Source of the DNA: an uncultured Christensenella sp.
GTDB lineage: Bacteria > Bacillota > Clostridia > Christensenellales > UBA3700
Direction of reading: 5' to 3'
NCBI GenBank assembly: GCA_910579785.1
Contig: CAJTVJ010000005.1
Span: 4,385-68,384, forward strand
Length of the DNA: 64,000 bases
Part shown: piece after piece, positions 1 through 64,000 of the stretch
How the letters are laid out: every line of letters begins with the position of its first letter
How positions within the stretch are numbered: the stretch's first letter is position 1
The notes under the pieces: model-generated
The model's input: the letters and a program-made list of their open reading frames with translations, nothing else
Database searches by the model: none
Told to the model about the DNA's origin: nothing
Position numbers and translations under genes: made by a program

Positions 1-773
1 TAATAATCGAGCAAAAACAGATTGTCAGAAGTACTTTCTATAACACTTGTTCCGACTTGCGAAGCATAAGTACCGGGAACGCCATTGATACCTACCGGAG
101 CATATTGACCTTTGCCTGTTCCTACGATATTATTAGTCTTGTAACATGGCGATGAAGTACTATATCCCCAATTCTTGGTTTCATACTTCTTGCTTGACAG
201 TATGTTATTTCGTTCTTGCTCACTAAATAATTTATAAAACCAAGAATTGCTAATGGGAATATTTGTCGTAGCCGTAGGTAATACCGTTGGACTTACTACG
301 TCGCTAATAAAATCTCCACCGTTTAGCACTGCTCTGATTTCGCTTGTTCCCCAATAAGCATAGTATGGATTGGTCTGCCTAGTATGATATCTTTGTGTTC
401 CTACTAAATAGTCCGACATAAGCAACATGCCACCATTGCTATATTTTGTATCATTGGCAGATAATACTCTCCACTTTATTGCCCCTGTATGAGCATTGGT
501 GCCCGTATTACCATTTATATTGTTGAAATTGTCTCCAAAATAAATATAATCGTTTTGAGCGCCTTGGATAACCTTAGAAAAATGATCTTGACTTATTCCA
601 TTTTCATTGAGATTAAGCACAGACGCAGTGCCTGGCACAACCGCAGCTGCTGTTACCTCTTCCCCTTCAAATCTGCTGTAATTGCTAAAAACGGTACAAA
701 GTATTATTGTAAGCATGAGCAAAATACATGCCGGTACCAACAAGTATTTTCCCTTAATAATATGTTTATTCAT
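1..773 (-). CDS. Surface/secreted protein with N-terminal membrane anchor, DUF6273-like. C-terminus is cut by the window edge.
   Basis: Not in the ORF track because it runs off the window. Manual minus-strand translation from ATG (773-771) gives MNKHIIKGKYLLVPACILLMLTIILCTVFSNY...GAIKWRVLSANDTKYSNGGMLLMSDYLVGTQ...YWGTSEIRAVLNGGDF... and stays open to nt 1. AGAGG RBS about 8 nt upstream. Supersedes the + strand ORF 489..947. Confidence 0.6.
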   Translation of the reverse strand, partial: MNKHIIKGKYLLVPACILLMLTIILCTVFSNYSRFEGEEVTAAAVVPGTASVLNLNENGISQDHFSKVIQGAQNDYIYFGDNFNNINGNTGTNAHTGAIKWRVLSANDTKYSNGGMLLMSDYLVGTQRYHTRQTNPYYAYWGTSEIRAVLNGGDFISDVVSPTVLPTATTNIPISNSWFYKLFSEQERNNILSSKKYETKNWGYSTSSPCYKTNNIVGTGKGQYAPVGINGVPGTYASQVGTSVIESTSDNLFLLDY

Positions 774-996
774 TCTCAGGACCTCTTTTGCATACCTCTT
801 CTTGTCACATATATCAAAATAAACTCACACGTAGACTTACTCATTGCTAATAATACTTTAGGATTTACTCTTGCAAAATCTAAACGTATTGCTAATCCTC
901 ACTTTTGGTTAACGCAATACCATTTAATTATTAGCCATATAATTTAAGTTTTTTTGATTTGATACAATCGCTAAGACTATCTGTATTAGTACAAAT

Positions 997-1132
997 ATTC
1001 CAAGAAAAGTATACTTAAACTGACCTGTCAATATTGATTCTAACGCGCGCGCGAAATATACTTTTTATAAAAAAATACGCCGTTTCACGATATAGAAATG
1101 GCAAGTCAGTAAATGTATACTTTTCTTAGAAT
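997..1132. promoter_or_regulatory. Imperfect 28-bp inverted repeat pair (997-1024 / 1105-1132) flanking an 80-bp segment with a sigma-A-like promoter. Candidate invertible switch or large hairpin.
   Basis: Left arm is ATTCCAAGAAAAGTATACTTAAACTGAC. The reverse complement of the right arm is ATTCTAAGAAAAGTATACATTTACTGAC (24/28 match, 13-nt perfect core). Inside the segment: TTGATT (1034-1039), a 17-nt spacer, TATACT (1057-1062) on the + strand, plus an alternating CGCGCGCGCG run (1044-1053). Confidence 0.4.
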
Positions 1133-1192
1133 GGGTGTAATTGACTTTAAAAATAGAATGAAAATGTTTGATTATTATATGTGTTTTTAATA

Positions 1193-1534
1193 GGATGAGA
1201 CTTCTCCGCTCCGTTTCACTTCGGTCGAAGTGACCTGGGCGTTCACCGCGACTTTAAAATACACAATCACTTTACAGAGCAAAGTGATTGCTAAACTAAC
1301 AGTCGGGTTCCGCCCCTACCGACCAAACGAAAATGCACGCTTACGCTACATTTTGTCGGTACTTATTTAACTCGTTGAGACCTCTCCGCGTAGGGCGTAA
1401 GGAGCGGAGCGACGGCATAGCGAGCAAGCAGGTGCGTCTCGTGCGAGCGTCGGTGACGATTATACCCCAAACTCGTAATTATATAGTCATTTCGACTGAA
1501 ACGCAGTGGAATGGAGAAATCTAATCCTTGTGAA
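1193..1534. repeat. Mosaic intergenic repeat cluster A: hairpin unit (CT/AG) + K module + hairpin with L insert (CC) + reverse hairpin (TT/AA)
   Basis: Units: H 1193-1235 GAGACTTCTCCGC...GTCGAAGTGACC; K 1237-1366 (AAAATACACAATCACTT...CATTTTGTCGGTACTT); H-L 1367-1470; reverse H 1485-1534. The same modules recur at 10 other loci in this window. Confidence 0.9.
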
Positions 1535-1553
1535 TTTAAACTAAAACAAAATA

Positions 1554-1579
1554 AATACGCGACTAAAAGTCGCGTATTT
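1554..1579 (-). terminator. Rho-independent terminator downstream of the small membrane-protein gene
   Basis: 11-bp stem AAATACGCGAC / GTCGCGTATTT with loop TAAAA. On the minus strand it is followed by a T-rich run (TTTATTTTGTTTT). Confidence 0.7.
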
Positions 1580-1585
1580 ATTTGA

Positions 1586-1723
1586 TTAGTCGAGGACTTT
1601 TATAATTTTGTCCTTAATAGCCTTTTTCCCTTGCTCCATAATCGTAGACTTCATCTTTGACGAAGCTACGACCGCAGTCAAAACGCCGGCTCCAAAACCT
1701 AGCATCAATCCAGCTTTCAACAT
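1586..1723 (-). CDS. Small hydrophobic protein (45 aa)
   Basis: Not in the ORF track (under 60 aa). Manual translation: MLKAGLMLGFGAGVLTAVVASSKMKSTIMEQGKKAIKDKIIKVLD. Strong RBS GGAGGTGG 4 nt upstream and a terminator immediately downstream. Confidence 0.5.
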   Translation of the reverse strand: MLKAGLMLGFGAGVLTAVVASSKMKSTIMEQGKKAIKDKIIKVLD

Positions 1724-1890
1724 TTGTCCACCTCCATAGCTTAGTTGCGCATTACTTTGATAAGTATTCGCCTATGCTTAGTGTGTACGCAAAAGGAATT
1801 TTTAAATATACAAATGCGGTTTTGCCTTGGAAAATTTAGGATATTCAAAGATTACAAAAATATTCTTAGGCAAATATTCCCTGTCGTCTT

Positions 1891-2268
1891 TTATTTATTT
1901 TCTGCCTTTTTGCTTCGATAGTCATTGATGGCTTCTTTTATAGCTTCTTCTGCAAGCACGCTGCAATGTATCTTTTGCGGAGGCAGACCTTCAAGTTCTT
2001 CTACTACTTCTGCGTTGGTGAGATTAAGAGCCTCGTCAAGCGTCATACCCTTGACCATTTCTGTGGCAGTAGAACTTGTAGCAATAGCAGCCGCGCAACC
2101 AAACGTCCTGAACTTAGCGTCCACTATCCTATCGTCCTCTATCTTCAAACTTATCTCCATTATATCTCCGCAAGCGGCATTGCCAACTTTGCCTACGCCG
2201 TCGGCATTCTCAATAAATCCCACGTTTTTGGGATTGGCAAACGCTTCTTTTACTTTATCGTTATACAT
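1891..2268 (-). CDS. nifU: Fe-S cluster assembly scaffold protein NifU/IscU
   Basis: 125 aa with the scaffold cysteines (GNAACGD, FGCAAAIA, IHCSVLA). AAGGAG RBS. Immediately downstream of the cysteine desulfurase gene. Confidence 0.92.
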   Translation of the reverse strand: MYNDKVKEAFANPKNVGFIENADGVGKVGNAACGDIMEISLKIEDDRIVDAKFRTFGCAAAIATSSTATEMVKGMTLDEALNLTNAEVVEELEGLPPQKIHCSVLAEEAIKEAINDYRSKKAENK

Positions 2269-2279
2269 AATATGCTCCT

Positions 2280-3455
2280 TTATTTGTTGTAAAGAGGCGA
2301 CATTTTACGAAGTATGTCAATCGTCTCTTTAAGTTTTTCTAACGTGTATTTTGCTTCGTCCAAAGTGTTGTTTTTGCCAAAGGAAAACCTTATTGATCCA
2401 TGAGCGACCTCTATCGGTACGCCTATCGACAAAAGTACGTACGACGGCTCCAAAGATCCGGACGAACATGCCGAGCCGCTTGATACTGCTATGCCTGCCA
2501 TATCCAATCTCATAAGTATCGATTCTCCCTCAACGTACTTAAAAGAAAAATTGGCGTTGGAAGGCAATCTTTTGGACGTGTCCTTTGGTCCGTTGTAATA
2601 TATATCGTCGATGGAAGCAAGCACGTTCTCTACAAAATAGTCTCTTATCGACGAAATATGCGCGTTATTTTTCTCCATACCGTCGATAGCCATTTCTATC
2701 GCCTTGCCCATACCTACGATGGCAGGCGTATTGATAGTCGAAGCTCTCAAATTACGCTCCTGCTCTCCGCCGTCCATAAATCTGTTGATTTTCAAGCCGT
2801 TGCGCTTATACAGCACGCCTACACCCTTAGGACCGTAAAATTTATGTCCGCTCATTGACAGCAAATCAATATTGTCTTTTACAACGTCGATAGGCACGTT
2901 GCCCACCGCCTGCACTGCGTCGGTATGAAATGCCACGTTGTGACTTTTTGCTATCTCGCCTATCTTGCCAAAAGGCTGAATCGAACCTATTTCGTTGTTG
3001 GCTGTCATTATGCTGATAAGTATCGTGTCGGGTCTGATTGCATTTTGCAATTCGTCCAAGCTTATGATTCCCTCGCTGTCAACGGAAAGATACGTCACTT
3101 CAAACCCCTGCTTTTGCAAGCTCTCGCACGTCTTTATCACCGCAGGATGCTCTATGCAAGATGTGATTATATGTTTCCCCTTGTCGGCGCGGGCATATGC
3201 AATGCCCTTGATTGCCCAATTATCGCTCTCGGTGCCGCCCGACGTAAAATATATTTCGCTTGGCTTTGCTCCTATCGCCTTGGCAATCTTTTCTCTCGCC
3301 TCGTCTACGGCTTTGCTTGCGAGCCTTCCGCAAAAGTGCTGGGAAGAGGCATTGCCGAAAACTTCCGTAAAATACGGCGTCATCTCTTTAAGCACTTCGG
3401 GGTCGGTATACGTCGTGGCTGAATTATCTAAATAAATAAACTTATCTTTATCCAT
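2280..3455 (-). CDS. nifS: Cysteine desulfurase NifS/IscS (PLP-dependent)
   Basis: 391 aa with the class V aminotransferase pattern, SGHKFYGPKG (PLP lysine) and SSGSACSS (active-site Cys loop). Confidence 0.95.
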   Translation of the reverse strand: MDKDKFIYLDNSATTYTDPEVLKEMTPYFTEVFGNASSQHFCGRLASKAVDEAREKIAKAIGAKPSEIYFTSGGTESDNWAIKGIAYARADKGKHIITSCIEHPAVIKTCESLQKQGFEVTYLSVDSEGIISLDELQNAIRPDTILISIMTANNEIGSIQPFGKIGEIAKSHNVAFHTDAVQAVGNVPIDVVKDNIDLLSMSGHKFYGPKGVGVLYKRNGLKINRFMDGGEQERNLRASTINTPAIVGMGKAIEMAIDGMEKNNAHISSIRDYFVENVLASIDDIYYNGPKDTSKRLPSNANFSFKYVEGESILMRLDMAGIAVSSGSACSSGSLEPSYVLLSIGVPIEVAHGSIRFSFGKNNTLDEAKYTLEKLKETIDILRKMSPLYNK

Positions 3456-3456
3456 A

Positions 3457-3900
3457 TTAAACCTCGTTTGTAATCAAATTTGACAGCGACATACCGTCCA
3501 AGCACTCGTTGATAGCAATATATAATTTATTCCAAACTTCATACGTCGAACAATTACATTTATCGTCACACTCGCCCGACGAATCGGTAGAACACTTGCA
3601 CTTGTTGTCGCACTCGCCCGAAAGACAGTCGATTATGACAAGTCCGTCTTCAAGCACCCTGAGTACGTCGCCAACTGATATATTGTCGGGATCTTTGGCA
3701 AGAAAGTATCCGCCGCTGGCTCCTCGATTGGCATAGACAAGCCCTGCTTTGCGAAGCGAAGACAAAAGCTGTTCAAGATACTTATCGCTAAGTCCCAAAT
3801 CCGACGACATGACGGATAGGCTTATCACCCCGTCGCCGTAGCGCTCAGCCATATAGCACATAGCCTTTAAACCATATCTGGCCTTTGAAGATAATTTCAT
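3457..3900 (-). CDS. Rrf2-family transcriptional regulator (IscR/CymR-like) with an expanded Cys-rich segment
   Basis: N-terminal Rrf2 winged helix (MKLSSKARYGLKAMCYMA..., GASGGYFLAK). It is the first gene of the nifS-nifU operon. Unusual CLSGECDNKCKCSTDSSGECDDKCNCST region. Confidence 0.9.
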   Translation of the reverse strand: MKLSSKARYGLKAMCYMAERYGDGVISLSVMSSDLGLSDKYLEQLLSSLRKAGLVYANRGASGGYFLAKDPDNISVGDVLRVLEDGLVIIDCLSGECDNKCKCSTDSSGECDDKCNCSTYEVWNKLYIAINECLDGMSLSNLITNEV

Positions 3901-3913
3901 TACGCCCTCATTC

Positions 3914-3930
3914 CCTAGTAATTTACTAGG
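3914..3930. promoter_or_regulatory. Perfect 8-1-8 palindrome CCTAGTAA-T-TTACTAGG. Probable Rrf2 autoregulatory operator.
   Basis: Lies between the predicted -10 box and the RBS of the Rrf2 gene. The arms are exact reverse complements. Confidence 0.55.
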
Positions 3931-3934
3931 TATT

Positions 3935-3963
3935 ATTTTACGCTATTGTTGTGCGCTTGTCAA
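3935..3963 (-). promoter_or_regulatory. Sigma-A-type promoter of the Rrf2-nifS-nifU operon
   Basis: Minus strand: TTGACA (3963-3958), 17-nt spacer, TAAAAT (3940-3935). Confidence 0.6.
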
Positions 3964-4039
3964 CAACTTTTATACATATAAATAAAAATACGCCCCCTGC
4001 ATAAGCAAAAGACGCATTTTGTTTTTTGATTTTTATTAT

Positions 4040-4324
4040 TCAGCCTTGATGTGAATATACTTGATGTGGAACTTCAACATTCTTGCAGGTACCCAGAAAG
4101 AATAGATGCCGTTTGCCGCCTGTGCAGGTATATTCTATCTTGTTGCCGTCAACGGTAGTGTTGTTGCATACATATCCAACAACCCATACAACCATCCAAG
4201 GAAATGCAATGAAAGCCGTACATGCCGATACGAGTCCAACCAAGAAAAGTCTCAGCCAAAGTCCGAATGCTCCAATGTGGCAAACTGTCTTTTGGTTTTC
4301 TGCGACGTTTTGATTCTCTGCCAT
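4040..4324 (-). CDS. Small membrane protein (94 aa), function unknown
   Basis: Hydrophobic core GAFGLWLRLFLVGLVSACTAFIAFPWMVVWVVGYV. AAGGAGGA RBS and a consensus-like promoter upstream. Preferred over the overlapping ORFs 4149..4388 and 4083..4313. Confidence 0.55.
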   Translation of the reverse strand: MAENQNVAENQKTVCHIGAFGLWLRLFLVGLVSACTAFIAFPWMVVWVVGYVCNNTTVDGNKIEYTCTGGKRHLFFLGTCKNVEVPHQVYSHQG

Positions 4325-4359
4325 AACCTTTATCCTCCTTAATAAGTATTACTAGATGT

Positions 4360-4388
4360 AGTATAACCATATAAGATGGCTTTGTCAA
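4360..4388 (-). promoter_or_regulatory. Sigma-A-type promoter for the 94-aa membrane protein gene
   Basis: Minus strand: TTGACA (4388-4383), 17-nt spacer, TATACT (4365-4360). Confidence 0.55.
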
Positions 4389-4440
4389 GACTTTTAGTAA
4401 TGAAATTTAAAGTTTTTGTAAAATTATGGCAGAAATACTT

Positions 4441-4860
4441 TCACGTGCAAATTTTAGCTATATAATTCGTCAAATATGAATAGCATTTATATTGATTTCC
4501 GTTTATTTCTATGCAATCGCCTCTAACTTCAAATGATTTTTCGCTACCGTCTTTCATCTTAAAAATTATACCGCTATAACCACCGTCATATTGCATACTT
4601 GTCTTTTTAAATCTTGTCTTAGAAAATTCCGTCAATATATATTCTATCTGTTGAGAGTCAAGCTCTAACTCTTGTCTTTGAGTATCTATATTTGAAAGAT
4701 CATTATGATACAAATATGCAGATTCAACGGCATTTGTATCAATATTAAGCAAATCTTCTCCCGACTTCCAAATTGCAATATAAGTAATAAGTATCGATGA
4801 TAGAATTATCACAACCACTGTCATGACAGAAAACAATATCCAACCTAGTTTCATTTTCAT
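4441..4860 (-). CDS. Hypothetical membrane-anchored protein
   Basis: The ORF track gives 4441..4929. I prefer the start at MKMKLGWILFSVMTVVVIILSSIL (ATG 4860-4858), which is preceded by AAGGAG with 6-nt spacing. It has a single N-terminal TM helix. Confidence 0.6.
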   Translation of the reverse strand: MKMKLGWILFSVMTVVVIILSSILITYIAIWKSGEDLLNIDTNAVESAYLYHNDLSNIDTQRQELELDSQQIEYILTEFSKTRFKKTSMQYDGGYSGIIFKMKDGSEKSFEVRGDCIEINGNQYKCYSYLTNYIAKICT

Positions 4861-4974
4861 TTTATACTCCTTACTCATACAACTGATATTTTTCATAATA
4901 TTTCCCCTTTTAAATATTATATAATACAATATTATAATTGTAAATATAAATATTTAAATAAATATGTGTAAAAT

Positions 4975-5014
4975 AAATGCACCGCCGCTGACTAAAAGCC
5001 TTTGGGGTGCATTT
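4975..5014 (-). terminator. Hairpin terminator downstream of glyA (possibly bidirectional)
   Basis: 9-bp stem AAATGCACC / GGTGCATTT around a 22-nt loop. A-run before and T-run after on the + strand. Confidence 0.5.
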
Positions 5015-5084
5015 TTCTTCGATACTTTAACAATATAAATTCGCGTAAGCCGTATTGGACTCGGCACGCAATTTATACGGTGTA

Positions 5085-6341
5085 TTATCTGATTATATCG
5101 TTGGCATAAATAGGATATTTCTTGCAAAGAGCCGCAACTTTTGCAGAAACGCGCTCAACAGCCTCTTCTTTGTTGTCAACAAGATCGGCAATACACTCTG
5201 CAATGACTATCATATCCTCTTCTTTCATGCCTCTTGAAGTGACGGCAGGAGTGCCTATACGTACGCCGGAAGTGACAAACGGCTTTTGGGTGTCAAAAGG
5301 TATTGCATTCTTGTTGGCGGTGATATGTGCCTTGTCAAGAAGAGCTTCAAGCTCCTTGCCCGTCATTCCCTTTGCGGTCAAATCGATAAGCATCAAGTGA
5401 TTGTCTGTGCCGCCCGATACAAGGTCAATGCCCTTGTCAAGCAACGTCTTGGCAAGCACTTGCGCATTCTTGACGATCTGTCTTTGATATTCCTTAAATT
5501 CCTCGCTCATGGCTTCTTTAAGCGCAACAGCCTTTGCTGCAATTATGTGCATAAGCGGTCCGCCTTGTGTGCCCGGGAAAATAGCCTTGTTGATTTTGAG
5601 AGCAAGTTCTTCATTGTTGGTGAGGATAAGTCCGCCTCTCGGTCCTCTCAAAGTCTTGTGGGTAGTCGTCGTAACTACGTCGGCATAAGGTACGGGATTT
5701 GCATGGCAGCCTGCCGCAACAAGTCCTGCGATGTGCGCCATATCAACCATCAGATATGCGCCTACGCTGTCTGCTATCTCTCTGAACTTCTTAAAATCCA
5801 AAGCTCTCGGATATGCGCTTGCTCCTGCAAGAATAAGCTTTGGCTTGCACTCCTTTGCAAGGCTTGCTATCTTGTCATAATCTATCATGCAGGTCTTTTC
5901 GTCAACCTCGTAAGGAACGATGTTGAAATACTTGCCGGATATGTTGACAGGACTGCCGTGCGAAAGGTGTCCGCCGTGAGCAAGGCTCATGCTGAGCACT
6001 GTGTCGCCGGGTTGCATAAGCGCAACGAAAGTTGCCAAATTGGCATTGGCGCCGCTGTGAGGTTGTACGTTGGCGTACTTAGCGCCAAACAGCTCGCATG
6101 CTCTTGCGATAGCAAGATTCTCGACTATGTCGACATACTCACAACCGCCGTAATATCTCTTTGCCGAATATCCCTCGGCATACTTGTTGGTCAAATGCGA
6201 TCCTGCCGCAGCCATAACCGCAGGGGTAACAATATTTTCGCTTGCGATAAGCTCGATATTGCCTTGTTGACGGGCAAGTTCTAATTCCAAAGCGTCGCAT
6301 ACTTCGGGATCGGTGTCTCTTATAACTTTAAAATCTATCAT
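5085..6341 (-). CDS. glyA: Serine hydroxymethyltransferase
   Basis: 418 aa with canonical SHMT motifs ([22 protein letters not shown]). Confidence 0.97.
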
Positions 6342-6429
6342 AAGTATCTCCTAAATAAATATTTACTATTTTATATTATCATATTTCTTGCAATTTAATC
6401 AACAAAATAACACGCATTATTTTAATGAC

Positions 6430-8079
6430 TTAATGCTTGTTGAATTCCATCGTTTTTACGGCGTGCTCGAATATGTGCGACCAATACCAACGGTCTTTGC
6501 CTAGGCAATTCCATGAACCTATGCCTTGTTTCCCTTGATAGGAAAAGAAAAACATGGCGTTGTATATGCTTTGATCCAAAGCTTGAGTAATAAAATCCAC
6601 AAAGAATATCTTGCTGGGATTGTCAAACAACTTTGCTTCCCCAAACTGCGCTGTCGGATATACGCCCTTTAATACGGTAAGCATTTGCCTTCCAAAGTCG
6701 AATACGTCCCCGTCTTTTAACGCTCCAGAGAAATTGACGTTGAGATTTACGGTAGCATCGGGCGTCGTATAGATATATTTGGGCGCATTTGTAGGATATT
6801 TGATTCTGCGCATTTCGTCCGACATAACGATAAAGTTGCTTGGCATCACGGCAGTAATTGATCCGTCGACAATACTTGCTCTGACAAATTTAACTTCCGG
6901 CAACTTCGCTCCCTCCGGCATATCGGCGCAGAGGTCTTGATAGTTGAGTCCGAATATACCGTCTGCCAGCGCACTGCCGTTGACTGCAAACGTCGTTCCG
7001 CACGCCGAACAGTATGCCCTTTTTCCGTTGCTTTCGAGATGGACCGGCGATCCGCACTGCGAACAGCGAAGCGCCTCGACGTTTTTTCCTTTGCGAATAA
7101 CTATGCCGTCGTTTTCGACCGTTTCTTGCTTTTTGCCGCACACAGAACATTCTCCGCCCAAATCTACGGCACCTCCGCAATATTGACAGACATTGCTTCT
7201 CAGTCTACCTTCGTCAATGACGCTGACATTGACGTTTGCTTCGGATATGATTTTAACCGAATCATCGGATTTGTCTTTGTTTGCGGATATGCTTCCGCCG
7301 TAATGAAAAATCCTGCTCTCACCCACGTACAAGTCACCCGCCGTCAAATTTGTCTTTTGCGCAATTACCGAAAGTATTTTAGATATGCCGTCGCATAGAC
7401 GATTAAGCCATATCTCACTGTTCTTACCTCTCTCATAAGCGAGATATATATTTTGAGGGTCGCTCTCCCGTCCGTTTTCGTTCAAGAGTATCATTTCAAG
7501 AACGTATGCGGACTTGTAATCGGGATATCCTTTACTCTTGTCGGGACGATTAAGTCTAGCGGAAAAACTTAAATATTTTTCACCTTTGAACATTGAAGCA
7601 GCCCATTGGTCGAGACAAATCGACAAGATCGCTTCATCCACTTCGTCTATTAAATCGGAGTTCTTTTTGTATGCTTTGTCAATACGTTTATGCGCGTCTG
7701 AATCTGTATATTGCTCTGCAACCGCATAACAAAAAAATTCCTTTTCTTCATCCTTAAAACGGGAATTTTTTAAACCGTAGATGTATCCGCCGATCAGCGA
7801 AGCCGAATAATTGAGATTTTTTATCGCAGTATCTAAATACTTTATGTCGTTGCCGTCAAGCGGTCTGTCTTCATTCAGCCTCTTTTCTATATAAAAAGAG
7901 CAAGCCTCGTCATCTCCGTTTTCGAGTAAATTCCTCAACGTGTCTACGCTTGCATTTTGGTAAAATTCTTCTTGCTTTTCTTCTTCGTCGGCAAGTCTTT
8001 CGATCTGCTCGTACATATCAGCCGCAACGTCGTCACGGTTGTTTTTGATTACGTCGTCAATTTGCTTTTTGTTAAACAT
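6430..8079 (-). CDS. Hypothetical protein with two central zinc-ribbon motifs
   Basis: CQYCGGAVDLGGECSVCGKK and CSQCGSPVHLESNGKRAYCSACG. I prefer the start at MFNKKQIDD (ATG 8079-8077) behind GGAGG rather than the ORF-track start at 8139. Confidence 0.75.
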   Translation of the reverse strand: MFNKKQIDDVIKNNRDDVAADMYEQIERLADEEEKQEEFYQNASVDTLRNLLENGDDEACSFYIEKRLNEDRPLDGNDIKYLDTAIKNLNYSASLIGGYIYGLKNSRFKDEEKEFFCYAVAEQYTDSDAHKRIDKAYKKNSDLIDEVDEAILSICLDQWAASMFKGEKYLSFSARLNRPDKSKGYPDYKSAYVLEMILLNENGRESDPQNIYLAYERGKNSEIWLNRLCDGISKILSVIAQKTNLTAGDLYVGESRIFHYGGSISANKDKSDDSVKIISEANVNVSVIDEGRLRSNVCQYCGGAVDLGGECSVCGKKQETVENDGIVIRKGKNVEALRCSQCGSPVHLESNGKRAYCSACGTTFAVNGSALADGIFGLNYQDLCADMPEGAKLPEVKFVRASIVDGSITAVMPSNFIVMSDEMRRIKYPTNAPKYIYTTPDATVNLNVNFSGALKDGDVFDFGRQMLTVLKGVYPTAQFGEAKLFDNPSKIFFVDFITQALDQSIYNAMFFFSYQGKQGIGSWNCLGKDRWYWSHIFEHAVKTMEFNKH

Positions 8080-8168
8080 CTCCAAACCTCCGTTGTTTAA
8101 ATTCAATTTGATTATATTCCTTACGTCGGAGATTGTCAATTATCGCAATCAAATAACTTTTAGCGTTT

Positions 8169-8954
8169 TTACTTTTTTGAGAGTATGCAAATTGCCCCAT
8201 AATGCTTGATTTTAAATTCTTTTGGAGCACAATTTACAAGCATTTGTCTATGCTCGCTCTCCCATTCAGCCAGAAGCGACGGTGAAAGGCTTGCTCCGAC
8301 TCCTCTGCAAGTTTTAATTCGTCCATGCCATGAGTCTCTGTCGAATCTCACTTTTAAGTCGAATATTTCTTTGTGCGAAATATCAAAATAGTCATAATAT
8401 ATCGGCGGCACGACTATGTGACGACGGGTTTCCCCACAACCCGTCCACGACGGATTATATTTCAATATCAACTCCTCGCTCTTTTTAGCTAAGTCATCCT
8501 CATATGGCAACCACGCCATATACAGCAATACAAACTTACCATCGGCTTTTAACACACTTGAGATATTTTTTGCCAAAACGTCATGATCAAAATAAGTAAA
8601 ACACTGACAAGCAGTAACAACGTCAAAACTTTCGCTTGGAAAATTTATATCCTCCGCAGACACGCAGAGAAAGTTGATATTCATATCTTGACTTTTAGCC
8701 AATGACTTTGCTTGATCAATTTGGTTTTGAGATATATCCACCCCGACGAATTTTCCGCCGTATTTGTAAAGATTGCGGGGCAACACTCCCGTGCCTGTGC
8801 CAATATCCAATACTCTTTGATTTGCTATGCACAAACCAAAATCAGTGATTTTATTATAAAACTCGTCAGGATAAATGTCCCTATACTTGGCATAATCTGT
8901 ACTAGTCTTGCCAAAGTCGAATTCTTTTCCGCTATCTATGTGTGATTTGTTCAT
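8169..8954 (-). CDS. Class I SAM-dependent methyltransferase
   Basis: Motif I VLDIGTGTGVL and a Methyltransf_11-like layout. GGGAG RBS. Confidence 0.85.
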   Translation of the reverse strand: MNKSHIDSGKEFDFGKTSTDYAKYRDIYPDEFYNKITDFGLCIANQRVLDIGTGTGVLPRNLYKYGGKFVGVDISQNQIDQAKSLAKSQDMNINFLCVSAEDINFPSESFDVVTACQCFTYFDHDVLAKNISSVLKADGKFVLLYMAWLPYEDDLAKKSEELILKYNPSWTGCGETRRHIVVPPIYYDYFDISHKEIFDLKVRFDRDSWHGRIKTCRGVGASLSPSLLAEWESEHRQMLVNCAPKEFKIKHYGAICILSKK

Positions 8955-8976
8955 AACTTCTCCCTATTATTAAAAA

Positions 8977-9178
8977 GATTAGATTTCTCCGCTACGCTAA
9001 CGCTACATTTTGTCGTTACTTATTTAATTCGTTGAGATTTCTCCGCTTCACTTCGTTTCGGTCGAAATGACTTAAAGTTTGATTATCTAAAAGCAAAATA
9101 TGGTCACCTCGACCGCAGCGGAGGTCTCAACAAATTGAATAAGTGATTGTGTATTTTAAAGTCGCGGTAAACGTCCAA
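8977..9178. repeat. Mosaic repeat cluster B: partial arm + K tail + hairpin (TT/AA) + linker + reverse hairpin (CC/GG) + reverse truncated K head
   Basis: H 9024-9072 GAGATTTCTCCGCTTCACTTCGTTTCGGTCGAAATGACT; reverse H 9098-9135 GGTCACCTCGACCGCAGCGGAGGTCTC; K fragments 8993-9024 and 9136-9178. Confidence 0.9.
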
Positions 9179-9179
9179 G

Positions 9180-9845
9180 TCATTTCTCCAACAAACGTCC
9201 GATTACATAACCTGCGATCTTAATTCCGCTTAAAGGCGGAATATAACTGATACTGCCAACGCCGTCGCAAACAATCGCAGGCGACTTTGTATAGCATATA
9301 TCCAAATTCTTTATGCCCCTGTCTTTGAGCGCTTTGCGGAGTTTCTTGGCAAGCGGATCGTAACTTGTCTTAAATATATCGCATATCTCAAAATCGCAAA
9401 GTTCTACTCTGTTGCCTGCTCCGCCTGCGCTTATGATATCAAGTCCTTTTTGTTTAGCAAGGCATATAAGTTCCACCTTATCTGCAAATGAATCTATCGC
9501 GTCGACAACCATATCCCAGCCCATATCAAGCACGGACGTATTGTCTGCCGAAAATCTTTCGCAAATCGAAATAACGTTGCAATTAGCATTTATATCCTTT
9601 ATCCTCTGCTCAAATGCCTTGACCTTAGGCATTCCCAAAGTGGAATCAAGCGCGATTATTTGACGGTTTTTGTTGGATATATCGACCACGTCTTTATCCA
9701 TCATACCGATCGTGCCTACTCCTGCTCTCGCAAGCATTTCTACGACGTATCCGCCGACGCCGCCGACGCCAACAACGAGAACGCGACTTGCAAAGAGTCT
9801 TTGCAAGCCGTCGTCTCCGATAAGTTTTATTTCGCGTGAAAACAT
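9180..9845 (-). CDS. tcdA: tRNA threonylcarbamoyladenosine dehydratase (ThiF/HesA family)
   Basis: 221 aa with the Rossmann motif VLVVGVGGVGGYVVEMLARAGVG. The size and layout match TcdA/CsdL. Confidence 0.8.
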   Translation of the reverse strand: MFSREIKLIGDDGLQRLFASRVLVVGVGGVGGYVVEMLARAGVGTIGMMDKDVVDISNKNRQIIALDSTLGMPKVKAFEQRIKDINANCNVISICERFSADNTSVLDMGWDMVVDAIDSFADKVELICLAKQKGLDIISAGGAGNRVELCDFEICDIFKTSYDPLAKKLRKALKDRGIKNLDICYTKSPAIVCDGVGSISYIPPLSGIKIAGYVIGRLLEK

Positions 9846-9846
9846 A

Positions 9847-11640
9847 TCAATCCTTCTTCTCGTCGAACTTTATTGCAAGTTCTTTAAGCTGTTTGTCTTC
9901 GACAGGCGAAGGCGCACCCGACATTAGACACGACGCGTTCTGCACCTTCGGGAACGCAATTACGTCCTTAATATTGTCCGTGCCTGTTACAAGCATAGTC
10001 AGTCTATCTAGACCAAACGCAAGTCCGCCGTGCGGAGGCGCGCCATACTTGAATGCCTCTACGAAAAATCCAAATCTCTCCTCAATATCCTCTTGGGTAA
10101 AGCCCAGGATTGAGAAAATCTTTTCTTGCATGAGAGGATCGTGTATACGTATACTTCCGCCGCCTGCTTCCTGCCCGTTGATGACCATATCGTATGCGTT
10201 GCTGCGTACTTTGAGAGGGTCGGTGTCAAGAAGAGGTATATCCTCAACGATCGCGCTGGTAAACGGATGGTGCACAGCGTAGTATCTGCCGTCTTCCTCC
10301 GAATATTCCAGAAGCGGGAAGTCAACTACCCAAAGGAAGTCAAACTTGCTCTTGTCATACAACTCGTATTTGTCTGCAATATGACATCTCAATGCGCCCA
10401 GCGAATCAAACACGACTTTGTTCTTGTCTGCAACAAAGAAGAGTATGTCGCCCTTTTGAGCGTCCATTGTCTCAAATATCGCCTTTTGTTCCTCTTCGCT
10501 CAAAAATTTGAGTATCGACGACGTGATACTTCCGTCTTCTCTAAACATTGCATACGCCAAGCCCTTTGCCCCATAGCTCTTGACAAACTCTCCGCAAGCG
10601 TCAACTTCTTTTCTCGTCATCTTTGAGCAAAGTCCTTTGGCATTTATCGCCCTTACGCTTCCGCCGCCTGCGACGGCATTTGTAAATACGGAAAATCCGC
10701 AGTCCTTGGCTATATCCGATAAATCTTTAAGCTGCATATCAAAACGGGTATCAGGCTTGTCGCTTCCCCATTTCTCCATAGCCTCGCTATACGGTATCCG
10801 CCTAAACTTCTCATTAAGCTCCATACCGAGGCACTCTTTGAATACCGCCTTGATAAGTCCTTCTGCGACGTTCATGACTTGCTCGTTGTCCTCGACGTAG
10901 CTCATCTCCATATCTATCTGCGAAAACTCGGGCTGACGGTTGGCTCTCAAATCTTCGTCGCGGAAACACTTGGCGATCTGATAATATCTGTCCATACCGG
11001 CAATCATAAGCAACTGTTTGAAGAGCTGCGGAGACTGAGGAAGAGCGTAGAACTCTCCATTGTGCAGTCTTGACGGCACCAAGTAATCGCGCGCGCCTTC
11101 GGGAGTAGACTTGCCCAAAAACGGAGTCTCTATCTCCAAAAAGCCGTTGTCGGAAAGATAATTGCGTACCACTCTCGTTATTTTGTCTCTCATAACAAGC
11201 TTGGATTGCAACGCGCTTCTGCGCAGGTCTAAATATCTGTATTTAAGTCTCAACGGCTCGCCTACCTTTATATCCTCTGTGATAACAAACGGCGTTACGT
11301 CAGCCTCAGACAAAATCTTCAAGTCGTGCGCAAGTATCTCCACCTCGCCCGTAGGCATATTCTTATTTATGTTGCTGCCTCTGCTTCTCACCTTGCCTGT
11401 GACTGCGATCACGTACTCGTTGCGTATCGTCGTAGCCTTGTCAAATATTGCCTTATCGACTTGATCGTCAAAAGCAACCTGCACCACTCCGCCTATATCT
11501 CTCAAATCTATGAAGAGCAAATTGCCGAGATTGCGATATTTCGCAACAAATCCCATGACGGTGACTTGCTTGTCAATATCGGCTGCGCGGAGCTGTCCGC
11601 ATTTGTGAGTTCTCTCTAAGCCGTTTAAAAAATCTACCAT
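9847..11640 (-). CDS. aspS: Aspartate--tRNA ligase
   Basis: 597 aa with class IIb motifs (FRDEDLRADRQPEF-like CFRDEDLRANRQPEFSQID, GGGSIRIH, GLDRL). Confidence 0.97.
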   Translation of the reverse strand: MVDFLNGLERTHKCGQLRAADIDKQVTVMGFVAKYRNLGNLLFIDLRDIGGVVQVAFDDQVDKAIFDKATTIRNEYVIAVTGKVRSRGSNINKNMPTGEVEILAHDLKILSEADVTPFVITEDIKVGEPLRLKYRYLDLRRSALQSKLVMRDKITRVVRNYLSDNGFLEIETPFLGKSTPEGARDYLVPSRLHNGEFYALPQSPQLFKQLLMIAGMDRYYQIAKCFRDEDLRANRQPEFSQIDMEMSYVEDNEQVMNVAEGLIKAVFKECLGMELNEKFRRIPYSEAMEKWGSDKPDTRFDMQLKDLSDIAKDCGFSVFTNAVAGGGSVRAINAKGLCSKMTRKEVDACGEFVKSYGAKGLAYAMFREDGSITSSILKFLSEEEQKAIFETMDAQKGDILFFVADKNKVVFDSLGALRCHIADKYELYDKSKFDFLWVVDFPLLEYSEEDGRYYAVHHPFTSAIVEDIPLLDTDPLKVRSNAYDMVINGQEAGGGSIRIHDPLMQEKIFSILGFTQEDIEERFGFFVEAFKYGAPPHGGLAFGLDRLTMLVTGTDNIKDVIAFPKVQNASCLMSGAPSPVEDKQLKELAIKFDEKKD

Positions 11641-11743
11641 AGTTGTTTCCTCTATTTATTTAATTATAATAATTATTTACTTTATCATTATTGTATTTGC
11701 CGTTTGCCTTTTGCACAGCGCCGTTGCCGTACGGCAAACTATA

Positions 11744-13009
11744 TTAAGAGAGCTTTGACGATATATATTCGTATATCGTATCTCCGTCAAGGGATACGCT
11801 CTCCTGCTCTCCGCTGTACATAAATTTGACAGACGCCCTGCATTCTTTTATCTCGTCTTCACCGATGATGACGACTGCTCTGCATCCCAGCTTGTCCGCA
11901 TACTTCATCTGCGCCTTAAAGCTTCTGTCCATCAAATCGTATTCGCATGACAGTCCTTTTTCTCTCAAACTCTTTGCAAGCGGCATAGCCAACTGCCTTG
12001 CCTCGTCGCACATAGGAGCGATATACACGTCAGACACAACTTCGCCGCCAAAGGTGTGACCAAGTTTGTCAAGCACTATTATAAGTCTTTCTAAGCCCAT
12101 TCCGAATCCAACTGCGGACGTAGGTTTGCCTCCCACCTGCTCAACCAAGTTGTTGTATCTGCCGCCGCCGCATACGGTACCTTGCGCGCCAATGCTAGTC
12201 GATATAAATTCAAATACAGTGCGAGTGTAATAGTCAAGTCCTCTTACTATGCGCGGATTGACGGTATAGTCAAGCCCAATCGACGTCAGTCCTTTGCAGA
12301 CGTTGTCATGGTGCGTCTTGCATTCGTCGCAAAGATAATCTATCGTATTGGGCGCGTCTTTTATTATCTCCTTGCACCCCTCTTCTTTGCAATCGAGGAT
12401 TCTCAAAGGATTTTTATCAAGTCTATCCTTGCACGTAGCGCACATACCGTCGATTTTTGACGCAAGATATTCTTTGAGCGCGGCATTATATTCTTTGCGG
12501 CACTTGGGACATCCTATGGAGTTGATATTGAGTTGCAACTCTTTGACTCCCAACTTATCAAATATCGTCTTGGCAAGAGATATGACTTCAACGTCTGCCT
12601 GCCATGAGTCGGCTCCAAAGAATTCTACGCCGAATTGGTGGTGTTCTCTCAATCTGCCGGCTTGCGGTCTCTCATATCTAAATACCGGTGTGATATAATA
12701 CATCTTAGTGGGCTGAGGTCTGTTGAAAAGTGAATTTTCAATAAACGCTCTCGCAACTCCTGCCGTACCCTCAGGTTTCAACGTCATACTTCTGCCGCCC
12801 TTATCCTCAAATGTATACATCTCCTTGTTGACAATATCCGTAGTGTCTCCCACTCCGCGCAAAAACAACTCGGTATGCTCAAACGTCGGAGTACGTATCT
12901 CACATGCTCCGAAAAGCCTTGCTACCTCTCTTACAATATTCTCTACGTAATGCCATTTGTAACTCTCAAAAGGTAAGACGTCTTTTGTTCCCTTAGGTAT
13001 GTTTATCAT
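11744..13009 (-). CDS. hisS: Histidine--tRNA ligase
   Basis: Class IIa motifs (RYERPQAGRLREHHQ, GGGRYNNL, GFGMGLERL). I prefer the start at MINIPKGTKD (ATG 13009-13007) with a GGAG RBS. The ORF track extends to 13060. Confidence 0.95.
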   Translation of the reverse strand: MINIPKGTKDVLPFESYKWHYVENIVREVARLFGACEIRTPTFEHTELFLRGVGDTTDIVNKEMYTFEDKGGRSMTLKPEGTAGVARAFIENSLFNRPQPTKMYYITPVFRYERPQAGRLREHHQFGVEFFGADSWQADVEVISLAKTIFDKLGVKELQLNINSIGCPKCRKEYNAALKEYLASKIDGMCATCKDRLDKNPLRILDCKEEGCKEIIKDAPNTIDYLCDECKTHHDNVCKGLTSIGLDYTVNPRIVRGLDYYTRTVFEFISTSIGAQGTVCGGGRYNNLVEQVGGKPTSAVGFGMGLERLIIVLDKLGHTFGGEVVSDVYIAPMCDEARQLAMPLAKSLREKGLSCEYDLMDRSFKAQMKYADKLGCRAVVIIGEDEIKECRASVKFMYSGEQESVSLDGDTIYEYISSKLS

Positions 13010-13082
13010 TTTTAATTCTCCGTGATTTTTTGTTTTTATGTTGTTTCCTGCAAAGACCAAAGCTTAGTTGACTATAAGCATT

Positions 13083-13179
13083 ATATGGTCACTTCGAGCG
13101 TAGTCGAGAAATCTTATCGAGTTTATATTTTCACAAGGATGAGACTTCTCCGCTTCACTTCATTTCGGTCAAAGTGACT
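13083..13179. repeat. Mosaic repeat cluster C: reverse hybrid hairpin (TT/AG) + forward hairpin (CT/AG) in the hisS upstream region
   Basis: 13083-13123 GGTCACTTCGAGCGTAGTCGAGAAATCT; 13130-13179 TTCACAAGGATGAGACTTCTCCGCTTCACTTCATTTCGGTCAAAGTGACT. Confidence 0.85.
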
Positions 13180-13235
13180 TGAAGTTTGGTATGTTGCAAT
13201 CTGTATTTAGTTACCTATAAGCACATTGACAAATC

Positions 13236-14558
13236 TTACAATATATACTTATTGAGATTCATCTTCTTGATTACGTTGTCAAAATGCTTATCAACGTACG
13301 CTTTGTCTATCACAACGTCCATTGCGTCGTTGGTGTTGCCTGCCTCAAAAGATATATCTTCAAGCAGACTTTCCATCATCGTATGCAAACGTCTTGCGCC
13401 GATATCCTCTTTGTTTTCATTCTCGACGGCGCAAAGCTTTGCCAACTGCTTTATCGCCTCGGCTGTAAACTTCAAGCTCACCTTGTCCACTCCCAAAAGC
13501 GCGGTATATTGCATCAAAATCGCATTGTCGGTCTTGGTGAGTATCTCCTCAAAGTCTTGCTCTGTCAAAGAGTCAAGTCTGACGGATATAGGAAATCTTC
13601 CTTGCAATTCGGGTATAAGATCGGATACGCTTGCAATATGGAACGCTCCTGCGGCAATGAAAAGAATATGATCCGTCTTTATCTGTCCGTACTTTGTGTT
13701 GACGGTACAACCCTCGACGATTGGCAGGATATCTCTCTGCACGCCCTCGCGCGATACGTCGTGTCCGCCGCCGTTGCCGCTTGCTTTATTGGCAATCTTA
13801 TCTATCTCGTCGATAAATATTATACCCTCGTTCTCTGCTCTTGCAATAGCCTCTGCATTGACGTTGTCGGGATCGATAAGCTTTTGCTCTTCCTCTTCTA
13901 TGAGTATCCTCAACGCCTCTTTGACGGTAACCGTCTTAGCCTTGGTCTTGCCCCCTCCCATCATTGACCCAAAAAGTTCGTTGATATTTATCTCCATACC
14001 GCCTTGATTGCTTATCGTCTGCTGTTTTGGCTTGACAGGCAATTCAAGCGTAATAGTAAGGTCGTCGACCTTGCCTTCTCTTATCTCTTGCAAGATATAC
14101 CCTCTCATCTGTCCGTCGGACATATCGGGATAAGCTTCTTTTCTTCTCTTAGTGATTGCGGGCACAAGCTTTTCCTCGGCACGCTCTCTCGCTTTGAGTT
14201 CTACCTCTTTCGCCTTCTCTTCCGTCACCATTCTTATGGACGCCTCGACAAGATCGCGTACCATTGATTCTACGTCTCTGCCGACGTATCCCACCTCGGT
14301 GAACTTCGTCGCCTCGACCTTGATAAACGGCGCCTTGACAAGCTTGGCAAGTCTTCTTGCTATCTCCGTCTTACCTACGCCGGTGGGTCCCTGCATGATA
14401 ATATTCTTTGGGCTTATTTCCTCGCGCAAATTCTGCGGAAGCTTGCTTCTTCTGTATCTGTTGCGAAGAGCCACTGCGACCGCTTTCTTGGCATTGGTCT
14501 GACCTATTATATATCTGTCAAGCTCCTGCACGATTTGTTTTGGAGTAAGATTGTTCAT
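13236..14558 (-). CDS. hslU: ATP-dependent protease ATPase subunit HslU
   Basis: 440 aa with Walker A GPTGVGKTEIARRLA. AAA+ HslU layout, directly downstream of hslV. Confidence 0.95.
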   Translation of the reverse strand: MNNLTPKQIVQELDRYIIGQTNAKKAVAVALRNRYRRSKLPQNLREEISPKNIIMQGPTGVGKTEIARRLAKLVKAPFIKVEATKFTEVGYVGRDVESMVRDLVEASIRMVTEEKAKEVELKARERAEEKLVPAITKRRKEAYPDMSDGQMRGYILQEIREGKVDDLTITLELPVKPKQQTISNQGGMEININELFGSMMGGGKTKAKTVTVKEALRILIEEEEQKLIDPDNVNAEAIARAENEGIIFIDEIDKIANKASGNGGGHDVSREGVQRDILPIVEGCTVNTKYGQIKTDHILFIAAGAFHIASVSDLIPELQGRFPISVRLDSLTEQDFEEILTKTDNAILMQYTALLGVDKVSLKFTAEAIKQLAKLCAVENENKEDIGARRLHTMMESLLEDISFEAGNTNDAMDVVIDKAYVDKHFDNVIKKMNLNKYIL

Positions 14559-14559
14559 A

Positions 14560-15090
14560 TTACACCTCCTCTACGATAATGTTGTTGTTGGTAAATACGC
14601 AAAGCTCGCTGGCAATTACCAATGCCTTGTAAGCTATATCTTTGGCGGAAAGGTCGGTCTCTTTTACCATAGCTCTTGCCGCTGCAAGCGCATAGTTGCC
14701 GCCTGAGCCTATTGCGCAAGCGTCGCCGTCGGGGTCGATGACTTCGCCGCTGCCCGATACGATAAGCAACGTATCCTTATCTGCGACCAACATCATAGCT
14801 TCCAACTTTCTCGCCTTGTCATCTCTCCAAAGCTCGGCAAGTTCTACTGCGCTGCGCATAAGATTGCCGCTGTATTTTTGCAACATTCTCTCAAACTTTT
14901 CGCTGAGGGATATTGCGTCGGATACGCTGCCTGCAAAGCCGATGACGACCTTATCGTCATATATCCTCTTGACTTTCTTTGCGCTGCCTTTGAGTATGAC
15001 GCTCTGTCCCATAGTAATCTGACCGTCTCCTGCGATAGCTATCTTTCCGTCGCGTCTGACCGCGCATATGGTAGTACCCATCATTTCCAT
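14560..15090 (-). CDS. hslV: ATP-dependent protease subunit HslV
   Basis: 176 aa with the N-terminal catalytic GTTI motif. AAGGAGA RBS. Confidence 0.93.
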
Positions 15091-15102
15091 AACTGTGTCT
15101 CC

Positions 15103-16404
15103 TTATTCATTTATATCTTTTAGATAACTCTCTACTGCTGCTATGCACCGCAAAGAGTATTTATATTTTCGCTGTTTTTTGTCCCTCGGAGGGTCGTTGA
15201 GCGCAGGCAATATGCCGAAATTGGCATTCATTGGCTGATAATCGTCGACAGGCGTCGAGATATGTCTTTGCAACTGTCCTATTATGCAGACGTCCGGCAT
15301 AATCATATCCGACTTTCCGCCAAGCCTCCTCGCAAGATTTATACCCGCTACAAGTCCGCTTGCCGCGCTTTCCATATATCCCTCTACTCCGGTGAGCTGA
15401 CCTGCAAAAAATATATGTTTGTTATCTTTCAATGCCCAAGCGCTGTCAAGCACCTTGGGAGCATTGATAAACGTGTTGGCGTGCATCACGCCGTAACGCA
15501 GAAATTCAGCGTTCTCCAATCCGGGTATCATAGAAAACACCCTCTTTTGCTCTGCAAATTTCAGATTGGTCTGAAATCCTACTATGTTGTACGCATTGCC
15601 TTCTCTCTTTTCTTTGCGAAGCTGTACGACGGCGTAAGGGCGTCCTTCGCGGCGCGGATCGCGTATGCCCACCGGTCTCAACGGTCCGTATCTCATAGTG
15701 TCTATACCCCTCGACGCCATGACCTCTATCGGCATACATCGCTCAAATACTTCAAACTCAAAGTCTTTGAGTTTTGCTCTCTCCGCATTTATAAGCGCGT
15801 CATAAAAAGCCAAATACTCCTCTTTGTCCATCGCGCAGTTGAGATAGTCGTCTCCGCCTTTGCCGTATCTGGCGGCAAAAAACGCCTTGTCATAGTCTAT
15901 GCTCTCGCCGTCAATTATAGGAGCTACCGCGTCGTAAAAGCTGAGGTATTCGCCTCCAAGACTGCTCGCTATCCAATCCGACATACCCTTGGACGTCAAC
16001 GGTCCTGTGGCAATGACGGTGGGTATATCCATATCGACGTCTTCAACATCTTCTCTTACAAGACGAAAGCCGTCAAAGCTATGCAATATCTCTTCGACCT
16101 TTCTGCTGAGTTTCTCTCTGTCTACCGCAAGCGCGCCGCCTGCCGGCACGTCGCATTGATAGGCGCATTTGAGTATTATGCTGTCAAGCCTGGCAAGTTC
16201 GTACTTCAAAAGTCCTGAGGCATTGTCTATGCTCTGCGCTTTGAGCGAATTGGAACACACTAGTTCTGCCAAATGAGTCGTGGAATGACACGGAGTTCTG
16301 CCCACGCCTCTCATCTCATAAAGGTCTACTTGATATCCCCTTTTGAGAAGTTGATACGCGCTTTCGCATCCTGCCAAACCTCCGCCGATCACATTGACTT
16401 TCAT
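15103..16404 (-). CDS. trmFO: Methylenetetrahydrofolate--tRNA-(uracil-5-)-methyltransferase TrmFO
   Basis: 433 aa with FAD motif VIGGGLAGCE. Gid/TrmFO family. Start overlaps the topA stop (ATGA). Confidence 0.95.
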   Translation of the reverse strand: MKVNVIGGGLAGCESAYQLLKRGYQVDLYEMRGVGRTPCHSTTHLAELVCSNSLKAQSIDNASGLLKYELARLDSIILKCAYQCDVPAGGALAVDREKLSRKVEEILHSFDGFRLVREDVEDVDMDIPTVIATGPLTSKGMSDWIASSLGGEYLSFYDAVAPIIDGESIDYDKAFFAARYGKGGDDYLNCAMDKEEYLAFYDALINAERAKLKDFEFEVFERCMPIEVMASRGIDTMRYGPLRPVGIRDPRREGRPYAVVQLRKEKREGNAYNIVGFQTNLKFAEQKRVFSMIPGLENAEFLRYGVMHANTFINAPKVLDSAWALKDNKHIFFAGQLTGVEGYMESAASGLVAGINLARRLGGKSDMIMPDVCIIGQLQRHISTPVDDYQPMNANFGILPALNDPPRDKKQRKYKYSLRCIAAVESYLKDINE

Positions 16405-18545
16405 GCCTTGTCTTTTTCCTTATTCTCTTTTTTCAACACCTGCGGAAGGTCCTTTTCTTCTACGCTTTCGCCGTATTTACATTCCTTGTTGGTGCATACG
16501 TATCTGGTGCCGTTTTTGCCGCTCCATACTTTCATAATTGACTTACATTGCGGACAAAGACGCGGCGCCGGCAAATCCCAAGATATGAACTTGCACGTAG
16601 GATAGTTGTTGCAAGAGAAAAAGTCCTTGCCCTTCTTAGACACCTTCTTATATACGTCTCCGCCGCACATAGGACATACTGCGACCGCCTCGCTGAGCGA
16701 CTTGGTATTTCTGCATTTCGGGAAATTGGGACATGCCAAAAACTTGCCGTACTTGGAATCCCTTATGACCATCCTTGCTCCGCATTTGTCGCATATGACG
16801 TCGGACTCTTCTGCCTTAGGTTTCAATGACCCCGTCTGATGTTTTACTTCAAGCACTCTCTTGTGGAAGTCCCCGTAGAAATCTGCAATGACTTCATACC
16901 ACTTGATATTGCCTTCTTCTATCTTGTCAAGGTTTTTCTCCATATCCGCAGTAAATTGCGTGTCCATTATTTCCGAGAAATTTTTGACAAGTTGATCTAC
17001 GACTATCTCGCCAAGCTCAGTCGGCTTCATAAACTTGCCTTCTTTTTCGACGTAAGTACGCTTATAAAGTACTGTGATAGTCTTTTCAAACGTCGACGGT
17101 CTGCCTATGCCGTTTTCTTCCATAGCCTTGATAAACGATCCGTCGGTATATCTCTGCGGCGGCTTGGTAAATTTCTGCTCGCCCGTGATGTCTTTGAGAT
17201 CGAGTACGTCGCCCTCTTTAAGGTCAGGCAGTTCCTTCGCGCTCTCTTCCTTTTCAGCAGAGCTGTACGCTTGGGTAAATCCCTTGAATACGCACACTTT
17301 GCCTTTAAGAGTATACCCGTACTTCTTATCGCTTTGAGATACGATATGCACCGTCAAAGTGTCGTATACGGCATTAGCCATCTGCGAGGCTACAAACCTG
17401 TCGTATATAAGCTTGTATAATTTATAATCGTTGCGCGGTATCTTATCCTTTAAAGATTCAGGCGTGCGCGAGAGCGTGATAGGTCTTATTGCCTCGTGCG
17501 CGTCCTGCGCTCCCGATCCCGTAGCATAGACGTTGGGCTTTTTAGGACAGTAGTCCTTGCCATAGTTGTCGGCAATGAAATCAAGCGCTTCCCTCTGCGC
17601 GTCCGCAGAGACTCTCACGCTGTCCGAACGAATATAGGTGACGAGCGCGACCTGTCCTTCACCCTGAACTTCGACGCCTTCGTACAGTCTCTGTGCGATT
17701 TGCGTTACCACAGACGCGCTGAATCCCAATTTGGATATGGCGTCCTGTTGCATTGTCGACGTGGTGAACGGAGGCGACGGCTTGGAGAAAGACTGCGCTC
17801 TCTTGACGTTGTCCACGCTCCACGCGCCTGCTTTGCTTGCGCCGATTATCTGGTCTGCTTGTTCTTTGCAGGTGACCTTAGTCTTCTTGCCGTCTATATC
17901 GACAAACTCGCTCTTAAACGACAAGTTCTTTTTATCTTTGACGCCAGCCGCGCCGTCTTTGGTGAGGTGCGCGTTGATAGTCCAATACTCCTGCGGCTTG
18001 AAATTGCGAATCTCCCTCTCTCTGTCGACAACCATTTTAAGCGCGACGGATTGCACTCTTCCTGCCGAAAGCCCGTTCTTTATCTGACGGGAAATGATAG
18101 GAGAAAGTTCATATCCCATAAGTCTGTCAAGCACTCTTCTCGCCTGCTGTGCGTCGACAAGTCCCATATTTATCTCTCTGGGATTTTCCAATGCCTTTTG
18201 CACTGCCTTTTTGGAAATCTCGTTGAATACTATCCTGACGTTGCTGTCTTTTATACCGCAGACGTTGGCAATGTGCCAAGATATTGCCTCTCCCTCTCTA
18301 TCGGGGTCGGCTGCGAGATATACGGTGTCGCATTTCTCTATCTCCCTTTTTATCGTCTCGATAGTCTCTTTCTTGTCGGGATTGACGATATACTCGGGTT
18401 TAAAATTGTTGTTGACGTCCACGCCCATTGTCTTTTGAGGCAAGTCGCTGACGTGTCCCTTGGAAGCCACTACGCGATAGCCGCCGCCAAGATATTTTGA
18501 GATTGTCTTCGCCTTATGAGGCGACTCTACGATTATAAGTTTCAT
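16401..18545 (-). CDS. topA: DNA topoisomerase I
   Basis: TOPRIM start MKLIIVESPHKAK and C-terminal CxxC zinc ribbons. I prefer ATG 18545-18543 behind AAGGAG. The ORF track starts at GTG 18551. Confidence 0.97.
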   Translation of the reverse strand: MKLIIVESPHKAKTISKYLGGGYRVVASKGHVSDLPQKTMGVDVNNNFKPEYIVNPDKKETIETIKREIEKCDTVYLAADPDREGEAISWHIANVCGIKDSNVRIVFNEISKKAVQKALENPREINMGLVDAQQARRVLDRLMGYELSPIISRQIKNGLSAGRVQSVALKMVVDREREIRNFKPQEYWTINAHLTKDGAAGVKDKKNLSFKSEFVDIDGKKTKVTCKEQADQIIGASKAGAWSVDNVKRAQSFSKPSPPFTTSTMQQDAISKLGFSASVVTQIAQRLYEGVEVQGEGQVALVTYIRSDSVRVSADAQREALDFIADNYGKDYCPKKPNVYATGSGAQDAHEAIRPITLSRTPESLKDKIPRNDYKLYKLIYDRFVASQMANAVYDTLTVHIVSQSDKKYGYTLKGKVCVFKGFTQAYSSAEKEESAKELPDLKEGDVLDLKDITGEQKFTKPPQRYTDGSFIKAMEENGIGRPSTFEKTITVLYKRTYVEKEGKFMKPTELGEIVVDQLVKNFSEIMDTQFTADMEKNLDKIEEGNIKWYEVIADFYGDFHKRVLEVKHQTGSLKPKAEESDVICDKCGARMVIRDSKYGKFLACPNFPKCRNTKSLSEAVAVCPMCGGDVYKKVSKKGKDFFSCNNYPTCKFISWDLPAPRLCPQCKSIMKVWSGKNGTRYVCTNKECKYGESVEEKDLPQVLKKENKEKDKA

Positions 18546-18557
18546 CTCCACTCCTTA

Positions 18558-19577
18558 TTAAAGCTGAGGTATGATTTCATAATAATTCCCTTGTGTTTTC
18601 CTTATCACTCCGCAAATTTCAAGTTGCGTCAATATTCCCGACAGCTGACCGATATTTATTGCCGTAGCGTCAAATATCTCGTCAAAGTGCTTTGCTCCCT
18701 CTTGCAGCAAATCAACTATCGACTGGCTGTCCATATCCAGCTGTATAGCAATTTTATCTTCTTTGACGGCATTCCTGCCGAAAGCAAATATTACGTCGTC
18801 AGGCGTAATAGCTATCGTAGCCTGCAACTCCTTTATCTTTTTGTTGCACCCAACGCTTTGCTGCGAAAAGATACTGCCCGGTACGACAAAGAGTTCTTTG
18901 CCTTGCTCTATCGCATAGTCCGCTGTGATCAGCGAGCCGCTTCTGTCGCCGGCTTCGGGTATGAATACCGCATGCGCCAGCGCGCTTATTATCCTATTGC
19001 GCTCAGGAAAGTGATATTGCAGCGGCTTTGTACCCATAGGGTATTCGCTGATTATCAATCCCTTATCGACAATTTGCTGTTGCAAATTTAGATTTTCCGG
19101 CGGATAGCATATGTCAAGTCCGTTGGCCACGACGGCAATCGTCCTCGCGCCCTGTTCAATACACGCCTTATGTCCTATGCTGTCAACTCCTCTCGCAAGT
19201 CCGCTGACCACTGTAAGTCCCGATTTGATAAACGCGGGAAGAAAGTTGCTCATTACATTCTTGCCGTATGCGCTGACCTTTCTAGTGCCCACCACCGCCA
19301 CGGTATCTTTGTCGTTTAAAAGCGACTTATCACCTTGATAATACAGCGTATACGGAGGGTCGTATATCTCTTTAAGCCTCTGCGGATAGTCGTCGTCAAG
19401 TATTGTTATCACGCCGATATTTCTGCTCTCCATCTTGGCTATCATTTTGTCAGCCACGCTGTAATCGTCATAAAGCTCGCAAGGTCTGTCCACACTGTCA
19501 AAGCGTCTCTTCCTCGCATTGTAGCCCTCTGTGACGGATAGCATTATCAAAGCCTTTTGGTCAGATGTATATTCCAT
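18558..19577 (-). CDS. dprA: DNA-processing protein DprA
   Basis: 339 aa with the DprA Rossmann-like core (VVSGLARGVDSIGHKA, GSLITADYAIEQGKELFVVPG). Confidence 0.9.
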   Translation of the reverse strand: MEYTSDQKALIMLSVTEGYNARKRRFDSVDRPCELYDDYSVADKMIAKMESRNIGVITILDDDYPQRLKEIYDPPYTLYYQGDKSLLNDKDTVAVVGTRKVSAYGKNVMSNFLPAFIKSGLTVVSGLARGVDSIGHKACIEQGARTIAVVANGLDICYPPENLNLQQQIVDKGLIISEYPMGTKPLQYHFPERNRIISALAHAVFIPEAGDRSGSLITADYAIEQGKELFVVPGSIFSQQSVGCNKKIKELQATIAITPDDVIFAFGRNAVKEDKIAIQLDMDSQSIVDLLQEGAKHFDEIFDATAINIGQLSGILTQLEICGVIRKTQGNYYEIIPQL

Positions 19578-19580
19578 ATG

Positions 19581-21113
19581 CTAATCCCAATATTTCCTAT
19601 CCAAAGAGCGATATTGTATCGCCTCTGCGACGTGCTTTGGCTGTATGTCCTGACTGCCGTCTAAGTCGGCTATCGTACGGGATACTTTGAGCACCCGGTT
19701 GGTAGCTCTCGCCGTCAAGTTGAGCTTGGTAAAAGCATTTTTCAAAAGCTCCTCGCCTGCCTTATCCAACTCGCAGTACTTGCGCACCTGCGCATTTGTC
19801 ATTTCGTCGTTTGTCTTGGTAGACGTGCCGACGTATCTGTTGCGCTGCACCGTCCTTGCCTTTTCCACACGCGCCTTGATAGATTCGCTGCTCTCGTTCA
19901 ATTCGCTGCTTCTGAATTCGTCATACGATATGCTGTCGACTTCTATCTGCAAGTCTATTCTGTCAAGCAGCGGACCGGAGAGTTTGGATATGTATCTGTG
20001 TATCTCCGACGGAGTGCATTTGCACTGCTGTACCTTAGAGCCCAAGTTGCCGCACGGACAGGGATTCATACTCGCCACCAACATAAATCTTGACGGATAT
20101 TCAAGAGTGCGCTTTGCCCTCGACACCACCGCGACTCCGTCTTCAAGCGGCTGTCTCAACGTCTCCAACGTGCGCCTTTGATACTCTGGCATCTCGTCTA
20201 GAAACAACACTCCGTTGTGCGCCATGCTTATTTCGCCCGGTCTTGCATTTGCTCCGCCGCCCATCAACGCCGGCACTGTCGCCGTGTGGTGCGGAGTTCT
20301 GAAAGGTCTGTTGACGACTATGCCCACGCTGTCGTCGAGTATGCCTGCGACCGAATGTATCTTCGTCACCTCAATAGCTTCTTCAAAAGTCATATCGGGC
20401 ATTATCGTAGGCACGCACTTTGCCATCATGGTCTTGCCTGCTCCCGGCGGTCCTATCAAAAGCACGTTGTGTCCGCCTGCTACGGCGATCTCCAACGCTC
20501 TCTTTGCGACAAACTGTCCTTTGACCTCCGCAAAGTCAACGTTGTATTTATTGGCTCTGCTTATCGACACAAATTCGCTCGTCTCCAACGGTTCGACTTG
20601 ACTTGCGCCCGTCAAGAATTCTACTACCTGCGAAAGTTTGTCAAAGGCATACACCTCGATTCCGCCTATATAGCTTGCCTCTTTGGCATTCTTTGAGGGC
20701 AATATAAATTTCTTATGTCCGTTCTGTATCGCGGAGATTATAAGCGGCAGCACGCCCCGTATTGAGTTTATCGACCCGTCCAAAGACAGCTCTCCCAATA
20801 TTATATAGTCTTTGTATGACTTGCTTTCAATCTCCTCGTTTGCCACGAGTATACCGACGGCGATAGCCAAATCAAAATGCGATCCTTCCTTCTTGGTATC
20901 CGCAGGCGCAAGATTGATAGTGATCTTGCGTATGGGATAATTGTAAAGGCTGTTTTTGATAGCCGCCCTCACCCTCTCTTTTGATTCTTTGACAGCCGTA
21001 TCGGCAAGCCCGACGGTGTCGTATGCGGGAAGACCGGCATTCAAATCTACTTCGATTGCGACTTCATATCCCTCGACGCCGTTGAGCGCATAACTCTTTG
21101 TCTTTGCAAGCAT
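19581..21113 (-). CDS. comM: YifB/ComM family Mg-chelatase-like ATPase
   Basis: 510 aa with a Lon-like N-domain, Walker A GPPGAGKTM and the FLDEMPE box. Confidence 0.93.
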   Translation of the reverse strand: MLAKTKSYALNGVEGYEVAIEVDLNAGLPAYDTVGLADTAVKESKERVRAAIKNSLYNYPIRKITINLAPADTKKEGSHFDLAIAVGILVANEEIESKSYKDYIILGELSLDGSINSIRGVLPLIISAIQNGHKKFILPSKNAKEASYIGGIEVYAFDKLSQVVEFLTGASQVEPLETSEFVSISRANKYNVDFAEVKGQFVAKRALEIAVAGGHNVLLIGPPGAGKTMMAKCVPTIMPDMTFEEAIEVTKIHSVAGILDDSVGIVVNRPFRTPHHTATVPALMGGGANARPGEISMAHNGVLFLDEMPEYQRRTLETLRQPLEDGVAVVSRAKRTLEYPSRFMLVASMNPCPCGNLGSKVQQCKCTPSEIHRYISKLSGPLLDRIDLQIEVDSISYDEFRSSELNESSESIKARVEKARTVQRNRYVGTSTKTNDEMTNAQVRKYCELDKAGEELLKNAFTKLNLTARATNRVLKVSRTIADLDGSQDIQPKHVAEAIQYRSLDRKYWD

Positions 21114-21133
21114 AATATTCCCCGCCTAAATCT

Positions 21134-23239
21134 TTAAGCCTTCTTTGACTTCTTTTTCTTTGATACCGCCTTGACGGTCTCTTGCGTCTTTGCTTCTTCC
21201 GCTCCCTCGTCGCTTATGTCTCTCTCTTTTTCAATGAGTAAGACGTTGGACGCCAAAGTCGCGTCGACTGCGACGTACAGCAGATAGAAAGTCGCCGCAA
21301 CGGTTATGATACTGAATATTATCAAGAAAGCATTCTTGCTCTCAAAGCTCAACCAAGTCGCATTGTCCACGCCGCCTATATATCCGCTTCTCGACAGCAA
21401 CTGCGCAAAGTTGAGGAAAGACAGCGTCGCAAGCGCGCCTGTGGTAATATAAAGTCTTATGTCAGGTGTGATTATCAAGTATATGAGTATCAGCGCAAGA
21501 CCTATCGGCATGATGTCAAGCGTGCTTTGCGCGCCGATTGCCGAATATGCAACAAGCATTACGCCTGAGAGCAAAACCAAATCAAGTCGGTTGGCTGTGC
21601 GGATATAGTGATATATCACGTACGCGCTCATTGCAATGACGAACAGCCAATTGCCTATATCGAGTATCAATATGTCGGGTCTCATCTTTCCGCCTGCCGC
21701 AAATATCGAATAGATATTGAAAGTATCCTCGGAAAGTTTTGGATTGGCAGATTCAAAGAAACCGTACATTCTCGTAAATACAGTGAATACGCTTCCCTTT
21801 GCGACTTGCTCCCAGCATAGCGGCAAGGACAGCAAGTAGAACGCTACAAAACATCCTGCCATAGTCAACGCTATTTTCAACACCGAAGTCTTATCAGTCG
21901 CTATTGCGTAAATCTGATAAAGCAGTATCACAGGCAAAAGCACCAGCGCATAATTGCTGAACGCAAGCGCAAGCGTATAATATATTCCCGAGGAGACGTA
22001 GCTCTTTTGCAGCATTGCAAGCGACATTGCCACCAAGAATGCCATTGCTATCGTCTGATAGGAACCGTATAGCGTACCGAAGAGGAAGAATACCGGCAGT
22101 ATCGCATATATAAAACCGTACGTCACCGCCATTCTCTCATTTTGATACTTGGCAGCGCATGAGAAGATCATATAGCATATTGTCAAATCAGCTATCACCA
22201 TGGGCATTCTCACCAAAATCGAATATCCCACGGCTTCCATATTCAAAGCCTTGCCGACATATCCCAAAATTCCCATAAGCCATATGATACCCTGCGGCTC
22301 GTAGGTCGATTGAGAATAATAGGACAAAATTCCGTTGTCAGCAACTCCTCTTGCAAGATTTATCCATTGGTCGATATTAGCGTTGCCTTCTGCCGACGCA
22401 AGCACCGTGATAAATCTCACGGCAAATGCAGCCAAAAGTACGTATATAAATTTTGCGGTGCTTCCCGTCATTGTGTTGAGGAACTTGTCGCCGCCCGTAA
22501 TTCCGTCGTTGGGCTTCATACCGACTTTGTTTTGCAAAATGCTCTTTATCATAAAGAACATACCGACCGTAATGCCTGCCGAAACAAGCGTAAAGATGAT
22601 GACGAACGTAATAGATCCGCCGCTTGCCATGTCGTAGCCTTCCGTCATTCTCAATATCACGGGGTCTACGTCGTCGGGGGCATTCTCAACTTTCTCGATA
22701 GAGATGTTGTCAAAGCTAACGTTGCCGCTCGCCGAATTATTTGGCTTGCCGACGGCAACGACCAAAGTCACGTTGCCTTTGACAGACGACGTGAAATATT
22801 GAGTATACTCCGTCCAGCCTTCGTTGGCTTCGTCCAAAATCACGCCTACGCTGTCTATCGAATCTTCAAAGAATACTCCGGCAGTGCCGCTTAGCGATTG
22901 CGCGTTGATGTATGCAGAGAGCTTGTACACCGCATTCTTTTCAAGCTTGACTTCTTTGCTTATGTTGTAATATCCCGACGAAGAGGGATTAAATCTGACA
23001 TATCTCTTGCCAAGCGCGGAGTCATACTCGCTAGTCTGCGATTCGTTACGCATCCAAATAGGAGTTGTTCCCGGTTTTATTGTCCACCCTTCCGCAAGCG
23101 TCTCTTGCGAATTATAATTTTCAAAATTACCGTTGGCGACAATGTTCTCGTCATAATCGGTTTTGTTGTTGCAACCTGCCAATATAGCAATAGCAAGGAT
23201 GACAATCATAATGATAACTAAGAGTTTTTTGCTTTTCAT
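21134..23239 (-). CDS. Lipoprotein-anchored carbohydrate-binding-like domain fused to a polytopic GT-C/PMT-like membrane domain
   Basis: I prefer the start at MKSKKLLVIIMIVILAIAILAGCNN (lipobox LAGC, ATG 23239-23237). The N-terminal NGNFE...GWT region resembles a CBM4_9-type jelly roll. It is followed by more than 10 predicted TM helices. Confidence 0.7.
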   Translation of the reverse strand: MKSKKLLVIIMIVILAIAILAGCNNKTDYDENIVANGNFENYNSQETLAEGWTIKPGTTPIWMRNESQTSEYDSALGKRYVRFNPSSSGYYNISKEVKLEKNAVYKLSAYINAQSLSGTAGVFFEDSIDSVGVILDEANEGWTEYTQYFTSSVKGNVTLVVAVGKPNNSASGNVSFDNISIEKVENAPDDVDPVILRMTEGYDMASGGSITFVIIFTLVSAGITVGMFFMIKSILQNKVGMKPNDGITGGDKFLNTMTGSTAKFIYVLLAAFAVRFITVLASAEGNANIDQWINLARGVADNGILSYYSQSTYEPQGIIWLMGILGYVGKALNMEAVGYSILVRMPMVIADLTICYMIFSCAAKYQNERMAVTYGFIYAILPVFFLFGTLYGSYQTIAMAFLVAMSLAMLQKSYVSSGIYYTLALAFSNYALVLLPVILLYQIYAIATDKTSVLKIALTMAGCFVAFYLLSLPLCWEQVAKGSVFTVFTRMYGFFESANPKLSEDTFNIYSIFAAGGKMRPDILILDIGNWLFVIAMSAYVIYHYIRTANRLDLVLLSGVMLVAYSAIGAQSTLDIMPIGLALILIYLIITPDIRLYITTGALATLSFLNFAQLLSRSGYIGGVDNATWLSFESKNAFLIIFSIITVAATFYLLYVAVDATLASNVLLIEKERDISDEGAEEAKTQETVKAVSKKKKSKKA

Positions 23240-23263
23240 AGCCTGCCCCATTAAAAATATTCT

Positions 23264-23301
23264 TTTATATTCATAATAAATGATTATTGTCAATTTGACA
23301 A
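23264..23301 (-). promoter_or_regulatory. Promoter-like region containing a perfect 15-bp palindrome TTGTCAA-T-TTGACAA
   Basis: The palindrome at 23287-23301 supplies TTGACA in both directions. On the minus strand TTGACA (23293-23288) is followed after 17-18 nt by TATAAA (about 23269-23264), upstream of the 21134..23239 gene. Confidence 0.4.
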
Positions 23302-23371
23302 GTACTTAAATAAAATTTCTTAAAATAATTATAATATTATAATATATATGCAAAAACTTTTAAAGATTTCT

Positions 23372-23695
23372 CTATGATTTTAAATTGCTTTTCATTGCTT
23401 GGATATAAATGTACAACGCCTCTTTTTCGCAAGACGACAGCCCTCTCCACTCTTCCAATAACCTTTCTTGCGACAAAGTAAGCTTTTGATTATCATCTTT
23501 GAATAATTCTCCCAAAGCAACGTCTAAAAATGCACACATCTTTTCCAATGCAGAAATTGAAGGACTTGATTTTTGACTTTTCCAATCTGAAAATAAATGA
23601 GAAGTCAATCCAGAAAGCTTCAATAATGTTGACATTTTTATATTTTTTTCTTTACATATCAATTCAATATTTTCAATAATTTTTGCAACATCCAT
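23372..23695 (-). CDS. XRE-family helix-turn-helix protein (paralog 1 of 3)
   Basis: 107 aa with an HTH region and a C-terminal LTLSQERLLEEWRGLSSCEKEALYIYI motif shared with the two neighbours. Confidence 0.8.
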   Translation of the reverse strand: MDVAKIIENIELICKEKNIKMSTLLKLSGLTSHLFSDWKSQKSSPSISALEKMCAFLDVALGELFKDDNQKLTLSQERLLEEWRGLSSCEKEALYIYIQAMKSNLKS

Positions 23696-23696
23696 G

Positions 23697-24011
23697 TTAA
23701 TCTCTCTTCAAAACTTTAAATGTATCTATCATGCTAAATATAGCTTTCTTTTCCAAATCTGACAATACAAACCATTCTTGCAAAATCTTGTTTTCCTCAT
23801 CAGACAACTTATATGACTGAACTCCGCAAAAAAATTGTTCGGCAGTAATATCCATTGCATCACAGACTTTCAATACATTTTCCAAAGATGGAATCGCACC
23901 TTTATTCCAGTCATATATGGTATTGGTAGAAATTCCTGTTTGTTTAGAAAGAGCGTAAGCAGTCCATCCTTTTTTGCTCATCAATTCATTTATTCTTGCG
24001 ATTATATCCAT
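23697..24011 (-). CDS. XRE-family helix-turn-helix protein (paralog 2 of 3)
   Basis: 104 aa. Contains KKGWTAYALSKQTGISTNTIYDWNKG (HTH_3-like) and C-terminal LSDEENKILQEWFVLSDLEKKAIF. Confidence 0.85.
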   Translation of the reverse strand: MDIIARINELMSKKGWTAYALSKQTGISTNTIYDWNKGAIPSLENVLKVCDAMDITAEQFFCGVQSYKLSDEENKILQEWFVLSDLEKKAIFSMIDTFKVLKRD

Positions 24012-24031
24012 ATCTAAACTCCCTAATTTCT

Positions 24032-24349
24032 TTACTTTCTTAAAATTTTAAATACCTCAATTATTTTGAAAATTGCTTGTTTCTCTATTTCGCTTAATAT
24101 CATCCATTCCTGCAAAAGTCTATCCTCTTCTTCTGTCAGCTTATATGCACCGTTTTCGCAAAAAAACTGCTCCAACGTGATATTCAGAGCTTCACACAGA
24201 CGTTCTATGTTTGATAGTGACGGCATTGCGCCTGTCCTATACCAAGCATAAACAGCGTTGGTCGATACTCCTAAACACTTTGCTAGTTCATACTTACTCC
24301 ACCCTTTTTTGTTTCGCAAATCGTCAATTCTAGCTAAAATTAAATTCAT
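24032..24349 (-). CDS. XRE-family helix-turn-helix protein (paralog 3 of 3)
   Basis: 105 aa. Contains KKGWSKYELAKCLGVSTNAVYAWYRTG and C-terminal LTEEEDRLLQEWMILSEIEKQAIF. By eye roughly half the residues are identical to paralog 2. Confidence 0.85.
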   Translation of the reverse strand: MNLILARIDDLRNKKGWSKYELAKCLGVSTNAVYAWYRTGAMPSLSNIERLCEALNITLEQFFCENGAYKLTEEEDRLLQEWMILSEIEKQAIFKIIEVFKILRK

Positions 24350-24568
24350 GTAAATACCTCGTTATAGACAAATAATATTACTAACGAAATATTTATATAT
24401 AGCGTAATGCTTGTTACTTGAATATTGGTTTAAATTAATATCGACCAAATTTTCTTATTATATTAGTTTTTAGACATAAAAACATAAAAATCGACAAAAT
24501 AATCCATTTTTCTATTACTTTTAAGTGATATATTTATTACAAGTAAACTTAACAAAAGGAGAAAAATC

Positions 24569-25314
24569 ATGAACGATTTATTTGAATCCACACTAAGGAA
24601 TGTAATAAATAAAGTAACTCTTAACTCTCTTATTAACAATTATGCACTAGAAAATGTGGTTGTTGGAAAAACTTTGCCAAATATGAAAATTGATTTCGAT
24701 AGCTATATTAATGACTTAAATCTTCAATATCTAGATCCGCAAGACAATAGAAAATATATATGTGGCTCGATAGTGAATGAAGATGAATTCATATTCAATA
24801 AATCTATTGATGAATATTTTATGGAGTTCTTTTCATCTAAAATTAAACAATTATTTGCTTTTGAAATAAAAACATCACCAAAATATGCGGAAGATTTTTT
24901 CCCATTTAATTCATCACTAAAATCTTATTTTCAATTTATTTTTTCAAAGAAATTGCACTTATAGAGCCTTTATACTCTGCTTATGACTTAATATCTCCAT
25001 ACAGAGATTATGATACATACTTAAACTCTATAAATAATATTTCAAAATTTGTAATAGCAATAAAATCTAAGAATTTAAAACAAGGCGCTTGTGTAGATAA
25101 GTATTTTAAAAACATTATTGAAATTCCTAAATATTTGAAAAGATTAATTAAAAAAGCAAACAATCACTATTTGCTCGCAAATAATGATACATCTAGCCTC
25201 GATTATATTGTAGCTTTGATATCAAGTTTTCCCTTTTATAAATATGAAAATAAAAAATTATTTGAAATAAAAGCTGAATTTTGGAGAATAAAAAAACTTG
25301 AAAATGTATCTTAA
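24569..25314 (+). pseudogene. Orphan hypothetical gene interrupted by an apparent frameshift in a T6 run (or a sequencing error / slippage site)
   Basis: ORF 24569..24964 (AAAGGAG RBS) stops at TAG. A second frame is open from 24910 to TAA 25312-25314 (116+ codons without a stop in very AT-rich DNA, and no ATG, so it is absent from the ORF track). The two frames overlap across TTTATTTTTTC (24935-24945). Confidence 0.5.
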
Positions 25315-25321
25315 TACAAAA

Positions 25322-25341
25322 CGCACGCCTTTCGACGTGCG
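25322..25341. terminator. Bidirectional hairpin terminator between the + strand orphan gene and rplS
   Basis: Stem CGCACG / CGTGCG with loop CCTTTCGA. Flanked by AAAA (left) and TTTTGTT (right). Confidence 0.65.
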
Positions 25342-25348
25342 CATTTTG

Positions 25349-25693
25349 TTATTTAACGATTTCTCTAAGTCTTGCAGCCTTGCCGAACTTATTACGCAAG
25401 TAATAAAGTTTTGCTCTTCTGACTCTGCCGTGACGAACTATCTTGATGCTGTCAATCTTTGGTGAGTGAAGCGGGAAAGTTCTCTCTACGCCTATACCGA
25501 AAGATACTCTTCTTACAGTAAAAGTCTCTCTGATACTTCCGTTCTTAAAAGCAATTATTACGCCCTCAAACGCCTGGATTCTCTCCTTGTCGCCCTCTTT
25601 GATCTTTACGTTGACTCTTACCGTGTCACCGATAGCGAGTTTAGGAAGATCGGTACGCATTCCTTCTTTTTCTACTATATCAACTATGTTCAT
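25349..25693 (-). CDS. rplS: 50S ribosomal protein L19
   Basis: 115 aa starting [27 protein letters not shown]... with GGAGG RBS. The ORF-track start at 25897 is an upstream in-frame extension. Confidence 0.95.
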
Positions 25694-25781
25694 TTGACTT
25701 ACCTCCATTTTAAAACGAAATATTCTTGTACGGTCTGAGATTTTTTCCGACAGAGGAATACCCGAAGTCATTGACTTGAAT

Positions 25782-25810
25782 ATTTTAGCATTAAAAATGA
25801 TATATTGCAA
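25782..25810 (-). promoter_or_regulatory. Sigma-A-type promoter of rplS, followed by a leader of about 90 nt
   Basis: Minus strand: TTGCAA (25810-25805), 17-nt spacer, TAAAAT (25787-25782). The leader can pair GGUAUUC with GAAUAUU. An L19-leader-like function is only a guess. Confidence 0.5.
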
Positions 25811-25893
25811 GCATTTTGCATAGCTTTTTTGTATATTTTTATATAAAATTTTACCTTTGTTAAAGATTTTACGTAAAGTGTAAGGGATTAGAT

Positions 25894-26430
25894 TCAACTC
25901 GATTAGACCTCTCCGCGTAGGGCGTAAGGAGCGAAGCGACGGAATAGCGAGCCAGCGGTAGCGTCTTGGGCGAGCGTCGGTGACGATTATATCCCAAGTA
26001 ATAGAATCTTATATTAAAATACACAATCACTTAGCAAAGCAAACTAATTGATAATCATACAGTCGTACTGACCAAACGAAAAGGCACGCTTACGCTACAT
26101 TTTGTCGGTACTTTTCAATTCGATTAGACCTCTCCGCGTTGGTCGAGGTGACTAGATATGTCAAAACATAAGTCATTTCGACCGTAGTGTAACGAAGCGG
26201 AGAAATCTCAACGAGTTAAAACAGTATGGTCACTTCGAGCGTAGTCGAGAAGTCTCAACGAGTTGAAAAACAAGCGGATGAGATTTCTCCGTTACAGTCG
26301 AAATGACATAACTTACGTAAAGTTGACGGTCGTAGTGGATATGTAACTTCGGTCGAGGTGACCATATTTTACTTATAGCTAACCAAACTTTAAGTCATTT
26401 CAGCGTAGTCGAGAAGTCTCATCCACTTCA
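25894..26430. repeat. Mosaic repeat cluster D (largest): H-L (CC) + linker + K + six further hairpin units or fragments in mixed orientation
   Basis: Units: H-L 25894-25997; K 26016-26114; H CC 26115-26153; reverse H TT 26170-26220; reverse H CT 26225-26267; H TT 26274-26308; 3' arm fragment 26347-26367; reverse hybrid 26392-26430. Confidence 0.9.
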
Positions 26431-26440
26431 TAATATTCAG

Positions 26441-26779
26441 TCAAAACGCGTCCTTAGTATGAGTTATCTCGCCTCTTAAAATTTCTATGACGTCAAATCT
26501 GCAATATCTATTCGTCATTCTTTTAGCCGACAGATACCACTCTGCCGTTCTCTTTATACTACGAACCTTTTGATACGTAATACTCTCTATCGGCTGACCG
26601 AATTTGGTATTGTCTCTCGCTTTCACTTCAACAAAAACCAACGTGTCTTTATCTTCTGCGATTATGTCGATTTCGCCTACTTTGGTATTAAAGTTGCGCT
26701 CTAATATGACGTACCCGTGCTTTTTAAGATATTCAACGGCGGCATTTTCGCCCTCGATACCCGACCTGCGATTATTCAT
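26441..26779 (-). CDS. YraN-family endonuclease (UPF0102)
   Basis: GEIDIIAEDKDTLVFVEVKAR motif. I prefer the start at MNNRRSGIEG (ATG 26779-26777, GGAG RBS), which overlaps the end of rnhB. Confidence 0.85.
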   Translation of the reverse strand: MNNRRSGIEGENAAVEYLKKHGYVILERNFNTKVGEIDIIAEDKDTLVFVEVKARDNTKFGQPIESITYQKVRSIKRTAEWYLSAKRMTNRYCRFDVIEILRGEITHTKDAF

Positions 26780-27416
26780 TTTCTGCTCCGTTGTTGACAA
26801 AATTTCTTATAAAACTTTTGCGGTGTATAGGACACTGCCCAATGCTTTTCAGCGCGGCGATATGTTTTGGAGATCCGTATCCCTTGTTGGATGCAAAGTC
26901 GTATTGAGGATATTTCTCGCTCATCTCCACCATATATCTATCCCTCGTCACTTTGGCGATTATAGAGGCGCAGGCAATCGTATAGCTCTTTGCATCGCCC
27001 TTTATAATGGCGTCAATGGGATATTTGCATTGCAAATTCACTGCGTCGACAAGCACGATATCCGGCGACACCGACAATCCGTCGACAGCCCTCTGCATAC
27101 ATCTCTTGGTGGCTTGCAATATGTTGATTTCGTCAATGGTTTTTTCGTCAGCCCACTCGATTTTATAAGCTATTGCCTTTTGAATTATCTTGTCAAAAAG
27201 TATCTCTCTATTTTTCTCGCTGACCTTTTTTGAGTCGTTGACTCCTTGTATTATATCGCAATCGTCAAGCGGCATTATCACGCTTGCTACGACCACCGGA
27301 CCGGCAAGCGGACCTCTTCCCACTTCGTCTACGCCTGCAATATATCTCTTCCCTTCTCTCAAATACTTATGCTCGTATTCAAGCATAGTAAAAGTGTCGT
27401 GTTTTGTCCTTGCCAT
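26772..27416 (-). CDS. rnhB: Ribonuclease HII
   Basis: IAGVDEVGRGPLAGPVV catalytic motif. I prefer the start at MARTKHD (ATG 27416-27414) behind GAGAGGAG. Confidence 0.9.
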   Translation of the reverse strand: MARTKHDTFTMLEYEHKYLREGKRYIAGVDEVGRGPLAGPVVVASVIMPLDDCDIIQGVNDSKKVSEKNREILFDKIIQKAIAYKIEWADEKTIDEINILQATKRCMQRAVDGLSVSPDIVLVDAVNLQCKYPIDAIIKGDAKSYTIACASIIAKVTRDRYMVEMSEKYPQYDFASNKGYGSPKHIAALKSIGQCPIHRKSFIRNFVNNGAENE

Positions 27417-27447
27417 TTTCTCCTCTCGTCTAGCGCCTGCAATGATT

Positions 27448-28290
27448 TCATTCAGGTTTATCAAACATTATCTTGCCTAATTTACAATTCTTTATATCGC
27501 TTACTATCGCCTTTGCCGTGCGCTCGTAATCATAACCCTTTTTGCCAAGCAAAAAGCCGCGATTTTTTGCCACGTCATCAAAGACTTTGACCATATCTTC
27601 GTCGATATTTTCAAGCCTATAACGCTCGCAAAAAGCCTCTTTGTTGTTTTCCTTGCAATACTTGATTATCTCTATCGCAAGGTCGTCAAGGTGCAGTATA
27701 TCCTCTTTTATACTGCCGATAAATGCTAAGTGCAGCGCCTTTTGCTGATCCTCAAAAGCAGGCGGTAGCGCACCCGGGGTATCCAACAACTCTATGCCTT
27801 CTGCAAGGCTTACCCACTGCTTGCCGCGCGTCACTCCCGGACGGTTGCCGACCATAGCGCGCCTGTCCTTGCACAGACAGTTGATAAGCGTAGATTTGCC
27901 TGTATTAGGCACGCCTACCACCATTGCGCGTATACTCTTCTTAGCGCCCTTCTGCGCGTATCTTTCAAGCATTTGCGCATTGATAGATTTCAATTTGTCG
28001 ATTATCTGATTGCGCTGTCTGCCCGATATATTGTCGGCTATCACAAAAGCCTTTCCCTGTGATTTAAACCATTCGCTCCAAGCCTTTAAATCCTTTTGCT
28101 CGACAAGGTCGCTTTTTGTGAGAATATACAACGTGGGCTTGTCCTTTATCATGTCGTCGAACTTGGGATTTATGCACGACGATATCGCCCGACAGTCAAG
28201 CACGTATATTACGCAATCGACTTGTTTTACCACCTCTTGCATCATACGCATAGCCTTCGTCATGTGTCCCGGATACCATTGAATGTGCAT
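27448..28290 (-). CDS. rbgA: Ribosome biogenesis GTPase A (YlqF/RbgA)
   Basis: Circularly permuted GTPase: starts MHIQWYPGHMTKA, then G4-G1 order (LTKSDL ... VVGVPNTGKST). Confidence 0.93.
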   Translation of the reverse strand: MHIQWYPGHMTKAMRMMQEVVKQVDCVIYVLDCRAISSCINPKFDDMIKDKPTLYILTKSDLVEQKDLKAWSEWFKSQGKAFVIADNISGRQRNQIIDKLKSINAQMLERYAQKGAKKSIRAMVVGVPNTGKSTLINCLCKDRRAMVGNRPGVTRGKQWVSLAEGIELLDTPGALPPAFEDQQKALHLAFIGSIKEDILHLDDLAIEIIKYCKENNKEAFCERYRLENIDEDMVKVFDDVAKNRGFLLGKKGYDYERTAKAIVSDIKNCKLGKIMFDKPE

Positions 28291-28592
28291 TAAATATCTC
28301 CCTCTTCAAACATCTTGTCATACAAATCAAACACTTCAAAAATCACGTTGTCGTCAACGACTTCGTTGAGCTTTTGATTTTTTTCGTCAACCTCAAAGAC
28401 AATGCCGCTGCTCTCTAAATTGCCGTTGTCAAAGTCCTCTTTGCGCACCAATATGGCATACAACTTTTTGTCGTATGCAACCAACGCCATCTGTTCAAAA
28501 GGCTGTATTGAGCCGTCCTTATCGCTTTTGAGATACACCGTCTCCTGATTGTCCTCGTCCAACAACTGCTCTATCGCATTCTTGTATCGCAT
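28290..28592 (-). CDS. DUF1292-like small acidic protein
   Basis: 100 aa. Acidic, with the pattern ...FEQMALVAYDKKLYAILV...VFEVDE... typical of UPF0473/DUF1292 proteins of Bacillota. Confidence 0.7.
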   Translation of the reverse strand: MRYKNAIEQLLDEDNQETVYLKSDKDGSIQPFEQMALVAYDKKLYAILVRKEDFDNGNLESSGIVFEVDEKNQKLNEVVDDNVIFEVFDLYDKMFEEGDI

Positions 28593-28619
28593 AGTCGTCT
28601 CCTTTTATCTATATTTGTA

Positions 28620-29336
28620 TTATATGCCCTTGCTCTTGCGACCTCTTTTTGGCGCAGCGTTTTTATATGTGCTGTATAGGTCATAACGCCTTAGGCACGT
28701 GATTTTAAGCTGTTGATTTTTTCGCCATTTGGCTATCTGGGCATGATTGCCGCCAAGCAGCACTTCCGGCACGTCCATACCCTCAAAAGTCTGCGGACGC
28801 GTGTATTGCGGATATTCCAAAAGCCCGTCGGAAAAGCTTTCTTCCCCCACTGATTCGCTATTGCCCAGCACTCCGTCGACATACCGCCCGACGGCGTTTA
28901 TCAATACCATTGCAGGCAGCTCTCCGCCCGTCAAAACGTAATCGCCAATGGATATCTCTTCGTCGATGTCCAGCTGAATTATCCTCTCGTCAATGCCCTC
29001 GTAACTGCCGCATACCAACAAAAGTTCATCCTCTTTTGCCAGCCTTTCGACGATCTCTTGATTTAAAGTCTTACCCTTTGGCGACATATAAATGCGCTTT
29101 GCCTTATGCTCGCTGTCAAGATGATTTATCGCGTCGTGCAGCGGCTGAGGAGTCATCACCATTCCGGCTCCTCCGCCAAAAGGAGCGTCGTCGGTCTTCT
29201 TGTGCTTGTCCTTGGAATAATCGCGTATATTGACGACTTGCAGATCGATAAGCCCGTTTTGCCTTGCCTTGCCAAGCAAACCTATCTCCAAAGCGGAAAA
29301 CATCTCGGGAAATATCGTTGCGACTTTTATTTTCAT
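28620..29336 (-). CDS. trmD: tRNA (guanine37-N1)-methyltransferase
   Basis: Starts MKIKVATIFPEMF (ATG 29336-29334, AAGGAGAGG RBS). Contains the GGGAGMVM and VCGSYEGIDERI motifs. Confidence 0.95.
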   Translation of the reverse strand: MKIKVATIFPEMFSALEIGLLGKARQNGLIDLQVVNIRDYSKDKHKKTDDAPFGGGAGMVMTPQPLHDAINHLDSEHKAKRIYMSPKGKTLNQEIVERLAKEDELLLVCGSYEGIDERIIQLDIDEEISIGDYVLTGGELPAMVLINAVGRYVDGVLGNSESVGEESFSDGLLEYPQYTRPQTFEGMDVPEVLLGGNHAQIAKWRKNQQLKITCLRRYDLYSTYKNAAPKRGRKSKGI

Positions 29337-29388
29337 ACCCCTCTCCTTAAAAACAACAGGCACGCTTGATAAAAGGCGCGCCCGAATT

Positions 29389-29889
29389 TTATTCCTGTAT
29401 TGCCAAATCTTGCCATGCCGATTTGTCTAAGGTGATAAGTTTTTGAGATATATCCACTTGCTTGACCACCCTGTCGATGGCAGGTATCATATATCTCGCC
29501 TTTTCGCCCTGTATGACGTATACGTCGGCTGCGCCGTGCTGCAATACCTCGACTATCCTGCCTATAATATCGCCGCCGACAGACACATCGCAACCTATGA
29601 CGTCCACTATAAAATATCTGTCTTTGGGCAGCTCAACGGCGTCTTTTCTGTCAATGACAAGCTCTTTGCCGCGCAGCGTTTCCGCGCCGTTTCTGTCGAC
29701 AATACCCTCAATAGACATAAAAATCCCGTTGGGCAAAATCTTCACGCCCGACACCTTGCGACATACGCCGTCGATATATACTTGGCTCAACTTCTTAAAG
29801 CGCGAGACGTCGTCAGTCAAAGGCGCGATTTTCACTTCGCCTTTGACGCCTTGCGCCTTAGATATGACGCCGACAACAAGTCTATCCAT
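29389..29889 (-). CDS. rimM: 16S rRNA processing protein RimM
   Basis: 166 aa. GVKGEVKI PRC-barrel family pattern, in the conserved position upstream of trmD. Confidence 0.9.
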   Translation of the reverse strand: MDRLVVGVISKAQGVKGEVKIAPLTDDVSRFKKLSQVYIDGVCRKVSGVKILPNGIFMSIEGIVDRNGAETLRGKELVIDRKDAVELPKDRYFIVDVIGCDVSVGGDIIGRIVEVLQHGAADVYVIQGEKARYMIPAIDRVVKQVDISQKLITLDKSAWQDLAIQE

Positions 29890-29895
29890 CTGCCG

Positions 29896-30129
29896 TTATC
29901 TCTCGATTATCTCGACAGATACCTTGCGGGCGTCTTTGCCGCAAGCAGCCTTGACGATCGAACGTATAGCCTTGGCAATTCTGCCCTGCTTGCCTATTAT
30001 CTTGCCAATCTCTTCTTTGTCGGCATAGATGTTGATTACGTTTATGCCGTCCTCAACCTGCGACTTGACTTCAAAAGCCTCTTGATTGTCGACAAGATTG
30101 CTTACAATATACCTTACCAATTCTTCCAT
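29896..30129 (-). CDS. KH-domain RNA-binding protein (YlqC-like)
   Basis: 77 aa with the GKIIGKQGRIAKAIRSI KH motif. Lies between rpsP and rimM. Confidence 0.85.
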   Translation of the reverse strand: MEELVRYIVSNLVDNQEAFEVKSQVEDGINVINIYADKEEIGKIIGKQGRIAKAIRSIVKAACGKDARKVSVEIIER

Positions 30130-30140
30130 AAAAGCACCTA

Positions 30141-30386
30141 TTACTTAATGATATCCTGCTTTTTCAAAAGACCTCTTACGGTATCGGTAGGCTGTGCGCC
30201 GACGCTGAGCCAATAATTAGCTCTTTCGCTGTCTATTCTTACCTCTGCCGGATTCTTAGTAGCGTCATAATAACCGATGTTGTCAAGATACTGTCCGTCT
30301 CTTGCCTTTCTGCTGTCGATTGCTACAATACGGTAGAACGGAGCCTTCTTTGCGCCCATTCTTGTGAGTCTAAGTTTTACTGCCAT
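30141..30386 (-). CDS. rpsP: 30S ribosomal protein S16
   Basis: 81 aa starting [34 protein letters not shown]. Confidence 0.95.
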
Positions 30387-30469
30387 TTTAGTTCTCCTTT
30401 GTTACGTCCTGTACGCGGACGTACTATATATAAATTTTGTTTTTTTATTTTATATCTATTTGATTAGGT

Positions 30470-30655
30470 TTTGGATTTCTCCATACTCTCATGCAAATCT
30501 TGCACACAACTCTTTCGCAAGTATAGTGCGAGTGCGGAGAGTGGTGTGATTTTCGCTTTATCAAAAGCGACCGAAGTGGACAGCGTACTTAGCGTACGTG
30601 CCGCTGAGCGTCGTCTTGCCGATTAAGCGGAAGGCGCGCCGCTATACGTGCTCGC
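30470..30655. repeat. Degenerate relic of the mosaic repeat family between ffh and rpsP
   Basis: Fragments resemble family modules: GGATTTCTCCAT (5' arm), GCGACCGAAGTGGA (reverse unit core) and GCTGAGCGTCGTC (L tail). A local hairpin TCGCTTT/AAAGCGA lies at about 30552-30570. Confidence 0.35.
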
Positions 30656-31990
30656 CTAAAAAGGGAGTTTCATACCGCGCATCCCCTTCCTCCCCATATT
30701 GGACATCTTCTGCATCATATCCTGCGTCTGCGCAAACTGTTTGAGCAAAGCGTTGACGTCTTGCACGTTGGTGCCGCTGCCCATCGCTATCCTGCGCTTT
30801 TGCGACGACTTGATGATCTCGGGATTTCTTCTTTCCTTGACGGTCATAGACTGTATTATCGCCTTTGACTTGGCAATCCTACTCTCGTCCACTTGCAAAT
30901 CTTTTCCGCCGAGTTTGCCTGCAAGTCCGGGTATCATAGACACCATCTGCGACATATCGCCCATGCTCTTCATCTTTTCTATTTGCGCCAGATAGTCCTC
31001 CAACGTAAATGAATTTGCCCTCAGCTTCTTTTGCATCTCCAAGGCTTCTTGCTCGCTGAATGCAGATTGCGCCTTTTCGATAAGCGTAAGCACGTCGCCC
31101 ATGCCTAATATTCTCGACGCCATTCTGTCTGGATAGAATATCTCTATGTCGCTAAGCTTTTCGCCTACGCCGCAGAATTTGATAGGTTTGCCCGTCACAG
31201 CTCTTATAGACAATGCCGCGCCGCCTCTCGTATCTCCGTCGAGTTTTGTCAGCACAACGCCCGTGACATCCATAACTTCGTTGAACTTCTGAGCAACGTT
31301 GACGGCGTCTTGACCCGTCATAGAGTCTACGACAAGCAATATCTCGTGCGGATTAAAATTCTTTTTAAGTCCGCTTATCTCGTCCATAAGCTCTTCGTCT
31401 ATATGCAATCTTCCCGCAGTGTCGACGATAAGTACGTCGTTGCCAGCGTATTCTGCCTGTTTTAAAGCCTCTTTGACTATCTTTTGCGGATTTATCTGTC
31501 CTTTTTCAAATACGGGCACAGCCGCATTCTTGCCCACTATCTGCAACTGCTTTATTGCCGCAGGTCTATATATGTCGCACGCAACAAGCAATGGATTCTT
31601 GCCCTGCTTGCGCAGCATCACGGCAAGTTTGCCGCACATAGTCGTCTTACCGCTTCCTTGCAGTCCGCACATCAATATAATAGTAGGAGGTTTGTCCGCG
31701 ATATTTATCTTGCTGTGGTCCTTGCCCATGATAGCTATAAGCTCTTCATTGACGACCTTTATAACCTGTTGAGTAGGATTAAGTCCTTTGAGTATGTCGT
31801 CTCCGACAGCCTTTTCGCTGACGTTGTTTATAAACTGCTTGACGACAGACAAGTTGACGTCAGCCTCCAAAAGCGCTATACGCACCTCTCTCATTGCCTG
31901 CTTTACTTCAAGCTCGGTGAGTTTGCCCTTGTCTTTCATCTTGGAAAATATATGCGACAGTCTTTCGCTAAGTCCGCTGAACGCTCCCAT
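30656..31990 (-). CDS. ffh: Signal recognition particle protein Ffh
   Basis: 444 aa with GLQGSGKTT, DTAGRL and a Met-rich M domain. Confidence 0.97.
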   Translation of the reverse strand: MGAFSGLSERLSHIFSKMKDKGKLTELEVKQAMREVRIALLEADVNLSVVKQFINNVSEKAVGDDILKGLNPTQQVIKVVNEELIAIMGKDHSKINIADKPPTIILMCGLQGSGKTTMCGKLAVMLRKQGKNPLLVACDIYRPAAIKQLQIVGKNAAVPVFEKGQINPQKIVKEALKQAEYAGNDVLIVDTAGRLHIDEELMDEISGLKKNFNPHEILLVVDSMTGQDAVNVAQKFNEVMDVTGVVLTKLDGDTRGGAALSIRAVTGKPIKFCGVGEKLSDIEIFYPDRMASRILGMGDVLTLIEKAQSAFSEQEALEMQKKLRANSFTLEDYLAQIEKMKSMGDMSQMVSMIPGLAGKLGGKDLQVDESRIAKSKAIIQSMTVKERRNPEIIKSSQKRRIAMGSGTNVQDVNALLKQFAQTQDMMQKMSNMGRKGMRGMKLPF

Positions 31991-32008
31991 TTTTCCTCCT
32001 TTCTATCC

Positions 32009-32332
32009 TCAATCGTTGAGGACGTCCGCCAATCTCTTTAATATTTCTTGTCCCTTTGGGTCAACAACGTCTTTCAACTCCTGAATATACGTCATTGCCT
32101 TTTCGTTCTTCTCGACAAGCCCAAGCTTGCTTTCATACCCTTCAAGCTGTCTCTCCGCTCTCTTTAAAGCGTCTCTCACACCCTGCGGAGATATGCCGTG
32201 CTCTTCGGCAAGTTCGCTAAGCGACATATCATGGTTGTAATATCCGTCGATAAGTCCTCTTTGATAGTCTGTCAACAGACTGCCGTAGTAATCGTTGTAT
32301 ATACTGATAAATAGTCTGTCTTTCTTTTCCAT
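32009..32332 (-). CDS. ylxM: YlxM-family putative DNA-binding protein (UPF0122)
   Basis: 107 aa. Contains LLTDYQRGLIDGYYNHDMSLSELAEEHGISPQGVRDALKRAE. In the conserved position upstream of ffh. Confidence 0.85.
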   Translation of the reverse strand: MEKKDRLFISIYNDYYGSLLTDYQRGLIDGYYNHDMSLSELAEEHGISPQGVRDALKRAERQLEGYESKLGLVEKNEKAMTYIQELKDVVDPKGQEILKRLADVLND

Positions 32333-32374
32333 AGCCTTAAAGCACTTGTACTTTATAAAGTATTTTGCCTTTAT

Positions 32375-32403
32375 ATCTTAACACGTCGATTTTTAAATGT
32401 CAA
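32375..32403 (-). promoter_or_regulatory. Sigma-A-type promoter of ylxM-ffh
   Basis: Minus strand: TTGACA (32403-32398), 17-nt spacer, TAAGAT (32380-32375). Confidence 0.5.
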
Positions 32404-32430
32404 GGAATATTTATATGTTTTTAATTATAT

Positions 32431-32475
32431 ATTTGTTGAGATTTCTCCGTTTACTACGTTTAAATCGAGCTGACT
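32431..32475. repeat. Degenerate forward hairpin unit (TT 5' arm) of the mosaic family
   Basis: ATTTGTTGAGATTTCTCCGTTTACTACGTTTAAATCGAGCTGAC. The 3' arm is decayed. Confidence 0.7.
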
Positions 32476-32549
32476 GCATAAGTTATTTAATTTAACAATT
32501 AGTAACAGCAAACTCGTATTTATCAACTTATTATTGAGGTTTTTTAAAT

Positions 32550-32645
32550 TATTGAACAATGTTCAATATAAATAAATTAAGCTAGTATTTGATAGCAAGG
32601 TTAATAATTAATAATCAGATAAGTATATTGAACATTGTTCAATAT
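32550..32645. promoter_or_regulatory. Two copies of a palindromic site TATTGAAC-N3-GTTCAATA, 76 bp apart centre to centre, in mutually inverted orientation
   Basis: 32550-32568 TATTGAACAATGTTCAATA (8-bp arms) and 32625-32645 ATATTGAACATTGTTCAATAT (9-bp arms). They share a 20-nt core. Confidence 0.45.
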
Positions 32646-32665
32646 GCTAAAAGCCGAGTTAAATA

Positions 32666-32821
32666 TTCACAAGGATGAGATTTCTCCGCTTCGCTCGTAA
32701 GGAGCGTAAGCGACGGCATAGCGAGCCAGCGATAGCGTCTTGGGCGAGCGTCAATGACGATTTACTCCAATACTTGTAAGTAAATATTTAGTCACCTCGA
32801 CTAATATTGAGAGGTCTAAGC
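32666..32821. repeat. Mosaic repeat cluster E: H-L unit (TT 5' arm, AATGAC 3' arm) + reverse hairpin (CC/GG)
   Basis: H-L 32666-32770 TTCACAAGGATGAGATTTCTCCGC...CGTAAGGAGCG...GAGCGTCAATGACGATT; reverse H 32789-32821 AGTCACCTCGACTAATATTGAGAGGTCTAAG. Confidence 0.9.
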
Positions 32822-32831
32822 AATATGATAA

Positions 32832-32858
32832 AGCCCGAATGACAAAATCATTCGGGCT
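32832..32858 (-). terminator. Hairpin terminator downstream of ftsY
   Basis: 11-bp perfect stem AGCCCGAATGA / TCATTCGGGCT with loop CAAAA. The following T tract on the minus strand is only modest. Confidence 0.65.
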
Positions 32859-32880
32859 ACTCAATTCACATTATTTTCTA

Positions 32881-33774
32881 TTAAAATAACTCGTCTATAA
32901 AGAACTTGGCGTCAAATTCAAGCAAATCGTCAATACCTTCGCCAACACCTATAAAACAAACGGGCAATTCTTTTTCGACAGAGATAGCAAAGACTACTCC
33001 GCCCTTTGCCGTTCCGTCAAGCTTATTAAGGATAATGCCGTCCATATCAATTATTTCGTCAAATGCCTCTACCTGCGACAGCGCGTTTTGTCCTGTCGTA
33101 GCGTCTATAACTATATAGGTGCGATAATCGGCGTCGGGATATTCTCTTTCGACAACTTTGTTTATCTTGCCCAGCTCATTCATGAGGTTTTTCTTATTCT
33201 GCAATCTTCCTGCGGTGTCTATCAATACAACGTCGGTATCCTTTGCCTTTGCCGATTTTATCGCGTCATATACCACAGCGGCAGGATCGCTGCCTTCGTC
33301 GTGCTTGATTATACGCACCTTTGCTCTCTCAGCCCATACTTCCAACTGTTCGCCTGCTGCGGCTCTAAACGTATCGGCAGCCGCCAAAACTACGCTCTTG
33401 CCCTTATTGCGAAAATACTTGGCTAGCTTGCCTATTGCAGTCGTCTTGCCGACTCCGTTGACTCCTGCCACCAACAAAACCAACGGATAAGAATATTCCT
33501 CGATATCGTAATTTATAGCGTCGACCATGATGCTTTTGAGCAAGTCCTTTGCATCGTCGGTCTTCTTTATCTTCTTTTTAAAACAAGCATCCTTAAAATC
33601 GGCAATAATCTGTTCGGTTGCCTCAACTCCCAAATCGGAAGTGATAAGAGCATTTTCGAGTTCTTCATAAAACTCATCGTCAAGCTCTCTTCCTGCAAAA
33701 AGTTGATATATCTTCTTTGAAAAAGCTTCTTTTGTACGTTTTAAACCCTTTAAAAGTTTATCAAAAAATCCCAT
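32881..33774 (-). CDS. ftsY: Signal recognition particle receptor FtsY
   Basis: 297 aa with GVNGVGKTT, DTAGRL and LNKLDGTAKGG. Confidence 0.95.
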   Translation of the reverse strand: MGFFDKLLKGLKRTKEAFSKKIYQLFAGRELDDEFYEELENALITSDLGVEATEQIIADFKDACFKKKIKKTDDAKDLLKSIMVDAINYDIEEYSYPLVLLVAGVNGVGKTTAIGKLAKYFRNKGKSVVLAAADTFRAAAGEQLEVWAERAKVRIIKHDEGSDPAAVVYDAIKSAKAKDTDVVLIDTAGRLQNKKNLMNELGKINKVVEREYPDADYRTYIVIDATTGQNALSQVEAFDEIIDMDGIILNKLDGTAKGGVVFAISVEKELPVCFIGVGEGIDDLLEFDAKFFIDELF

Positions 33775-33805
33775 ATAGATAACTCCTTTTATTTTTATCT
33801 AGCAT

Positions 33806-34173
33806 GCTAAAATGTACGCTTGCTCAATATTTTATCGGTACTTTTTTAAATCGATTAGACCTCTCCACTGCGGTCGAGGTGACTAAATTTTTTACTACAA
33901 ACACCAAGATTTGGTCATTTCGACCGAAGTGGAGAAATCTAAACCTTTTATTAACTCGTTGAGACTTCTCCGTTCCACTACGTTTCAGTCGAAGTGACTA
34001 ATCTATGCTTATAGCGCACCACACTTTGGTCACCTCGACCAACGCGGAGAGGTCTAATCATTTTTTTATATTTCACAAGGTTGAGATTTCTCCGCTACGC
34101 TATCGCCTCGGTCGTAAGGAGCGAAAGCGACGGCATAGCGAGGGGCAGATGCGTCTCGTGCGAGCGTCAATGA
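33806..34173. repeat. Mosaic repeat cluster F between smc and ftsY: K tail + five hairpin units in alternating orientation, the last with an L insert
   Basis: Units: K tail 33806-33847; H CC 33848-33884; reverse H TT 33911-33945; H CT 33951-33999; reverse H CC 34026-34059; H-L TT 34071-34173. Confidence 0.9.
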
Positions 34174-34212
34174 CGATTACATCTTATTCTCACAATTTCA
34201 CACGTAATTACC

Positions 34213-37200
34213 TTACGCATTAGGATCAGAATGCTTGACAGCGTCCGCCAAATTGACGGCAACGACCTTAGATACGCCCTTTTCCTGCATGGTTACGCCG
34301 TAAAGTCTGTCTGCAAGTTCCATTGTCGGCTTACGGTGAGTAATGACTATAAATTGCGTTTCGTCACTAAATCTTTTGAGATACTGCGCAAATACGCCCA
34401 CGTTGGCATCGTCCAAAGCAGCTTCGATTTCGTCAAGCACGCAGAACGGCATAGCTTTGAGTTTTAGTATTGCAAAAAGTATCGCCATAGCCGTAAGAGC
34501 TTTTTCTCCACCGCTCAAAAGCGTGATGGACTGCAATTTCTTGCCGGGAGGCTCTGCCATTATTTCAATACCGGCGTCAAGTTCTGACTGACCTTCTTCC
34601 GGCGGCAACAATACTAGTTTGCCCGATCCGCCTCCAAATAGTTCTTTAAATATCAATTCAAAGTTGCGGTTTATTTTGACAAATTCACTGTTGAACTGCG
34701 TAAGTATTTGCTTTGACAACTGAGCTATGAGCGTCTTCAAATCGTTGAGAGTCTTCTCTAAGTCCTCAATCTCCGTAACGTACTCTTGATATTGCTCGTC
34801 GACCGTCTTAAAATCCTGTATGGATTCTAAGTTAATGCTTCCCAAATCTCTCTGGGCCTTGGTCAATCTGCGTATCTCCTGTCTGCAAAGAGTTATATCT
34901 ATCTCTTCCATCTTGAAAGGCAATGCCGACTCATAGTCAAGATTGTATTCTTCCTTCATCTTAGTCTGCATAGCTATCATAGATTCTTCTATTCTTGCAA
35001 GATCGTTTTCGCACTTGATCTTATGTTCGTTGATAGACATAAGCGACTTGCCAAGCTCATCTTTCTTTGCAACCAACTCTCCGATAAGAGCCTGCAACTT
35101 TATCTTATATGCGTCGGTCTCGTCGATTTGCTCGGTTATCTCGTCAAGCTGACTTTGATACTTTTCGGGAAGTTCTACGTTCTTGTCGCTGGTTATCTTG
35201 ACAATGATATCTTGCAGATTGGCAAGATTGTCTCTTTGCGAAGTTCTTTCTTCGTTGTGAGCGTTGAGCTCTTCTTTAAGTCTTTCGATATTTTCTAAAT
35301 CGTTGTCGATTATCGTCTGCAACGTACTGCAACGCACTCTCAGCTGCGCCAGCTTTTCGCTGAGTTCGTCTCTCAACTTGGTCTTAGAGTCATATTCCTC
35401 TCTCGTCTTTGACGCCAAAGTGTTGACGTTGAGCTTCACGTCGCTGAAATCCTTGCCCTTTTCACCGAGTATCGCAAGCGCATTGTCAATAGATTCAAGC
35501 CTCAATTCAAAGTCGTTCTTTGAACTCATTCTCTCATTGATGAGCGCCAAGTTGCTTGCGATATTTGCCTCGACTCTTTCAAGTTTGGTACGCTCTGTCG
35601 CGACAGCTATCTGCGCGCTGTTGAATTCGCTGGTATATTCGTCAAACTGTTCTTGATATACTTCCAAATCTTCGTCGGAACTGTCGAGTTTTTTCTCCAA
35701 CCTCGCCTTTTCTTCATTGAGTTGCTTTATTCTCTTTTCGTCCTCTTCAATTATTCTCTCATATGAAAGAGCTTTGTTGGAAGACGACTTTCTCGATCCG
35801 CCCGTGATAGCGCCCGTCGTGGCAAGCACATCGCCTTGCAACGTGACTATCCTCACGGAATATCTATACTTTCTTGCTATTGCGGTAGCATTGTCAAGGT
35901 TGTCGACAATTATCGTTCTGCCAAGCAAATTAGAAAATACTCTATAATATTTTTGATCGTAACCAACGAGTTGGTCCGCAAGTCCAATACAACCTCTTTC
36001 GTTGAGAATACCGCTCAATTCTCTTTCCAACTCTCTCGTCTTGACGCTTGTGAGAGGAAGGAAAGTCATTCTTCCATACTGATTTTCTTTGAGATAATTG
36101 ATGACGTACTTGGCGTCTTCTTCGTTCTCAACGACGATATTTTGAATGGCGTTGCCAAGCAACATCTCTATTGCGGTCTCATACTCCTTTGGCACGGTTA
36201 TCAAATCGACGACAACGCCCAAAACTCTGCGTTGAAGCTGCGGATTGCGTTCTCTGTCATTCATCAAAAGTTTGACCGAGCTGCTGAAAGTGCCGTAGTC
36301 CTTTTTCAAGCTTACGTATGTGTCTCTATGCTGTTTGCAAGCAGAAATCGCAGCGTTTAATTCGCCAAGCTTGCTTCTTGCCATATCGACTTCTTCTCTC
36401 AGCTTGCGCATATTGCTCAACACGTCGTTGCGGCTGTCGCCCAATCTTTTGAGGTCGTTGTTCTTCTTGAAAAGCGAACTCTCGTAATCCGTCTTTGACG
36501 CTTCGAGTTCTTTCAAGGTCTTGTCGTATTCGGTTATCTCCTCGTTGAGTTCTGCAATACGGCTGAGAATAAACTCCTTTTGAGCGTTGAGTTTTCCCAT
36601 ATCGACTTTGGTCTCGCCTGCCTGTTCTACCGCATTTAAAAGCTCTTGATTGGCGGCCTTTATCTTCTCGTCCCTGTCAAGTATATCCTTGACGATGGTG
36701 ACGTATTCGTTATTGCAATTACCGAATTGCTTATCGGCGTCACGCTTGTCCTCGACAGCCATATTATAGTGTTCCTGCACAGTTTTGAGTTCTGCATTCT
36801 TCTCTTCTATCGCCGACTCGCTCTTTTTAAGACGCTCTAAGCAAGTCTGCTTTTGAGCGTTAAGTCCGTTGATGCGCTCTTGCAAACTCATACCTTGACC
36901 TTTGATATTTTCTGCCTTTACGGCTATCTCGGTACGCTTATCTCTCAGCTTATTTATCCTGACGTCTATATTATGCAGCTCTATCTGGCGCTTATTAAAC
37001 TCAGCGCCGAGGTCTTCGCTCTCTTTTGATTTTTGTTCGTACTCTTCGATATATCCTTTGAGCTTGGTCTCTATCTTATTCTTATTGCCCTCGTGATTTT
37101 CATATTGATATATGTAGTCGTTGGCTTCCAACACTTTGAGCTGGTCTCTTATTTCCAAATAAGAACGGGCCGCCTTACTTTGACGCTCCAAGTTGTTGCG

Positions 37201-37803
37201 CTGACCTTCTAAGCTGTCCTTTGCGATACGTATCTTTTCGATATTATCCACAGTCCTTGCAAGAGAATTTTCAGCTTCTTTTTTATTCTTTTTAAAACCG
37301 AGTACGCCCGCCGCGTCTTCAAATATAGCTCTTCTGTTTTCCGGCTTGGCATTGATTATCTCGTCTATCCTACCTTGTCCGACAATGCTGTATCCCTCTT
37401 TGCCGAGACCCGTGTTGCGTATCAACGCCTGTATTGTTTTGAGCTTGCTGGTAGAGCCGTTGACAAGATACTCGCTGTCACCTGAGCGGTATAGCTTTCT
37501 CGATATGACGACTTCGTCTAAATCTATATCAAAAACTCGCGTAGTATTGTCAAACGTAAGCGACACTTCACAAAAGGACAGCTCCTTTCTGATAGCCGTA
37601 CCCTTAAAGATAACGTCCTGCATACTTTTACCGCGCAATACCTTGGTGCTTTGTTCGCCGAGCACCCATCGTATAGCGTCAACGACGTTGCTCTTTCCGC
37701 AACCGTTTGGACCGACAATGGCGGTAACGCCTTCGTTGAGCGGTATGTCGATTTTGTCCGCAAACGACTTAAAGCCGAATGCTTCCATTCTTTTGAATAT
37801 CAT
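34213..37803 (-). CDS. smc: Chromosome partition protein Smc
   Basis: N-terminal FKSFADK...GPNGCGKSN, long coiled coils, a hinge, and C-terminal LSGGEKALTA. I prefer the start at MIFKRMEAFGFKSF (ATG 37803-37801). The ORF track extends to 37857. Confidence 0.95.
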   Translation of the reverse strand: MIFKRMEAFGFKSFADKIDIPLNEGVTAIVGPNGCGKSNVVDAIRWVLGEQSTKVLRGKSMQDVIFKGTAIRKELSFCEVSLTFDNTTRVFDIDLDEVVISRKLYRSGDSEYLVNGSTSKLKTIQALIRNTGLGKEGYSIVGQGRIDEIINAKPENRRAIFEDAAGVLGFKKNKKEAENSLARTVDNIEKIRIAKDSLEGQRNNLERQSKAARSYLEIRDQLKVLEANDYIYQYENHEGNKNKIETKLKGYIEEYEQKSKESEDLGAEFNKRQIELHNIDVRINKLRDKRTEIAVKAENIKGQGMSLQERINGLNAQKQTCLERLKKSESAIEEKNAELKTVQEHYNMAVEDKRDADKQFGNCNNEYVTIVKDILDRDEKIKAANQELLNAVEQAGETKVDMGKLNAQKEFILSRIAELNEEITEYDKTLKELEASKTDYESSLFKKNNDLKRLGDSRNDVLSNMRKLREEVDMARSKLGELNAAISACKQHRDTYVSLKKDYGTFSSSVKLLMNDRERNPQLQRRVLGVVVDLITVPKEYETAIEMLLGNAIQNIVVENEEDAKYVINYLKENQYGRMTFLPLTSVKTRELERELSGILNERGCIGLADQLVGYDQKYYRVFSNLLGRTIIVDNLDNATAIARKYRYSVRIVTLQGDVLATTGAITGGSRKSSSNKALSYERIIEEDEKRIKQLNEEKARLEKKLDSSDEDLEVYQEQFDEYTSEFNSAQIAVATERTKLERVEANIASNLALINERMSSKNDFELRLESIDNALAILGEKGKDFSDVKLNVNTLASKTREEYDSKTKLRDELSEKLAQLRVRCSTLQTIIDNDLENIERLKEELNAHNEERTSQRDNLANLQDIIVKITSDKNVELPEKYQSQLDEITEQIDETDAYKIKLQALIGELVAKKDELGKSLMSINEHKIKCENDLARIEESMIAMQTKMKEEYNLDYESALPFKMEEIDITLCRQEIRRLTKAQRDLGSINLESIQDFKTVDEQYQEYVTEIEDLEKTLNDLKTLIAQLSKQILTQFNSEFVKINRNFELIFKELFGGGSGKLVLLPPEEGQSELDAGIEIMAEPPGKKLQSITLLSGGEKALTAMAILFAILKLKAMPFCVLDEIEAALDDANVGVFAQYLKRFSDETQFIVITHRKPTMELADRLYGVTMQEKGVSKVVAVNLADAVKHSDPNA

Positions 37804-37916
37804 AAATCCTCTCATATCTGCCAAATGGCATAATTTTACTGATACAGTATAACACAACTTGTACTTTTTGACAATAATTTATTTATAATTATATATATTG
37901 AAATTTTAATCAAAGA

Positions 37917-37938
37917 CAGGTATAAAACTTTATACCTG
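37917..37938 (-). terminator. Hairpin terminator downstream of the histidine kinase gene
   Basis: 10-bp perfect stem CAGGTATAAA / TTTATACCTG with loop AC. On the minus strand it is followed by TCTTTGATT. Confidence 0.6.
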
Positions 37939-37952
37939 CCCTACTTTAACGT

Positions 37953-39005
37953 TTATACTGGAATATGTATCGTAAATTCCGTTCCTTCGCCCTCTTTGCT
38001 CTCAACTTCTATCTTGCAGTGGGAATTGTCAAGTATCTTTTTGACAAGCGCAAGTCCAAGTCCGTTGCCTTCTTGCGCGTGAGAGGTATCGCCTTGATAA
38101 AATTTGTCAAATATATGCTCTTTGACTTCGCTGCTCATTCCTATGCCGTTGTCTCTTATCTTAAACACAGCTTCGCCGTCATACTTTTTGAGCATTATAT
38201 TTATTTCTCCGCCGTCGTCGGTAAATTTTATAGCATTTGAAATCAAATTCTGCCAAATCTGCGAAAACAATCCCTCGTCGTAGAAAATAGTGACTTCGTC
38301 CAAATCAATATTGAGTTCGATATTTTTAGTGCTCCACTTGTCTTCAAAAAGTATTATAGCCTGACGTATCTGCTCGTCAAGACGAAAATCATTGGGTTGA
38401 AGTATAGAATGATTTTCCAGCTTGCTCAGCCGCAAAATATTGGAAGTGAGCATTGTAAGACTTTGCGTCGCTTCGATTATATCGTTGCAATATTCAGCTA
38501 TCAATTCCCTATCGTCGCTCTTCTTGATAAGCTCGGCATGCCCCTTGATATTTGCAAGCGGAGTCTTAAACTCATGGGATATGTTGGCGACAAAGTCGCT
38601 TCGCAAAGTCTTGGTCTTGTCAAGCTCGTTGACCATGATGTTGAAATGGTGCGTAAGAGTCGCCATCTCGCCCGTCTTCAACTCTCCGTTTTTCTTCTTC
38701 TTTTCTTTGAGCTGCACTGAAAAATCGCCGTTGGCGACCCTCTTTGTGACGTTGAGCAAATCTTTAATAGGATTGAAAAACGCAGTGTTGACGATAAACG
38801 ACAAGACCATGCCTATGACTACGCTCGCGATACCTGCGGCAATTATCATCCACCAACTTTCGTCTATCTCAAAATTTAAATAATTTAGTACGTAATAAGC
38901 TCCGGAAAAAATTCCCGACGCGGCAAGTATAGACACAAAGCTTGCCAAACTTAATTTAAAGAATAAAGATGAATTGTTGTCTTTTTTGTTATTATTTTTC
39001 TTCAT
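37953..39005 (-). CDS. Two-component sensor histidine kinase
   Basis: 350 aa with two TM helices, a HAMP-like segment, the H-box SHEFKTPL, and the N, G1 and G2 boxes (NLISNAIKF, DNGIGM, GNGLGL). Confidence 0.9.
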   Translation of the reverse strand: MKKNNNKKDNNSSLFFKLSLASFVSILAASGIFSGAYYVLNYLNFEIDESWWMIIAAGIASVVIGMVLSFIVNTAFFNPIKDLLNVTKRVANGDFSVQLKEKKKKNGELKTGEMATLTHHFNIMVNELDKTKTLRSDFVANISHEFKTPLANIKGHAELIKKSDDRELIAEYCNDIIEATQSLTMLTSNILRLSKLENHSILQPNDFRLDEQIRQAIILFEDKWSTKNIELNIDLDEVTIFYDEGLFSQIWQNLISNAIKFTDDGGEINIMLKKYDGEAVFKIRDNGIGMSSEVKEHIFDKFYQGDTSHAQEGNGLGLALVKKILDNSHCKIEVESKEGEGTEFTIHIPV

Positions 39006-39014
39006 TTTGCACCG

Positions 39015-39692
39015 TTATTTTTGCTTTTTGACAGCCTTGTAGCCAAGTCCTCTTATAGTGATTATCTCAAAGTCATCGTTGTTTTTGAACTTATCTCTTA
39101 TCCTTGTGATATGCACGTCCACAGTCCTCTCGACAGTGTCGCTGTCCACTCCCCAAAATTCTTCCATAAGCTGACTTCTTGTAAAAATCTTACCTGCAAA
39201 CGACAGCAATTTATAAAGTATATAGAACTCTTTTTGCGGCAGCTCAATCTCTCCCTGAGGAGTCTGAGCCGTCAGGCTGTCGTATATAAGCGTGGTATCG
39301 CCCACTCTCAGCTTTCTTTCGCTAACGATTTGCGAACGGCGCAAGAGAGCGCCGATTTTAAGCGCAAGTTCGTCCGGATCGACAGGTTTGACCATATAAT
39401 CGTCGATACCCAATCCATACCCTTTTTTCTTAGCCTCAAAGTCGTCGATAGCCGTCATAAATAATATAGGTATCGATCCGTTGAGCTGACGAACGCATTT
39501 TGCAAATTCATATCCGTCCATTATCGGCATCATGATATCGGACACTATTATATCATAATGTCCTTCGCGGAACATATCCAGCGCGGCTCTGCCATTGAGC
39601 GCCATATCAGCCTTATATCCGTTGCTTTCAAGAACGGTGCGCATAAGTTTGTTGAGTTTGATGTCGTCTTCTACGACAAGTACGTTTATCAC
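39015..39692 (-). CDS. OmpR-family response regulator
   Basis: Receiver domain (VLVVEDD, DIIVSDIMMP) plus a winged-helix output domain (TVDVHITRIRDK, IITIRGLGYK). The probable start is GTG 39692-39690 behind GAGGTG. The ORF-track ATG at 39725 has no RBS. Confidence 0.88.
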   Translation of the reverse strand: MINVLVVEDDIKLNKLMRTVLESNGYKADMALNGRAALDMFREGHYDIIVSDIMMPIMDGYEFAKCVRQLNGSIPILFMTAIDDFEAKKKGYGLGIDDYMVKPVDPDELALKIGALLRRSQIVSERKLRVGDTTLIYDSLTAQTPQGEIELPQKEFYILYKLLSFAGKIFTRSQLMEEFWGVDSDTVERTVDVHITRIRDKFKNNDDFEIITIRGLGYKAVKKQK

Positions 39693-39846
39693 AAAGCACC
39701 TCGTTGAATTGGTCGATAGATACATTATAACATAGATAATTTGTGTTGTAAACGCTATTTGTCGACGTATTTTTTTGCAATATGTCGCTTTTACGACGCG
39801 ATTTCCAATTAGTTGGCTAGAAAATATGCAGTCATTGACTTTTTAA

Positions 39847-40026
39847 AAGGTTTAGATTTCTTAACTCGTTGAGACCTCTCCGCGTTGGTCGAGGTGACCA
39901 TATATTGCTTATAGCTAATCAAACTTTAAGTCATTTCGACCGAAACAAAGTTAAGCGGAGAAATCTTATCCTATTATATTTTCTACTCGTTGAGACCTCT
40001 CCGCGTTGGTCGAGGTGACCACATAT
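39847..40026. repeat. Mosaic repeat cluster G: forward CC hairpin, conserved linker, reverse TT hairpin, forward CC hairpin
   Basis: Units: 39861-39900 TTAACTCGTTGAGACCTCTCCGCGTTGGTCGAGGTGACCA; linker 39901-39927; 39928-39971 AAGTCATTTCGACCGAAACAAAGTTAAGCGGAGAAATCTTATCC; 39983-40026, whose 33-nt core CTCGTTGAGA...GGTCGAGGTGACC is identical to the first unit. Confidence 0.92.
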
Positions 40027-40049
40027 TACCTACAAATAGCTAAAAAATA

Positions 40050-40076
40050 GAAAAGTACGGCATTGCCGTACTTTTC
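40050..40076 (-). terminator. Rho-independent terminator downstream of the DUF885 gene
   Basis: 12-bp perfect stem GAAAAGTACGGC / GCCGTACTTTTC with loop ATT. On the minus strand it is followed by TATTTTTTAGC. Confidence 0.85.
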
Positions 40077-40110
40077 TCCCTCGATTGCAATAAAATAATC
40101 TGCTAAGATT

Positions 40111-41961
40111 TTATTTATTTGACTTTATATACTTCTCCGTCAACTCATAAGTCCTTGTCACCGCAGGACCTGCGCCCTCTGAAAGCAAAGTCTTGTTGAA
40201 TTCAACTTCGCTGTACTTATCGCCCAGCGCACCTTTCGCCTTGTCGTGTACGTCAGTCAATACCGTCACGCCGTAGCCGTATGCTATATACACAGCAGGA
40301 TTCTCCCTCAACACTGCAAACATATCGCTAAAATCTTCGCCCTCGGACAATATGTCTTCGGTGTATCCAAAATAATTATAAAGCAAATCCATCAACGCAT
40401 TGTCGGCATATGAAAAGACAAGATAATTGGTCTTAAACTTGCAATACTGTTTTAAAGCCAAACTGTCGGTATGCTCCGCAGTATAATTCAAAACCGCTAT
40501 CGACGCATACATAGCCCATCCTTCGGCAAACGTCGTGCAGTCATTTATAAGGCTGAATAAGTCAGCTCCGTTTTCTTTGGCATTGACGTACGCATACAGG
40601 TGTCCGGGATATCCTTCGTGCGCAATCGTGTCAAACAACGTCGCCGGTCTGTCGCCCAAGCTGTGCGAATTGATAGTAATACTCTCGCCCGTCCCCGATT
40701 GGTCGGCAGGCGACTTTAAATAATACGCCAAGCTGTTGGAGATACTTGCCACGGTATCGTCCATATATTTAAAGCTGATTTCGGGTTGGGTCGTCAATCT
40801 CGGCACTATGCTGTCTGCCGCCGTCTGCATATAAGCTATGATATCCTCAGGCTCGCTCAGTCCAAGCGGAGCTTTTTTCTCCTCGACGTAATCATAAAAC
40901 TCTTTGTATACCTGCGGATTCGTCTCTTCCAAAGCTTTTATCTCGGCAAGTACTGCCTGCGCGTTCTTCTGAGCATTGACTACGGCAAGTCTTATCTGCT
41001 CGTATGCCCCTTCAATATTCGCATTCTTTATGCCCGTGATTGAGCTAAAACGCCACTTATAGTACGCCTCGCCTATCTCTCCGTATGCAGTGAGATAGCT
41101 GACGGCAGCATCGGGATATACGCCTTTGTAATCTTCAAGTCCGTCGTGCAATACCTTGACTCCAACCATAAAGCAGTCTCTTATCGCCGTCACGTACTTG
41201 CTGATATAATTATTTTTTTGAACGACGTTTAAAAAGTGTGCGCCGTTTATCTTATTGCGAATAAGCTTATAAAGATAATAATCGTCGCCTTGACTTAATA
41301 TCTCAGCGAGATAATTCTGCATATTCGTCACAGTGACGTCCCATAGCGAATAGCCTTTTAGGTCTCTGTCGTCGACGTAATCGAGATATGAAGGAAAGGT
41401 GTCTTTCGTAGACTTTGTCAATGCAAGCAAATTGTCAACGTCGTCTTTATCTCTAAAAGCATAATTGTCGACGGTGTCGGCAAAAGAAGCTACGTATCCG
41501 CCCTCAGAATTTATTATAGAGCTGCCTATCAAATTGAAATCAAGTACGTACGGAGAGCCGTAATAACTCAAATACTGATCAATGACGCTTTCCATATATC
41601 TATAAGATACGGCGTCGCTGCCCTTCAATCGCGAAAGCTTAATCTTGTTTAATTCACTGTCACAAAGCTTGAAAAGGTCATACAGCTCGTCGGCGTCCTG
41701 CTGACTCAACGCCGAATAGCTTCGCCAAGAGTATTCTCCATACTTCTCGTATCCGTAAGAGCCTTCGGGATCTATTGCAAACACGTTCCAATCTTCAATG
41801 CTGTTGCCAAGAAAGAGCAATGAAAGCTCATTGGACAAAGCCTGTACTTTGGCAGAATAATATGAATCCAAAATACTGCATGCTGTGAACGTCGACGCCA
41901 AACACGTCAACAATAATACTAATGCTACTACGACTAAAGTCTTTTTGATATTTTTCTTCAT
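40111..41961 (-). CDS. DUF885-family lipoprotein (putative metallopeptidase-like)
   Basis: 616 aa with lipoprotein signal LLLTCLASTFTAC and the DUF885 hallmark HEGYPGHLY. Confidence 0.75.
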   Translation of the reverse strand: MKKNIKKTLVVVALVLLLTCLASTFTACSILDSYYSAKVQALSNELSLLFLGNSIEDWNVFAIDPEGSYGYEKYGEYSWRSYSALSQQDADELYDLFKLCDSELNKIKLSRLKGSDAVSYRYMESVIDQYLSYYGSPYVLDFNLIGSSIINSEGGYVASFADTVDNYAFRDKDDVDNLLALTKSTKDTFPSYLDYVDDRDLKGYSLWDVTVTNMQNYLAEILSQGDDYYLYKLIRNKINGAHFLNVVQKNNYISKYVTAIRDCFMVGVKVLHDGLEDYKGVYPDAAVSYLTAYGEIGEAYYKWRFSSITGIKNANIEGAYEQIRLAVVNAQKNAQAVLAEIKALEETNPQVYKEFYDYVEEKKAPLGLSEPEDIIAYMQTAADSIVPRLTTQPEISFKYMDDTVASISNSLAYYLKSPADQSGTGESITINSHSLGDRPATLFDTIAHEGYPGHLYAYVNAKENGADLFSLINDCTTFAEGWAMYASIAVLNYTAEHTDSLALKQYCKFKTNYLVFSYADNALMDLLYNYFGYTEDILSEGEDFSDMFAVLRENPAVYIAYGYGVTVLTDVHDKAKGALGDKYSEVEFNKTLLSEGAGPAVTRTYELTEKYIKSNK

Positions 41962-42129
41962 AATGCTTTTATCTTATATCCTTTATCAGACATTGTCAAA
42001 TGATTTTATAAACGAGTACAAGGCATTTATTTAAACGTATATTACTAATTTCTCTATTTACTTTTTCCGCCAAACTTTCTGTCAAGCTTCCGTCTATACT
42101 GCAAATCGTACATTTCCCTTCCCGTCATA

Positions 42130-43497
42130 TCACTGTGTTTTTCGTATCAAGCAGACAACGCTCTCGACGTGTTTTGTCTGAGGAAACATATCGTACGGAG
42201 TGACAGACTCTACGTCATATTGGGATAGCAATAACTTTACGTCGCGCGCAAGCGTAGCAGGATTGCAGGATACGTAAATAATTTTGTCGGGCAAAGCGTA
42301 CAAAAGCGCGTCAAGCACCCTCTTATCGCACCCCTTGCGCGGAGGGTCAAGCACGACGATTGAGCCTTTGTCTTTGAGCTTGGCGATTACTTTTGGCAAC
42401 TCTTCCGCGCAGTCGCCGCACACGTTGATTATTTTATCCTCATTGCCATTGAGCTTGGCAAGCTGAATGGAATTGTCAATAGCCTGACGCACTATCTCTA
42501 TCGCATACACTTTGTCCGCATACTTTGCAAATATATTGCTCATTATGCCCACGCCGCTGTATGCGTCGATGACGTTGGAAATACCGCTGTCCTTTATTAT
42601 ACTGCCCACCTTTGCGTATATCATATCCCTCACGCCGTCGTTTACTTGCATAAAAGACAGCGGCGACACTTGATATTTTACGCCAAGCGTCTCGCCTTGC
42701 AGGCTCTCTTCTCCATAGAGTACAGTGACTTTGTCACCCATTATCACGTTGGTGCGATGAGTATTTGACGACAAATAAAGCGAGAAGTCAAAGCCTTTTG
42801 CTTTGAGCGCATTTACTAATTTGCCATGCGATTTCAACGACTGTCCGTTGACGACGACGCATATCGCAAATTTATCTCCGACTTTGCGTATCACAAGATG
42901 TCGAATAGTGCCGCTGTGAGAGTTTTCGTCATAATGAGAGATTCCCTCGGCGTGCATATAATCAAGGAATGTATCTATTATATCCTGCATACCGTCGCAA
43001 TTAAGATGGCATATACCGCTCTCGCCCTGCCTGCAAAATGCGACGACTTTGTGAGAATTGGGAGCAAAATATCCCCCGACAAGCTTGCCGTCTTGAAATG
43101 ATATAGGCAGTTGTATCTTGTTGCGATAGTAAAAAACCTGCGGACTTGCAACCGTCTCGTCGACGTTAAATTGCATCTTGCATTCTCTCTCCAAACAACT
43201 CTTGACTCTATCCCTTTTTATCTCCAACTGTTTGGCATAGCTGATGTGTTGCATCTCGCAACCGCCGCACTTAAAACACACTTTGCAAGGCGGCTGTACT
43301 CTGTCGCTCGACGGTGATATCACTTTTATCACTTTGGCGTTGCAAAATGACTTTTTGACCTGCAAGACATGCGCTTTGACCTTCTCTCCTTGCATCGCGC
43401 CGTCGACAAATACGACAAAGTTGTCGACACGTCCAATGCCCTCGCCGTTCATTCCCACAGACGTAATATCCAACGTCAATATATCGCCCTTTTGCAT
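42130..43497 (-). CDS. rlmD: 23S rRNA (uracil-5-)-methyltransferase, RumA/RlmD family
   Basis: 455 aa with an N-terminal TRAM domain, a Cys cluster (CKVCFKCGGCEMQH), SAM motif DAYSGVGI, and C-terminal DPPRKG...VSCNP. Confidence 0.9.
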   Translation of the reverse strand: MQKGDILTLDITSVGMNGEGIGRVDNFVVFVDGAMQGEKVKAHVLQVKKSFCNAKVIKVISPSSDRVQPPCKVCFKCGGCEMQHISYAKQLEIKRDRVKSCLERECKMQFNVDETVASPQVFYYRNKIQLPISFQDGKLVGGYFAPNSHKVVAFCRQGESGICHLNCDGMQDIIDTFLDYMHAEGISHYDENSHSGTIRHLVIRKVGDKFAICVVVNGQSLKSHGKLVNALKAKGFDFSLYLSSNTHRTNVIMGDKVTVLYGEESLQGETLGVKYQVSPLSFMQVNDGVRDMIYAKVGSIIKDSGISNVIDAYSGVGIMSNIFAKYADKVYAIEIVRQAIDNSIQLAKLNGNEDKIINVCGDCAEELPKVIAKLKDKGSIVVLDPPRKGCDKRVLDALLYALPDKIIYVSCNPATLARDVKLLLSQYDVESVTPYDMFPQTKHVESVVCLIRKTQ

Positions 43498-43582
43498 ATG
43501 CTCTCCTTTATATTTTATTTTAAATTATATAATGAGTTTTGTCAACAAAGAACGTCACAAGAGCAAAGTAATGAAATTAAAA

Positions 43583-43636
43583 AAGGATGAGATTTCTCCG
43601 CTCCGTTACACTTCGGTCGTAAGGAGAGGTCTTATC
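43583..43636. repeat. Chimeric single unit of the mosaic family
   Basis: AAGGATGAGATTTCTCCGCTCCGTTACACTTCGGTCGTAAGGAGAGGTCTTATC. It joins a TT 5' arm and loop to the first nucleotides of the L module and then to a reverse CC arm end. Confidence 0.8.
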
Positions 43637-43727
43637 TTTTTAGATTGACTGTAAGCAATATTTACAACTTATAAACACAACCGTTTATAGATAAAAAATA
43701 TTGGCGATAATTATCGCGGAGGAATTT

Positions 43728-43859
43728 ATGAAAAAGAAATTGACAAAAAAGCAAAGACAAGAATTGTCCAACAAAAGAGTCAAGATGCGCTCTATCGACG
43801 AAGCTAATATGAAGATGTCGCTAAAAGACGAAGCGGACGGCAACGGCGATACGTATTGA
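43728..43859 (+). CDS. Possible small basic/acidic peptide (43 aa)
   Basis: Manual translation: MKKKLTKKQRQELSNKRVKMRSIDEANMKMSLKDEADGNGDTY. GGAGG RBS 5 nt upstream, preceded by the perfect palindrome GCGATAATTATCGC (43704-43717). Ends 72 nt before the radical SAM gene. Confidence 0.35.
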   Translation: MKKKLTKKQRQELSNKRVKMRSIDEANMKMSLKDEADGNGDTY

Positions 43860-43930
43860 CATACGTCATTTTATAAAGCAAGCGGATACTTTTGTTGACA
43901 AGTTATTTTAAATTAGAGTAAACTTGTGCT

Positions 43931-44812
43931 ATGGAAAAGTGCTATCTCTGTCCGAGATCTTGCGGAATAGACAGGTCAAAAAACAAAGGATATTGCAATC
44001 AGAGCGGATTAAAAGTCGCAAGAGTCTCACTGCATAAATGGGAAGAGCCTATTATATCGGGCAGCAACGGAAGCGGCACTATATTTTTCAGCGGATGCAA
44101 TCTCAAATGCGTATATTGCCAAAATTATGACGTATCGCATGGCAAAGGAAAAGATATAACTCCGCAAATTCTTGCTGATATATTCAAAAAAATCGAGGAC
44201 AGCGGCGCGCATAATATCAACCTTGTCACACCCACCCACTTTGTAGACGACATACTGAAAGCGGCGGATATCTATGCTCCTCAACTGCCTGTCATATACA
44301 ACTGCGGTGGATATGACAGCATATACACCTTGGATAAGCTGAAAGATTTTGTCGACATATGGCTGCCCGACTTTAAGTATTCGGACAATAGTCTGGCAAA
44401 AAAATACAGCAACTGCAACGACTATTTTGAGGTATGCACTGCCGCTTTGATAAGAATGAGACAGCTTTGTCCAAAAGACGAAATAGCCGACGGACTTATG
44501 AAAAAAGGTCTTATCATAAGACATCTCGTATTGCCAAACGCTTTGCAAAATACTAAGTCGGTGTTGCAATGGATTGCAGAAAATCTTTCCGATGACACGT
44601 ACGTATCAATCATGGGGCAATATACCCCGTTTGGCGACGCATTTAAATTTGACGAAATAAACAGAAAGCTCAAACCTTTGGAATATAAGATAGCTGTCGA
44701 ATATGCCAAAAAGTTTAAGCTTTTTAATTCTTTTATTCAATCTCTGGACAGCGCAAGCAAGGAATTTATCCCAAACTTTGACGAAAGTCCGATAGATTTT
44801 GATTTTCTATAA
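43931..44812 (+). CDS. Radical SAM protein, PflX/PflA-like activase family
   Basis: 293 aa with the CNLKCVYCQN (CxxxCxxC) cluster motif and an N-terminal CxxxxC...C. No SPASM-like C-terminal Cys cluster seen. Confidence 0.85.
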   Translation: MEKCYLCPRSCGIDRSKNKGYCNQSGLKVARVSLHKWEEPIISGSNGSGTIFFSGCNLKCVYCQNYDVSHGKGKDITPQILADIFKKIEDSGAHNINLVTPTHFVDDILKAADIYAPQLPVIYNCGGYDSIYTLDKLKDFVDIWLPDFKYSDNSLAKKYSNCNDYFEVCTAALIRMRQLCPKDEIADGLMKKGLIIRHLVLPNALQNTKSVLQWIAENLSDDTYVSIMGQYTPFGDAFKFDEINRKLKPLEYKIAVEYAKKFKLFNSFIQSLDSASKEFIPNFDESPIDFDFL

Positions 44813-44814
44813 AA

Positions 44815-46350
44815 TTACTTTTTATCTTCGCTGACTGCGTTGTTGTCTACTGCTACGTCGTTTGCTGCGACACTCGCGCCGTCCGACGGCGCCGCGCTTG
44901 CCTCTGCACTTTCGACAGCAGTATTGCCTGCCGCGTCTGTATTGTCAGCTGTCGACGCGCCTTCTTCGGTTTGCTCCGCCGTCGCTGTATTATCAACTGC
45001 CGTATCATTGACCGACGACGTTTCTGCCGTAGCGTCAGTCTGCATGTCTGCGGCGGCGCCGTCGCCTGTCTCTACTGCCGCCTCTGCGACGCTTTCTGCC
45101 TCATCCTTTTGATAATTGGACATCAACAACGTATATTGGCAAAGTATCAGCCACACGGTGCCGACTACCGTCGCGCCTATCGCAACGTAAAGCACCATAT
45201 AAGTATGTTTCATAATAAAGTACAGCAGACCGCCTACTCCTACTATAAAGAACATATACGGCATGCAGTCTATGACGTTGGCTCTGCCTCTAACAATCCT
45301 TATGAATATGCCGACAACCATGAGTACAGCTGCAACTGCCGCAAACAACATCGTAACAACCTTCTCCGTCTTTGTCGCTTCAAATTCAAAATTCTCGAAT
45401 ATATTTGATTGAGTAATTATCAATATCAACAACGCGCCTATCACACAAAGCATTGAAATAAAGAAGCCGTATTTGGCAAATATTACTCTGAAATACATGC
45501 CTATCTTGCTCTTTGCCTTATATTTTTTGTCGTCGTTCTTTCTCTGCTCGCTGGGTTTGAAAAGTATCAATCTCACACTAAGCAACGCAAGCACTGCCAC
45601 CGTCGCGCCCAAAGCCGCTATCGCAATACCGTCAAAGGAATTGAAATTCTTGAATATAATACATTGAAGTATCATACCTGCGCATATCAAAAGCGCCATA
45701 AGTAAAAATGCGTCAAGCGAACATACCCTTCTTTTTTTCAACGTATCAATAAACCAAGCTATCATTATAGCGGCGGCTACGCCCATGATAACGCATATCC
45801 AAACGACGTTCTTTTCAAACAAGTTGCCCTTATCGACAACGTATGACGAGAAGAATACGGCATACATCATCAAAGCCAAAGGCAATATCGTGATAATATT
45901 GAAATATTTAAGGAGCGATACGATATACAATCCCACTTTCGGCTCTTTCTTTACTTTATCCGTCTGCGCGCGTTCTCTCTTCTTTTTCTTCTTACTGTCG
46001 GTATCAACGTCGGCAGGCGCCTCGTCCAATACGGGTTGAGATTCGATTTGTTCGCTATCAACGGGCTGCTCCGACGATGAAGAAGTCTGAGCATTCTCCT
46101 CCGAGACGGCAGAGTTCTCGCTTTGCACGTTTTCGGCAGTCGCTGTCTCAACGACGGGCGTATCATCCGCAGTCGGCTGTTGAGCCAACGTGTCCGCCGC
46201 CTCCGATACCGTCGGCTGAGCGCCTTCAACTACACCAGAATCCACTGTGGGTTGAGCGTCCACAATAGCTTGAACTTCTGCCGCGGGTTGAGAAGATATC
46301 TCTTGCTCTATCGGCGATTGCTGTTCAATCGGCTTTTTGGACTTTTTCAT
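44815..46350 (-). CDS. Polytopic membrane protein with acidic low-complexity N- and C-terminal tails
   Basis: I prefer the start at MKKSKKPIE (ATG 46350-46348, AAGGGGGA RBS). About 150 aa of Q/P/E/A/V-rich tail, a KKKKKRERAQ patch, about 9 hydrophobic helices, then a C-terminal A/D/T-rich tail. Confidence 0.7.
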   Translation of the reverse strand: MKKSKKPIEQQSPIEQEISSQPAAEVQAIVDAQPTVDSGVVEGAQPTVSEAADTLAQQPTADDTPVVETATAENVQSENSAVSEENAQTSSSSEQPVDSEQIESQPVLDEAPADVDTDSKKKKKRERAQTDKVKKEPKVGLYIVSLLKYFNIITILPLALMMYAVFFSSYVVDKGNLFEKNVVWICVIMGVAAAIMIAWFIDTLKKRRVCSLDAFLLMALLICAGMILQCIIFKNFNSFDGIAIAALGATVAVLALLSVRLILFKPSEQRKNDDKKYKAKSKIGMYFRVIFAKYGFFISMLCVIGALLILIITQSNIFENFEFEATKTEKVVTMLFAAVAAVLMVVGIFIRIVRGRANVIDCMPYMFFIVGVGGLLYFIMKHTYMVLYVAIGATVVGTVWLILCQYTLLMSNYQKDEAESVAEAAVETGDGAAADMQTDATAETSSVNDTAVDNTATAEQTEEGASTADNTDAAGNTAVESAEASAAPSDGASVAANDVAVDNNAVSEDKK

Positions 46351-46616
46351 ATATCCCCCTTTACAACGCATGATTTGCTTATAATGCGTTTGGAAATTCT
46401 TAATTATATTATATTGTATAATGAATATTAAATCAATATGTTTTAATGTGTTTTTTAGAAAAAGTAAAAAATTTTTAATAATCTCTTAATATTTATGACA
46501 AATATCTTATATTGATTATAATATTTTTAAGATTTTATTTCCGCCGATTATTGTTATCTAAAACAATATTTTAATATACATTAAAATATCCCCCGACTTT
46601 CGTCGAGGCGACTTAA

Positions 46617-47030
46617 TTACTTTGACTTCTTAATTTCGTTGCGCTCCATAAAAATGTCGATAATCTTACATATCTTTCTTGCGCCCACGACTGATTTGAC
46701 AGGAACCATTGCCGGAGTATCCTCGTATGCCGAGGTATCCGACAAATCTCTGAATCTGATTTTGATTTGCGAATACTGCTCTTCTTCCATGACCTCGCGC
46801 GGCAAAAATATTTTTAGTGAAGAACCTCCTATTGCCATCTTTGCAATAAGCCGTCTGCAACATCTATAACTGTCGCATCTAATACTGAGCCTGTTCTTAA
46901 TTCCTTGATAAGACAGCAAATGCTCTTTGATAAGAGTATACAACGCAAATGTATCTTCGTCTGCGTTTTTTATTCTGTCTTCAAAATTTATTCCTCTGTT
47001 CTCCACTTCCATTCCTCCCAAGGCAGTCAC
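46617..47030 (-). CDS. Hypothetical protein (about 130 aa), start uncertain
   Basis: An ORF that stays open in an AT-rich region. GGGAGGA sits just upstream of ATG 47012 and GTG 47006, so the true start may be one of these. I recognise no motif. Confidence 0.5.
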   Translation of the reverse strand: MTALGGMEVENRGINFEDRIKNADEDTFALYTLIKEHLLSYQGIKNRLSIRCDSYRCCRRLIAKMAIGGSSLKIFLPREVMEEEQYSQIKIRFRDLSDTSAYEDTPAMVPVKSVVGARKICKIIDIFMERNEIKKSK

Positions 47031-47132
47031 AACTACAATTAGTATTATAGTTAACTATTTAAGGATTGTCAATACGTATAATTATATTTATAAAAAATAA
47101 ATTAAAATAATTTCAAAAAATTTCGTTATATT

Positions 47133-47390
47133 TTAATTTTCTTTGCTTTTTAGCGCATTTTCGCAAGCCTTTGCAAGTTGGTCAGGACATGACGTCGACT
47201 TAAAACCGCATTTTATACCGTTGAGTCTCTCTACTACGTCTTCAAGTTTCATTCCCTCGACGAGCTTTCCCATTCCTTTAAGATTGCCGTCGCAACCGCC
47301 TGCAAATTTGACGTTGAATACTTTGCCGTCCTCTACGTCAAACTCTATGCTGCGAGAACACGTTCCGCTTGTCTTGTATGTGTAGCGCAT
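47133..47390 (-). CDS. TIGR03905-family TSCPD-domain protein
   Basis: 85 aa. Contains CSRSIEFDVEDGKVFNVKFAGGCDGNLKGMGKLVEGM...CGFKSTSCPDQLA. Confidence 0.8.
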   Translation of the reverse strand: MRYTYKTSGTCSRSIEFDVEDGKVFNVKFAGGCDGNLKGMGKLVEGMKLEDVVERLNGIKCGFKSTSCPDQLAKACENALKSKEN

Positions 47391-47465
47391 ATTTCTATTC
47401 TCCTTATATTATTATTATAATATTTTTAATAATTATTTATTTTATCAATTATATCTTATTTCACA

Positions 47466-47927
47466 AAGTACCGACAAAATGTAGCGTAAGCGTGCATTTT
47501 CGTTTGGACGGCATTAGCGGAACCCGACTGCTAATTAAGCAATCACTTTGCTTTGCTAAGTGATTGTGTATTTTAATATAAGATTCCATTACTTGGGATA
47601 TAATCGTCACCGACGCTCGCCCAAGACGCTACCGCTGGCTCGCTATTCCGTCGCTTCGCTCCTTACGACCGCAGTGAAGAGGTCTAATCATTTTAATTTT
47701 TTAACTTGATGAGATTTCTCCGCTCCACTTCGTTTCGGTCGAAATGACTAAACTATGCTAATAGCACACACCAAACTTTGGTCACATCGACCGCAGTTGA
47801 GAGGTCTATTCGAGTTGTATTATACGGATGAGACTTCTCCGTTCCACTGCGTTTCAGTCGAAGTGACTTAGTTTTACACTTTACAAACTATATGCAGTCA
47901 ACTCGCTAGTCGCGGAAAGGTCTAATC
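47466..47927. repeat. Mosaic repeat cluster I: reverse K + reverse L-H (CC) + four more hairpin units in alternating orientation
   Basis: Units: reverse K 47466-47574; reverse L-H 47593-47689; H TT 47701-47749; reverse H CC (one mismatch) 47778-47817; H CT 47823-47869; degenerate reverse H 47894-47927, abutting the PfkB stop codon. Confidence 0.9.
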
Positions 47928-48826
47928 TATTTGACGTACTCGGGATAAAACTCGGCAATATAATTCTCGATATCGCGTCTATTTCCCCTATAAGGTCCCG
48001 GCGCCTCCATCTTGGTGGACACCGTCGCCGTAGCCCAAAGCAAGGAGTCGGGTATATTGCTTACGCTTCTTTGCGTGATATACGCCGCAAACGTCGTATC
48101 GCCTCTTCCGCTTCTTCCCGACAGATTTCTTGCGCGTATCGGACACGTATATATTTCTCTGCCGTCATATGCCAGCACCTCTGCGGAGTTGGTAATGACC
48201 ACCTCTTTGGCGCCCCACTCGTGGAGCATCTTTGCCGCGACAAATCTGTCCGTCTGTCCCGTCAGTATCTCAGCCTCAGCGGTATCTGTTTTGAGATAAT
48301 GTATATAAGGCAAAACTCTCTTCTTGTCAGCCCAATCCTCAAAATACATAGCGCCGCTCTGCTTGTCCGCATGTCTGAGCAAAGCTTGAACGTCTACGGC
48401 TATCTTCCCTCTCTTTGAAAGTTCAATCATCAAATCGCCGTCAAAGTCTCCGTATATCAAACCTGCAAAATGGTAGACGTCACAGTCGACGTCGGGAATA
48501 TCTTTGAGTTCAAAGGCGTCCCCTTGACCTATGCATGTGCAAGTGCGGCGTTCTTTATCCGCAGTATGATATTTATTGCGTATGGAAGTAGATTGCTTGC
48601 TTGGGATGTAAAATACGTCTTCTTTGTCAATGACAAATTTATCAAGACGATCTTTATCCTCAGGAGCGAGTTTTGTGACCACGCCGACTTTAAATCCGCC
48701 TGCTTTTGCGGCTGCGGAAGAATAAATGACCGCTCCGCCTACTTCGATTATCTGATTGTCAAGATAATCAATGTTGTAATCGAGAGAGATATGTCCTATC
48801 TCCAACGTGTCGTAATGTCTTTTCAT
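47927..48826 (-). CDS. PfkB-family carbohydrate kinase
   Basis: I prefer the start at MKRHYDTLEIGHISLD (ATG 48826-48824, AAGAGGAA RBS). Ribokinase-like fold signature, including the C-terminal GRGDTTFAAY anion hole. Confidence 0.8.
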   Translation of the reverse strand: MKRHYDTLEIGHISLDYNIDYLDNQIIEVGGAVIYSSAAAKAGGFKVGVVTKLAPEDKDRLDKFVIDKEDVFYIPSKQSTSIRNKYHTADKERRTCTCIGQGDAFELKDIPDVDCDVYHFAGLIYGDFDGDLMIELSKRGKIAVDVQALLRHADKQSGAMYFEDWADKKRVLPYIHYLKTDTAEAEILTGQTDRFVAAKMLHEWGAKEVVITNSAEVLAYDGREIYTCPIRARNLSGRSGRGDTTFAAYITQRSVSNIPDSLLWATATVSTKMEAPGPYRGNRRDIENYIAEFYPEYVK

Positions 48827-48932
48827 ACAGTTCCTCTTACATAATTTTTTGAGCTGTGCTCTATATTTCACTTAATTTTTTCACTATTTGATTTATCATA
48901 ACGCAACGTCGATATTTTTATAATACGAATTA

Positions 48933-51900
48933 TCACATATCAACTATTATCGCGCCCATGCCCAAGACTATATTCTCATTCTTAGTCTCAAACTCTTTGA
49001 CTCTGTCTATTGGCACTATCGTGCCGCCGCTTGAAAGCACCTGTCCCAACGTGACGGTCACCACTATTCCTCCGCCGAAGTTATGTTCGATAATCTTCAT
49101 ACCCAATATTTCGTTCTTGACAGCGTCGGTGTTGCTTAGATCAAGTCCGCCCACGCCCTCGGGTCTGCTAGTTCTTACAAGACGGGAGAGTATCGACCTC
49201 TGTCTGTCGCTCATTGCATTATATAGTACAGATACCTGTTGGGATGTGATATCCATATACAGCGTCAAGTCCATTCTCTCCGGCAATATCGTCATCTTAA
49301 CGCCTGCCGCAACCGCAGTATCCATATCAAGCGTGATAAGGAAATACTCCTCGTCGCCCAACGCGCCGAGCTTGTCGCGCATGTCTTCAAAAGTGCCGTC
49401 GCCGTTTGCTCTCGTCGGAATAAGCGCAGTATGTTTGAGCTTCAAAGCATCAGGATTGCCTGCGGCGTTCTTATCAAGTCCCAAAGGCTCTAAGAGCCTG
49501 TCTGTCTCAATCATAGAGGCTATGTTCCACCCGCCTATCGCACCTTTTATATGCGCGCCTGCATTGTAGGACAGCAAAAGATTGCTTGCCGCCGCCTGCG
49601 CAGAATCGACGGTAAAGGTAACGCCTGCCCTCTCGTATCCGCTTGGTGGCGCGTACGCCGATATATCGAGACTTTCGTGCAGCGCTTCCAACGTCTCCTT
49701 GACGTCCTGCGGAGTCAACTTCTCACCTTCGTCCGCGGTATTTATCTTGTTGGCAGCTATCTCGTATATGCTGTCCAAAAGCAAATATCCGCCGCCTGTT
49801 ACGCCTTCTACAGTGTCGTCGGCGACAAAATCGACGTGCATATTGTTGGTGAGCGCACTCATTGTCGACCTCACGTTGTCCGAACACTCTTTGTTGGCGC
49901 CCGTCAAGTTTTGCACTCCGCCTTCTTTCTCATTGAGTTTGGATATAAACGACTCTATCGCACTCACTTCCTCTGCGTTCAAATCGTTGATACTGATATT
50001 TGCGCAAAGAGCGTCGGGTATATACATCTTCTTGACGTCTATATCGACGACAAGCGAAATCTTCTGCGGCAACAACTGCGCATACTTTTGGCTTTCACCG
50101 TTTAAAGTCACTCCGCTTTGATATACGATTATCATACTATCGTATCTGACGTACATAGCAGTCATTACTGCGTCCTTATATCCGTCGGCTTCTATCTTGA
50201 CGCTCTTCTCCAACATCAAAAGCAACTCTTCGCCTACTATCGTCGGGCGCAGCTGCTCTACCGTCATAGCTCTCTTCTCACTTGACGTCAGCTTGACTCC
50301 GTCGATATTTGTCGCATAGTCCTTTGCATACTCGCCAAGCACCGTCAATATAGCAACTCCGTCTTCAAGCTCTTTTGCAAGCGCGTATCTGTCGTTGATT
50401 TGAGATATAGACGCGCTTGAATCAGCCGCCCTATTGCCGACGGCAAAATCTAACGTCACGTCGTCTTTATATCTATACGTCGTCGGCATATTGTTGACCT
50501 TGCACAGTCCGTTGCGGAAATTTATCTCGTCGATAAAATTATCGGGGTTGATCAATGCTTCGCCTGCCTTGGCGCCGTAAGCAGAATTGAGAGAGATTTG
50601 ATATATCGTCTCATTGAAGATAAATCCGCCGTCGTTCAAGAACGTCACTGTGAATATATCGTTGTGTATCTTGGCTTTAAATTCGTTGAGATTGCCTTCC
50701 AACTTAGCAAGAATGCTCTCCAACGAAAGCGGCTCTTCCTGCTCTTGCGGCGGTTGGGTCTCGCCGCCGTTGTTTGACGTATTGGTTTTTATTCTCTCTA
50801 TAAACGTTATGAGAAGATGCAGATCTTGCTGCTCCCCGCCGTCCTCGACGTACTCCACGGAATTTATATCCATGGCATACACGTTCATATTGCTGCGTGT
50901 GCCGTCGCTCAAAACCGCGCCCAGCTCTATTGTCAAATTGACGTAAAAGTCGTCAGGCATAAGCCCTTTGGCATTCTCGTCTTCGACGTTGCCCTTGCCT
51001 TTGAGCGTCAAATTCATTATATTTTCGTCGTTGCCGACGTACGCCATCTTCTGATCGCGCATAAATGATATATCGCTCACCACGCTGACCTGCTTGCTGA
51101 GCAGATATGCAAATTCTTCCGTCGTGAAATGCGGCTTGAACTTACCCTCTATTTCGCTCTTCAACTGCAAATCGCTCTTGCCGTCCATGACGGTGACGTT
51201 GTTGAGCGAAGTCAAATCGCCCGGTCTCACTTTGTCTGGGCTGAACTCCTCGCCGCCTATGCTGCTGAATCCGTCAAGCAGTTGGTCTTTTTCGTCAAAA
51301 CCTTTGAGCTGTTGAGCAAAGCTGTCGCTGATAAAATACTTGTCGTGTAATTCTTTGTATATAAAGTTGTCGAGATTTGCGGCGGCAGTAAAGCCTTGCT
51401 GTCCCGTCGTCGAATAATCGTATCCGTAAAGCTTACGCAACAAATACCTTATCTCGTCAGCCGCAAATACGTGAGCGTTTTCTTCTTTCGCCGCGACCAT
51501 ATCGCTCTTGGCAATGACGTTGAAAAGATTGTCTATCTGCAAGCCTCCGTTGACGAACTTATATTCTATCCCCTTTATCTTGCTCATATATGCTTTGACT
51601 TGCGCGTCTATCTTGCTCTCTATCTCTGCGACGCCGGCTTGCTTGCCCGTCAATTTGCGCACCATTGAGAAAAAGTCGTCCATACTCTCATCGTTCATTC
51701 CGTCAATAACTACTTTGACGCTGCTCTGCTCGCTTGCGTTTATCATCTTCTCGGTGTCTATGAAAACCGTGATATATACTGTATCAGGCAAAAGATTGGA
51801 GTATTTGCTCAAATCCTCGGACTGCGACGGCTGAGTAGGCTCTCCCTCTTCCGCGGCAACCGCAGCTTTGTCATAAAGCTTTGCCGCGATATGAAGTCTC

Positions 51901-54302
51901 AGCTCTCCCTCTGAGCTTGTCGCGCCCAATACTGCCGCGGTTTTGAGCGCAGAGCTAAGTTCGTTGACGTCTATATTGTCGTTCATAAGATATGCGAACT
52001 CGCCTTCCGACATAAGCGGATATATCTTATCCATACTCCTGCCGTCACTCGCCAGCGCAGACTTGTCTATCGAACTGCCGAAAGTATCTTTAAGTCCCAT
52101 TACGCTGTCAAGCAACTTGCCGTCGCCGCTGTCGACTATCTTGCCCTCTTGCAGATAATACTTGCTCTCCAACTCGTCTATAAAGCCGTCTGCATTTTGG
52201 CTCTTATTCTTCTCTTGGTCCGCAAGTTCAAAGGTATGGACTTGTTTCATTATGGTATACAGGCTCTCGGGAGCAATGGTTTTCTCCTCGCTTTCGTTAA
52301 GCGCGCCGCTGCCGCACACGACTTCAAACAAGTTGGGCAGATATGCGCACTCCTCGGAAAATACTATTTCGCAGCCTATCTTCTCCTGTATCTGCGCGAT
52401 ACCTTTCTTTATGCTCTCGTCTATCTTAGCGCACAGCTTGCCGTAGTCAAGCGCAGACACGTCCATGCCGAACTTGCCTGCAAGCGCCGTCAACGTCTGC
52501 AAATGCTGTTGGGAATTTTCTATACCGACCTTGTTTATCTCCACGCTTGACGGAGTGTTAAGCTCTGCGACTACGCAGATATTTGCCGATACGAATATCT
52601 CTTGCGGAACGAGCTGGGATATCAGCGAAGCCATCACGTCGCTGCCGTCAAATCCCAACATACCTGCGACGTCGACCTTTATATCGACAGACAGCATTGC
52701 GCCCTTTGCCCGATAGCTCATTCCCACTATCTCGGCTTTTATCTCGCCGAGCATATCTTCGCCGCCGACGTAATCCGAAAGCATTGCCGCAAGAGCCGAA
52801 TACTCCGTGCGCACTTTGAGTCTTTGCGCGTCGTATGCTCCGTCATATTTCATACTTGTCAGCTGCACGGAGCTTATCACCTCGTCGCCGCTTGCGAAGT
52901 TGATGATATCGTTGATGGTATTTTCCGGCGTGATCTTGCCGCTTGAATTGTCAAGGCAGTATTTACCGCTGAGCTCTTTTATAAATTCCAAAGTCTTTGC
53001 GTGCTTTATCTCGGCGGTAGGAATATCGATACCCAACGACTGAGCATTGGGAAGCTTGACGTCTCTAATCATAGTCAAAAACGCCTGCTCGCTTACGTTG
53101 ACATCAAGTAAACCCATAAGCGTCTCTATCGGATGAATGTCCACGCTGCCCGTCGGCACAAATGCGAGAGGCACTTTCTTTTGAGCTTGACTTATGACCT
53201 CGACGACCTTGGAGTTGACCTGCACCAACAAAGTGCTGAGCGAAGTCGTATTACCAGTCTTTTTGAGTATTACGTCAGCTATCCTGACTATCTTGTCTAT
53301 CTTATCCTCGCCCATTCTATTGATAGATACCTGCACCGCCTTAGTTGGATCGTTGGGATATACTATCGCCGTTGCATAGAGCTGTTTGGGCAAAATCTGT
53401 TTTATTATCGGAGGCAGATTATTTTGCTCAATAATGCCCGACAGCATATCCTTTACCATAATAGAAAGCGTTATCTTAAAGCTTGTCTGCGTTGCGTCCA
53501 ATCCGTTGCCGCCTATGATTATCTGCTTGATTTGCAATACGTCTTTAAGAGGTTTGCCTATCTTGGCTTCTAAGTCTTTGAGCATCTCAAAAGACCCGGA
53601 CAGCGAGGACAACGCCTCGTTGATAGCCGAGGCTATCTGTCTGTCGGTTATCTCCAAAATATTGCTTTGTCCGTCATAATCTTCAAGAGAAGTAAAGTCA
53701 AACTCTATCTCTTGCAATAGTTGGTCAAGTTGAGGATTGCCCGTCAAAGAGCCGTCGTTTCCGCTGTCGGGAGCGACTTCATTCGGAAAATCTTCTTCAT
53801 TTGGCATTTCGTCGGAATATAATTGCTCGCCGTCGGCATTCGTATATACGTACTGCAAGTCATAGCCGTCTACGCCCACTGTCGCAACTTCTCCGCTCTG
53901 TCCGCTGCCGTCAGACGTCGACGACATGATTGTGGATATTATCTTGGAGATGGAAATATCGCTGTCTTCCGCCAAGTACAGCTTGCGCTTTAAATTGCTG
54001 TAAAATCCTTTAAGATCCTCTTCTGTGTATCCCTTTGTGACTATCTTGCTCTCGTCGGTGTCGCCGACCCCGTTGAAAAGCGTAAACAATTCTTTAAATT
54101 CTACGTTGGCTTCTTCGCCGATCTGCGTCCACCATATATCCGCCGCAGTGTTGTATGCAAAAGCAGTCGCGCCCACGATTGAGCCGACAAAAATCAAGAC
54201 GAATACCAGCGCAAAGATCTTGCCCAGCATCTTATTGCGATTGCCGCGTTTGATCGCCTTTTGATTTTTTTCTATATCGATTTTGTATATTACTTTCGCC
54301 AT
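48933..54302 (-). CDS. Giant (1789 aa) N-terminally membrane-anchored protein with degenerate internal repeats, function unknown
   Basis: A single uninterrupted ORF with TM helix MLGKIFALVFVLIFVGSIVGATAFAY near the N-terminus. The rest is acidic and repeat-structured, with no enzymatic motif I recognise. Confidence 0.85.
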   Translation of the reverse strand: MAKVIYKIDIEKNQKAIKRGNRNKMLGKIFALVFVLIFVGSIVGATAFAYNTAADIWWTQIGEEANVEFKELFTLFNGVGDTDESKIVTKGYTEEDLKGFYSNLKRKLYLAEDSDISISKIISTIMSSTSDGSGQSGEVATVGVDGYDLQYVYTNADGEQLYSDEMPNEEDFPNEVAPDSGNDGSLTGNPQLDQLLQEIEFDFTSLEDYDGQSNILEITDRQIASAINEALSSLSGSFEMLKDLEAKIGKPLKDVLQIKQIIIGGNGLDATQTSFKITLSIMVKDMLSGIIEQNNLPPIIKQILPKQLYATAIVYPNDPTKAVQVSINRMGEDKIDKIVRIADVILKKTGNTTSLSTLLVQVNSKVVEVISQAQKKVPLAFVPTGSVDIHPIETLMGLLDVNVSEQAFLTMIRDVKLPNAQSLGIDIPTAEIKHAKTLEFIKELSGKYCLDNSSGKITPENTINDIINFASGDEVISSVQLTSMKYDGAYDAQRLKVRTEYSALAAMLSDYVGGEDMLGEIKAEIVGMSYRAKGAMLSVDIKVDVAGMLGFDGSDVMASLISQLVPQEIFVSANICVVAELNTPSSVEINKVGIENSQQHLQTLTALAGKFGMDVSALDYGKLCAKIDESIKKGIAQIQEKIGCEIVFSEECAYLPNLFEVVCGSGALNESEEKTIAPESLYTIMKQVHTFELADQEKNKSQNADGFIDELESKYYLQEGKIVDSGDGKLLDSVMGLKDTFGSSIDKSALASDGRSMDKIYPLMSEGEFAYLMNDNIDVNELSSALKTAAVLGATSSEGELRLHIAAKLYDKAAVAAEEGEPTQPSQSEDLSKYSNLLPDTVYITVFIDTEKMINASEQSSVKVVIDGMNDESMDDFFSMVRKLTGKQAGVAEIESKIDAQVKAYMSKIKGIEYKFVNGGLQIDNLFNVIAKSDMVAAKEENAHVFAADEIRYLLRKLYGYDYSTTGQQGFTAAANLDNFIYKELHDKYFISDSFAQQLKGFDEKDQLLDGFSSIGGEEFSPDKVRPGDLTSLNNVTVMDGKSDLQLKSEIEGKFKPHFTTEEFAYLLSKQVSVVSDISFMRDQKMAYVGNDENIMNLTLKGKGNVEDENAKGLMPDDFYVNLTIELGAVLSDGTRSNMNVYAMDINSVEYVEDGGEQQDLHLLITFIERIKTNTSNNGGETQPPQEQEEPLSLESILAKLEGNLNEFKAKIHNDIFTVTFLNDGGFIFNETIYQISLNSAYGAKAGEALINPDNFIDEINFRNGLCKVNNMPTTYRYKDDVTLDFAVGNRAADSSASISQINDRYALAKELEDGVAILTVLGEYAKDYATNIDGVKLTSSEKRAMTVEQLRPTIVGEELLLMLEKSVKIEADGYKDAVMTAMYVRYDSMIIVYQSGVTLNGESQKYAQLLPQKISLVVDIDVKKMYIPDALCANISINDLNAEEVSAIESFISKLNEKEGGVQNLTGANKECSDNVRSTMSALTNNMHVDFVADDTVEGVTGGGYLLLDSIYEIAANKINTADEGEKLTPQDVKETLEALHESLDISAYAPPSGYERAGVTFTVDSAQAAASNLLLSYNAGAHIKGAIGGWNIASMIETDRLLEPLGLDKNAAGNPDALKLKHTALIPTRANGDGTFEDMRDKLGALGDEEYFLITLDMDTAVAAGVKMTILPERMDLTLYMDITSQQVSVLYNAMSDRQRSILSRLVRTSRPEGVGGLDLSNTDAVKNEILGMKIIEHNFGGGIVVTVTLGQVLSSGGTIVPIDRVKEFETKNENIVLGMGAIIVDM

Positions 54303-54537
54303 CTTGCCTCCCCTTTGGCTTGGTCATAATAATATTTTACGCGTACGCTAAAATATTTAAATATTTATTATTATAAATATACATCTATATCATATTATTT
54401 CGCACGATAATAAGCAAGCGTTTTTGCGATTTTATTTTAGAAAATTATGCCAAATGTAAAATATCTTCGACAAATTATCCGATTATCGGCTTGAAACTGC
54501 ATATAATAACACTGCCGACCTTTTGTGCGCAAAATGT

Positions 54538-54566
54538 TTGCCATATATTTTTTTTTGATATATAAT
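54538..54566 (+). promoter_or_regulatory. Sigma-A-type promoter of trkH-trkA
   Basis: TTGCCA (54538-54543), 17-nt spacer, TATAAT (54561-54566), 26 nt upstream of the trkH ATG. Confidence 0.5.
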
Positions 54567-54591
54567 AAATCCGTAACTAAAAAGCAGACAA

Positions 54592-55992
54592 ATGAGACAG
54601 CGACTGAATTTGAACGATTCTATTTTGACTCGTTCTAGAAAAAATAGAATATTTGCTCAGCTCACGACAGCAAGAATTTTGTTGTTGGGCTTTTTTGCCG
54701 TCATACTCTTGGGCACGCTTTTGCTTTTGCTGCCGATATCCACAAAACAAGGAAAAAGAATAAACTTCATAGACGCGCTTTTCACCGCGACTTCGGCTAC
54801 CTGCGTGACGGGTCTTTCAGTAACTCCCACCGCAGGTACTTTTACAGTATTCGGTCAAATAATAATACTCGCGCTGATACAAGTCGGCGGTCTGGGCTTC
54901 ATGACAATTACTTCGTTTTTCTATTCTATGTTGGGCAGAAAGCTGACGCTTCGCAGACGGCTCAGCATGAGCGAAGATATGTCGCAGACAAGTATGCAGG
55001 GACTTAAAAATATCGCAATAAAGATTATGATAATAGCCCTCGGCAGCGAGATAATAGGCGTGATATTCCTGACGATAGGTTTTTGCATTCAAGGTATCCC
55101 CTTCGGCAAATCGCTTTGGTTTGGCATTTTCCACAGCATTTCTGCATTTTGTAACGCTGGCTTTGACATCGTGTCGATCACAGGAGTTTCGCTGATAGAA
55201 TACAACAACAACTATTTGATACTTCTCACGCTCGCCCTTTTGATAGGCATCGGCGGCGTGGGCTTTATCGTGCTGGTCGACATATCCGAACATAAGATTT
55301 TTTCCAAATGGTCGCTGCATACCAAAGTCGTCATAGTCATGACTTTGATACTTACTTTCGGCGGCGCTTTTATATTCTGGCTGGCAGAACGCAAAAACGG
55401 CGCCACTATCGGCAATATGAGTTTGTTCGGTCAATGGGTCAACAGTTATTTCCATGCGGTATCGTGCCGTACGGCAGGTTTTGCCTGCATACCTATGGAA
55501 GAACTTACCAATCTGTCTCTTTCACTGTCTATGGCATTGATGTTTATAGGCACTGCTCCCGGCTCTACCGGCGGCGGAATAAAAGTGACGACGCTGTTTA
55601 TTCTCGTCGTATACGTCATAGCTACTTTAAAACAAAAGAAAGAATTTGTTATAGATAAAAAGTCGATTGGTACCAATACCCTTGCCAAGGCGGCAAGCAC
55701 CCTGCTGCTTGCAATACTCGTACTTTTTATAAGTTCGACGGTAATATTTGCGGCAGAAAGCAAACAAAGCGTGGAAAACATGGTGCCGCTGATGTTTGAA
55801 CAGATAAGCGCATACTCCACCTGCGGTCTCAGCATGGGCATAACCCAATCTATGTCGACGCTTGGCAAGTTTATGCTGATACTAGATATGTATCTTGGCA
55901 GAATAGGCGCGTTTACTTTCTTTATGTCATTCTATAAGTCGCGCAAAAGAGAATCAAAAATCAAATACCCTGAGGCAAGCATCAACGTCTAG
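54592..55992 (+). CDS. trkH: TrkH/KtrB-family potassium uptake membrane subunit
   Basis: 466 aa. Polytopic, with repeated selectivity-filter-like TGLS / NAGF / RTAGF / STCGLS motifs. Confidence 0.9.
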   Translation: MRQRLNLNDSILTRSRKNRIFAQLTTARILLLGFFAVILLGTLLLLLPISTKQGKRINFIDALFTATSATCVTGLSVTPTAGTFTVFGQIIILALIQVGGLGFMTITSFFYSMLGRKLTLRRRLSMSEDMSQTSMQGLKNIAIKIMIIALGSEIIGVIFLTIGFCIQGIPFGKSLWFGIFHSISAFCNAGFDIVSITGVSLIEYNNNYLILLTLALLIGIGGVGFIVLVDISEHKIFSKWSLHTKVVIVMTLILTFGGAFIFWLAERKNGATIGNMSLFGQWVNSYFHAVSCRTAGFACIPMEELTNLSLSLSMALMFIGTAPGSTGGGIKVTTLFILVVYVIATLKQKKEFVIDKKSIGTNTLAKAASTLLLAILVLFISSTVIFAAESKQSVENMVPLMFEQISAYSTCGLSMGITQSMSTLGKFMLILDMYLGRIGAFTFFMSFYKSRKRESKIKYPEASINV

Positions 55993-56034
55993 CCTAAAAA
56001 TATACTCGGCATTACCTGCCGCACAGAGGTGAAT

Positions 56035-56724
56035 ATGAAAAGATTTAAACATACTAAAAAACAACAGTTTGCAGTGCTCGGCATGGGCAGATTCGGCTTT
56101 GAAATAACCAAAGCCCTCTATAATTACGGGTATGAAGTGCTTGCCGTCGATATGGACGACGAAAAAATACACGAAGTGTCTAATTTCAGCACGCACGCCA
56201 TTGTCGCAGACGTATCGGAAGAAAGCACGCTGCGCTCGCTTGCGATAGACAGCTTTGACACCGTCGTAATATCTATCGGCACAAATATTCAAGCCTCTAT
56301 CATGACTGCCCTTACCTGTAAAGAACTCGGCTGCGGCAACGTCATAGCCAAAGCTCACAACGAAAAGCACGGCAAACTGCTGAGCAAGATAGGCGTGGAC
56401 AACGTCATATATCCCGAAGCCGCGATAGCTACCAAAGTCGCAACTCAACTGATAAATCCCAATATCCAAAATCATATGGAGATTGTCTCGGGATACTCCA
56501 TCGCCGAAATAAATATCGCCGACAAGTGGACGGACAAAAACCTCAGCGAACTTGCTCTGCGCAACAGATACTCTGTCAACGTCCTTATCATTATCCGCGC
56601 CAATGACGAAATCATTACCAATCCTGCGGGCGATACTGTGCTTATGGCAGATGATATTCTTGTTGTCGGCGGCAGCAACGAAGATATCGAAGCGCTCAGC
56701 TTTGCCGTCAATGCAAGTAAATAA
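56035..56724 (+). CDS. trkA: TrkA/KtrA-family potassium uptake regulatory subunit (RCK domains)
   Basis: FAVLGMGRFG Rossmann motif with TrkA_N and TrkA_C layout. I prefer ATG 56035 behind AGAGGTG. The ORF track starts at GTG 56029. Confidence 0.9.
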   Translation: MKRFKHTKKQQFAVLGMGRFGFEITKALYNYGYEVLAVDMDDEKIHEVSNFSTHAIVADVSEESTLRSLAIDSFDTVVISIGTNIQASIMTALTCKELGCGNVIAKAHNEKHGKLLSKIGVDNVIYPEAAIATKVATQLINPNIQNHMEIVSGYSIAEINIADKWTDKNLSELALRNRYSVNVLIIIRANDEIITNPAGDTVLMADDILVVGGSNEDIEALSFAVNASK

Positions 56725-56743
56725 TTCAAGAGTAATAAAACTT

Positions 56744-56773
56744 AAAATCCGCCAAATCAAATGGCGGATTTTT
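56744..56773 (+). terminator. Rho-independent terminator of trkH-trkA
   Basis: 11-bp perfect stem AAAATCCGCCA / TGGCGGATTTT with loop AATCAAA. Ends in a T run. Confidence 0.85.
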
Positions 56774-56786
56774 ATAAGCTTGTTAT

Positions 56787-56925
56787 CTGTTTAGACCTCT
56801 CCGCATAGGGCGTAAGGAGCGTAGCGACGGAATAGCGTGCCAGCATGTGCGTCTCGACTTGGGCGAGCGTCGGTACTTATTTAACGTTGAGATTTCTCCA
56901 CGCGCTACGCTTGGTCGAAATGACA
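56787..56925. repeat. Mosaic repeat cluster J: H-L (CC) fused through GTCGGT to a K tail, followed by a forward TT hairpin
   Basis: 56787-56874 TTTAGACCTCTCCGCATAGGGCGTAAGGAGCG...GGGCGAGCGTCGGT; 56875-56925 ACTTATTTAACGTTGAGATTTCTCCACGCGCTACGCTTGGTCGAAATGACA. Confidence 0.9.
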
Positions 56926-56936
56926 CTATTCTAAAT

Positions 56937-57413
56937 TCAATTACGCTTTAATCTTTTACTTTCGGCGTAAAAGTCTTGGTCGGCTTCGTTGACAAAGTCG
57001 CCTATATTGAGTTCTTTGCTCATGAGTTCTGTCAGTTCGTCCTCATACTCTTTGAGCCTAGCCACTACGCCGTCGCGTTGAGCCCTGTCAATGACGTGCA
57101 CGTTGGCTTTGCAATAGGACTGCCACTTTGACGAGAATATTTTTATTCTCTCGCCTTCCAATGCAAATTTGACTTTGGAAGAATACTCAATATTCTTTGC
57201 CTTATCTATCGCCTGAGTGAGTGCAAGATTTATGCTGTCCTGTTCTCTTTTGAGTTCGTTTACCTTATTGCACATGTCATGATTCTCTTTGGTAAGCCCC
57301 TCTATCCTATCTCTCAATGCCAAAATGGTGCTCTCGTATTTGTCGGTGAGTATCTTTATGTACTCCTCGACCTGCCCCTTGTCATAGCCTCTTCTTTGCT
57401 GCGAAAAATTCAT
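56937..57413 (-). CDS. DivIVA-domain protein
   Basis: I prefer the start at MNFSQQRRGYDKGQVEEYI (ATG 57413-57411, GGTGGAG RBS). It has the DivIVA N-terminal signature and a coiled coil. Confidence 0.8.
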   Translation of the reverse strand: MNFSQQRRGYDKGQVEEYIKILTDKYESTILALRDRIEGLTKENHDMCNKVNELKREQDSINLALTQAIDKAKNIEYSSKVKFALEGERIKIFSSKWQSYCKANVHVIDRAQRDGVVARLKEYEDELTELMSKELNIGDFVNEADQDFYAESKRLKRN

Positions 57414-57520
57414 ACTCCACCTCGCCTTTTTTAATAAACATATTATACAAAAAAATAAGGTCACCGACATTGTCGATAACCTAATATTTTTGCTTATTTT
57501 GTATATTCCTGTCGAAAAGA

Positions 57521-58948
57521 CTAAGCCTTTTTATTTTCTTTTATCAATTTTTGTTTGAGATCATAAAGCTTTTGCGACAAATCGACCTTATATACGTGCG
57601 GATTGAGCATACGCTTATACTCATTCCAAAATTCTCCGTAACTCTGTCTGTGATATTCAGCTATCTCCATGACAATAGGTAATTTGTAGACCAATTTGCC
57701 GTCCTTTATTATCTGTCTGCCAAGCTCTTTGGCAACAAAGCCCGTGACCTTCTTTCTCTTCCAAGCAAAGTCGGGATGGAATATCTCCAACTCGTCCAAA
57801 CCGTCAAAATTCTCTTCCTGCAACGCAATGAGATCGGCGATAGCCTTGCCGCTGTTTTTGTCATAAAGTCTGACTATTTTCTTATACCCCGGATTGGTGA
57901 TCTTTGCCGGCGTGTCGCTCATCTTCATTTTTGGCTGCAACACTCCGTCCACCTCTATGCCTGCAAGTTTATATACTCCGCCAAGGCTGGGACAATCCAT
58001 ACTCGTGATAAGCTTGGTGCCTATGCCCCAAGTGTCGATGCAGGCATTCTGCGTAGCAAGAGATTGCAATACGTTCTCGTCTATATCGCCGCTTGCACAT
58101 ATCTTGGCATTGGGAAAACCTGCCTCGTCAAGCATCTTGCGCGCCTCTCTTGAAAGGTATGCCAAGTCTCCGCTGTCAAGTCTTATGCCGATAGGCTCAT
58201 GCCCCTTTGCCCTAAGCTCTTTAAATACCGTGATTGCGTTGGGCACTCCGCTGCCGAGAGTATCATAAGTGTCGCAAAGCAACATACACTTGTCGGGATA
58301 CATCTGCGCATAAGCTCTGAATGCGTCCAATTCGCTTGGAAAGCTCATGACCCAACTGTGGGCGTGCGTACCCGATACCGGCACGTCAAACATCTTGCCT
58401 GCAAGCACGTTGGACGTCGATTGACAGCCTGCTATCATTGCAGCCCTTGCGCCGTAAATTCCAGCGTCGGGTCCTTGCGCTCTTCTCAGTCCGAATTCTG
58501 CAATCGCGCCGCCCTTTGCCGCATAGACGATCTTTGCCGCCTTAGTTGCTATCAAAGTCTGGTGATTGAGTATGCAAAGTATCGCCGTCTCGATGAACTG
58601 CGCCTCAAACATCTTTGCGCGCACCGTAAGTATAGGCTCTTGCGGAAATATCACCGTACCTTCCGGCACTGCGTATATATCGCCGTTGAACTTAAAATCT
58701 TTGAGCAGACCCAAAAAGTCCTCGTCAAAGATATTGAGCGATCTCAGATAAGCTATGTCGTCGTCTTGAAATTTGAGATTTAGGACGTAATCCACGACTT
58801 GCTCTAAGCCGCAAGCCACCGCATAGTTGTTGCCAACACCTCTATAAAAAACGTCGAACACAGCCACTTCGTCCATCTGTTTGTTTTTACTGTAACCGTA
58901 CATCATGGTCAACTGATATAAATCAGTCAATAAAGTTAAATTCCTCAT
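57521..58948 (-). CDS. pncB: Nicotinate phosphoribosyltransferase
   Basis: I prefer the start at MRNLTLLTDLYQLTMMYGY (ATG 58948-58946, AGGAG RBS). Contains the GTHAHSW and RLDSGDL motifs. Confidence 0.93.
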   Translation of the reverse strand: MRNLTLLTDLYQLTMMYGYSKNKQMDEVAVFDVFYRGVGNNYAVACGLEQVVDYVLNLKFQDDDIAYLRSLNIFDEDFLGLLKDFKFNGDIYAVPEGTVIFPQEPILTVRAKMFEAQFIETAILCILNHQTLIATKAAKIVYAAKGGAIAEFGLRRAQGPDAGIYGARAAMIAGCQSTSNVLAGKMFDVPVSGTHAHSWVMSFPSELDAFRAYAQMYPDKCMLLCDTYDTLGSGVPNAITVFKELRAKGHEPIGIRLDSGDLAYLSREARKMLDEAGFPNAKICASGDIDENVLQSLATQNACIDTWGIGTKLITSMDCPSLGGVYKLAGIEVDGVLQPKMKMSDTPAKITNPGYKKIVRLYDKNSGKAIADLIALQEENFDGLDELEIFHPDFAWKRKKVTGFVAKELGRQIIKDGKLVYKLPIVMEIAEYHRQSYGEFWNEYKRMLNPHVYKVDLSQKLYDLKQKLIKENKKA

Positions 58949-59042
58949 TTTTGCTCCTGTGTTTTTTATGCCGAATTTCTTCGGTGAGGTTGGACAACTC
59001 GCCCATAACCGCTGTCTGCGCATCTTTTCTTCTGCATAAATT

Positions 59043-59072
59043 ATACGGCAAAATTATACAACTTTGCCGTAT
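59043..59072 (-). terminator. Hairpin terminator downstream of lgt
   Basis: 10-bp perfect stem ATACGGCAAA / TTTGCCGTAT with a 10-nt loop. The following T tract on the minus strand is weak. Confidence 0.55.
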
Positions 59073-59106
59073 CTTTGTCAATTATTATTGATTGCAAATC
59101 ACTTTT

Positions 59107-60159
59107 TTAAAGCGTATCTCCGCCGTCGGAAGGGCTATTTCCCGCCGACCTGCTATATTTGACTTGCTCTAATATCTCCAACTCTTTTAGCTCTTGCGCC
59201 TGATTTAGCTCGCCTAAATCTTGCGATACGCCGTCTGTCGATTCTCCCTCCATGGTTTCATTGCCGTTTGCCGAGATAAGTCTTGCCTTGCGCACCCTAG
59301 CCGTCACGTCGGCAAGCTTCTTATCGCACATATTGGCAAACCATTTGGCCTCAAAGTTGAGTTTGCCGAATTGTAGAAGCACCTGCAACACGATAGTAAC
59401 CGCAAACACGATATAACATATCACTTGCACCACCTTGACGTCGGAATCGCCGAAGGTCACGGGATTGCCGCCCTTGATAAATTCAAGCGTACCTCTTACC
59501 AAGCCGTACCATCCAAGATAAAAGAGGGATATAGTACCGTTTTTAAGAGGTTTTTTAGGCACAAAATACATCACCAGCGCAATAGCCAAGCCTATCGCGT
59601 TGAGCGTACCCTCAAAGAAGAACGACGCATAGTGCCACTTGCCCGTGCTCTCTATAAACACCGCAAAAGGCAAATGCTGCAACGCTTTGTCGGTCACCTC
59701 TATTCCGTAAAGTTCCTGATTGAAAAAGTTTCCCCATCTGCCGATGATCTGTCCCAAAAGCACAGCCATTACCACGCAGTCTGCCACTCGCATAAGCGAA
59801 TATTTGCGATTGCGCAGACAGCAGAAAAACACTCCCAGCGCGCCGCCGACGATACCGCCGATTATCGTAAGTCCGCCGCCCGATATATCAAGCATTTCTA
59901 AAAATCCGTCCCAAGACAGCGGATAGTCTTTACCTATTCTCGGCACGACGTAGAATATTCTGCAAAAAATCACAGCCAGCGGTATTACCCATATAAATAT
60001 CTCTAACGAAAAATCAAAGTCTATCTTCCTGACATACGCAAGCAAAAGATATAGACAAAACGCCAAAATTATGCCAAACGTAATAACGACGCCATACCAA
60101 TAAACCGGTCTGCCGAATATCTCAAACGCTACTCTGTCAATAGCCAACAACTGCTGCAT
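59107..60159 (-). CDS. lgt: Prolipoprotein diacylglyceryl transferase with a C-terminal acidic extension
   Basis: 350 aa with Lgt motifs (YWYGVVITFG, GRWGNFFNQELYG) and an additional tail of about 70 aa. Confidence 0.9.
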   Translation of the reverse strand: MQQLLAIDRVAFEIFGRPVYWYGVVITFGIILAFCLYLLLAYVRKIDFDFSLEIFIWVIPLAVIFCRIFYVVPRIGKDYPLSWDGFLEMLDISGGGLTIIGGIVGGALGVFFCCLRNRKYSLMRVADCVVMAVLLGQIIGRWGNFFNQELYGIEVTDKALQHLPFAVFIESTGKWHYASFFFEGTLNAIGLAIALVMYFVPKKPLKNGTISLFYLGWYGLVRGTLEFIKGGNPVTFGDSDVKVVQVICYIVFAVTIVLQVLLQFGKLNFEAKWFANMCDKKLADVTARVRKARLISANGNETMEGESTDGVSQDLGELNQAQELKELEILEQVKYSRSAGNSPSDGGDTL

Positions 60160-60204
60160 ATCTCTCCTCTATATCGCCGCTCGCCTATGCGACAGCGCGA
60201 CACC

Positions 60205-61464
60205 TTAAAACAATCTCTTGGTCCCGTCGTTGCGAACGCCTATTACGTAGACGTTGCTATCGTCAAAGACCTTCTTCATTTGCTCGACATAGCCGTCGCA
60301 TTTGCTCTTTTCAACGTACGCGATTATCGTGCCTGCAAATCCGCCGCCGTGAACTCTTACAGCCTTGACTCCGTCTATCTTCTTGCTGAGATTTATTCCA
60401 AGCGGTATTCTCTGATATACGTCTCCCTCAGGATAGCAGTTCTGCAACATCGTGTAAGAACTCTCTCCCGACTTGTTGATCATCTCGCAGAATTTGCGGT
60501 CGTTGTTCTTGGCGATAGCCTTGGCGCATACGTCCACCCTCTTGTTTTCGTCAAAGAAGTGCATGGTACGCATCAAAGCCCTTCCCGATATCGTATCTTG
60601 CAGTTGAGGAAGTCTGTCATAAAAATCGCTCTCTTTTACCTTTCTCAACTTCTTGGCATTGAACTGCTGAGCCACAATCTCCATGTCTGTTCTTATACCA
60701 GCATAATTATCGGTCAAATCGCTGTGGTCACCGCCCGTATTTGTCAATACGATATTCATATTATCGAAATTCCAATCCATAGATTTGAACGTAGGCGCCT
60801 TGGTAGATTTAAAATCTATATAGCTAACGCCTCCGAATGATATCGCGCTTTGATCCAAAAGTCCGCACGGCTTGCCGAAATATTTGTTTTCAGCATAATG
60901 CGACGCCTTGACTTTGGTAAATTTATCTATCTCGCCGCCGTTGTACATCTGATTGAGTATCTCTGCCATAAGCACTTCAAAGCATGCCGAAGAAGAAACA
61001 CCCGCACCTCTGAAAACGTCGCTTGTCGTCGTAGCGCAAAAGCCGCCGATATTCAAACCGTTTTCTTTGAAATAAGCGCACACGCCTCTCACTAAGGCAA
61101 CTGCTTTGCCCTCTTCGTTCTTTCTTGCGGCGAGGTCTGTCAAGCTGATACGAATAGGCGAGAAGCCTATCGACTCGACGATAATCTCCCCTTCGCAAGG
61201 AGTCACGCAAGCCAAAGTGTCGACGGTGATGGACGCGCAAAGCACCTTGCCGTTGTTGTGGTCTGTATGATTTCCGCATACCTCTATTCTGCCGGGCGAT
61301 GAATAAAAAATTCCGCCTTCTCCGTATTTCTTGCTATGTATGTCATAAATCTGTCTGTATCTATCAATTTGATACTCCAACTTGCCGTCGCCGTAAAGTC
61401 TTTGGACAAGCTGTGCAAAGTCAGCGCTGTTTGCCAAACCTTCGATTGTCTTTCTGTCTGCCAT
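60205..61464 (-). CDS. galK: Galactokinase
   Basis: I prefer the start at MADRKTIEG (ATG 61464-61462, AGAGG RBS). Contains GRIEVCGNHTDHNNG and the GHMP motif GAGVSSSA. Confidence 0.93.
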   Translation of the reverse strand: MADRKTIEGLANSADFAQLVQRLYGDGKLEYQIDRYRQIYDIHSKKYGEGGIFYSSPGRIEVCGNHTDHNNGKVLCASITVDTLACVTPCEGEIIVESIGFSPIRISLTDLAARKNEEGKAVALVRGVCAYFKENGLNIGGFCATTTSDVFRGAGVSSSACFEVLMAEILNQMYNGGEIDKFTKVKASHYAENKYFGKPCGLLDQSAISFGGVSYIDFKSTKAPTFKSMDWNFDNMNIVLTNTGGDHSDLTDNYAGIRTDMEIVAQQFNAKKLRKVKESDFYDRLPQLQDTISGRALMRTMHFFDENKRVDVCAKAIAKNNDRKFCEMINKSGESSYTMLQNCYPEGDVYQRIPLGINLSKKIDGVKAVRVHGGGFAGTIIAYVEKSKCDGYVEQMKKVFDDSNVYVIGVRNDGTKRLF

Positions 61465-61633
61465 AATTACCTCTTTAAAAGTCTGCGGCATGCAACGTCC
61501 CTGCATACCTTAAAATATTATATCACAACGACGTCTTATTGTAAATAGTTTGAGAAAATTATTTATGCCTCGCGTACACTTTTAACAAAAAGAAAAAAAT
61601 ATACATATTTATCTTAAATTCTTGATTTTTGTA

Positions 61634-61662
61634 TTGCAAATTCTATTATATTGTATTATAAT
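61634..61662 (+). promoter_or_regulatory. Sigma-A-type promoter of galT
   Basis: TTGCAA (61634-61639), 17-nt spacer, TATAAT (61657-61662). Confidence 0.55.
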
Positions 61663-61729
61663 TGAGATATGATTTTTATAAACTATATCGCATAAGCATA
61701 TGGATTTAAAATTTGAGAGGATTTTATAA

Positions 61730-63262
61730 ATGGATCAAGACACTTTGAAATTAAAACTCAGACAACTCGTCGACTATGCAAAAGATAATCTTTCTTTGAG
61801 AGCAGAAGACGAAGCTTTTGTCACCAACTCACTGCTTAGCACGTTTTCGCTCGGCGCGCCGTCGCAGCAAAGCGCGCCTTATGACGACTTCCAAAGCGAT
61901 ATCGTAGACCCTATCGTCGAATATGCCGTACAAAACGGTATGGCAAAAGACGAGGAAAGATTGCTTTTTGAGACCAAACTTTTGGGAATAGTAACGCCCG
62001 CGCCGTCAAGCGTAGTCGACAAATTCGACACGATTGCGGCAAATAAAGGCGTAAAAGCGGCTACGGATTGGCTATTTGAACTTTCTGTCAACAACAACTA
62101 CATACGCAAAGTCGACATACAAAAAAATATCAAATGGGAACACGTCGGCAAATTCGGCAAGATAGGTATAACAATCAACCTGTCCAAGCCGGAAAAAGAC
62201 CCCAAACAAATTGCTTTGGCAAAGCTTATGCCAAAGACGGGTTATCCGTCTTGTCTGCTCTGTACCGAAAACGTGGGTTATGCAGGCAATCTCAACCACC
62301 CTGCCCGTCAGACTTTGAGAATAATACCTATAAAGCTGGGCGGCGAAGATTGGTCAATTCAATATTCTCCTTATCAATATTACAACGAGCATATAATCGC
62401 GCTTTCCAACGAACATCGCCCGATGCTCGTCAACAGCGATACGCTTTATAGACTGCTTGACTTTGTGGATACCTTCCCCCATTACTTTATAGGAAGCAAT
62501 GCCGCTCTGCCTATCGTAGGCGGATCTATACTTACGCACGACCACTATCAAGGCGGAAGCAAAGTATTGCCTATGTTTGAAGCAGGCATACGTAAAAATT
62601 ACGTAGGCAATAAGTATAAAAACGTAAGTATTAGCATTGCAGATTGGTACAACAGCGTCGTAAGAGTAAGCGGAAAAAATAAATTTGAAGTACATGAAGT
62701 CGCCAGCGACATACTCAACTGCTGGGCAAATTGGACTGACGAATCGGTCAACGTGATATGCAATACAGGCGAACAGCACAACGCCGTTACTCCGATAGCC
62801 CGCAAAGAGGGTGACGACTATATCATTGATATGATATTACGTAACAACCGCACCGACGAGGCTCATCCGTACGGCATATTCCATCCGGAAGAGAAATTGC
62901 ACAATATTAAGAAAGAAGGTATCGGCATAATAGAAGTCATGGGCTTGTTCATACTCCCCGGCAGACTCAAAGCCGAACTCGAAGTGATAAAAGATTACAT
63001 CTGCGGCAACAAAAACATTGACTTTAAAGAACTCAACGACACAGAAAATCCAATGTATAAGCATGCGCAAACCATTATCCAACTTGTCAACGACCACGGC
63101 GACAACCGCGACAGAGCGTATGCAGACAGAGTTGTGACAGATTACGTCAACAACGCTTGCGAACAGATTCTTGAATGCACCGCTGTATTCAAAAACGACG
63201 AAAAGGGACAAACTGCCTTTGAAAAGTTTATTGAACAAGGTATGGGATTTAAACTCGTGTAA
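61730..63262 (+). CDS. galT: UDP-glucose--hexose-1-phosphate uridylyltransferase (type 2 GalT)
   Basis: 510 aa. Long Bacillota-type GalT pattern (GYPSCLLCTENVGY, YSPYQYYNEHIIAL, THDHYQGG). Confidence 0.93.
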   Translation: MDQDTLKLKLRQLVDYAKDNLSLRAEDEAFVTNSLLSTFSLGAPSQQSAPYDDFQSDIVDPIVEYAVQNGMAKDEERLLFETKLLGIVTPAPSSVVDKFDTIAANKGVKAATDWLFELSVNNNYIRKVDIQKNIKWEHVGKFGKIGITINLSKPEKDPKQIALAKLMPKTGYPSCLLCTENVGYAGNLNHPARQTLRIIPIKLGGEDWSIQYSPYQYYNEHIIALSNEHRPMLVNSDTLYRLLDFVDTFPHYFIGSNAALPIVGGSILTHDHYQGGSKVLPMFEAGIRKNYVGNKYKNVSISIADWYNSVVRVSGKNKFEVHEVASDILNCWANWTDESVNVICNTGEQHNAVTPIARKEGDDYIIDMILRNNRTDEAHPYGIFHPEEKLHNIKKEGIGIIEVMGLFILPGRLKAELEVIKDYICGNKNIDFKELNDTENPMYKHAQTIIQLVNDHGDNRDRAYADRVVTDYVNNACEQILECTAVFKNDEKGQTAFEKFIEQGMGFKLV

Positions 63263-63288
63263 TGATATAATATTATATTTATAAAGAT

Positions 63289-63317
63289 AAATCGGTCTGC
63301 TAGCGGACCGATTTTTT
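63289..63317 (+). terminator. Rho-independent terminator of galT
   Basis: 9-bp stem AAATCGGTC / GACCGATTT with an 8-nt loop, followed by TTTTTAT. Confidence 0.8.
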
Positions 63318-63353
63318 ATTTGTCTTTAAAATATTGTAATATTTGACAAATCC

Positions 63354-63842
63354 TAAGTCATTTAGATCAAGCGAAGCGCGTGGAGAAATCTTATACGCTT
63401 ATTTATTTAACTCGATTAGACTTCTCCACTACGGTCGAGGTGATTATTCTTAGTAGTTCATAATCAAATATGGTCATATCGAGCGTATTCGAGATATCTC
63501 ATCCGTTTATCTTCTTAACTCGTTGAGACCTCTCCGCTGTGGGCGTAAGGAGCGATAGCGACGGCATAGCGAGCAAGCAGGTGCGTCTTGTGCGAGCGTC
63601 GGTGACATTTCTCTCCCAAATTTGTAAATATATGGTCATTTCGACCGAAGTGCAACGTAGCGGAGAAATCTTAACCTTTTAAATTTTTAACTTGTTGAGA
63701 TTTCTCGACTACGCTCGAAATGACACAGCTATGTATTAAGTTACGATTGCTAAGGATATGAAGCATTTAGTTTGGCAAGTTGTAAGCAATAATTGCTCAT
63801 TTCGACCGAAGTGTAACGGAGCGGAGAAATCTAATCGAATTG
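63354..63842. repeat. Mosaic repeat cluster K: seven hairpin units, including the only TA/TA subtype copy and one H-L unit
   Basis: Units: reverse H TT (degenerate) 63354-63396; hybrid H CT/GG 63397-63445; reverse H TA/TA 63468-63505 (GGTCATATCGAGCGTATTCGAGATATCTC); H-L CC 63514-63619; reverse H TT 63629-63676; H TT 63686-63725; reverse H TT 63793-63842. Confidence 0.9.
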
Positions 63843-63861
63843 CATAATAAACAAATCTAAA

Positions 63862-63883
63862 AGCGCACTCATTAGAGTGCGCT
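63862..63883. terminator. Bidirectional hairpin terminator
   Basis: 9-bp stem AGCGCACTC / GAGTGCGCT with loop ATTA. AAAA on the left and TTTTTT on the right. Confidence 0.7.
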
Positions 63884-63938
63884 GATTTTTTGCATAAATT
63901 ACTTATAAATTCTTGGAAAATCTGCTTTACTTTATCAC

Positions 63939-64000
63939 TTATAACTCGTTGTCAAAGTCTTCAAGCGTCTTTATTGTGACCTTATAGCAATCGGAAAGAC
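63939..64000 (-). CDS. 3' end of an unidentified gene running in from beyond the window
   Basis: The minus-strand frame reads ...LSDCYKVTIKTLEDFDNEL then a stop (TAA at 63941-63939), followed by the terminator at 63862-63883. Too short to identify. Confidence 0.25.
   Translation of the reverse strand, partial: LSDCYKVTIKTLEDFDNEL

Follow-up and report, generated by a model that had tools for sequence, protein, structure and literature searches.

Introduction

E. coli BIMEs are mosaics of motifs, with extra motifs lying between the palindromic units, and gammaproteobacterial REPs carry a conserved GTAG head beside the palindrome. The pneumococcal BOX element and other modular Firmicute repeats are intergenic and combine a small number of module types whose order and copy number vary. 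In cyanobacteria, small dispersed repeats of 21-27 nt, which Elhai and colleagues reportedly described in Genome Res in 2008, are nested in hairpin hosts. The E. coli tyrT-linked repeats, each 178 bp in length, carry the last 19 nt of tRNA-Tyr. A REPIN comprises two REPs in inverted orientation with a short spacer between them (PMC3337134), and the REP, REPIN and BIME elements (PMC3116915, PMC3337134) serve as the comparison system for the repeats analysed here.

The window, i.e. the whole 64-kb stretch of DNA that was analysed, contains seven copies of a repeat unit, the L unit, together with short (S) and medium hairpin units and a second repeat module, X. Like REPs, REPINs and BIMEs, this family consists of short imperfect palindromes that occur in high copy, are strictly intergenic, form convergent inverted doublets, have a covarying stem and build mosaics with extra motifs between the palindromes. 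Unlike REPs, the window units start with GTCA, end with TGAC and have no GTAG head, and, distinct from REPINs, the L module alone has a conserved non-palindromic box that spans Clostridia families, as well as a tRNA-linked form. With its modules S, medium S, L and X the window is also BOX-like in organisation; BOX, however, lacks the tRNA-end mimicry of the wider AGCG-box family described below. As in the nested cyanobacterial repeats, a small conserved element sits in the loop of a repeated hairpin and in more than one host type, yet the L module is 55-150 nt long and has a variable region of its own. With moderate confidence, we regard the L unit as a module of a mosaic, non-autonomous, hairpin-associated intergenic DNA repeat family of the REPIN/BIME/MITE type.

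Anatomy of the L units in the window

All seven L units of a preliminary description of this DNA were located, each in its reported place and orientation. Measured from the 5' arm to TGAC, L unit 1 spans 1377..1457 (+; CC/GG host arms; covariance-model E 1.9e-10), L unit 2 spans 25904..25984 (+; CC/GG; E 5.7e-13) and L unit 3 spans 32677..32758 (+; TT/AA). L unit 4 (34083..34174, +; TT/AA) has a longer 5' loop part, and its host part varies between strains. L unit 5 (47606..47686, -; CC/GG) is the sole copy in the opposite orientation, L unit 6 (56792..56876, +; CC/GG) has four extra internal bases (GACT) and a truncated 3' arm, GGTAC, and L unit 7 spans 63525..63606 (+; CC/GG). An eighth, truncated L-like unit at 43589..43634 (+) consists of a TT 5' arm and GGTCGTAAGGAG, immediately followed by an inverted CC-type arm. 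Next to L unit 6 (56792-56876) stands a short unit at 56889, in tandem and not inverted.

Whole L units are 81-92 nt in length. The conserved insert of about 75 nt that had been claimed is a real seven-copy module, but the segment that is added relative to a short unit (GTAAGG...GCGTC) amounts to about 55 nt. Specifically, the 5' part of the unit is formed by the arm (T/G)AGAYYTCTCC and a loop part, the box reads GTAAGGAGCG-N(1-3)-AGCGACGG(A/C)ATAGCG and is followed by a short variable stretch, and the 3' part reads GCGTCT(C/T)G(T/G)GCGAGCGTC, then RR-TGAC. In L unit 1, the module (1397-1451) has GTAAGGAGCG-G-AGCGACGGCATAGCG as its 5' box, its variable region is collapsed, and the GCGTC box is present twice. 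The consensus previously quoted for the insert is correct, and its core lies far beyond chance: with as many as 3 mismatches allowed, window shuffles give an expectation of 0.1 matches to the 18-base core pattern. The sequence CGTCNNTGACG at the 3' end is palindromic.

Two host hairpin types, CC and TT, carry the same L module; the 5' parts are specific to the host, and the 3' arms match. As had been noted, GCGTC-GG-TGAC closes the four intact CC copies and GCGTC-AA-TGAC the two TT copies. The tracking of the 5' arm by the 3' arm holds insofar as the 3' dinucleotide matches in every window copy; it involves two states only, however, and is broken in another strain of this species, in which a TT 5' arm occurs with a GG 3' arm (L012 near 9793). 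Likewise, the linked switch from GCA/TGC to GCC/GGC inside the insert is present, but the inner L region has just three haplotypes across strains, so that the A-U/C-G/G.U pair of the window subtype, including its G.T (G.U) state, is suggestive but a matter of three haplotypes only. Both open reading frames named in the preliminary description exist, and a 1-3-nt indel shifts their frame.

The inverted ends left in the window L units are AYY/RRT only (3 bp), whereas the tRNA-linked relatives keep arms of 10-14 bp. Around the window copies a target duplication is not recognisable, whereas in relatives the flank is directly repeated over 14-20 nt. The flank that follows TGAC is also conserved, reading GATTATAYCCCAA at 1458-1470, 25985-25997 and 32759-32770. 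In gene sense this flank gives TTGGGRTATAATC, with a perfect -10 hexamer that lies some 7 nt ahead of GACGC and has no matching -35.

Hairpin hosts, doublets and the X module

The host of the L module is a hairpin of the architecture GTC-X5-loop-rc(X5)-CT, the units of which read GTCA...TCT / AGA...TGAC. The window contains 28 short or medium hairpin units, all in 11 intergenic spacers, and strict matches to the architecture number 26, versus 0.8 in shuffles. Hairpin-unit spacers include 8960-9186, 26087-26430, 33816-34064, 39833-40060, 47693-47935 and 63379-63860. The stem dinucleotides are Watson-Crick in 23 of the 28 units (CC-GG in 6, TT-AA in 11, CT-AG in 5 and TA-TA in 1) and imperfect in the other five. 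With four Watson-Crick stem states, the short hairpin itself therefore covaries. Medium and short forms swap at the same site between strains.

At least 12 convergent inverted doublets are present in the window, e.g. 33856+/33941-, 26125+/26209- and 63697+/63833-. The L unit forms the left member of three of them (1377/1523, 32677/32818 and 63525/63672): L unit 1 pairs in this way with a short hairpin unit at 1485..1523 (-), and similar S partners lie at about 32780-32818 (-) and 63634-63672 (-). Additionally, three L copies are accompanied by the X module of about 110 nt, which is found at 1254..1364, at approximately 25998..26114 beside L unit 2 and at 47466..47576 beside L unit 5. The X module has two internal hairpins, one of which is terminator-like on the gene-sense strand. 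The loop of the short hairpin contains the motif CGCT-N-CGCTC, the reverse complement of the box part GAGCG-N-AGCG, which suggests that the L unit may partly be an inverted elaboration of its host.

The window is chromosomal DNA of an uncultured Clostridia species. Its genes lie nearly all on the minus strand, its GC skew is negative along the whole length, and many of the listed ORFs start with TTG or GTG. The FtsY protein of the window occurs in 697 assembly-collection blocks, some of them from human-gut assemblies.

The AGCG-box family beyond the window

When metagenomes were scanned with the 18 bases specified in the box, at least 120 contigs matched, of which about 20, high-GC contigs, represent chance. 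The non-chance matches share (A/C)ATAGCG and, after a variable region of 10-110 nt, a GCGTC(A) box; they comprise at least 102 distinct modules in at least 87 metagenome contigs with 33-57% G+C. The 5' box is 27 nt long, near-invariant across many gut Clostridia, and contains four direct AGCG repeats. A hairpin, P2 (GCGATTG...CAATCGC), makes up the variable region of 35 distinct copies, and among these 35 relatives P2 undergoes compensatory change, with double changes in three of the eight lower-stem columns tested and 3-6 pair types at the upper pairs. On the box strand the P2 wobbles are four U.G versus one A.C, too few to decide the strand.

A covariance model built from the 35 outside copies alone and run on the window without filters recovers exactly the seven window L units, at E values from 6e-13 to 2e-9, the next match having E 0.11. 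In its alignment 'GC-NNNN-GC' falls on P2 as a remnant, which identifies the window subtype as a derivative that has decayed and has its 3' box in duplicate. The GC-NNNN-GC mini-hairpin noted earlier thus has the variable loop attributed to it (AGGT, GGTA, GATA, AGAT and ATGT all occur), but it aligns as the collapsed, 2-bp remnant of the P2 hairpin of the wider family.

In several other species the module lies within GAGATTTCTCC...AATGAC hairpins, as it does in the window. The junction is alike in all contexts: TC/TT precedes it, G follows it, and the setting is a T-loop-like TTCGA. A search of 44 related loci with all 4227 Rfam families, at gathering and at permissive thresholds, returned only tRNAs and one TPP riboswitch. 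The box has no match in viral contigs and, in plasmid and phage records, occurs only in one 'unverified phage' scaffold with tRNA-Pro-type units. This scaffold (L142; MT835800.1, 'UNVERIFIED: Bacteriophage sp.') carries tandem tRNA-Pro-type units at 1480-1671; the gene beside them reads as a bacterial metabolic gene, and we take the scaffold to be probably a bacterial contig. Literature searches for the strings of the box and of the hairpin arms gave unrelated primers only, and keyword searches for tRNA-linked or GIY-YIG-linked repeats gave nothing relevant.

Linkage of the relatives to tRNA genes

Among the matches listed, 38 modules have a tRNA gene within 1 kb, and 29 of these lie downstream of it, with rc(box) in tRNA sense. 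Also among the matches listed, at least 12 nt of the adjacent tRNA 3' end stand directly beside the box in 18 modules. Eight isoacceptors are covered (Trp, Lys, two Thr, Leu, Arg, Pro and Val). In line with this linkage, TGG, the complement of CCA, is found at -19 to -21 in 44 of the 102 modules listed, where about 5 would be expected (3 positions x 1/64).

The tRNA-linked units are 140-210 nt in length, contain no ORFs and occur 1-4 in tandem. Each ends in a copy of the last 14-20 nt of its tRNA and has an inverted copy at its other end. In tRNA sense, the order of parts is a terminator hairpin, a 5' arm reverse-complementary to tRNA positions ~57-70, (ATTG)TCGAAAT-NN-GTGACGC, the variable region, TCGCTATTCCGTCGCT-N-CGCTCCTTAC and, finally, tRNA positions 57-76. 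A terminator in tRNA sense follows each tandem unit, and the tRNA gene is kept intact. The arms are wholly different between tRNAs and still complementary, with 12-14 of 15 Watson-Crick pairs in the best cases. Their mismatches are balanced, 25 G.T versus 26 A.C, a balance in which we see no indication of selection at the RNA level. In a terminator near tRNA-Arg(acg), the module lies at GGTTC|GGATTT, and a 15-nt direct repeat stands on both sides. The att-type direct repeat, which runs from the T-loop to CCA, occurs in the relatives only.

These arrays resemble tRNA-targeting elements and the tyrT repeats in that tandem units lie downstream of a tRNA, end in a copy of its 3' part and leave the tRNA intact. 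Unlike those systems, the AGCG units are 140-210 nt long, come without an integrase, contain an inverted tRNA segment and share one box across eight isoacceptors. Since the Rfam scans gave only tRNAs and one TPP riboswitch, no tyrT-repeat RNA model matched.

Unrelated short units, containing 15-33 nt of the tRNA 3' end, also accumulate downstream of the same tRNA genes; in L075 (in tRNA sense, after two units), L115 and L110 (4951-4983) such units end in the same tRNA 3' end. The flanks of tRNA genes are thus places where several kinds of small elements gather.

RNA-level signals

The preliminary description had proposed a structured RNA of about 100 nt. In the window, this proposal finds no support in folding, in Rfam or in promoter-like sites. 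With dinucleotide shuffles of four copies on both strands, the folding z of the L units is +0.45 to +1.9 for three copies and -0.5 for the fourth; that is, the units fold no better than the shuffles. No Rfam 15 family matches the window at gathering score, and none matches at E<5 around one L copy. In the two units scanned on the gene-sense strand, no sigma-70-like promoter site facing the unit passes. An own promoter for L was considered on account of the -10-like hexamer in the flank TTGGGRTATAATC and set aside, as no -35/-10 pair passes the scan. A tRNA or tmRNA gene was likewise rejected, since ARAGORN calls none of the units; the window contains no tRNA genes. P2, the only hairpin that covaries in the wider family, is reduced to 2 bp in the window subtype. 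The L insert is therefore not supported as a stand-alone RNA gene candidate in this window.

A structured RNA is possible for the tRNA-linked relatives. In such an account, a tRNA-linked rod hairpin with an acceptor-like end and an NCCA tail would be made by read-through from the tRNA and trimmed by tRNA processing enzymes, and the window L units would be relatives transcribed in operon spacers. We judge this account as a whole unlikely. It agrees with the tRNA-sense orientation of rc(module) in 29 of the 38 tRNA-adjacent cases listed, with the terminator after each unit and with the rod folds of the tRNA-linked units (z -1.9 to -4.6), and P2 covariation would likewise follow from it. The highly conserved 27-nt box contains CUCCUU, which resembles an anti-Shine-Dalgarno sequence, and six of the seven window L units share one strand relative to the sense of the flanking genes. 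However, a terminator also precedes each tRNA-linked unit, no promoter-like site is found in the two tRNA-linked arrays scanned or in the two window copies, and no Rfam family matches. Moreover, the closing arms have no G.U excess over A.C, the few P2 wobbles favour the opposite strand, and the window units have lost P2 and fold no better than shuffles on either strand.

Taken together, the DNA-level alternative that had been put forward beside the structured RNA, an ssDNA recombination substrate, fits better in the window as far as action on DNA is concerned, in view of the strain swaps described below, of the direct target repeats and inverted arms of the relatives, which recall small mobile elements, and of the balanced mismatches in those arms.

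Search for a partner enzyme

When all ORFs lying up to 2.5 kb from a module at the 87 loci listed are clustered, no recurrent neighbouring ORF emerges, and no MITE-type autonomous partner that shares the ends was found at these loci. The 18 window ORFs scanned contain no transposase domain, and neither tnpA nor tnpB is found near the modules. Integrase genes lie near 2 of the 87 listed loci, L058 and L118, within 0.5-1.5 kb.

These two integrase genes bear on the view that the modules are attachment-site debris, i.e. minimal remnants of integrative elements whose tyrosine recombinase targets the T-loop, with the AGCG repeats as arm-type integrase sites and the window copies as secondary-site or recombined derivatives. 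Such an origin appears improbable, even though it would explain why the direct repeats correspond to the 3' end of the tRNA, from position 57 in the T-loop through CCA, why tandem arrays restore the tRNA gene and its terminator, and why other short units with the same tRNA 3' end accumulate there (L075, L115). At the remaining loci listed an integrase is missing, the units of 140-210 bp carry no cargo, and the inverted target copy at the other end of each unit is left unaccounted for. In addition, the window itself has 7-8 copies in 64 kb that are hosted by hairpin repeats, with no tRNA gene.

With a conserved scaffold that has TTAC at its end, then some 20 nt of flank and a terminator, the module resembles a right-end guide RNA of the TnpB kind, and like IS200/IS605-derived elements it is hairpin-bearing and non-autonomous. 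It differs from them in that the flank of the box is not a fixed tetranucleotide, the direct repeats of the target are long and there is one hairpin instead of two. The Rfam IS605 and HEARO models have no match at the related loci. The idea of a TnpB-like guide RNA, prompted by the conserved scaffold, the 20-nt tRNA match and the terminator, was accordingly rejected, by the non-fixed flank, the long target duplications, the lack of tnpB and the lack of an Rfam model.

A GIY-YIG motif search of the window and all loci yields one real gene, at L106 2812-3138 (-), which is flanked by short hairpins in a contig rich in them. Two plasmids, one from Spirosoma (L143 243-320) and one from Planktothrix (L144 135-861), likewise have GIY-YIG genes with hairpins of this architecture on their flanks, and the GIY-YIG gene on pSymB of Sinorhizobium has no such flanking hairpins. 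The three flanked genes are small and come from three phyla. GIY-YIG may therefore be a lead for the short hairpins, perhaps as an autonomous or a targeting partner, and provides no evidence concerning the L module.

Strain differences at the L sites

In the ftsY-ylxM spacer, which holds L unit 3, L is present in 11 of 11 strains, four of which have a different L subtype and a different flank. Upstream of rplS, at the site of L unit 2, 6 of 10 strains have S, X and L units that together make up about 330 nt, and the other 4 of 10 have a single medium hairpin unit of about 95 nt; the boundaries of this block swap fall within shared arm sequence. Two further L sites are fixed in the strains compared. 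In one strain, an extra block of 171 nt, consisting of an inverted pair of short units and a spacer, lies inside the tail of an L unit (L013, about 11090-11260) and is bounded by a 20-nt direct repeat of the arm, CGAAGCGGAGAAATCTCATC. Across strains, the four window sites thus comprise two fixed sites, one subtype swap and one block swap, with no clean empty site for the module of about 55 nt alone. As the block and subtype swaps are bounded by repeat arms, they point to recombination between repeat units and not to clean insertion of the module.

Variation of this kind also bears on whether the box is a host-recruited protein-binding site, bound by a chromosomal protein and kept for operon punctuation, mRNA stability or chromosome organisation. 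In E. coli, the extra motifs of BIMEs bind IHF or gyrase. The four direct AGCG repeats, the palindromic 3' end CGTCNNTGACG, the high conservation of the box across taxa and the strictly intergenic position, often just past gene ends and terminators, would all suit a protein site. We nevertheless consider this role very unlikely: copy presence varies among strains of one species, the tandem amplification and target-flank copies of the relatives point to selfish spread, and no candidate binding protein was identified.

Discussion

Because the box recurs mostly in small hairpins that copy a tRNA end, the L module appears to be a small DNA element, mobile or recombining, rather than a folded RNA gene. 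In the reading as a non-autonomous DNA repeat module, the insert is a decayed member of a widespread AGCG-box module, which has a 5' box, then either a variable region or a hairpin, and finally a GCGTC box. Many Clostridia have this module in hairpin loops at a TTC|GA-like, T-loop-like site, the host hairpin most often being the last ~20 nt of a neighbouring tRNA together with an inverted copy of part of it. We infer that the module may have spread as DNA in the past through site-specific insertion or homing by a function provided in trans, which would prefer such hairpin loops as its target and leave the 3' flank of the target duplicated. In the window species, the copies would now mainly be reshuffled and homogenised by recombination between repeat units.

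Several observations weaken the reading as a DNA repeat module. No transposase, integrase or nuclease is consistently nearby, and there is no clean pair of filled and empty sites, the sole presence/absence case being the swap of a block of about 330 nt for one of about 95 nt. Conservation of the 27-nt box across taxa of 33-57% G+C would be equally expected of a functional RNA or a protein-binding site, and the P2 covariation of the relatives is compatible with a single-stranded functional form. In addition, the proposed insertion step gives no account of the origin of the inverted copy, of about 13 nt, of the target flank.

More tentatively, we propose that the AGCG-box modules might be undescribed, very small elements of Clostridia that home to T-loop-like TTC|GA loops and rebuild the 3' end of the tRNA gene beside which they land, together with an inverted copy of it, a mimic of a tRNA 'minihelix'. 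They would then be site-specific mobile DNA of a new kind, whose inverted arms derive from the target, or else an RNA that hijacks the transcription and processing of tRNAs, and the window L units would be a decayed offshoot hosted by hairpin repeats.

In the biology of this organism, L belongs to a mosaic of recombining repeats through which the intergenic spacers of a common species of gut Clostridia come to differ between strains, with consequences for assembly, strain typing and spurious ORF calls. The wider interest lies in a family that has a near-invariant 27-nt box and is tied to tRNA ends, with units that copy both strands of the T-arm/acceptor segment. If mobile, this family would be a compact example of target-adapted insertion beside essential genes; if transcribed, it would be a natural tRNA-scaffolded RNA.

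Follow-up and report, generated by a model that had tools for sequence, protein, structure and literature searches.

The hairpin repeats of the window, the whole 64-kb stretch of DNA analysed here, are a divergent member of the recently described pan-bacterial NTS/SRM hairpin family and not an unknown kind of element, and their functional level is best answered as DNA, not RNA. In the NTS/SRM-Ssn system (Chenal et al., Nat Commun 2025; PMC11893778), the small GIY-YIG nuclease Ssn binds the hairpin solely as ssDNA, on the GTCA strand alone, and neither as dsDNA nor as RNA; it cleaves a few nucleotides upstream of the hairpin and, in N. meningitidis, this cleavage reduces the integration of transforming DNA bearing NTS (PMC11893778). 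The DNA level is favored by these properties of the partner enzyme and by the presence of the units in both orientations with respect to the minus-strand genes of the window. A previous sequence-only reading had described an oriented hairpin repeat family, which is real, and had recognized in it no named family, a statement that does not stand since the units belong with the hairpins of Ssn; the outcome that it had named as counting against it, a match to an already described repeat family, is thus largely what was found.

Repeat units and stem covariation

The units have the form GAGA-NN-TCTCC...GGTCGA-N'N'-TGAC, which is present in more than 15 bacterial phyla and is not lineage-specific. 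The catalogue of the window distributes 39 units over 11 intergenic loci (31 short units, 7 long variants, and 1 orphan arm; Table 1), the same count given by the sequence-only reading, whose cited coordinates all hold units. The exact core GAGANNTCTC-N{4,24}-TCGANNTGAC has 14 matches in the window versus 0.00 expected from 100 dinucleotide shuffles. The hairpin mosaics sum to ~3.2 kb, about 5% of the window, and no unit is located inside any convincing gene; both the extent and the intergenic placement had been correctly described. NN and N'N' are complementary in 25 short units and in all 7 long ones, while the same four hybrids previously listed were recovered and two more copies are degenerate. 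Of 28 pairs of adjacent units, 23 have opposite orientations (p = 9e-4), an alternation that the earlier reading had reported, and the units form inverted head-to-head doublets with spacers of 19-26 nt in arrays with a period of ~120 bp; with respect to the genes, nearly all on the minus strand, the orientations are 22 to 17, about 50:50. At the target locus the doublet consists of the (-) unit at 39930-39967 and the (+) unit at 39992-40019, with a 24-nt spacer.

Table 1. Hairpin units of the window, in order of position.
Positions	Strand	Unit	Arms (NN/N'N')	Remarks
1197..1234	+	short	CT/AG	
1373..1457	+	long variant	CC 5' arm	~65-nt insert, then ...GTCGGTGAC
1486..1523	-	short	TT/AA	
8980..8990	+	orphan 5' arm		TAGATTTCTCC, without 3' arm
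9034..9071	+	short	TT/AA	
9103..9128	-	short	CC/GG	5' arm with 2-nt deletion
13088..13115	-	hybrid	TT/AG	G:T on GAGA strand
13141..13178	+	short	CT/AG	
25902..25986	+	long variant	CC...GGTGAC	
26125..26152	+	short	CC/GG	
26172..26209	-	short	TT/AA	
26229..26256	-	short	CT/AG	inner pair G-C type
26280..26307	+	short	TT/AA	
26394..26420	-	hybrid	CT/AA	
32438..32474	+	degenerate	TT/GC	
32677..32760	+	long variant	TT...AATGAC	
32791..32818	-	short	CC/GG	
33856..33883	+	short	CC/GG	varies among strains
33914..33941	-	short	TT/AA	
33961..33998	+	short	CT/AG	
34029..34056	-	short	CC/GG	
34083..34175	+	long variant	TT...AATGAC	
39871..39898	+	short (target locus)	CC/GG	GAGACCTCTCC-GCGTTG-GTCGAGGTGAC; NTS-like GTCA strand is minus; invariant in 9 strains
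39930..39967	-	short (target locus)	TT/AA	16-nt loop; absent from L001 and L004 within 121-bp indel
39992..40019	+	short (target locus)	CC/GG	direct copy of 39871-39898, 121 bp apart; 121-bp indel in L001/L004
43589..43636	+	fused composite		TT unit 5' part and inverted CC unit 3' end; ~5 full units here in strain L003
47604..47688	-	long variant	CC	
47711..47748	+	short	TT/AA	
47781..47808	-	hybrid	CC/TG	
47830..47867	+	short	CT/AG	
47897..47924	-	degenerate	CC/GT	
56793..56880	+	long variant	CC	
56889..56924	+	short	TT/AA	
63357..63392	-	short	TT/AA	3' arm degenerate
63417..63444	+	hybrid	CT/GG	
63473..63500	-	short	TA/TA	sole copy of subtype
63524..63608	+	long variant	CC	
63635..63672	-	short	TT/AA	
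63697..63724	+	short	TT/AA	inner pair G-C type
63796..63833	-	short	TT/AA	

Covariation was evaluated on an alignment of 28 window units (A5). Paired cells are 95.8% versus 83.9 ± 1.5 after shuffling, with 0 of 500 shuffles reaching the observed value, and the cells changed on both sides are 25 versus 8.2 ± 4 in the shuffles, which bears out the compensatory stem subtypes proposed from the letters of the sequence. The covarying pairs are 15-44 (CG 13, UA 13, UG 1), 16-43 (UA 19, CG 6, AU 1, UG 1), and a third one at columns 21-38 (CG 20, GC 5); when the 3' partners are displaced by 1-3 columns, the pairing falls to 29-50%. The complementary dinucleotides are retained ~75 nt apart in 7 of 7 long variants, and across phyla 145 of 156 matches have complementary NN and N'N'. 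The two variable pairs of the stem originally drawn are confirmed; its inner CC(G):(C)GG pairing can be refined to an internal loop of 2x2 nt, TC/TC (GA/GA on the opposite strand), closed by pair 21-38.

The reverse strand of every unit reads GTCA[T/C]...ATCT[C/A/T], with tag columns that show little or no variation in A5. On this GTCA strand, the reverse complement of the orientation first adopted, the layout is GTCA(T/C)-N'N'-TC-[GA]-C...loop...G-[GA]-GA-NN-TCTC: a 5' tag GTCA and a 3' tail ATCTC are conserved, the stem consists of 5 bp in which the two middle pairs vary freely provided that they are paired, and beyond it a conserved 2x2 G-A/A-G internal loop precedes one more covarying pair closing a loop of variable length (6 or 16 nt, and ~75 nt in long variants). 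The predicted stability of the hairpin as DNA is weak, about -1 to -7 kcal/mol; the GTCA strand as DNA is more stable in 22 of 28 units, tied in 6, and less stable in 0 (p = 4e-5), with a small mean advantage of 0.4 kcal/mol. The covariation of NN with N'N' probably reflects the demand for a paired stem rather than RNA folding.

Assignment to the NTS/SRM family and association with GIY-YIG genes

The published SRM search sequence, HGTCWYN(0-2)YYVSBRHN(0-5)WNVSBRGN(0-2)RNCYNB, matches 0 of the 39 units, its single hit in the window (16260-16290) being unrelated; the units are missed because the A of the conserved G-A/A-G internal loop falls at a 'B' position. The assignment is therefore based on architecture and on gene association in other organisms. 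The window units have the upstream (C)GTCAT/GTCWY tag and the downstream (A)TC tail of SRMs, together with a hairpin-forming inverted repeat in the range of 20-50 nt, here with three covarying pairs, and the inverted flanking of a single-domain GIY-YIG gene of ~94 aa is found for the window-type unit in other organisms. Sequence-divergent motif/enzyme pairs are in fact expected by Chenal et al. (PMC11893778). Literature searches gave no match to the window-type sequence and no link between GIY-YIG and repeat, REPIN, or RAYT; the sibling motif variant GTCATTCCCGC, derived from GIY-YIG gene flanks, matched the Ssn paper.

Inverted pairs of the window-type unit flank single-domain GIY-YIG genes of ~95 aa in other organisms, where the layout of the full element is GTCA..ATCTC - ATG..ssnA..stop - GAGAT..TGAC. 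In L112, L074, and L066, motif copies immediately enclose GIY-YIG ORFs (Pfam PF01541, E = 5e-15 to 7e-18); the domain assignment of the flanked ORFs is that of Pfam GIY-YIG, and CDD cd10448 is the Ssn-family class. Matches of these proteins to NCBIfam (a group I intron endonuclease model, with scores under its threshold) and to PDB sequences (the UPF0213 structures 1ywl and 1zg2, E ~1e-3 to 1e-4) are weak. Window-type units flanking GIY-YIG genes occur in L112, L142, L170, L174, L192, L194, and L209-L212, and the gut Bacteroidota homolog P0056 has the same unit-bracketed arrangement. Among 80 metagenomic loci encoding relatives of the GIY-YIG ORFs, 11 contain the window-type unit; roughly half of these have a (-) unit placed 8-50 bp upstream of the ATG, and in some a (+) unit additionally coincides with or overlaps the stop codon. 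Broader units (GTCAT-stem...stem'-ATCTC / GAGAT...ATGAC) are found on at least one side in ~32 of the 40 GIY-YIG loci whose flanks were read. The proteins flanked by window-type units are 45-67% identical to those flanked by the exact published NTS consensus, as in L173, in which NTS at 1460-1486 (+) and 1841-1867 (-) surround a GIY-YIG ORF.

A GIY-YIG gene is present within 8 kb at just 4 of 120 motif-bearing genome loci, a scarcity that is expected for ORF-less copies but that speaks against the association in that most sites do not display it. The search by tblastn and iterated HMM of all ORFs of at least 50 aa revealed no GIY-YIG/ssnA gene in the 64-kb window, in the eight homologous loci of other strains (L001-L008), or in a further ~20 kb flanking the window in the same species; of the own genome, ~84 kb or ~3% was thereby covered. 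A profile search of a 5.8-billion-protein set returned at least 7988 relatives; those named among the 120 listed are all Bacteroidota, with none attributable to the own species. The window units are quite probably ORF-less SRM copies, and a cognate Ssn, provided that the genome encodes one, would have them as its putative targets.

Turnover between strains and alternative readings

Among strains sharing 97-99.7% identity the arrays lengthen and shorten: the 121-bp indel of the target locus corresponds to one array period, the unit content differs at four further loci, and the indels either span a whole period from one direct copy to the next or fuse neighboring units. Contigs break at the hairpin arrays, which represent assembly break points.

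The doublets of the window match the NTS-ssnA-NTS geometry with the gene missing. The hairpins would arise in DNA that has become single-stranded, as in replication, repair, or the uptake of DNA, and would be cut by the cognate Ssn should the genome encode one; whole doublets could be gained or lost via recombination or slippage between units, possibly with Ssn-dependent mobilization. It is conceivable, if doubtful, that SRM-ssnA is a self-mobilizing new class of IS, of which the doublets are non-autonomous derivatives and the subtypes separate lineages; an IS analogy was raised by Chenal et al. only as a hypothesis (PMC11893778). The GIY-YIG ssDNA nuclease would then make its cuts external to the two terminal hairpins, one on either strand, the head-to-head doublets would be REPIN-like and mobilized in trans, and the TT, CC, CT, and TA subtypes would replicate separately, possibly with different Ssn paralogs. 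Near-identical motifs across phyla, the doublet geometry, the turnover of whole doublets, and the contig breaks are consistent with self-mobilization but are no demonstration of transposition; the strain comparisons yielded no clean pair of empty and filled sites with target duplication that would tell mobility from recombination between resident copies.

It is unlikely that the units are orphan or relic SRM arrays of a genome devoid of ssnA, changing by homologous recombination, replication slippage, and gene conversion, and with no effects beyond generic REP-like ones, for instance the stabilization of transcript 3' ends or protein binding. Whole-period indels and unit fusions are indeed expected from recombination or slippage, hybrid and degenerate units and orphan arms exist, ssnA was not found in ~84 kb, and an ssnA homolog is missing from 19% of the genomes in which SRMs exceed 200 and present in the other 81% (PMC11893778); however, the search for ssnA took in ~3% of the genome. 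Moreover, complementarity is strongly kept (32 matched units versus 4 hybrids), and little or no variation is seen in the GTCA and ATCTC tags or in the GA/GA loop, which argues for selection still at work or for a recent amplification, not for decay.

Selection on the stem at the RNA level, as in a transcript stabilizer, terminator, processing site, or small ribozyme, is very improbable. Such a structured RNA could account for the compensatory changes, for the G:U on the GAGA strand in 2 of the 3 G:T/A:C hybrids, for a loop that takes extra hairpins of variable length as many RNAs do, and for the location of the units between co-oriented genes, where they are probably transcribed. However, the alternating orientation and the ratio of 22:17 with respect to the genes imply that half of the copies would be transcribed as the other strand, and the associated flanking gene encodes a DNA nuclease without RNA binding (PMC11893778). 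The comparison with Rfam suggested by the sequence-only reading gave 0 matches at the gathering score for the whole window and none relevant at E <= 10 for 39700-40130, so that no family matches the repeats. A ribozyme or k-turn was rejected: the stretch 'GATGAGA...CGAAAT GAC' is hammerhead- or C/D-box-like, but the likeness fails across phyla, in which CUGAUGA, GAAA, and the C-box-like bases are not conserved.

A REP/BIME-REPIN system mobilized by a RAYT (IS200/IS605-like Y1 transposase), the partner formerly suggested, can practically be dismissed, even though the units are short imperfect palindromes with REPIN-like inverted doublets of fixed spacers and BIME-like mosaics, since the tag is GTCA and not the GTAG or CGTC that defines the two REP superfamilies (PMC3733652), the gene between inverted units encodes a GIY-YIG nuclease, no Y1_Tnp occurs in the 25 most frequent of the 73 Pfam families from 90 ORFs adjoining motif copies, and no Y1/DDE family is prominent among these neighbors.

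The assignment to the NTS/SRM family extends the Ssn/SRM system to a sequence type that is missed by the published pattern and is spread over many phyla, and consequently the number of SRMs and the frequency of ssnA-SRM association have probably been underestimated in the published figures. The units also constitute a natural mutagenesis series, in which 2-3 stem pairs swap if paired and GTCA, ATCTC, and the G-A/A-G loop are fixed; the fixed and variable positions predict what the Ssn enzyme reads, which is useful for the proposed programmable ssDNA-cutting applications. Since the arrays make up ~5% of a region of gut Clostridia, are strain-variable, and coincide with assembly breaks, they matter for MAG assembly and strain typing.

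Comparison with known systems

The window units share with NTS/SRM-Ssn an oriented hairpin of 28-40 nt with a 5' GTCA(T/C) tag and an ATC tail, an intergenic, clustered, and cross-phylum distribution with hundreds of copies possible, and a single-domain GIY-YIG gene of ~95 aa bracketed by inverted pairs. In contrast, the NTS stem is a continuous GC-rich 8-bp palindrome, ATTCCCGC/GCGGGAAT, whereas that of the window is a 5-bp A-N-N-T-C stem with a G-A/A-G internal loop and one closing pair; moreover, several compensatory stem subtypes coexist in the genome of the window, and the host is a Gram-positive Clostridia MAG with no ssnA in the ~84 kb searched. The dRS3/NIME repeats of Neisseria are relatives of the NTS/SRM hairpins, and in them as well hairpin repeats alternate with other short modules to form intergenic mosaics linked to recombination and to variability of the flanking DNA. 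However, the dRS3 core ATTCCC-N8-GGGAAT is absent from the window repeats, whose other modules, in a different phylum from NIME, are the TACCGAC...GTCGGTA and CAATCACTTT...AAAGTGATTG hairpins.

In comparison with MITEs, the unit arms are TIR-like (GAGAnnTC-TCC versus GTCAnnTCGACC); the strain comparisons revealed no target duplication and no clean pair of empty and filled sites, and the listed neighbor families include no DDE gene. A CRISPR-like repeat, of which the unit size and the GTC...AAC ends are reminiscent, was rejected, the orientation being alternating and the spacers fixed at ~23 or 30 nt.

The likeness to BIME/REP arrays perceived by the sequence-only reading is well founded: like the REP/BIME/REPIN-RAYT elements of E. 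coli and Pseudomonas, the units are short imperfect palindromes of alternating orientation that are probably amplified as inverted doublets, and in both systems the gene of a small ssDNA-hairpin-specific nuclease is itself flanked by the repeats. The two differ in the tag and in the nuclease, which is GIY-YIG and not HUH/Y1, with no covalent tyrosine chemistry expected; by analogy, the window-type/Ssn and REP-RAYT systems probably work alike in the recognition of ssDNA hairpins.

Repeat units and stem architecture

The repeat family was recovered window-wide by repeat finding, and its exact core, GAGANNTCTC-N{4,24}-TCGANNTGAC, is present in 14 copies where 100 dinucleotide-preserving shuffles predict 0.00. 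Allowing at most two mismatches per arm and reading all 11 intergenic mosaics, 39 units were counted: 31 short (loop length 6 or 16 nt), seven long, in which an insert of ~65-75 nt separates the arms, and one orphan 5' arm. The sequence-only reading had reached the same total, and its coordinates for the subtypes, named by the dinucleotides of GAGA-NN-TC...GA-N'N'-TGAC, and for four hybrids with mismatched arms were all confirmed in the window. The window (43.5% G+C) carries housekeeping genes (SMC, FtsY, Ffh, TopA, RumA, a two-component pair, GalT, L19), nearly all on the minus strand, and a 1789-aa ORF at 48933-54302 (-) that lacks a Pfam match at E <= 0.001 and is kept in all strain loci reaching there.

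Repeat units of the target region 39847-40026 and modules of the mosaics (window coordinates)
Feature	Position	Orientation	Remark
Short unit CC/GG	39871-39898	+	within target region
Short unit TT/AA	39930-39967	-	within target region
Short unit CC/GG	39992-40019	+	within target region
Long units	1373-1457, 25902-25986, 32677-32760, 34083-34175, 47604-47688, 56793-56880, 63524-63608
Second hairpin module (TACCGACCAAACGAAAATGCACGCTTACGCTACATTTTGTCGGTA)	1317-1362, 26066-26110, 33796-33840, 47462-47510	47462-47510 reverse	33796-33840 diverged; partial copy 8998-9020
Third module (CAATCACTTT...AAAGTGATTG)	1262-1300, 26020-26055, 47535-47575		perfect 10-bp inverted repeat; partial copy 9140-9160

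The structure scored in an alignment of 28 short units comprises the stem A-N-N-T-C / G-A-N'-N'-T and one inner pair; pairing reaches 95.8% of its cells, compared with 83.9 +/- 1.5 in shuffles (0/500 as high), 25 cells are changed on both sides against 8.2 +/- 4, and sliding the 3' partners by 1-3 columns leaves a pairing of only 29-50%. Columns 15-44 pair as C-G and as U-A in 13 units each, pair 16-43 is U-A in 19, C-G in 6 and A-U in 1, and a third covarying pair, in columns 21-38, is C-G in 20 and G-C in 5. The latter closes a symmetric 2x2 internal loop, which is T-C/T-C on the strand of the sequence-only reading and G-A/G-A on the complementary strand. The covariation of NN with N'N' proposed in that reading is therefore genuine and extends further than claimed, to the third pair; its 5-bp stem stands, while its inner CC:GG pairing is better drawn as the 2x2 loop plus pair 21-38. 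The complementary dinucleotide is retained over ~75 nt in 7/7 long units, CC with ...GGTGAC in 5/5 and TT with ...AATGAC in 2/2. The long-unit insert is itself conserved between the arms (GG[G/T]CGTAAGGAGCG.AGCGACGG.ATAGCGAGC...GCGTCT.G.GCGAGCGTC).

Tandem G-A mismatches stabilise nucleic-acid helices and T-C/T-C ones do not, so that the GTCA strand, the reverse complement of the unit, is expected to form the better hairpin. In stabilities computed for the 28 units with ViennaRNA and DNA parameters, the GTCA strand is more stable in 22, tied in 6 and less stable in none (Wilcoxon p = 4e-5); since the mean advantage is just 0.4 kcal/mol, the computed asymmetry lends weak support to the GTCA strand as the hairpin former.

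Array organisation and turnover between strains

The units sit between genes and adjacent ones are opposite in orientation in 23/28 pairs (p = 9e-4), which upholds the intergenic placement and alternation described earlier. Spacers measure 19-26 nt at head-to-head junctions (...ATCTC-spacer-GAGAT...) and, for the most part, 26-32 nt at tail-to-tail ones (...TGAC-spacer-GTCA...); this alternation with two spacer classes indicates that the arrays are inverted doublets in series, with a period of ~120 bp. The second module always adjoins SRM-type units and is devoid of the GTCA tag, and the third shares mosaics with the units and the second module; a comparable arrangement is that of the Neisseria NIMEs, mosaics of dRS3/NTS repeats and other modules in alternation.

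Eight homologous loci, with flanks 97-99.7% identical, were compared among strains, and unit content differs at 5/5 of the repeat loci. At the target locus, two strains (L001, L004) lack exactly 121 bp, equal to one array period; the FtsY-SMC spacer varies from 358 to 534 bp with differing unit sets; and at the RumA locus one strain (L003) has about five more units than the window, whose fused composite at 43589-43636 resembles the product of a deletion joining two adjacent units. A clean empty site with target duplication was not seen in any of the strain loci compared, and all the strain differences found are accounted for by recombination or slippage among copies already in place. In L004 one long unit is uninterrupted where other strains have units spliced in.

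Several same-species MAG contigs (L217, L218) end at or next to the left-end mosaic (window ~1200-1900); repeat arrays probably break short-read assemblies. Just right of 41961, the DUF885 gene has a different neighbour in strain L005 (1-7500; GCA_036837275.1), a mobile-element- or prophage-like block encoding two large serine recombinases, a holin, a CAP12/TIR-domain protein and Mtd_N-domain proteins as in targets of diversity-generating retroelements. Downstream of the DUF885 gene, 40044-40130 (-) weakly matches the Rfam model of the Streptococcus sRNA SpF25, below threshold (32.7 bits against a gathering score of 48, E = 0.0013); the GC-rich terminator hairpin AAAAGTACGGCAATGCCGTACTTTT accounts for the match, and the segment is most likely no more than an intrinsic terminator.

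Distribution of the motif and its partner gene

The motif is pan-bacterial: a scan for GAGANNTCTCC-N{3,25}-GGTCGANNTGAC, with each species represented by a single genome, returned at least 120 matching stretches, and the matches listed come from Bacteroidota, Chloroflexota, Planctomycetota, Verrucomicrobiota, Patescibacteria, Riflebacteria, Pseudomonadota, Actinomycetota, Cloacimonadota and many Clostridia (Ca. Coproplasma, Christensenellales, rabbit-gut MAGs). Among these listed matches, NN and N'N' are exactly complementary in 145/156, the remainder being mostly artefacts from overlapping adjacent units; the subtypes are TT/AA, TC/GA, TG/CA, TA/TA and CC/GG, the loop is of 4-6 nt or holds an additional hairpin, and there is no flank conservation outside GAGA...TGAC.

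In a Patescibacteria locus (L112) and a Lewinellaceae one (L074), motif copies directly flank an ORF of ~100 aa consisting of the GIY-YIG catalytic domain alone (PF01541, E = 5e-15 and 7e-18). An iterated HMM detected such ORFs in 4/120 listed loci, in three of them less than ~200 bp from the motif. Conversely, among 80 metagenomic loci encoding relatives of these proteins, 11 contain a window-type unit; in about half of the 11, a (-) unit precedes the ATG by 8-50 bp, and some have a further (+) unit that lies at the stop codon or overlaps it. In ~32 of the 40 loci whose flanks were read, the gene is bordered on one or both sides by units sharing a broader design (upstream GTCAT-stem...stem'-ATCTC; downstream GAGAT-stem...stem'-ATGAC), whose stems include TTGCGA.../...GCAA, TTCCCG.../...GGGAA, CCTGAAC... 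and TTTCGAC..., the last being the TT type of the window; a gut Bacteroidota homolog (P0056) is bracketed in the same way by window-type TT units.

As an unbiased control, the ORFs closest to 90 copies of the motif were compared with Pfam: within the 25 most frequent of 73 families, none recurs beyond two response regulators and neither Y1 (RAYT/IS200) nor DDE transposases occur. The partner elsewhere is a GIY-YIG ssDNA nuclease and not the RAYT that had been suggested.

Tandem arrays adjoin some of these genes. At a gut Bacteroidota ssnA locus (L209 3857-4635, L210 3833-4742) they consist of half-sites with the GTCA arm only (period ~23 nt, e.g. GTCATTACGAGCGAACGCACAACT) in strain-variable number (upstream 4 vs 5, downstream 2 vs 4); in L074, an array of ~160-bp period (13-900), each repeat holding one TG/CA unit and partial units, lies immediately upstream of the GIY-YIG gene (956-1261).

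Relation to the NTS/SRM-Ssn family

The sibling variant GTCATTCCCGC, used as a literature query, led to Chenal et al., Nat Commun 2025;16:2388 (PMC11893778), in which the dRS3 repeat is extended and oriented as the Neisseria Transformation Sequence (NTS, CGTCATTCCCGCGMAVGCGGGAATCYRG) and generalised to Ssn-related motifs (SRMs). There, ssnA is a 94-aa single-domain GIY-YIG gene (CDD cd10448) flanked as NTS-ssnA-NTS; its homologs have at least one SRM nearby in 71% of cases and on both sides in 42%, and it is present in 81% of genomes with >200 SRMs (PMC11893778). SsnA binds and cuts only ssDNA, only on the NTS strand and just upstream of the hairpin, is inactive on dsDNA and RNA, and reduces the integration of NTS-bearing transforming DNA ~five-fold in N. 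meningitidis; an IS-like architecture and a REP/RAYT analogy were raised as hypotheses (PMC11893778).

Identity is 45-67% between proteins with window-type flanking units and proteins with the exact NTS consensus at their flanks; L173 is an example of the latter, with NTS copies at 1460-1486 (+) and 1841-1867 (-) around the ORF. The geometry is also shared, the GTCA strand being sense upstream of the gene and antisense downstream, and the head-to-head doublets of the window are this arrangement minus the gene. By protein identity and geometry, the units, earlier assigned to no named family, quite probably belong to the NTS/SRM-Ssn family with its ssDNA-hairpin mechanism, and the earlier BIME/REP analogy is apt for how the element works. 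A variant of this assignment, in which the window units are orphan arrays rather than live Ssn substrates, agrees with the lack of an ssnA homolog in ~84 kb of the species (the window, the loci of other strains and a further 20 kb of flank) and is considered unlikely.

The published degenerate SRM search sequence matches 0/39 window units, and the A of the G-A/A-G loop coincides with a position where that pattern forbids A. The additions to the family are modest but concrete: a cross-phylum stem architecture missed by the SRM pattern, several compensatory stem subtypes side by side in one genome, and turnover of doublet arrays among strains of one gut Clostridia species. In contrast to the NTS, which has a continuous GC-rich stem of ~8 bp, the window type has a stem of only 5 bp (A-N-N-T-C), then a conserved internal loop that reads G-A/A-G on the GTCA strand, and just one pair to close it.
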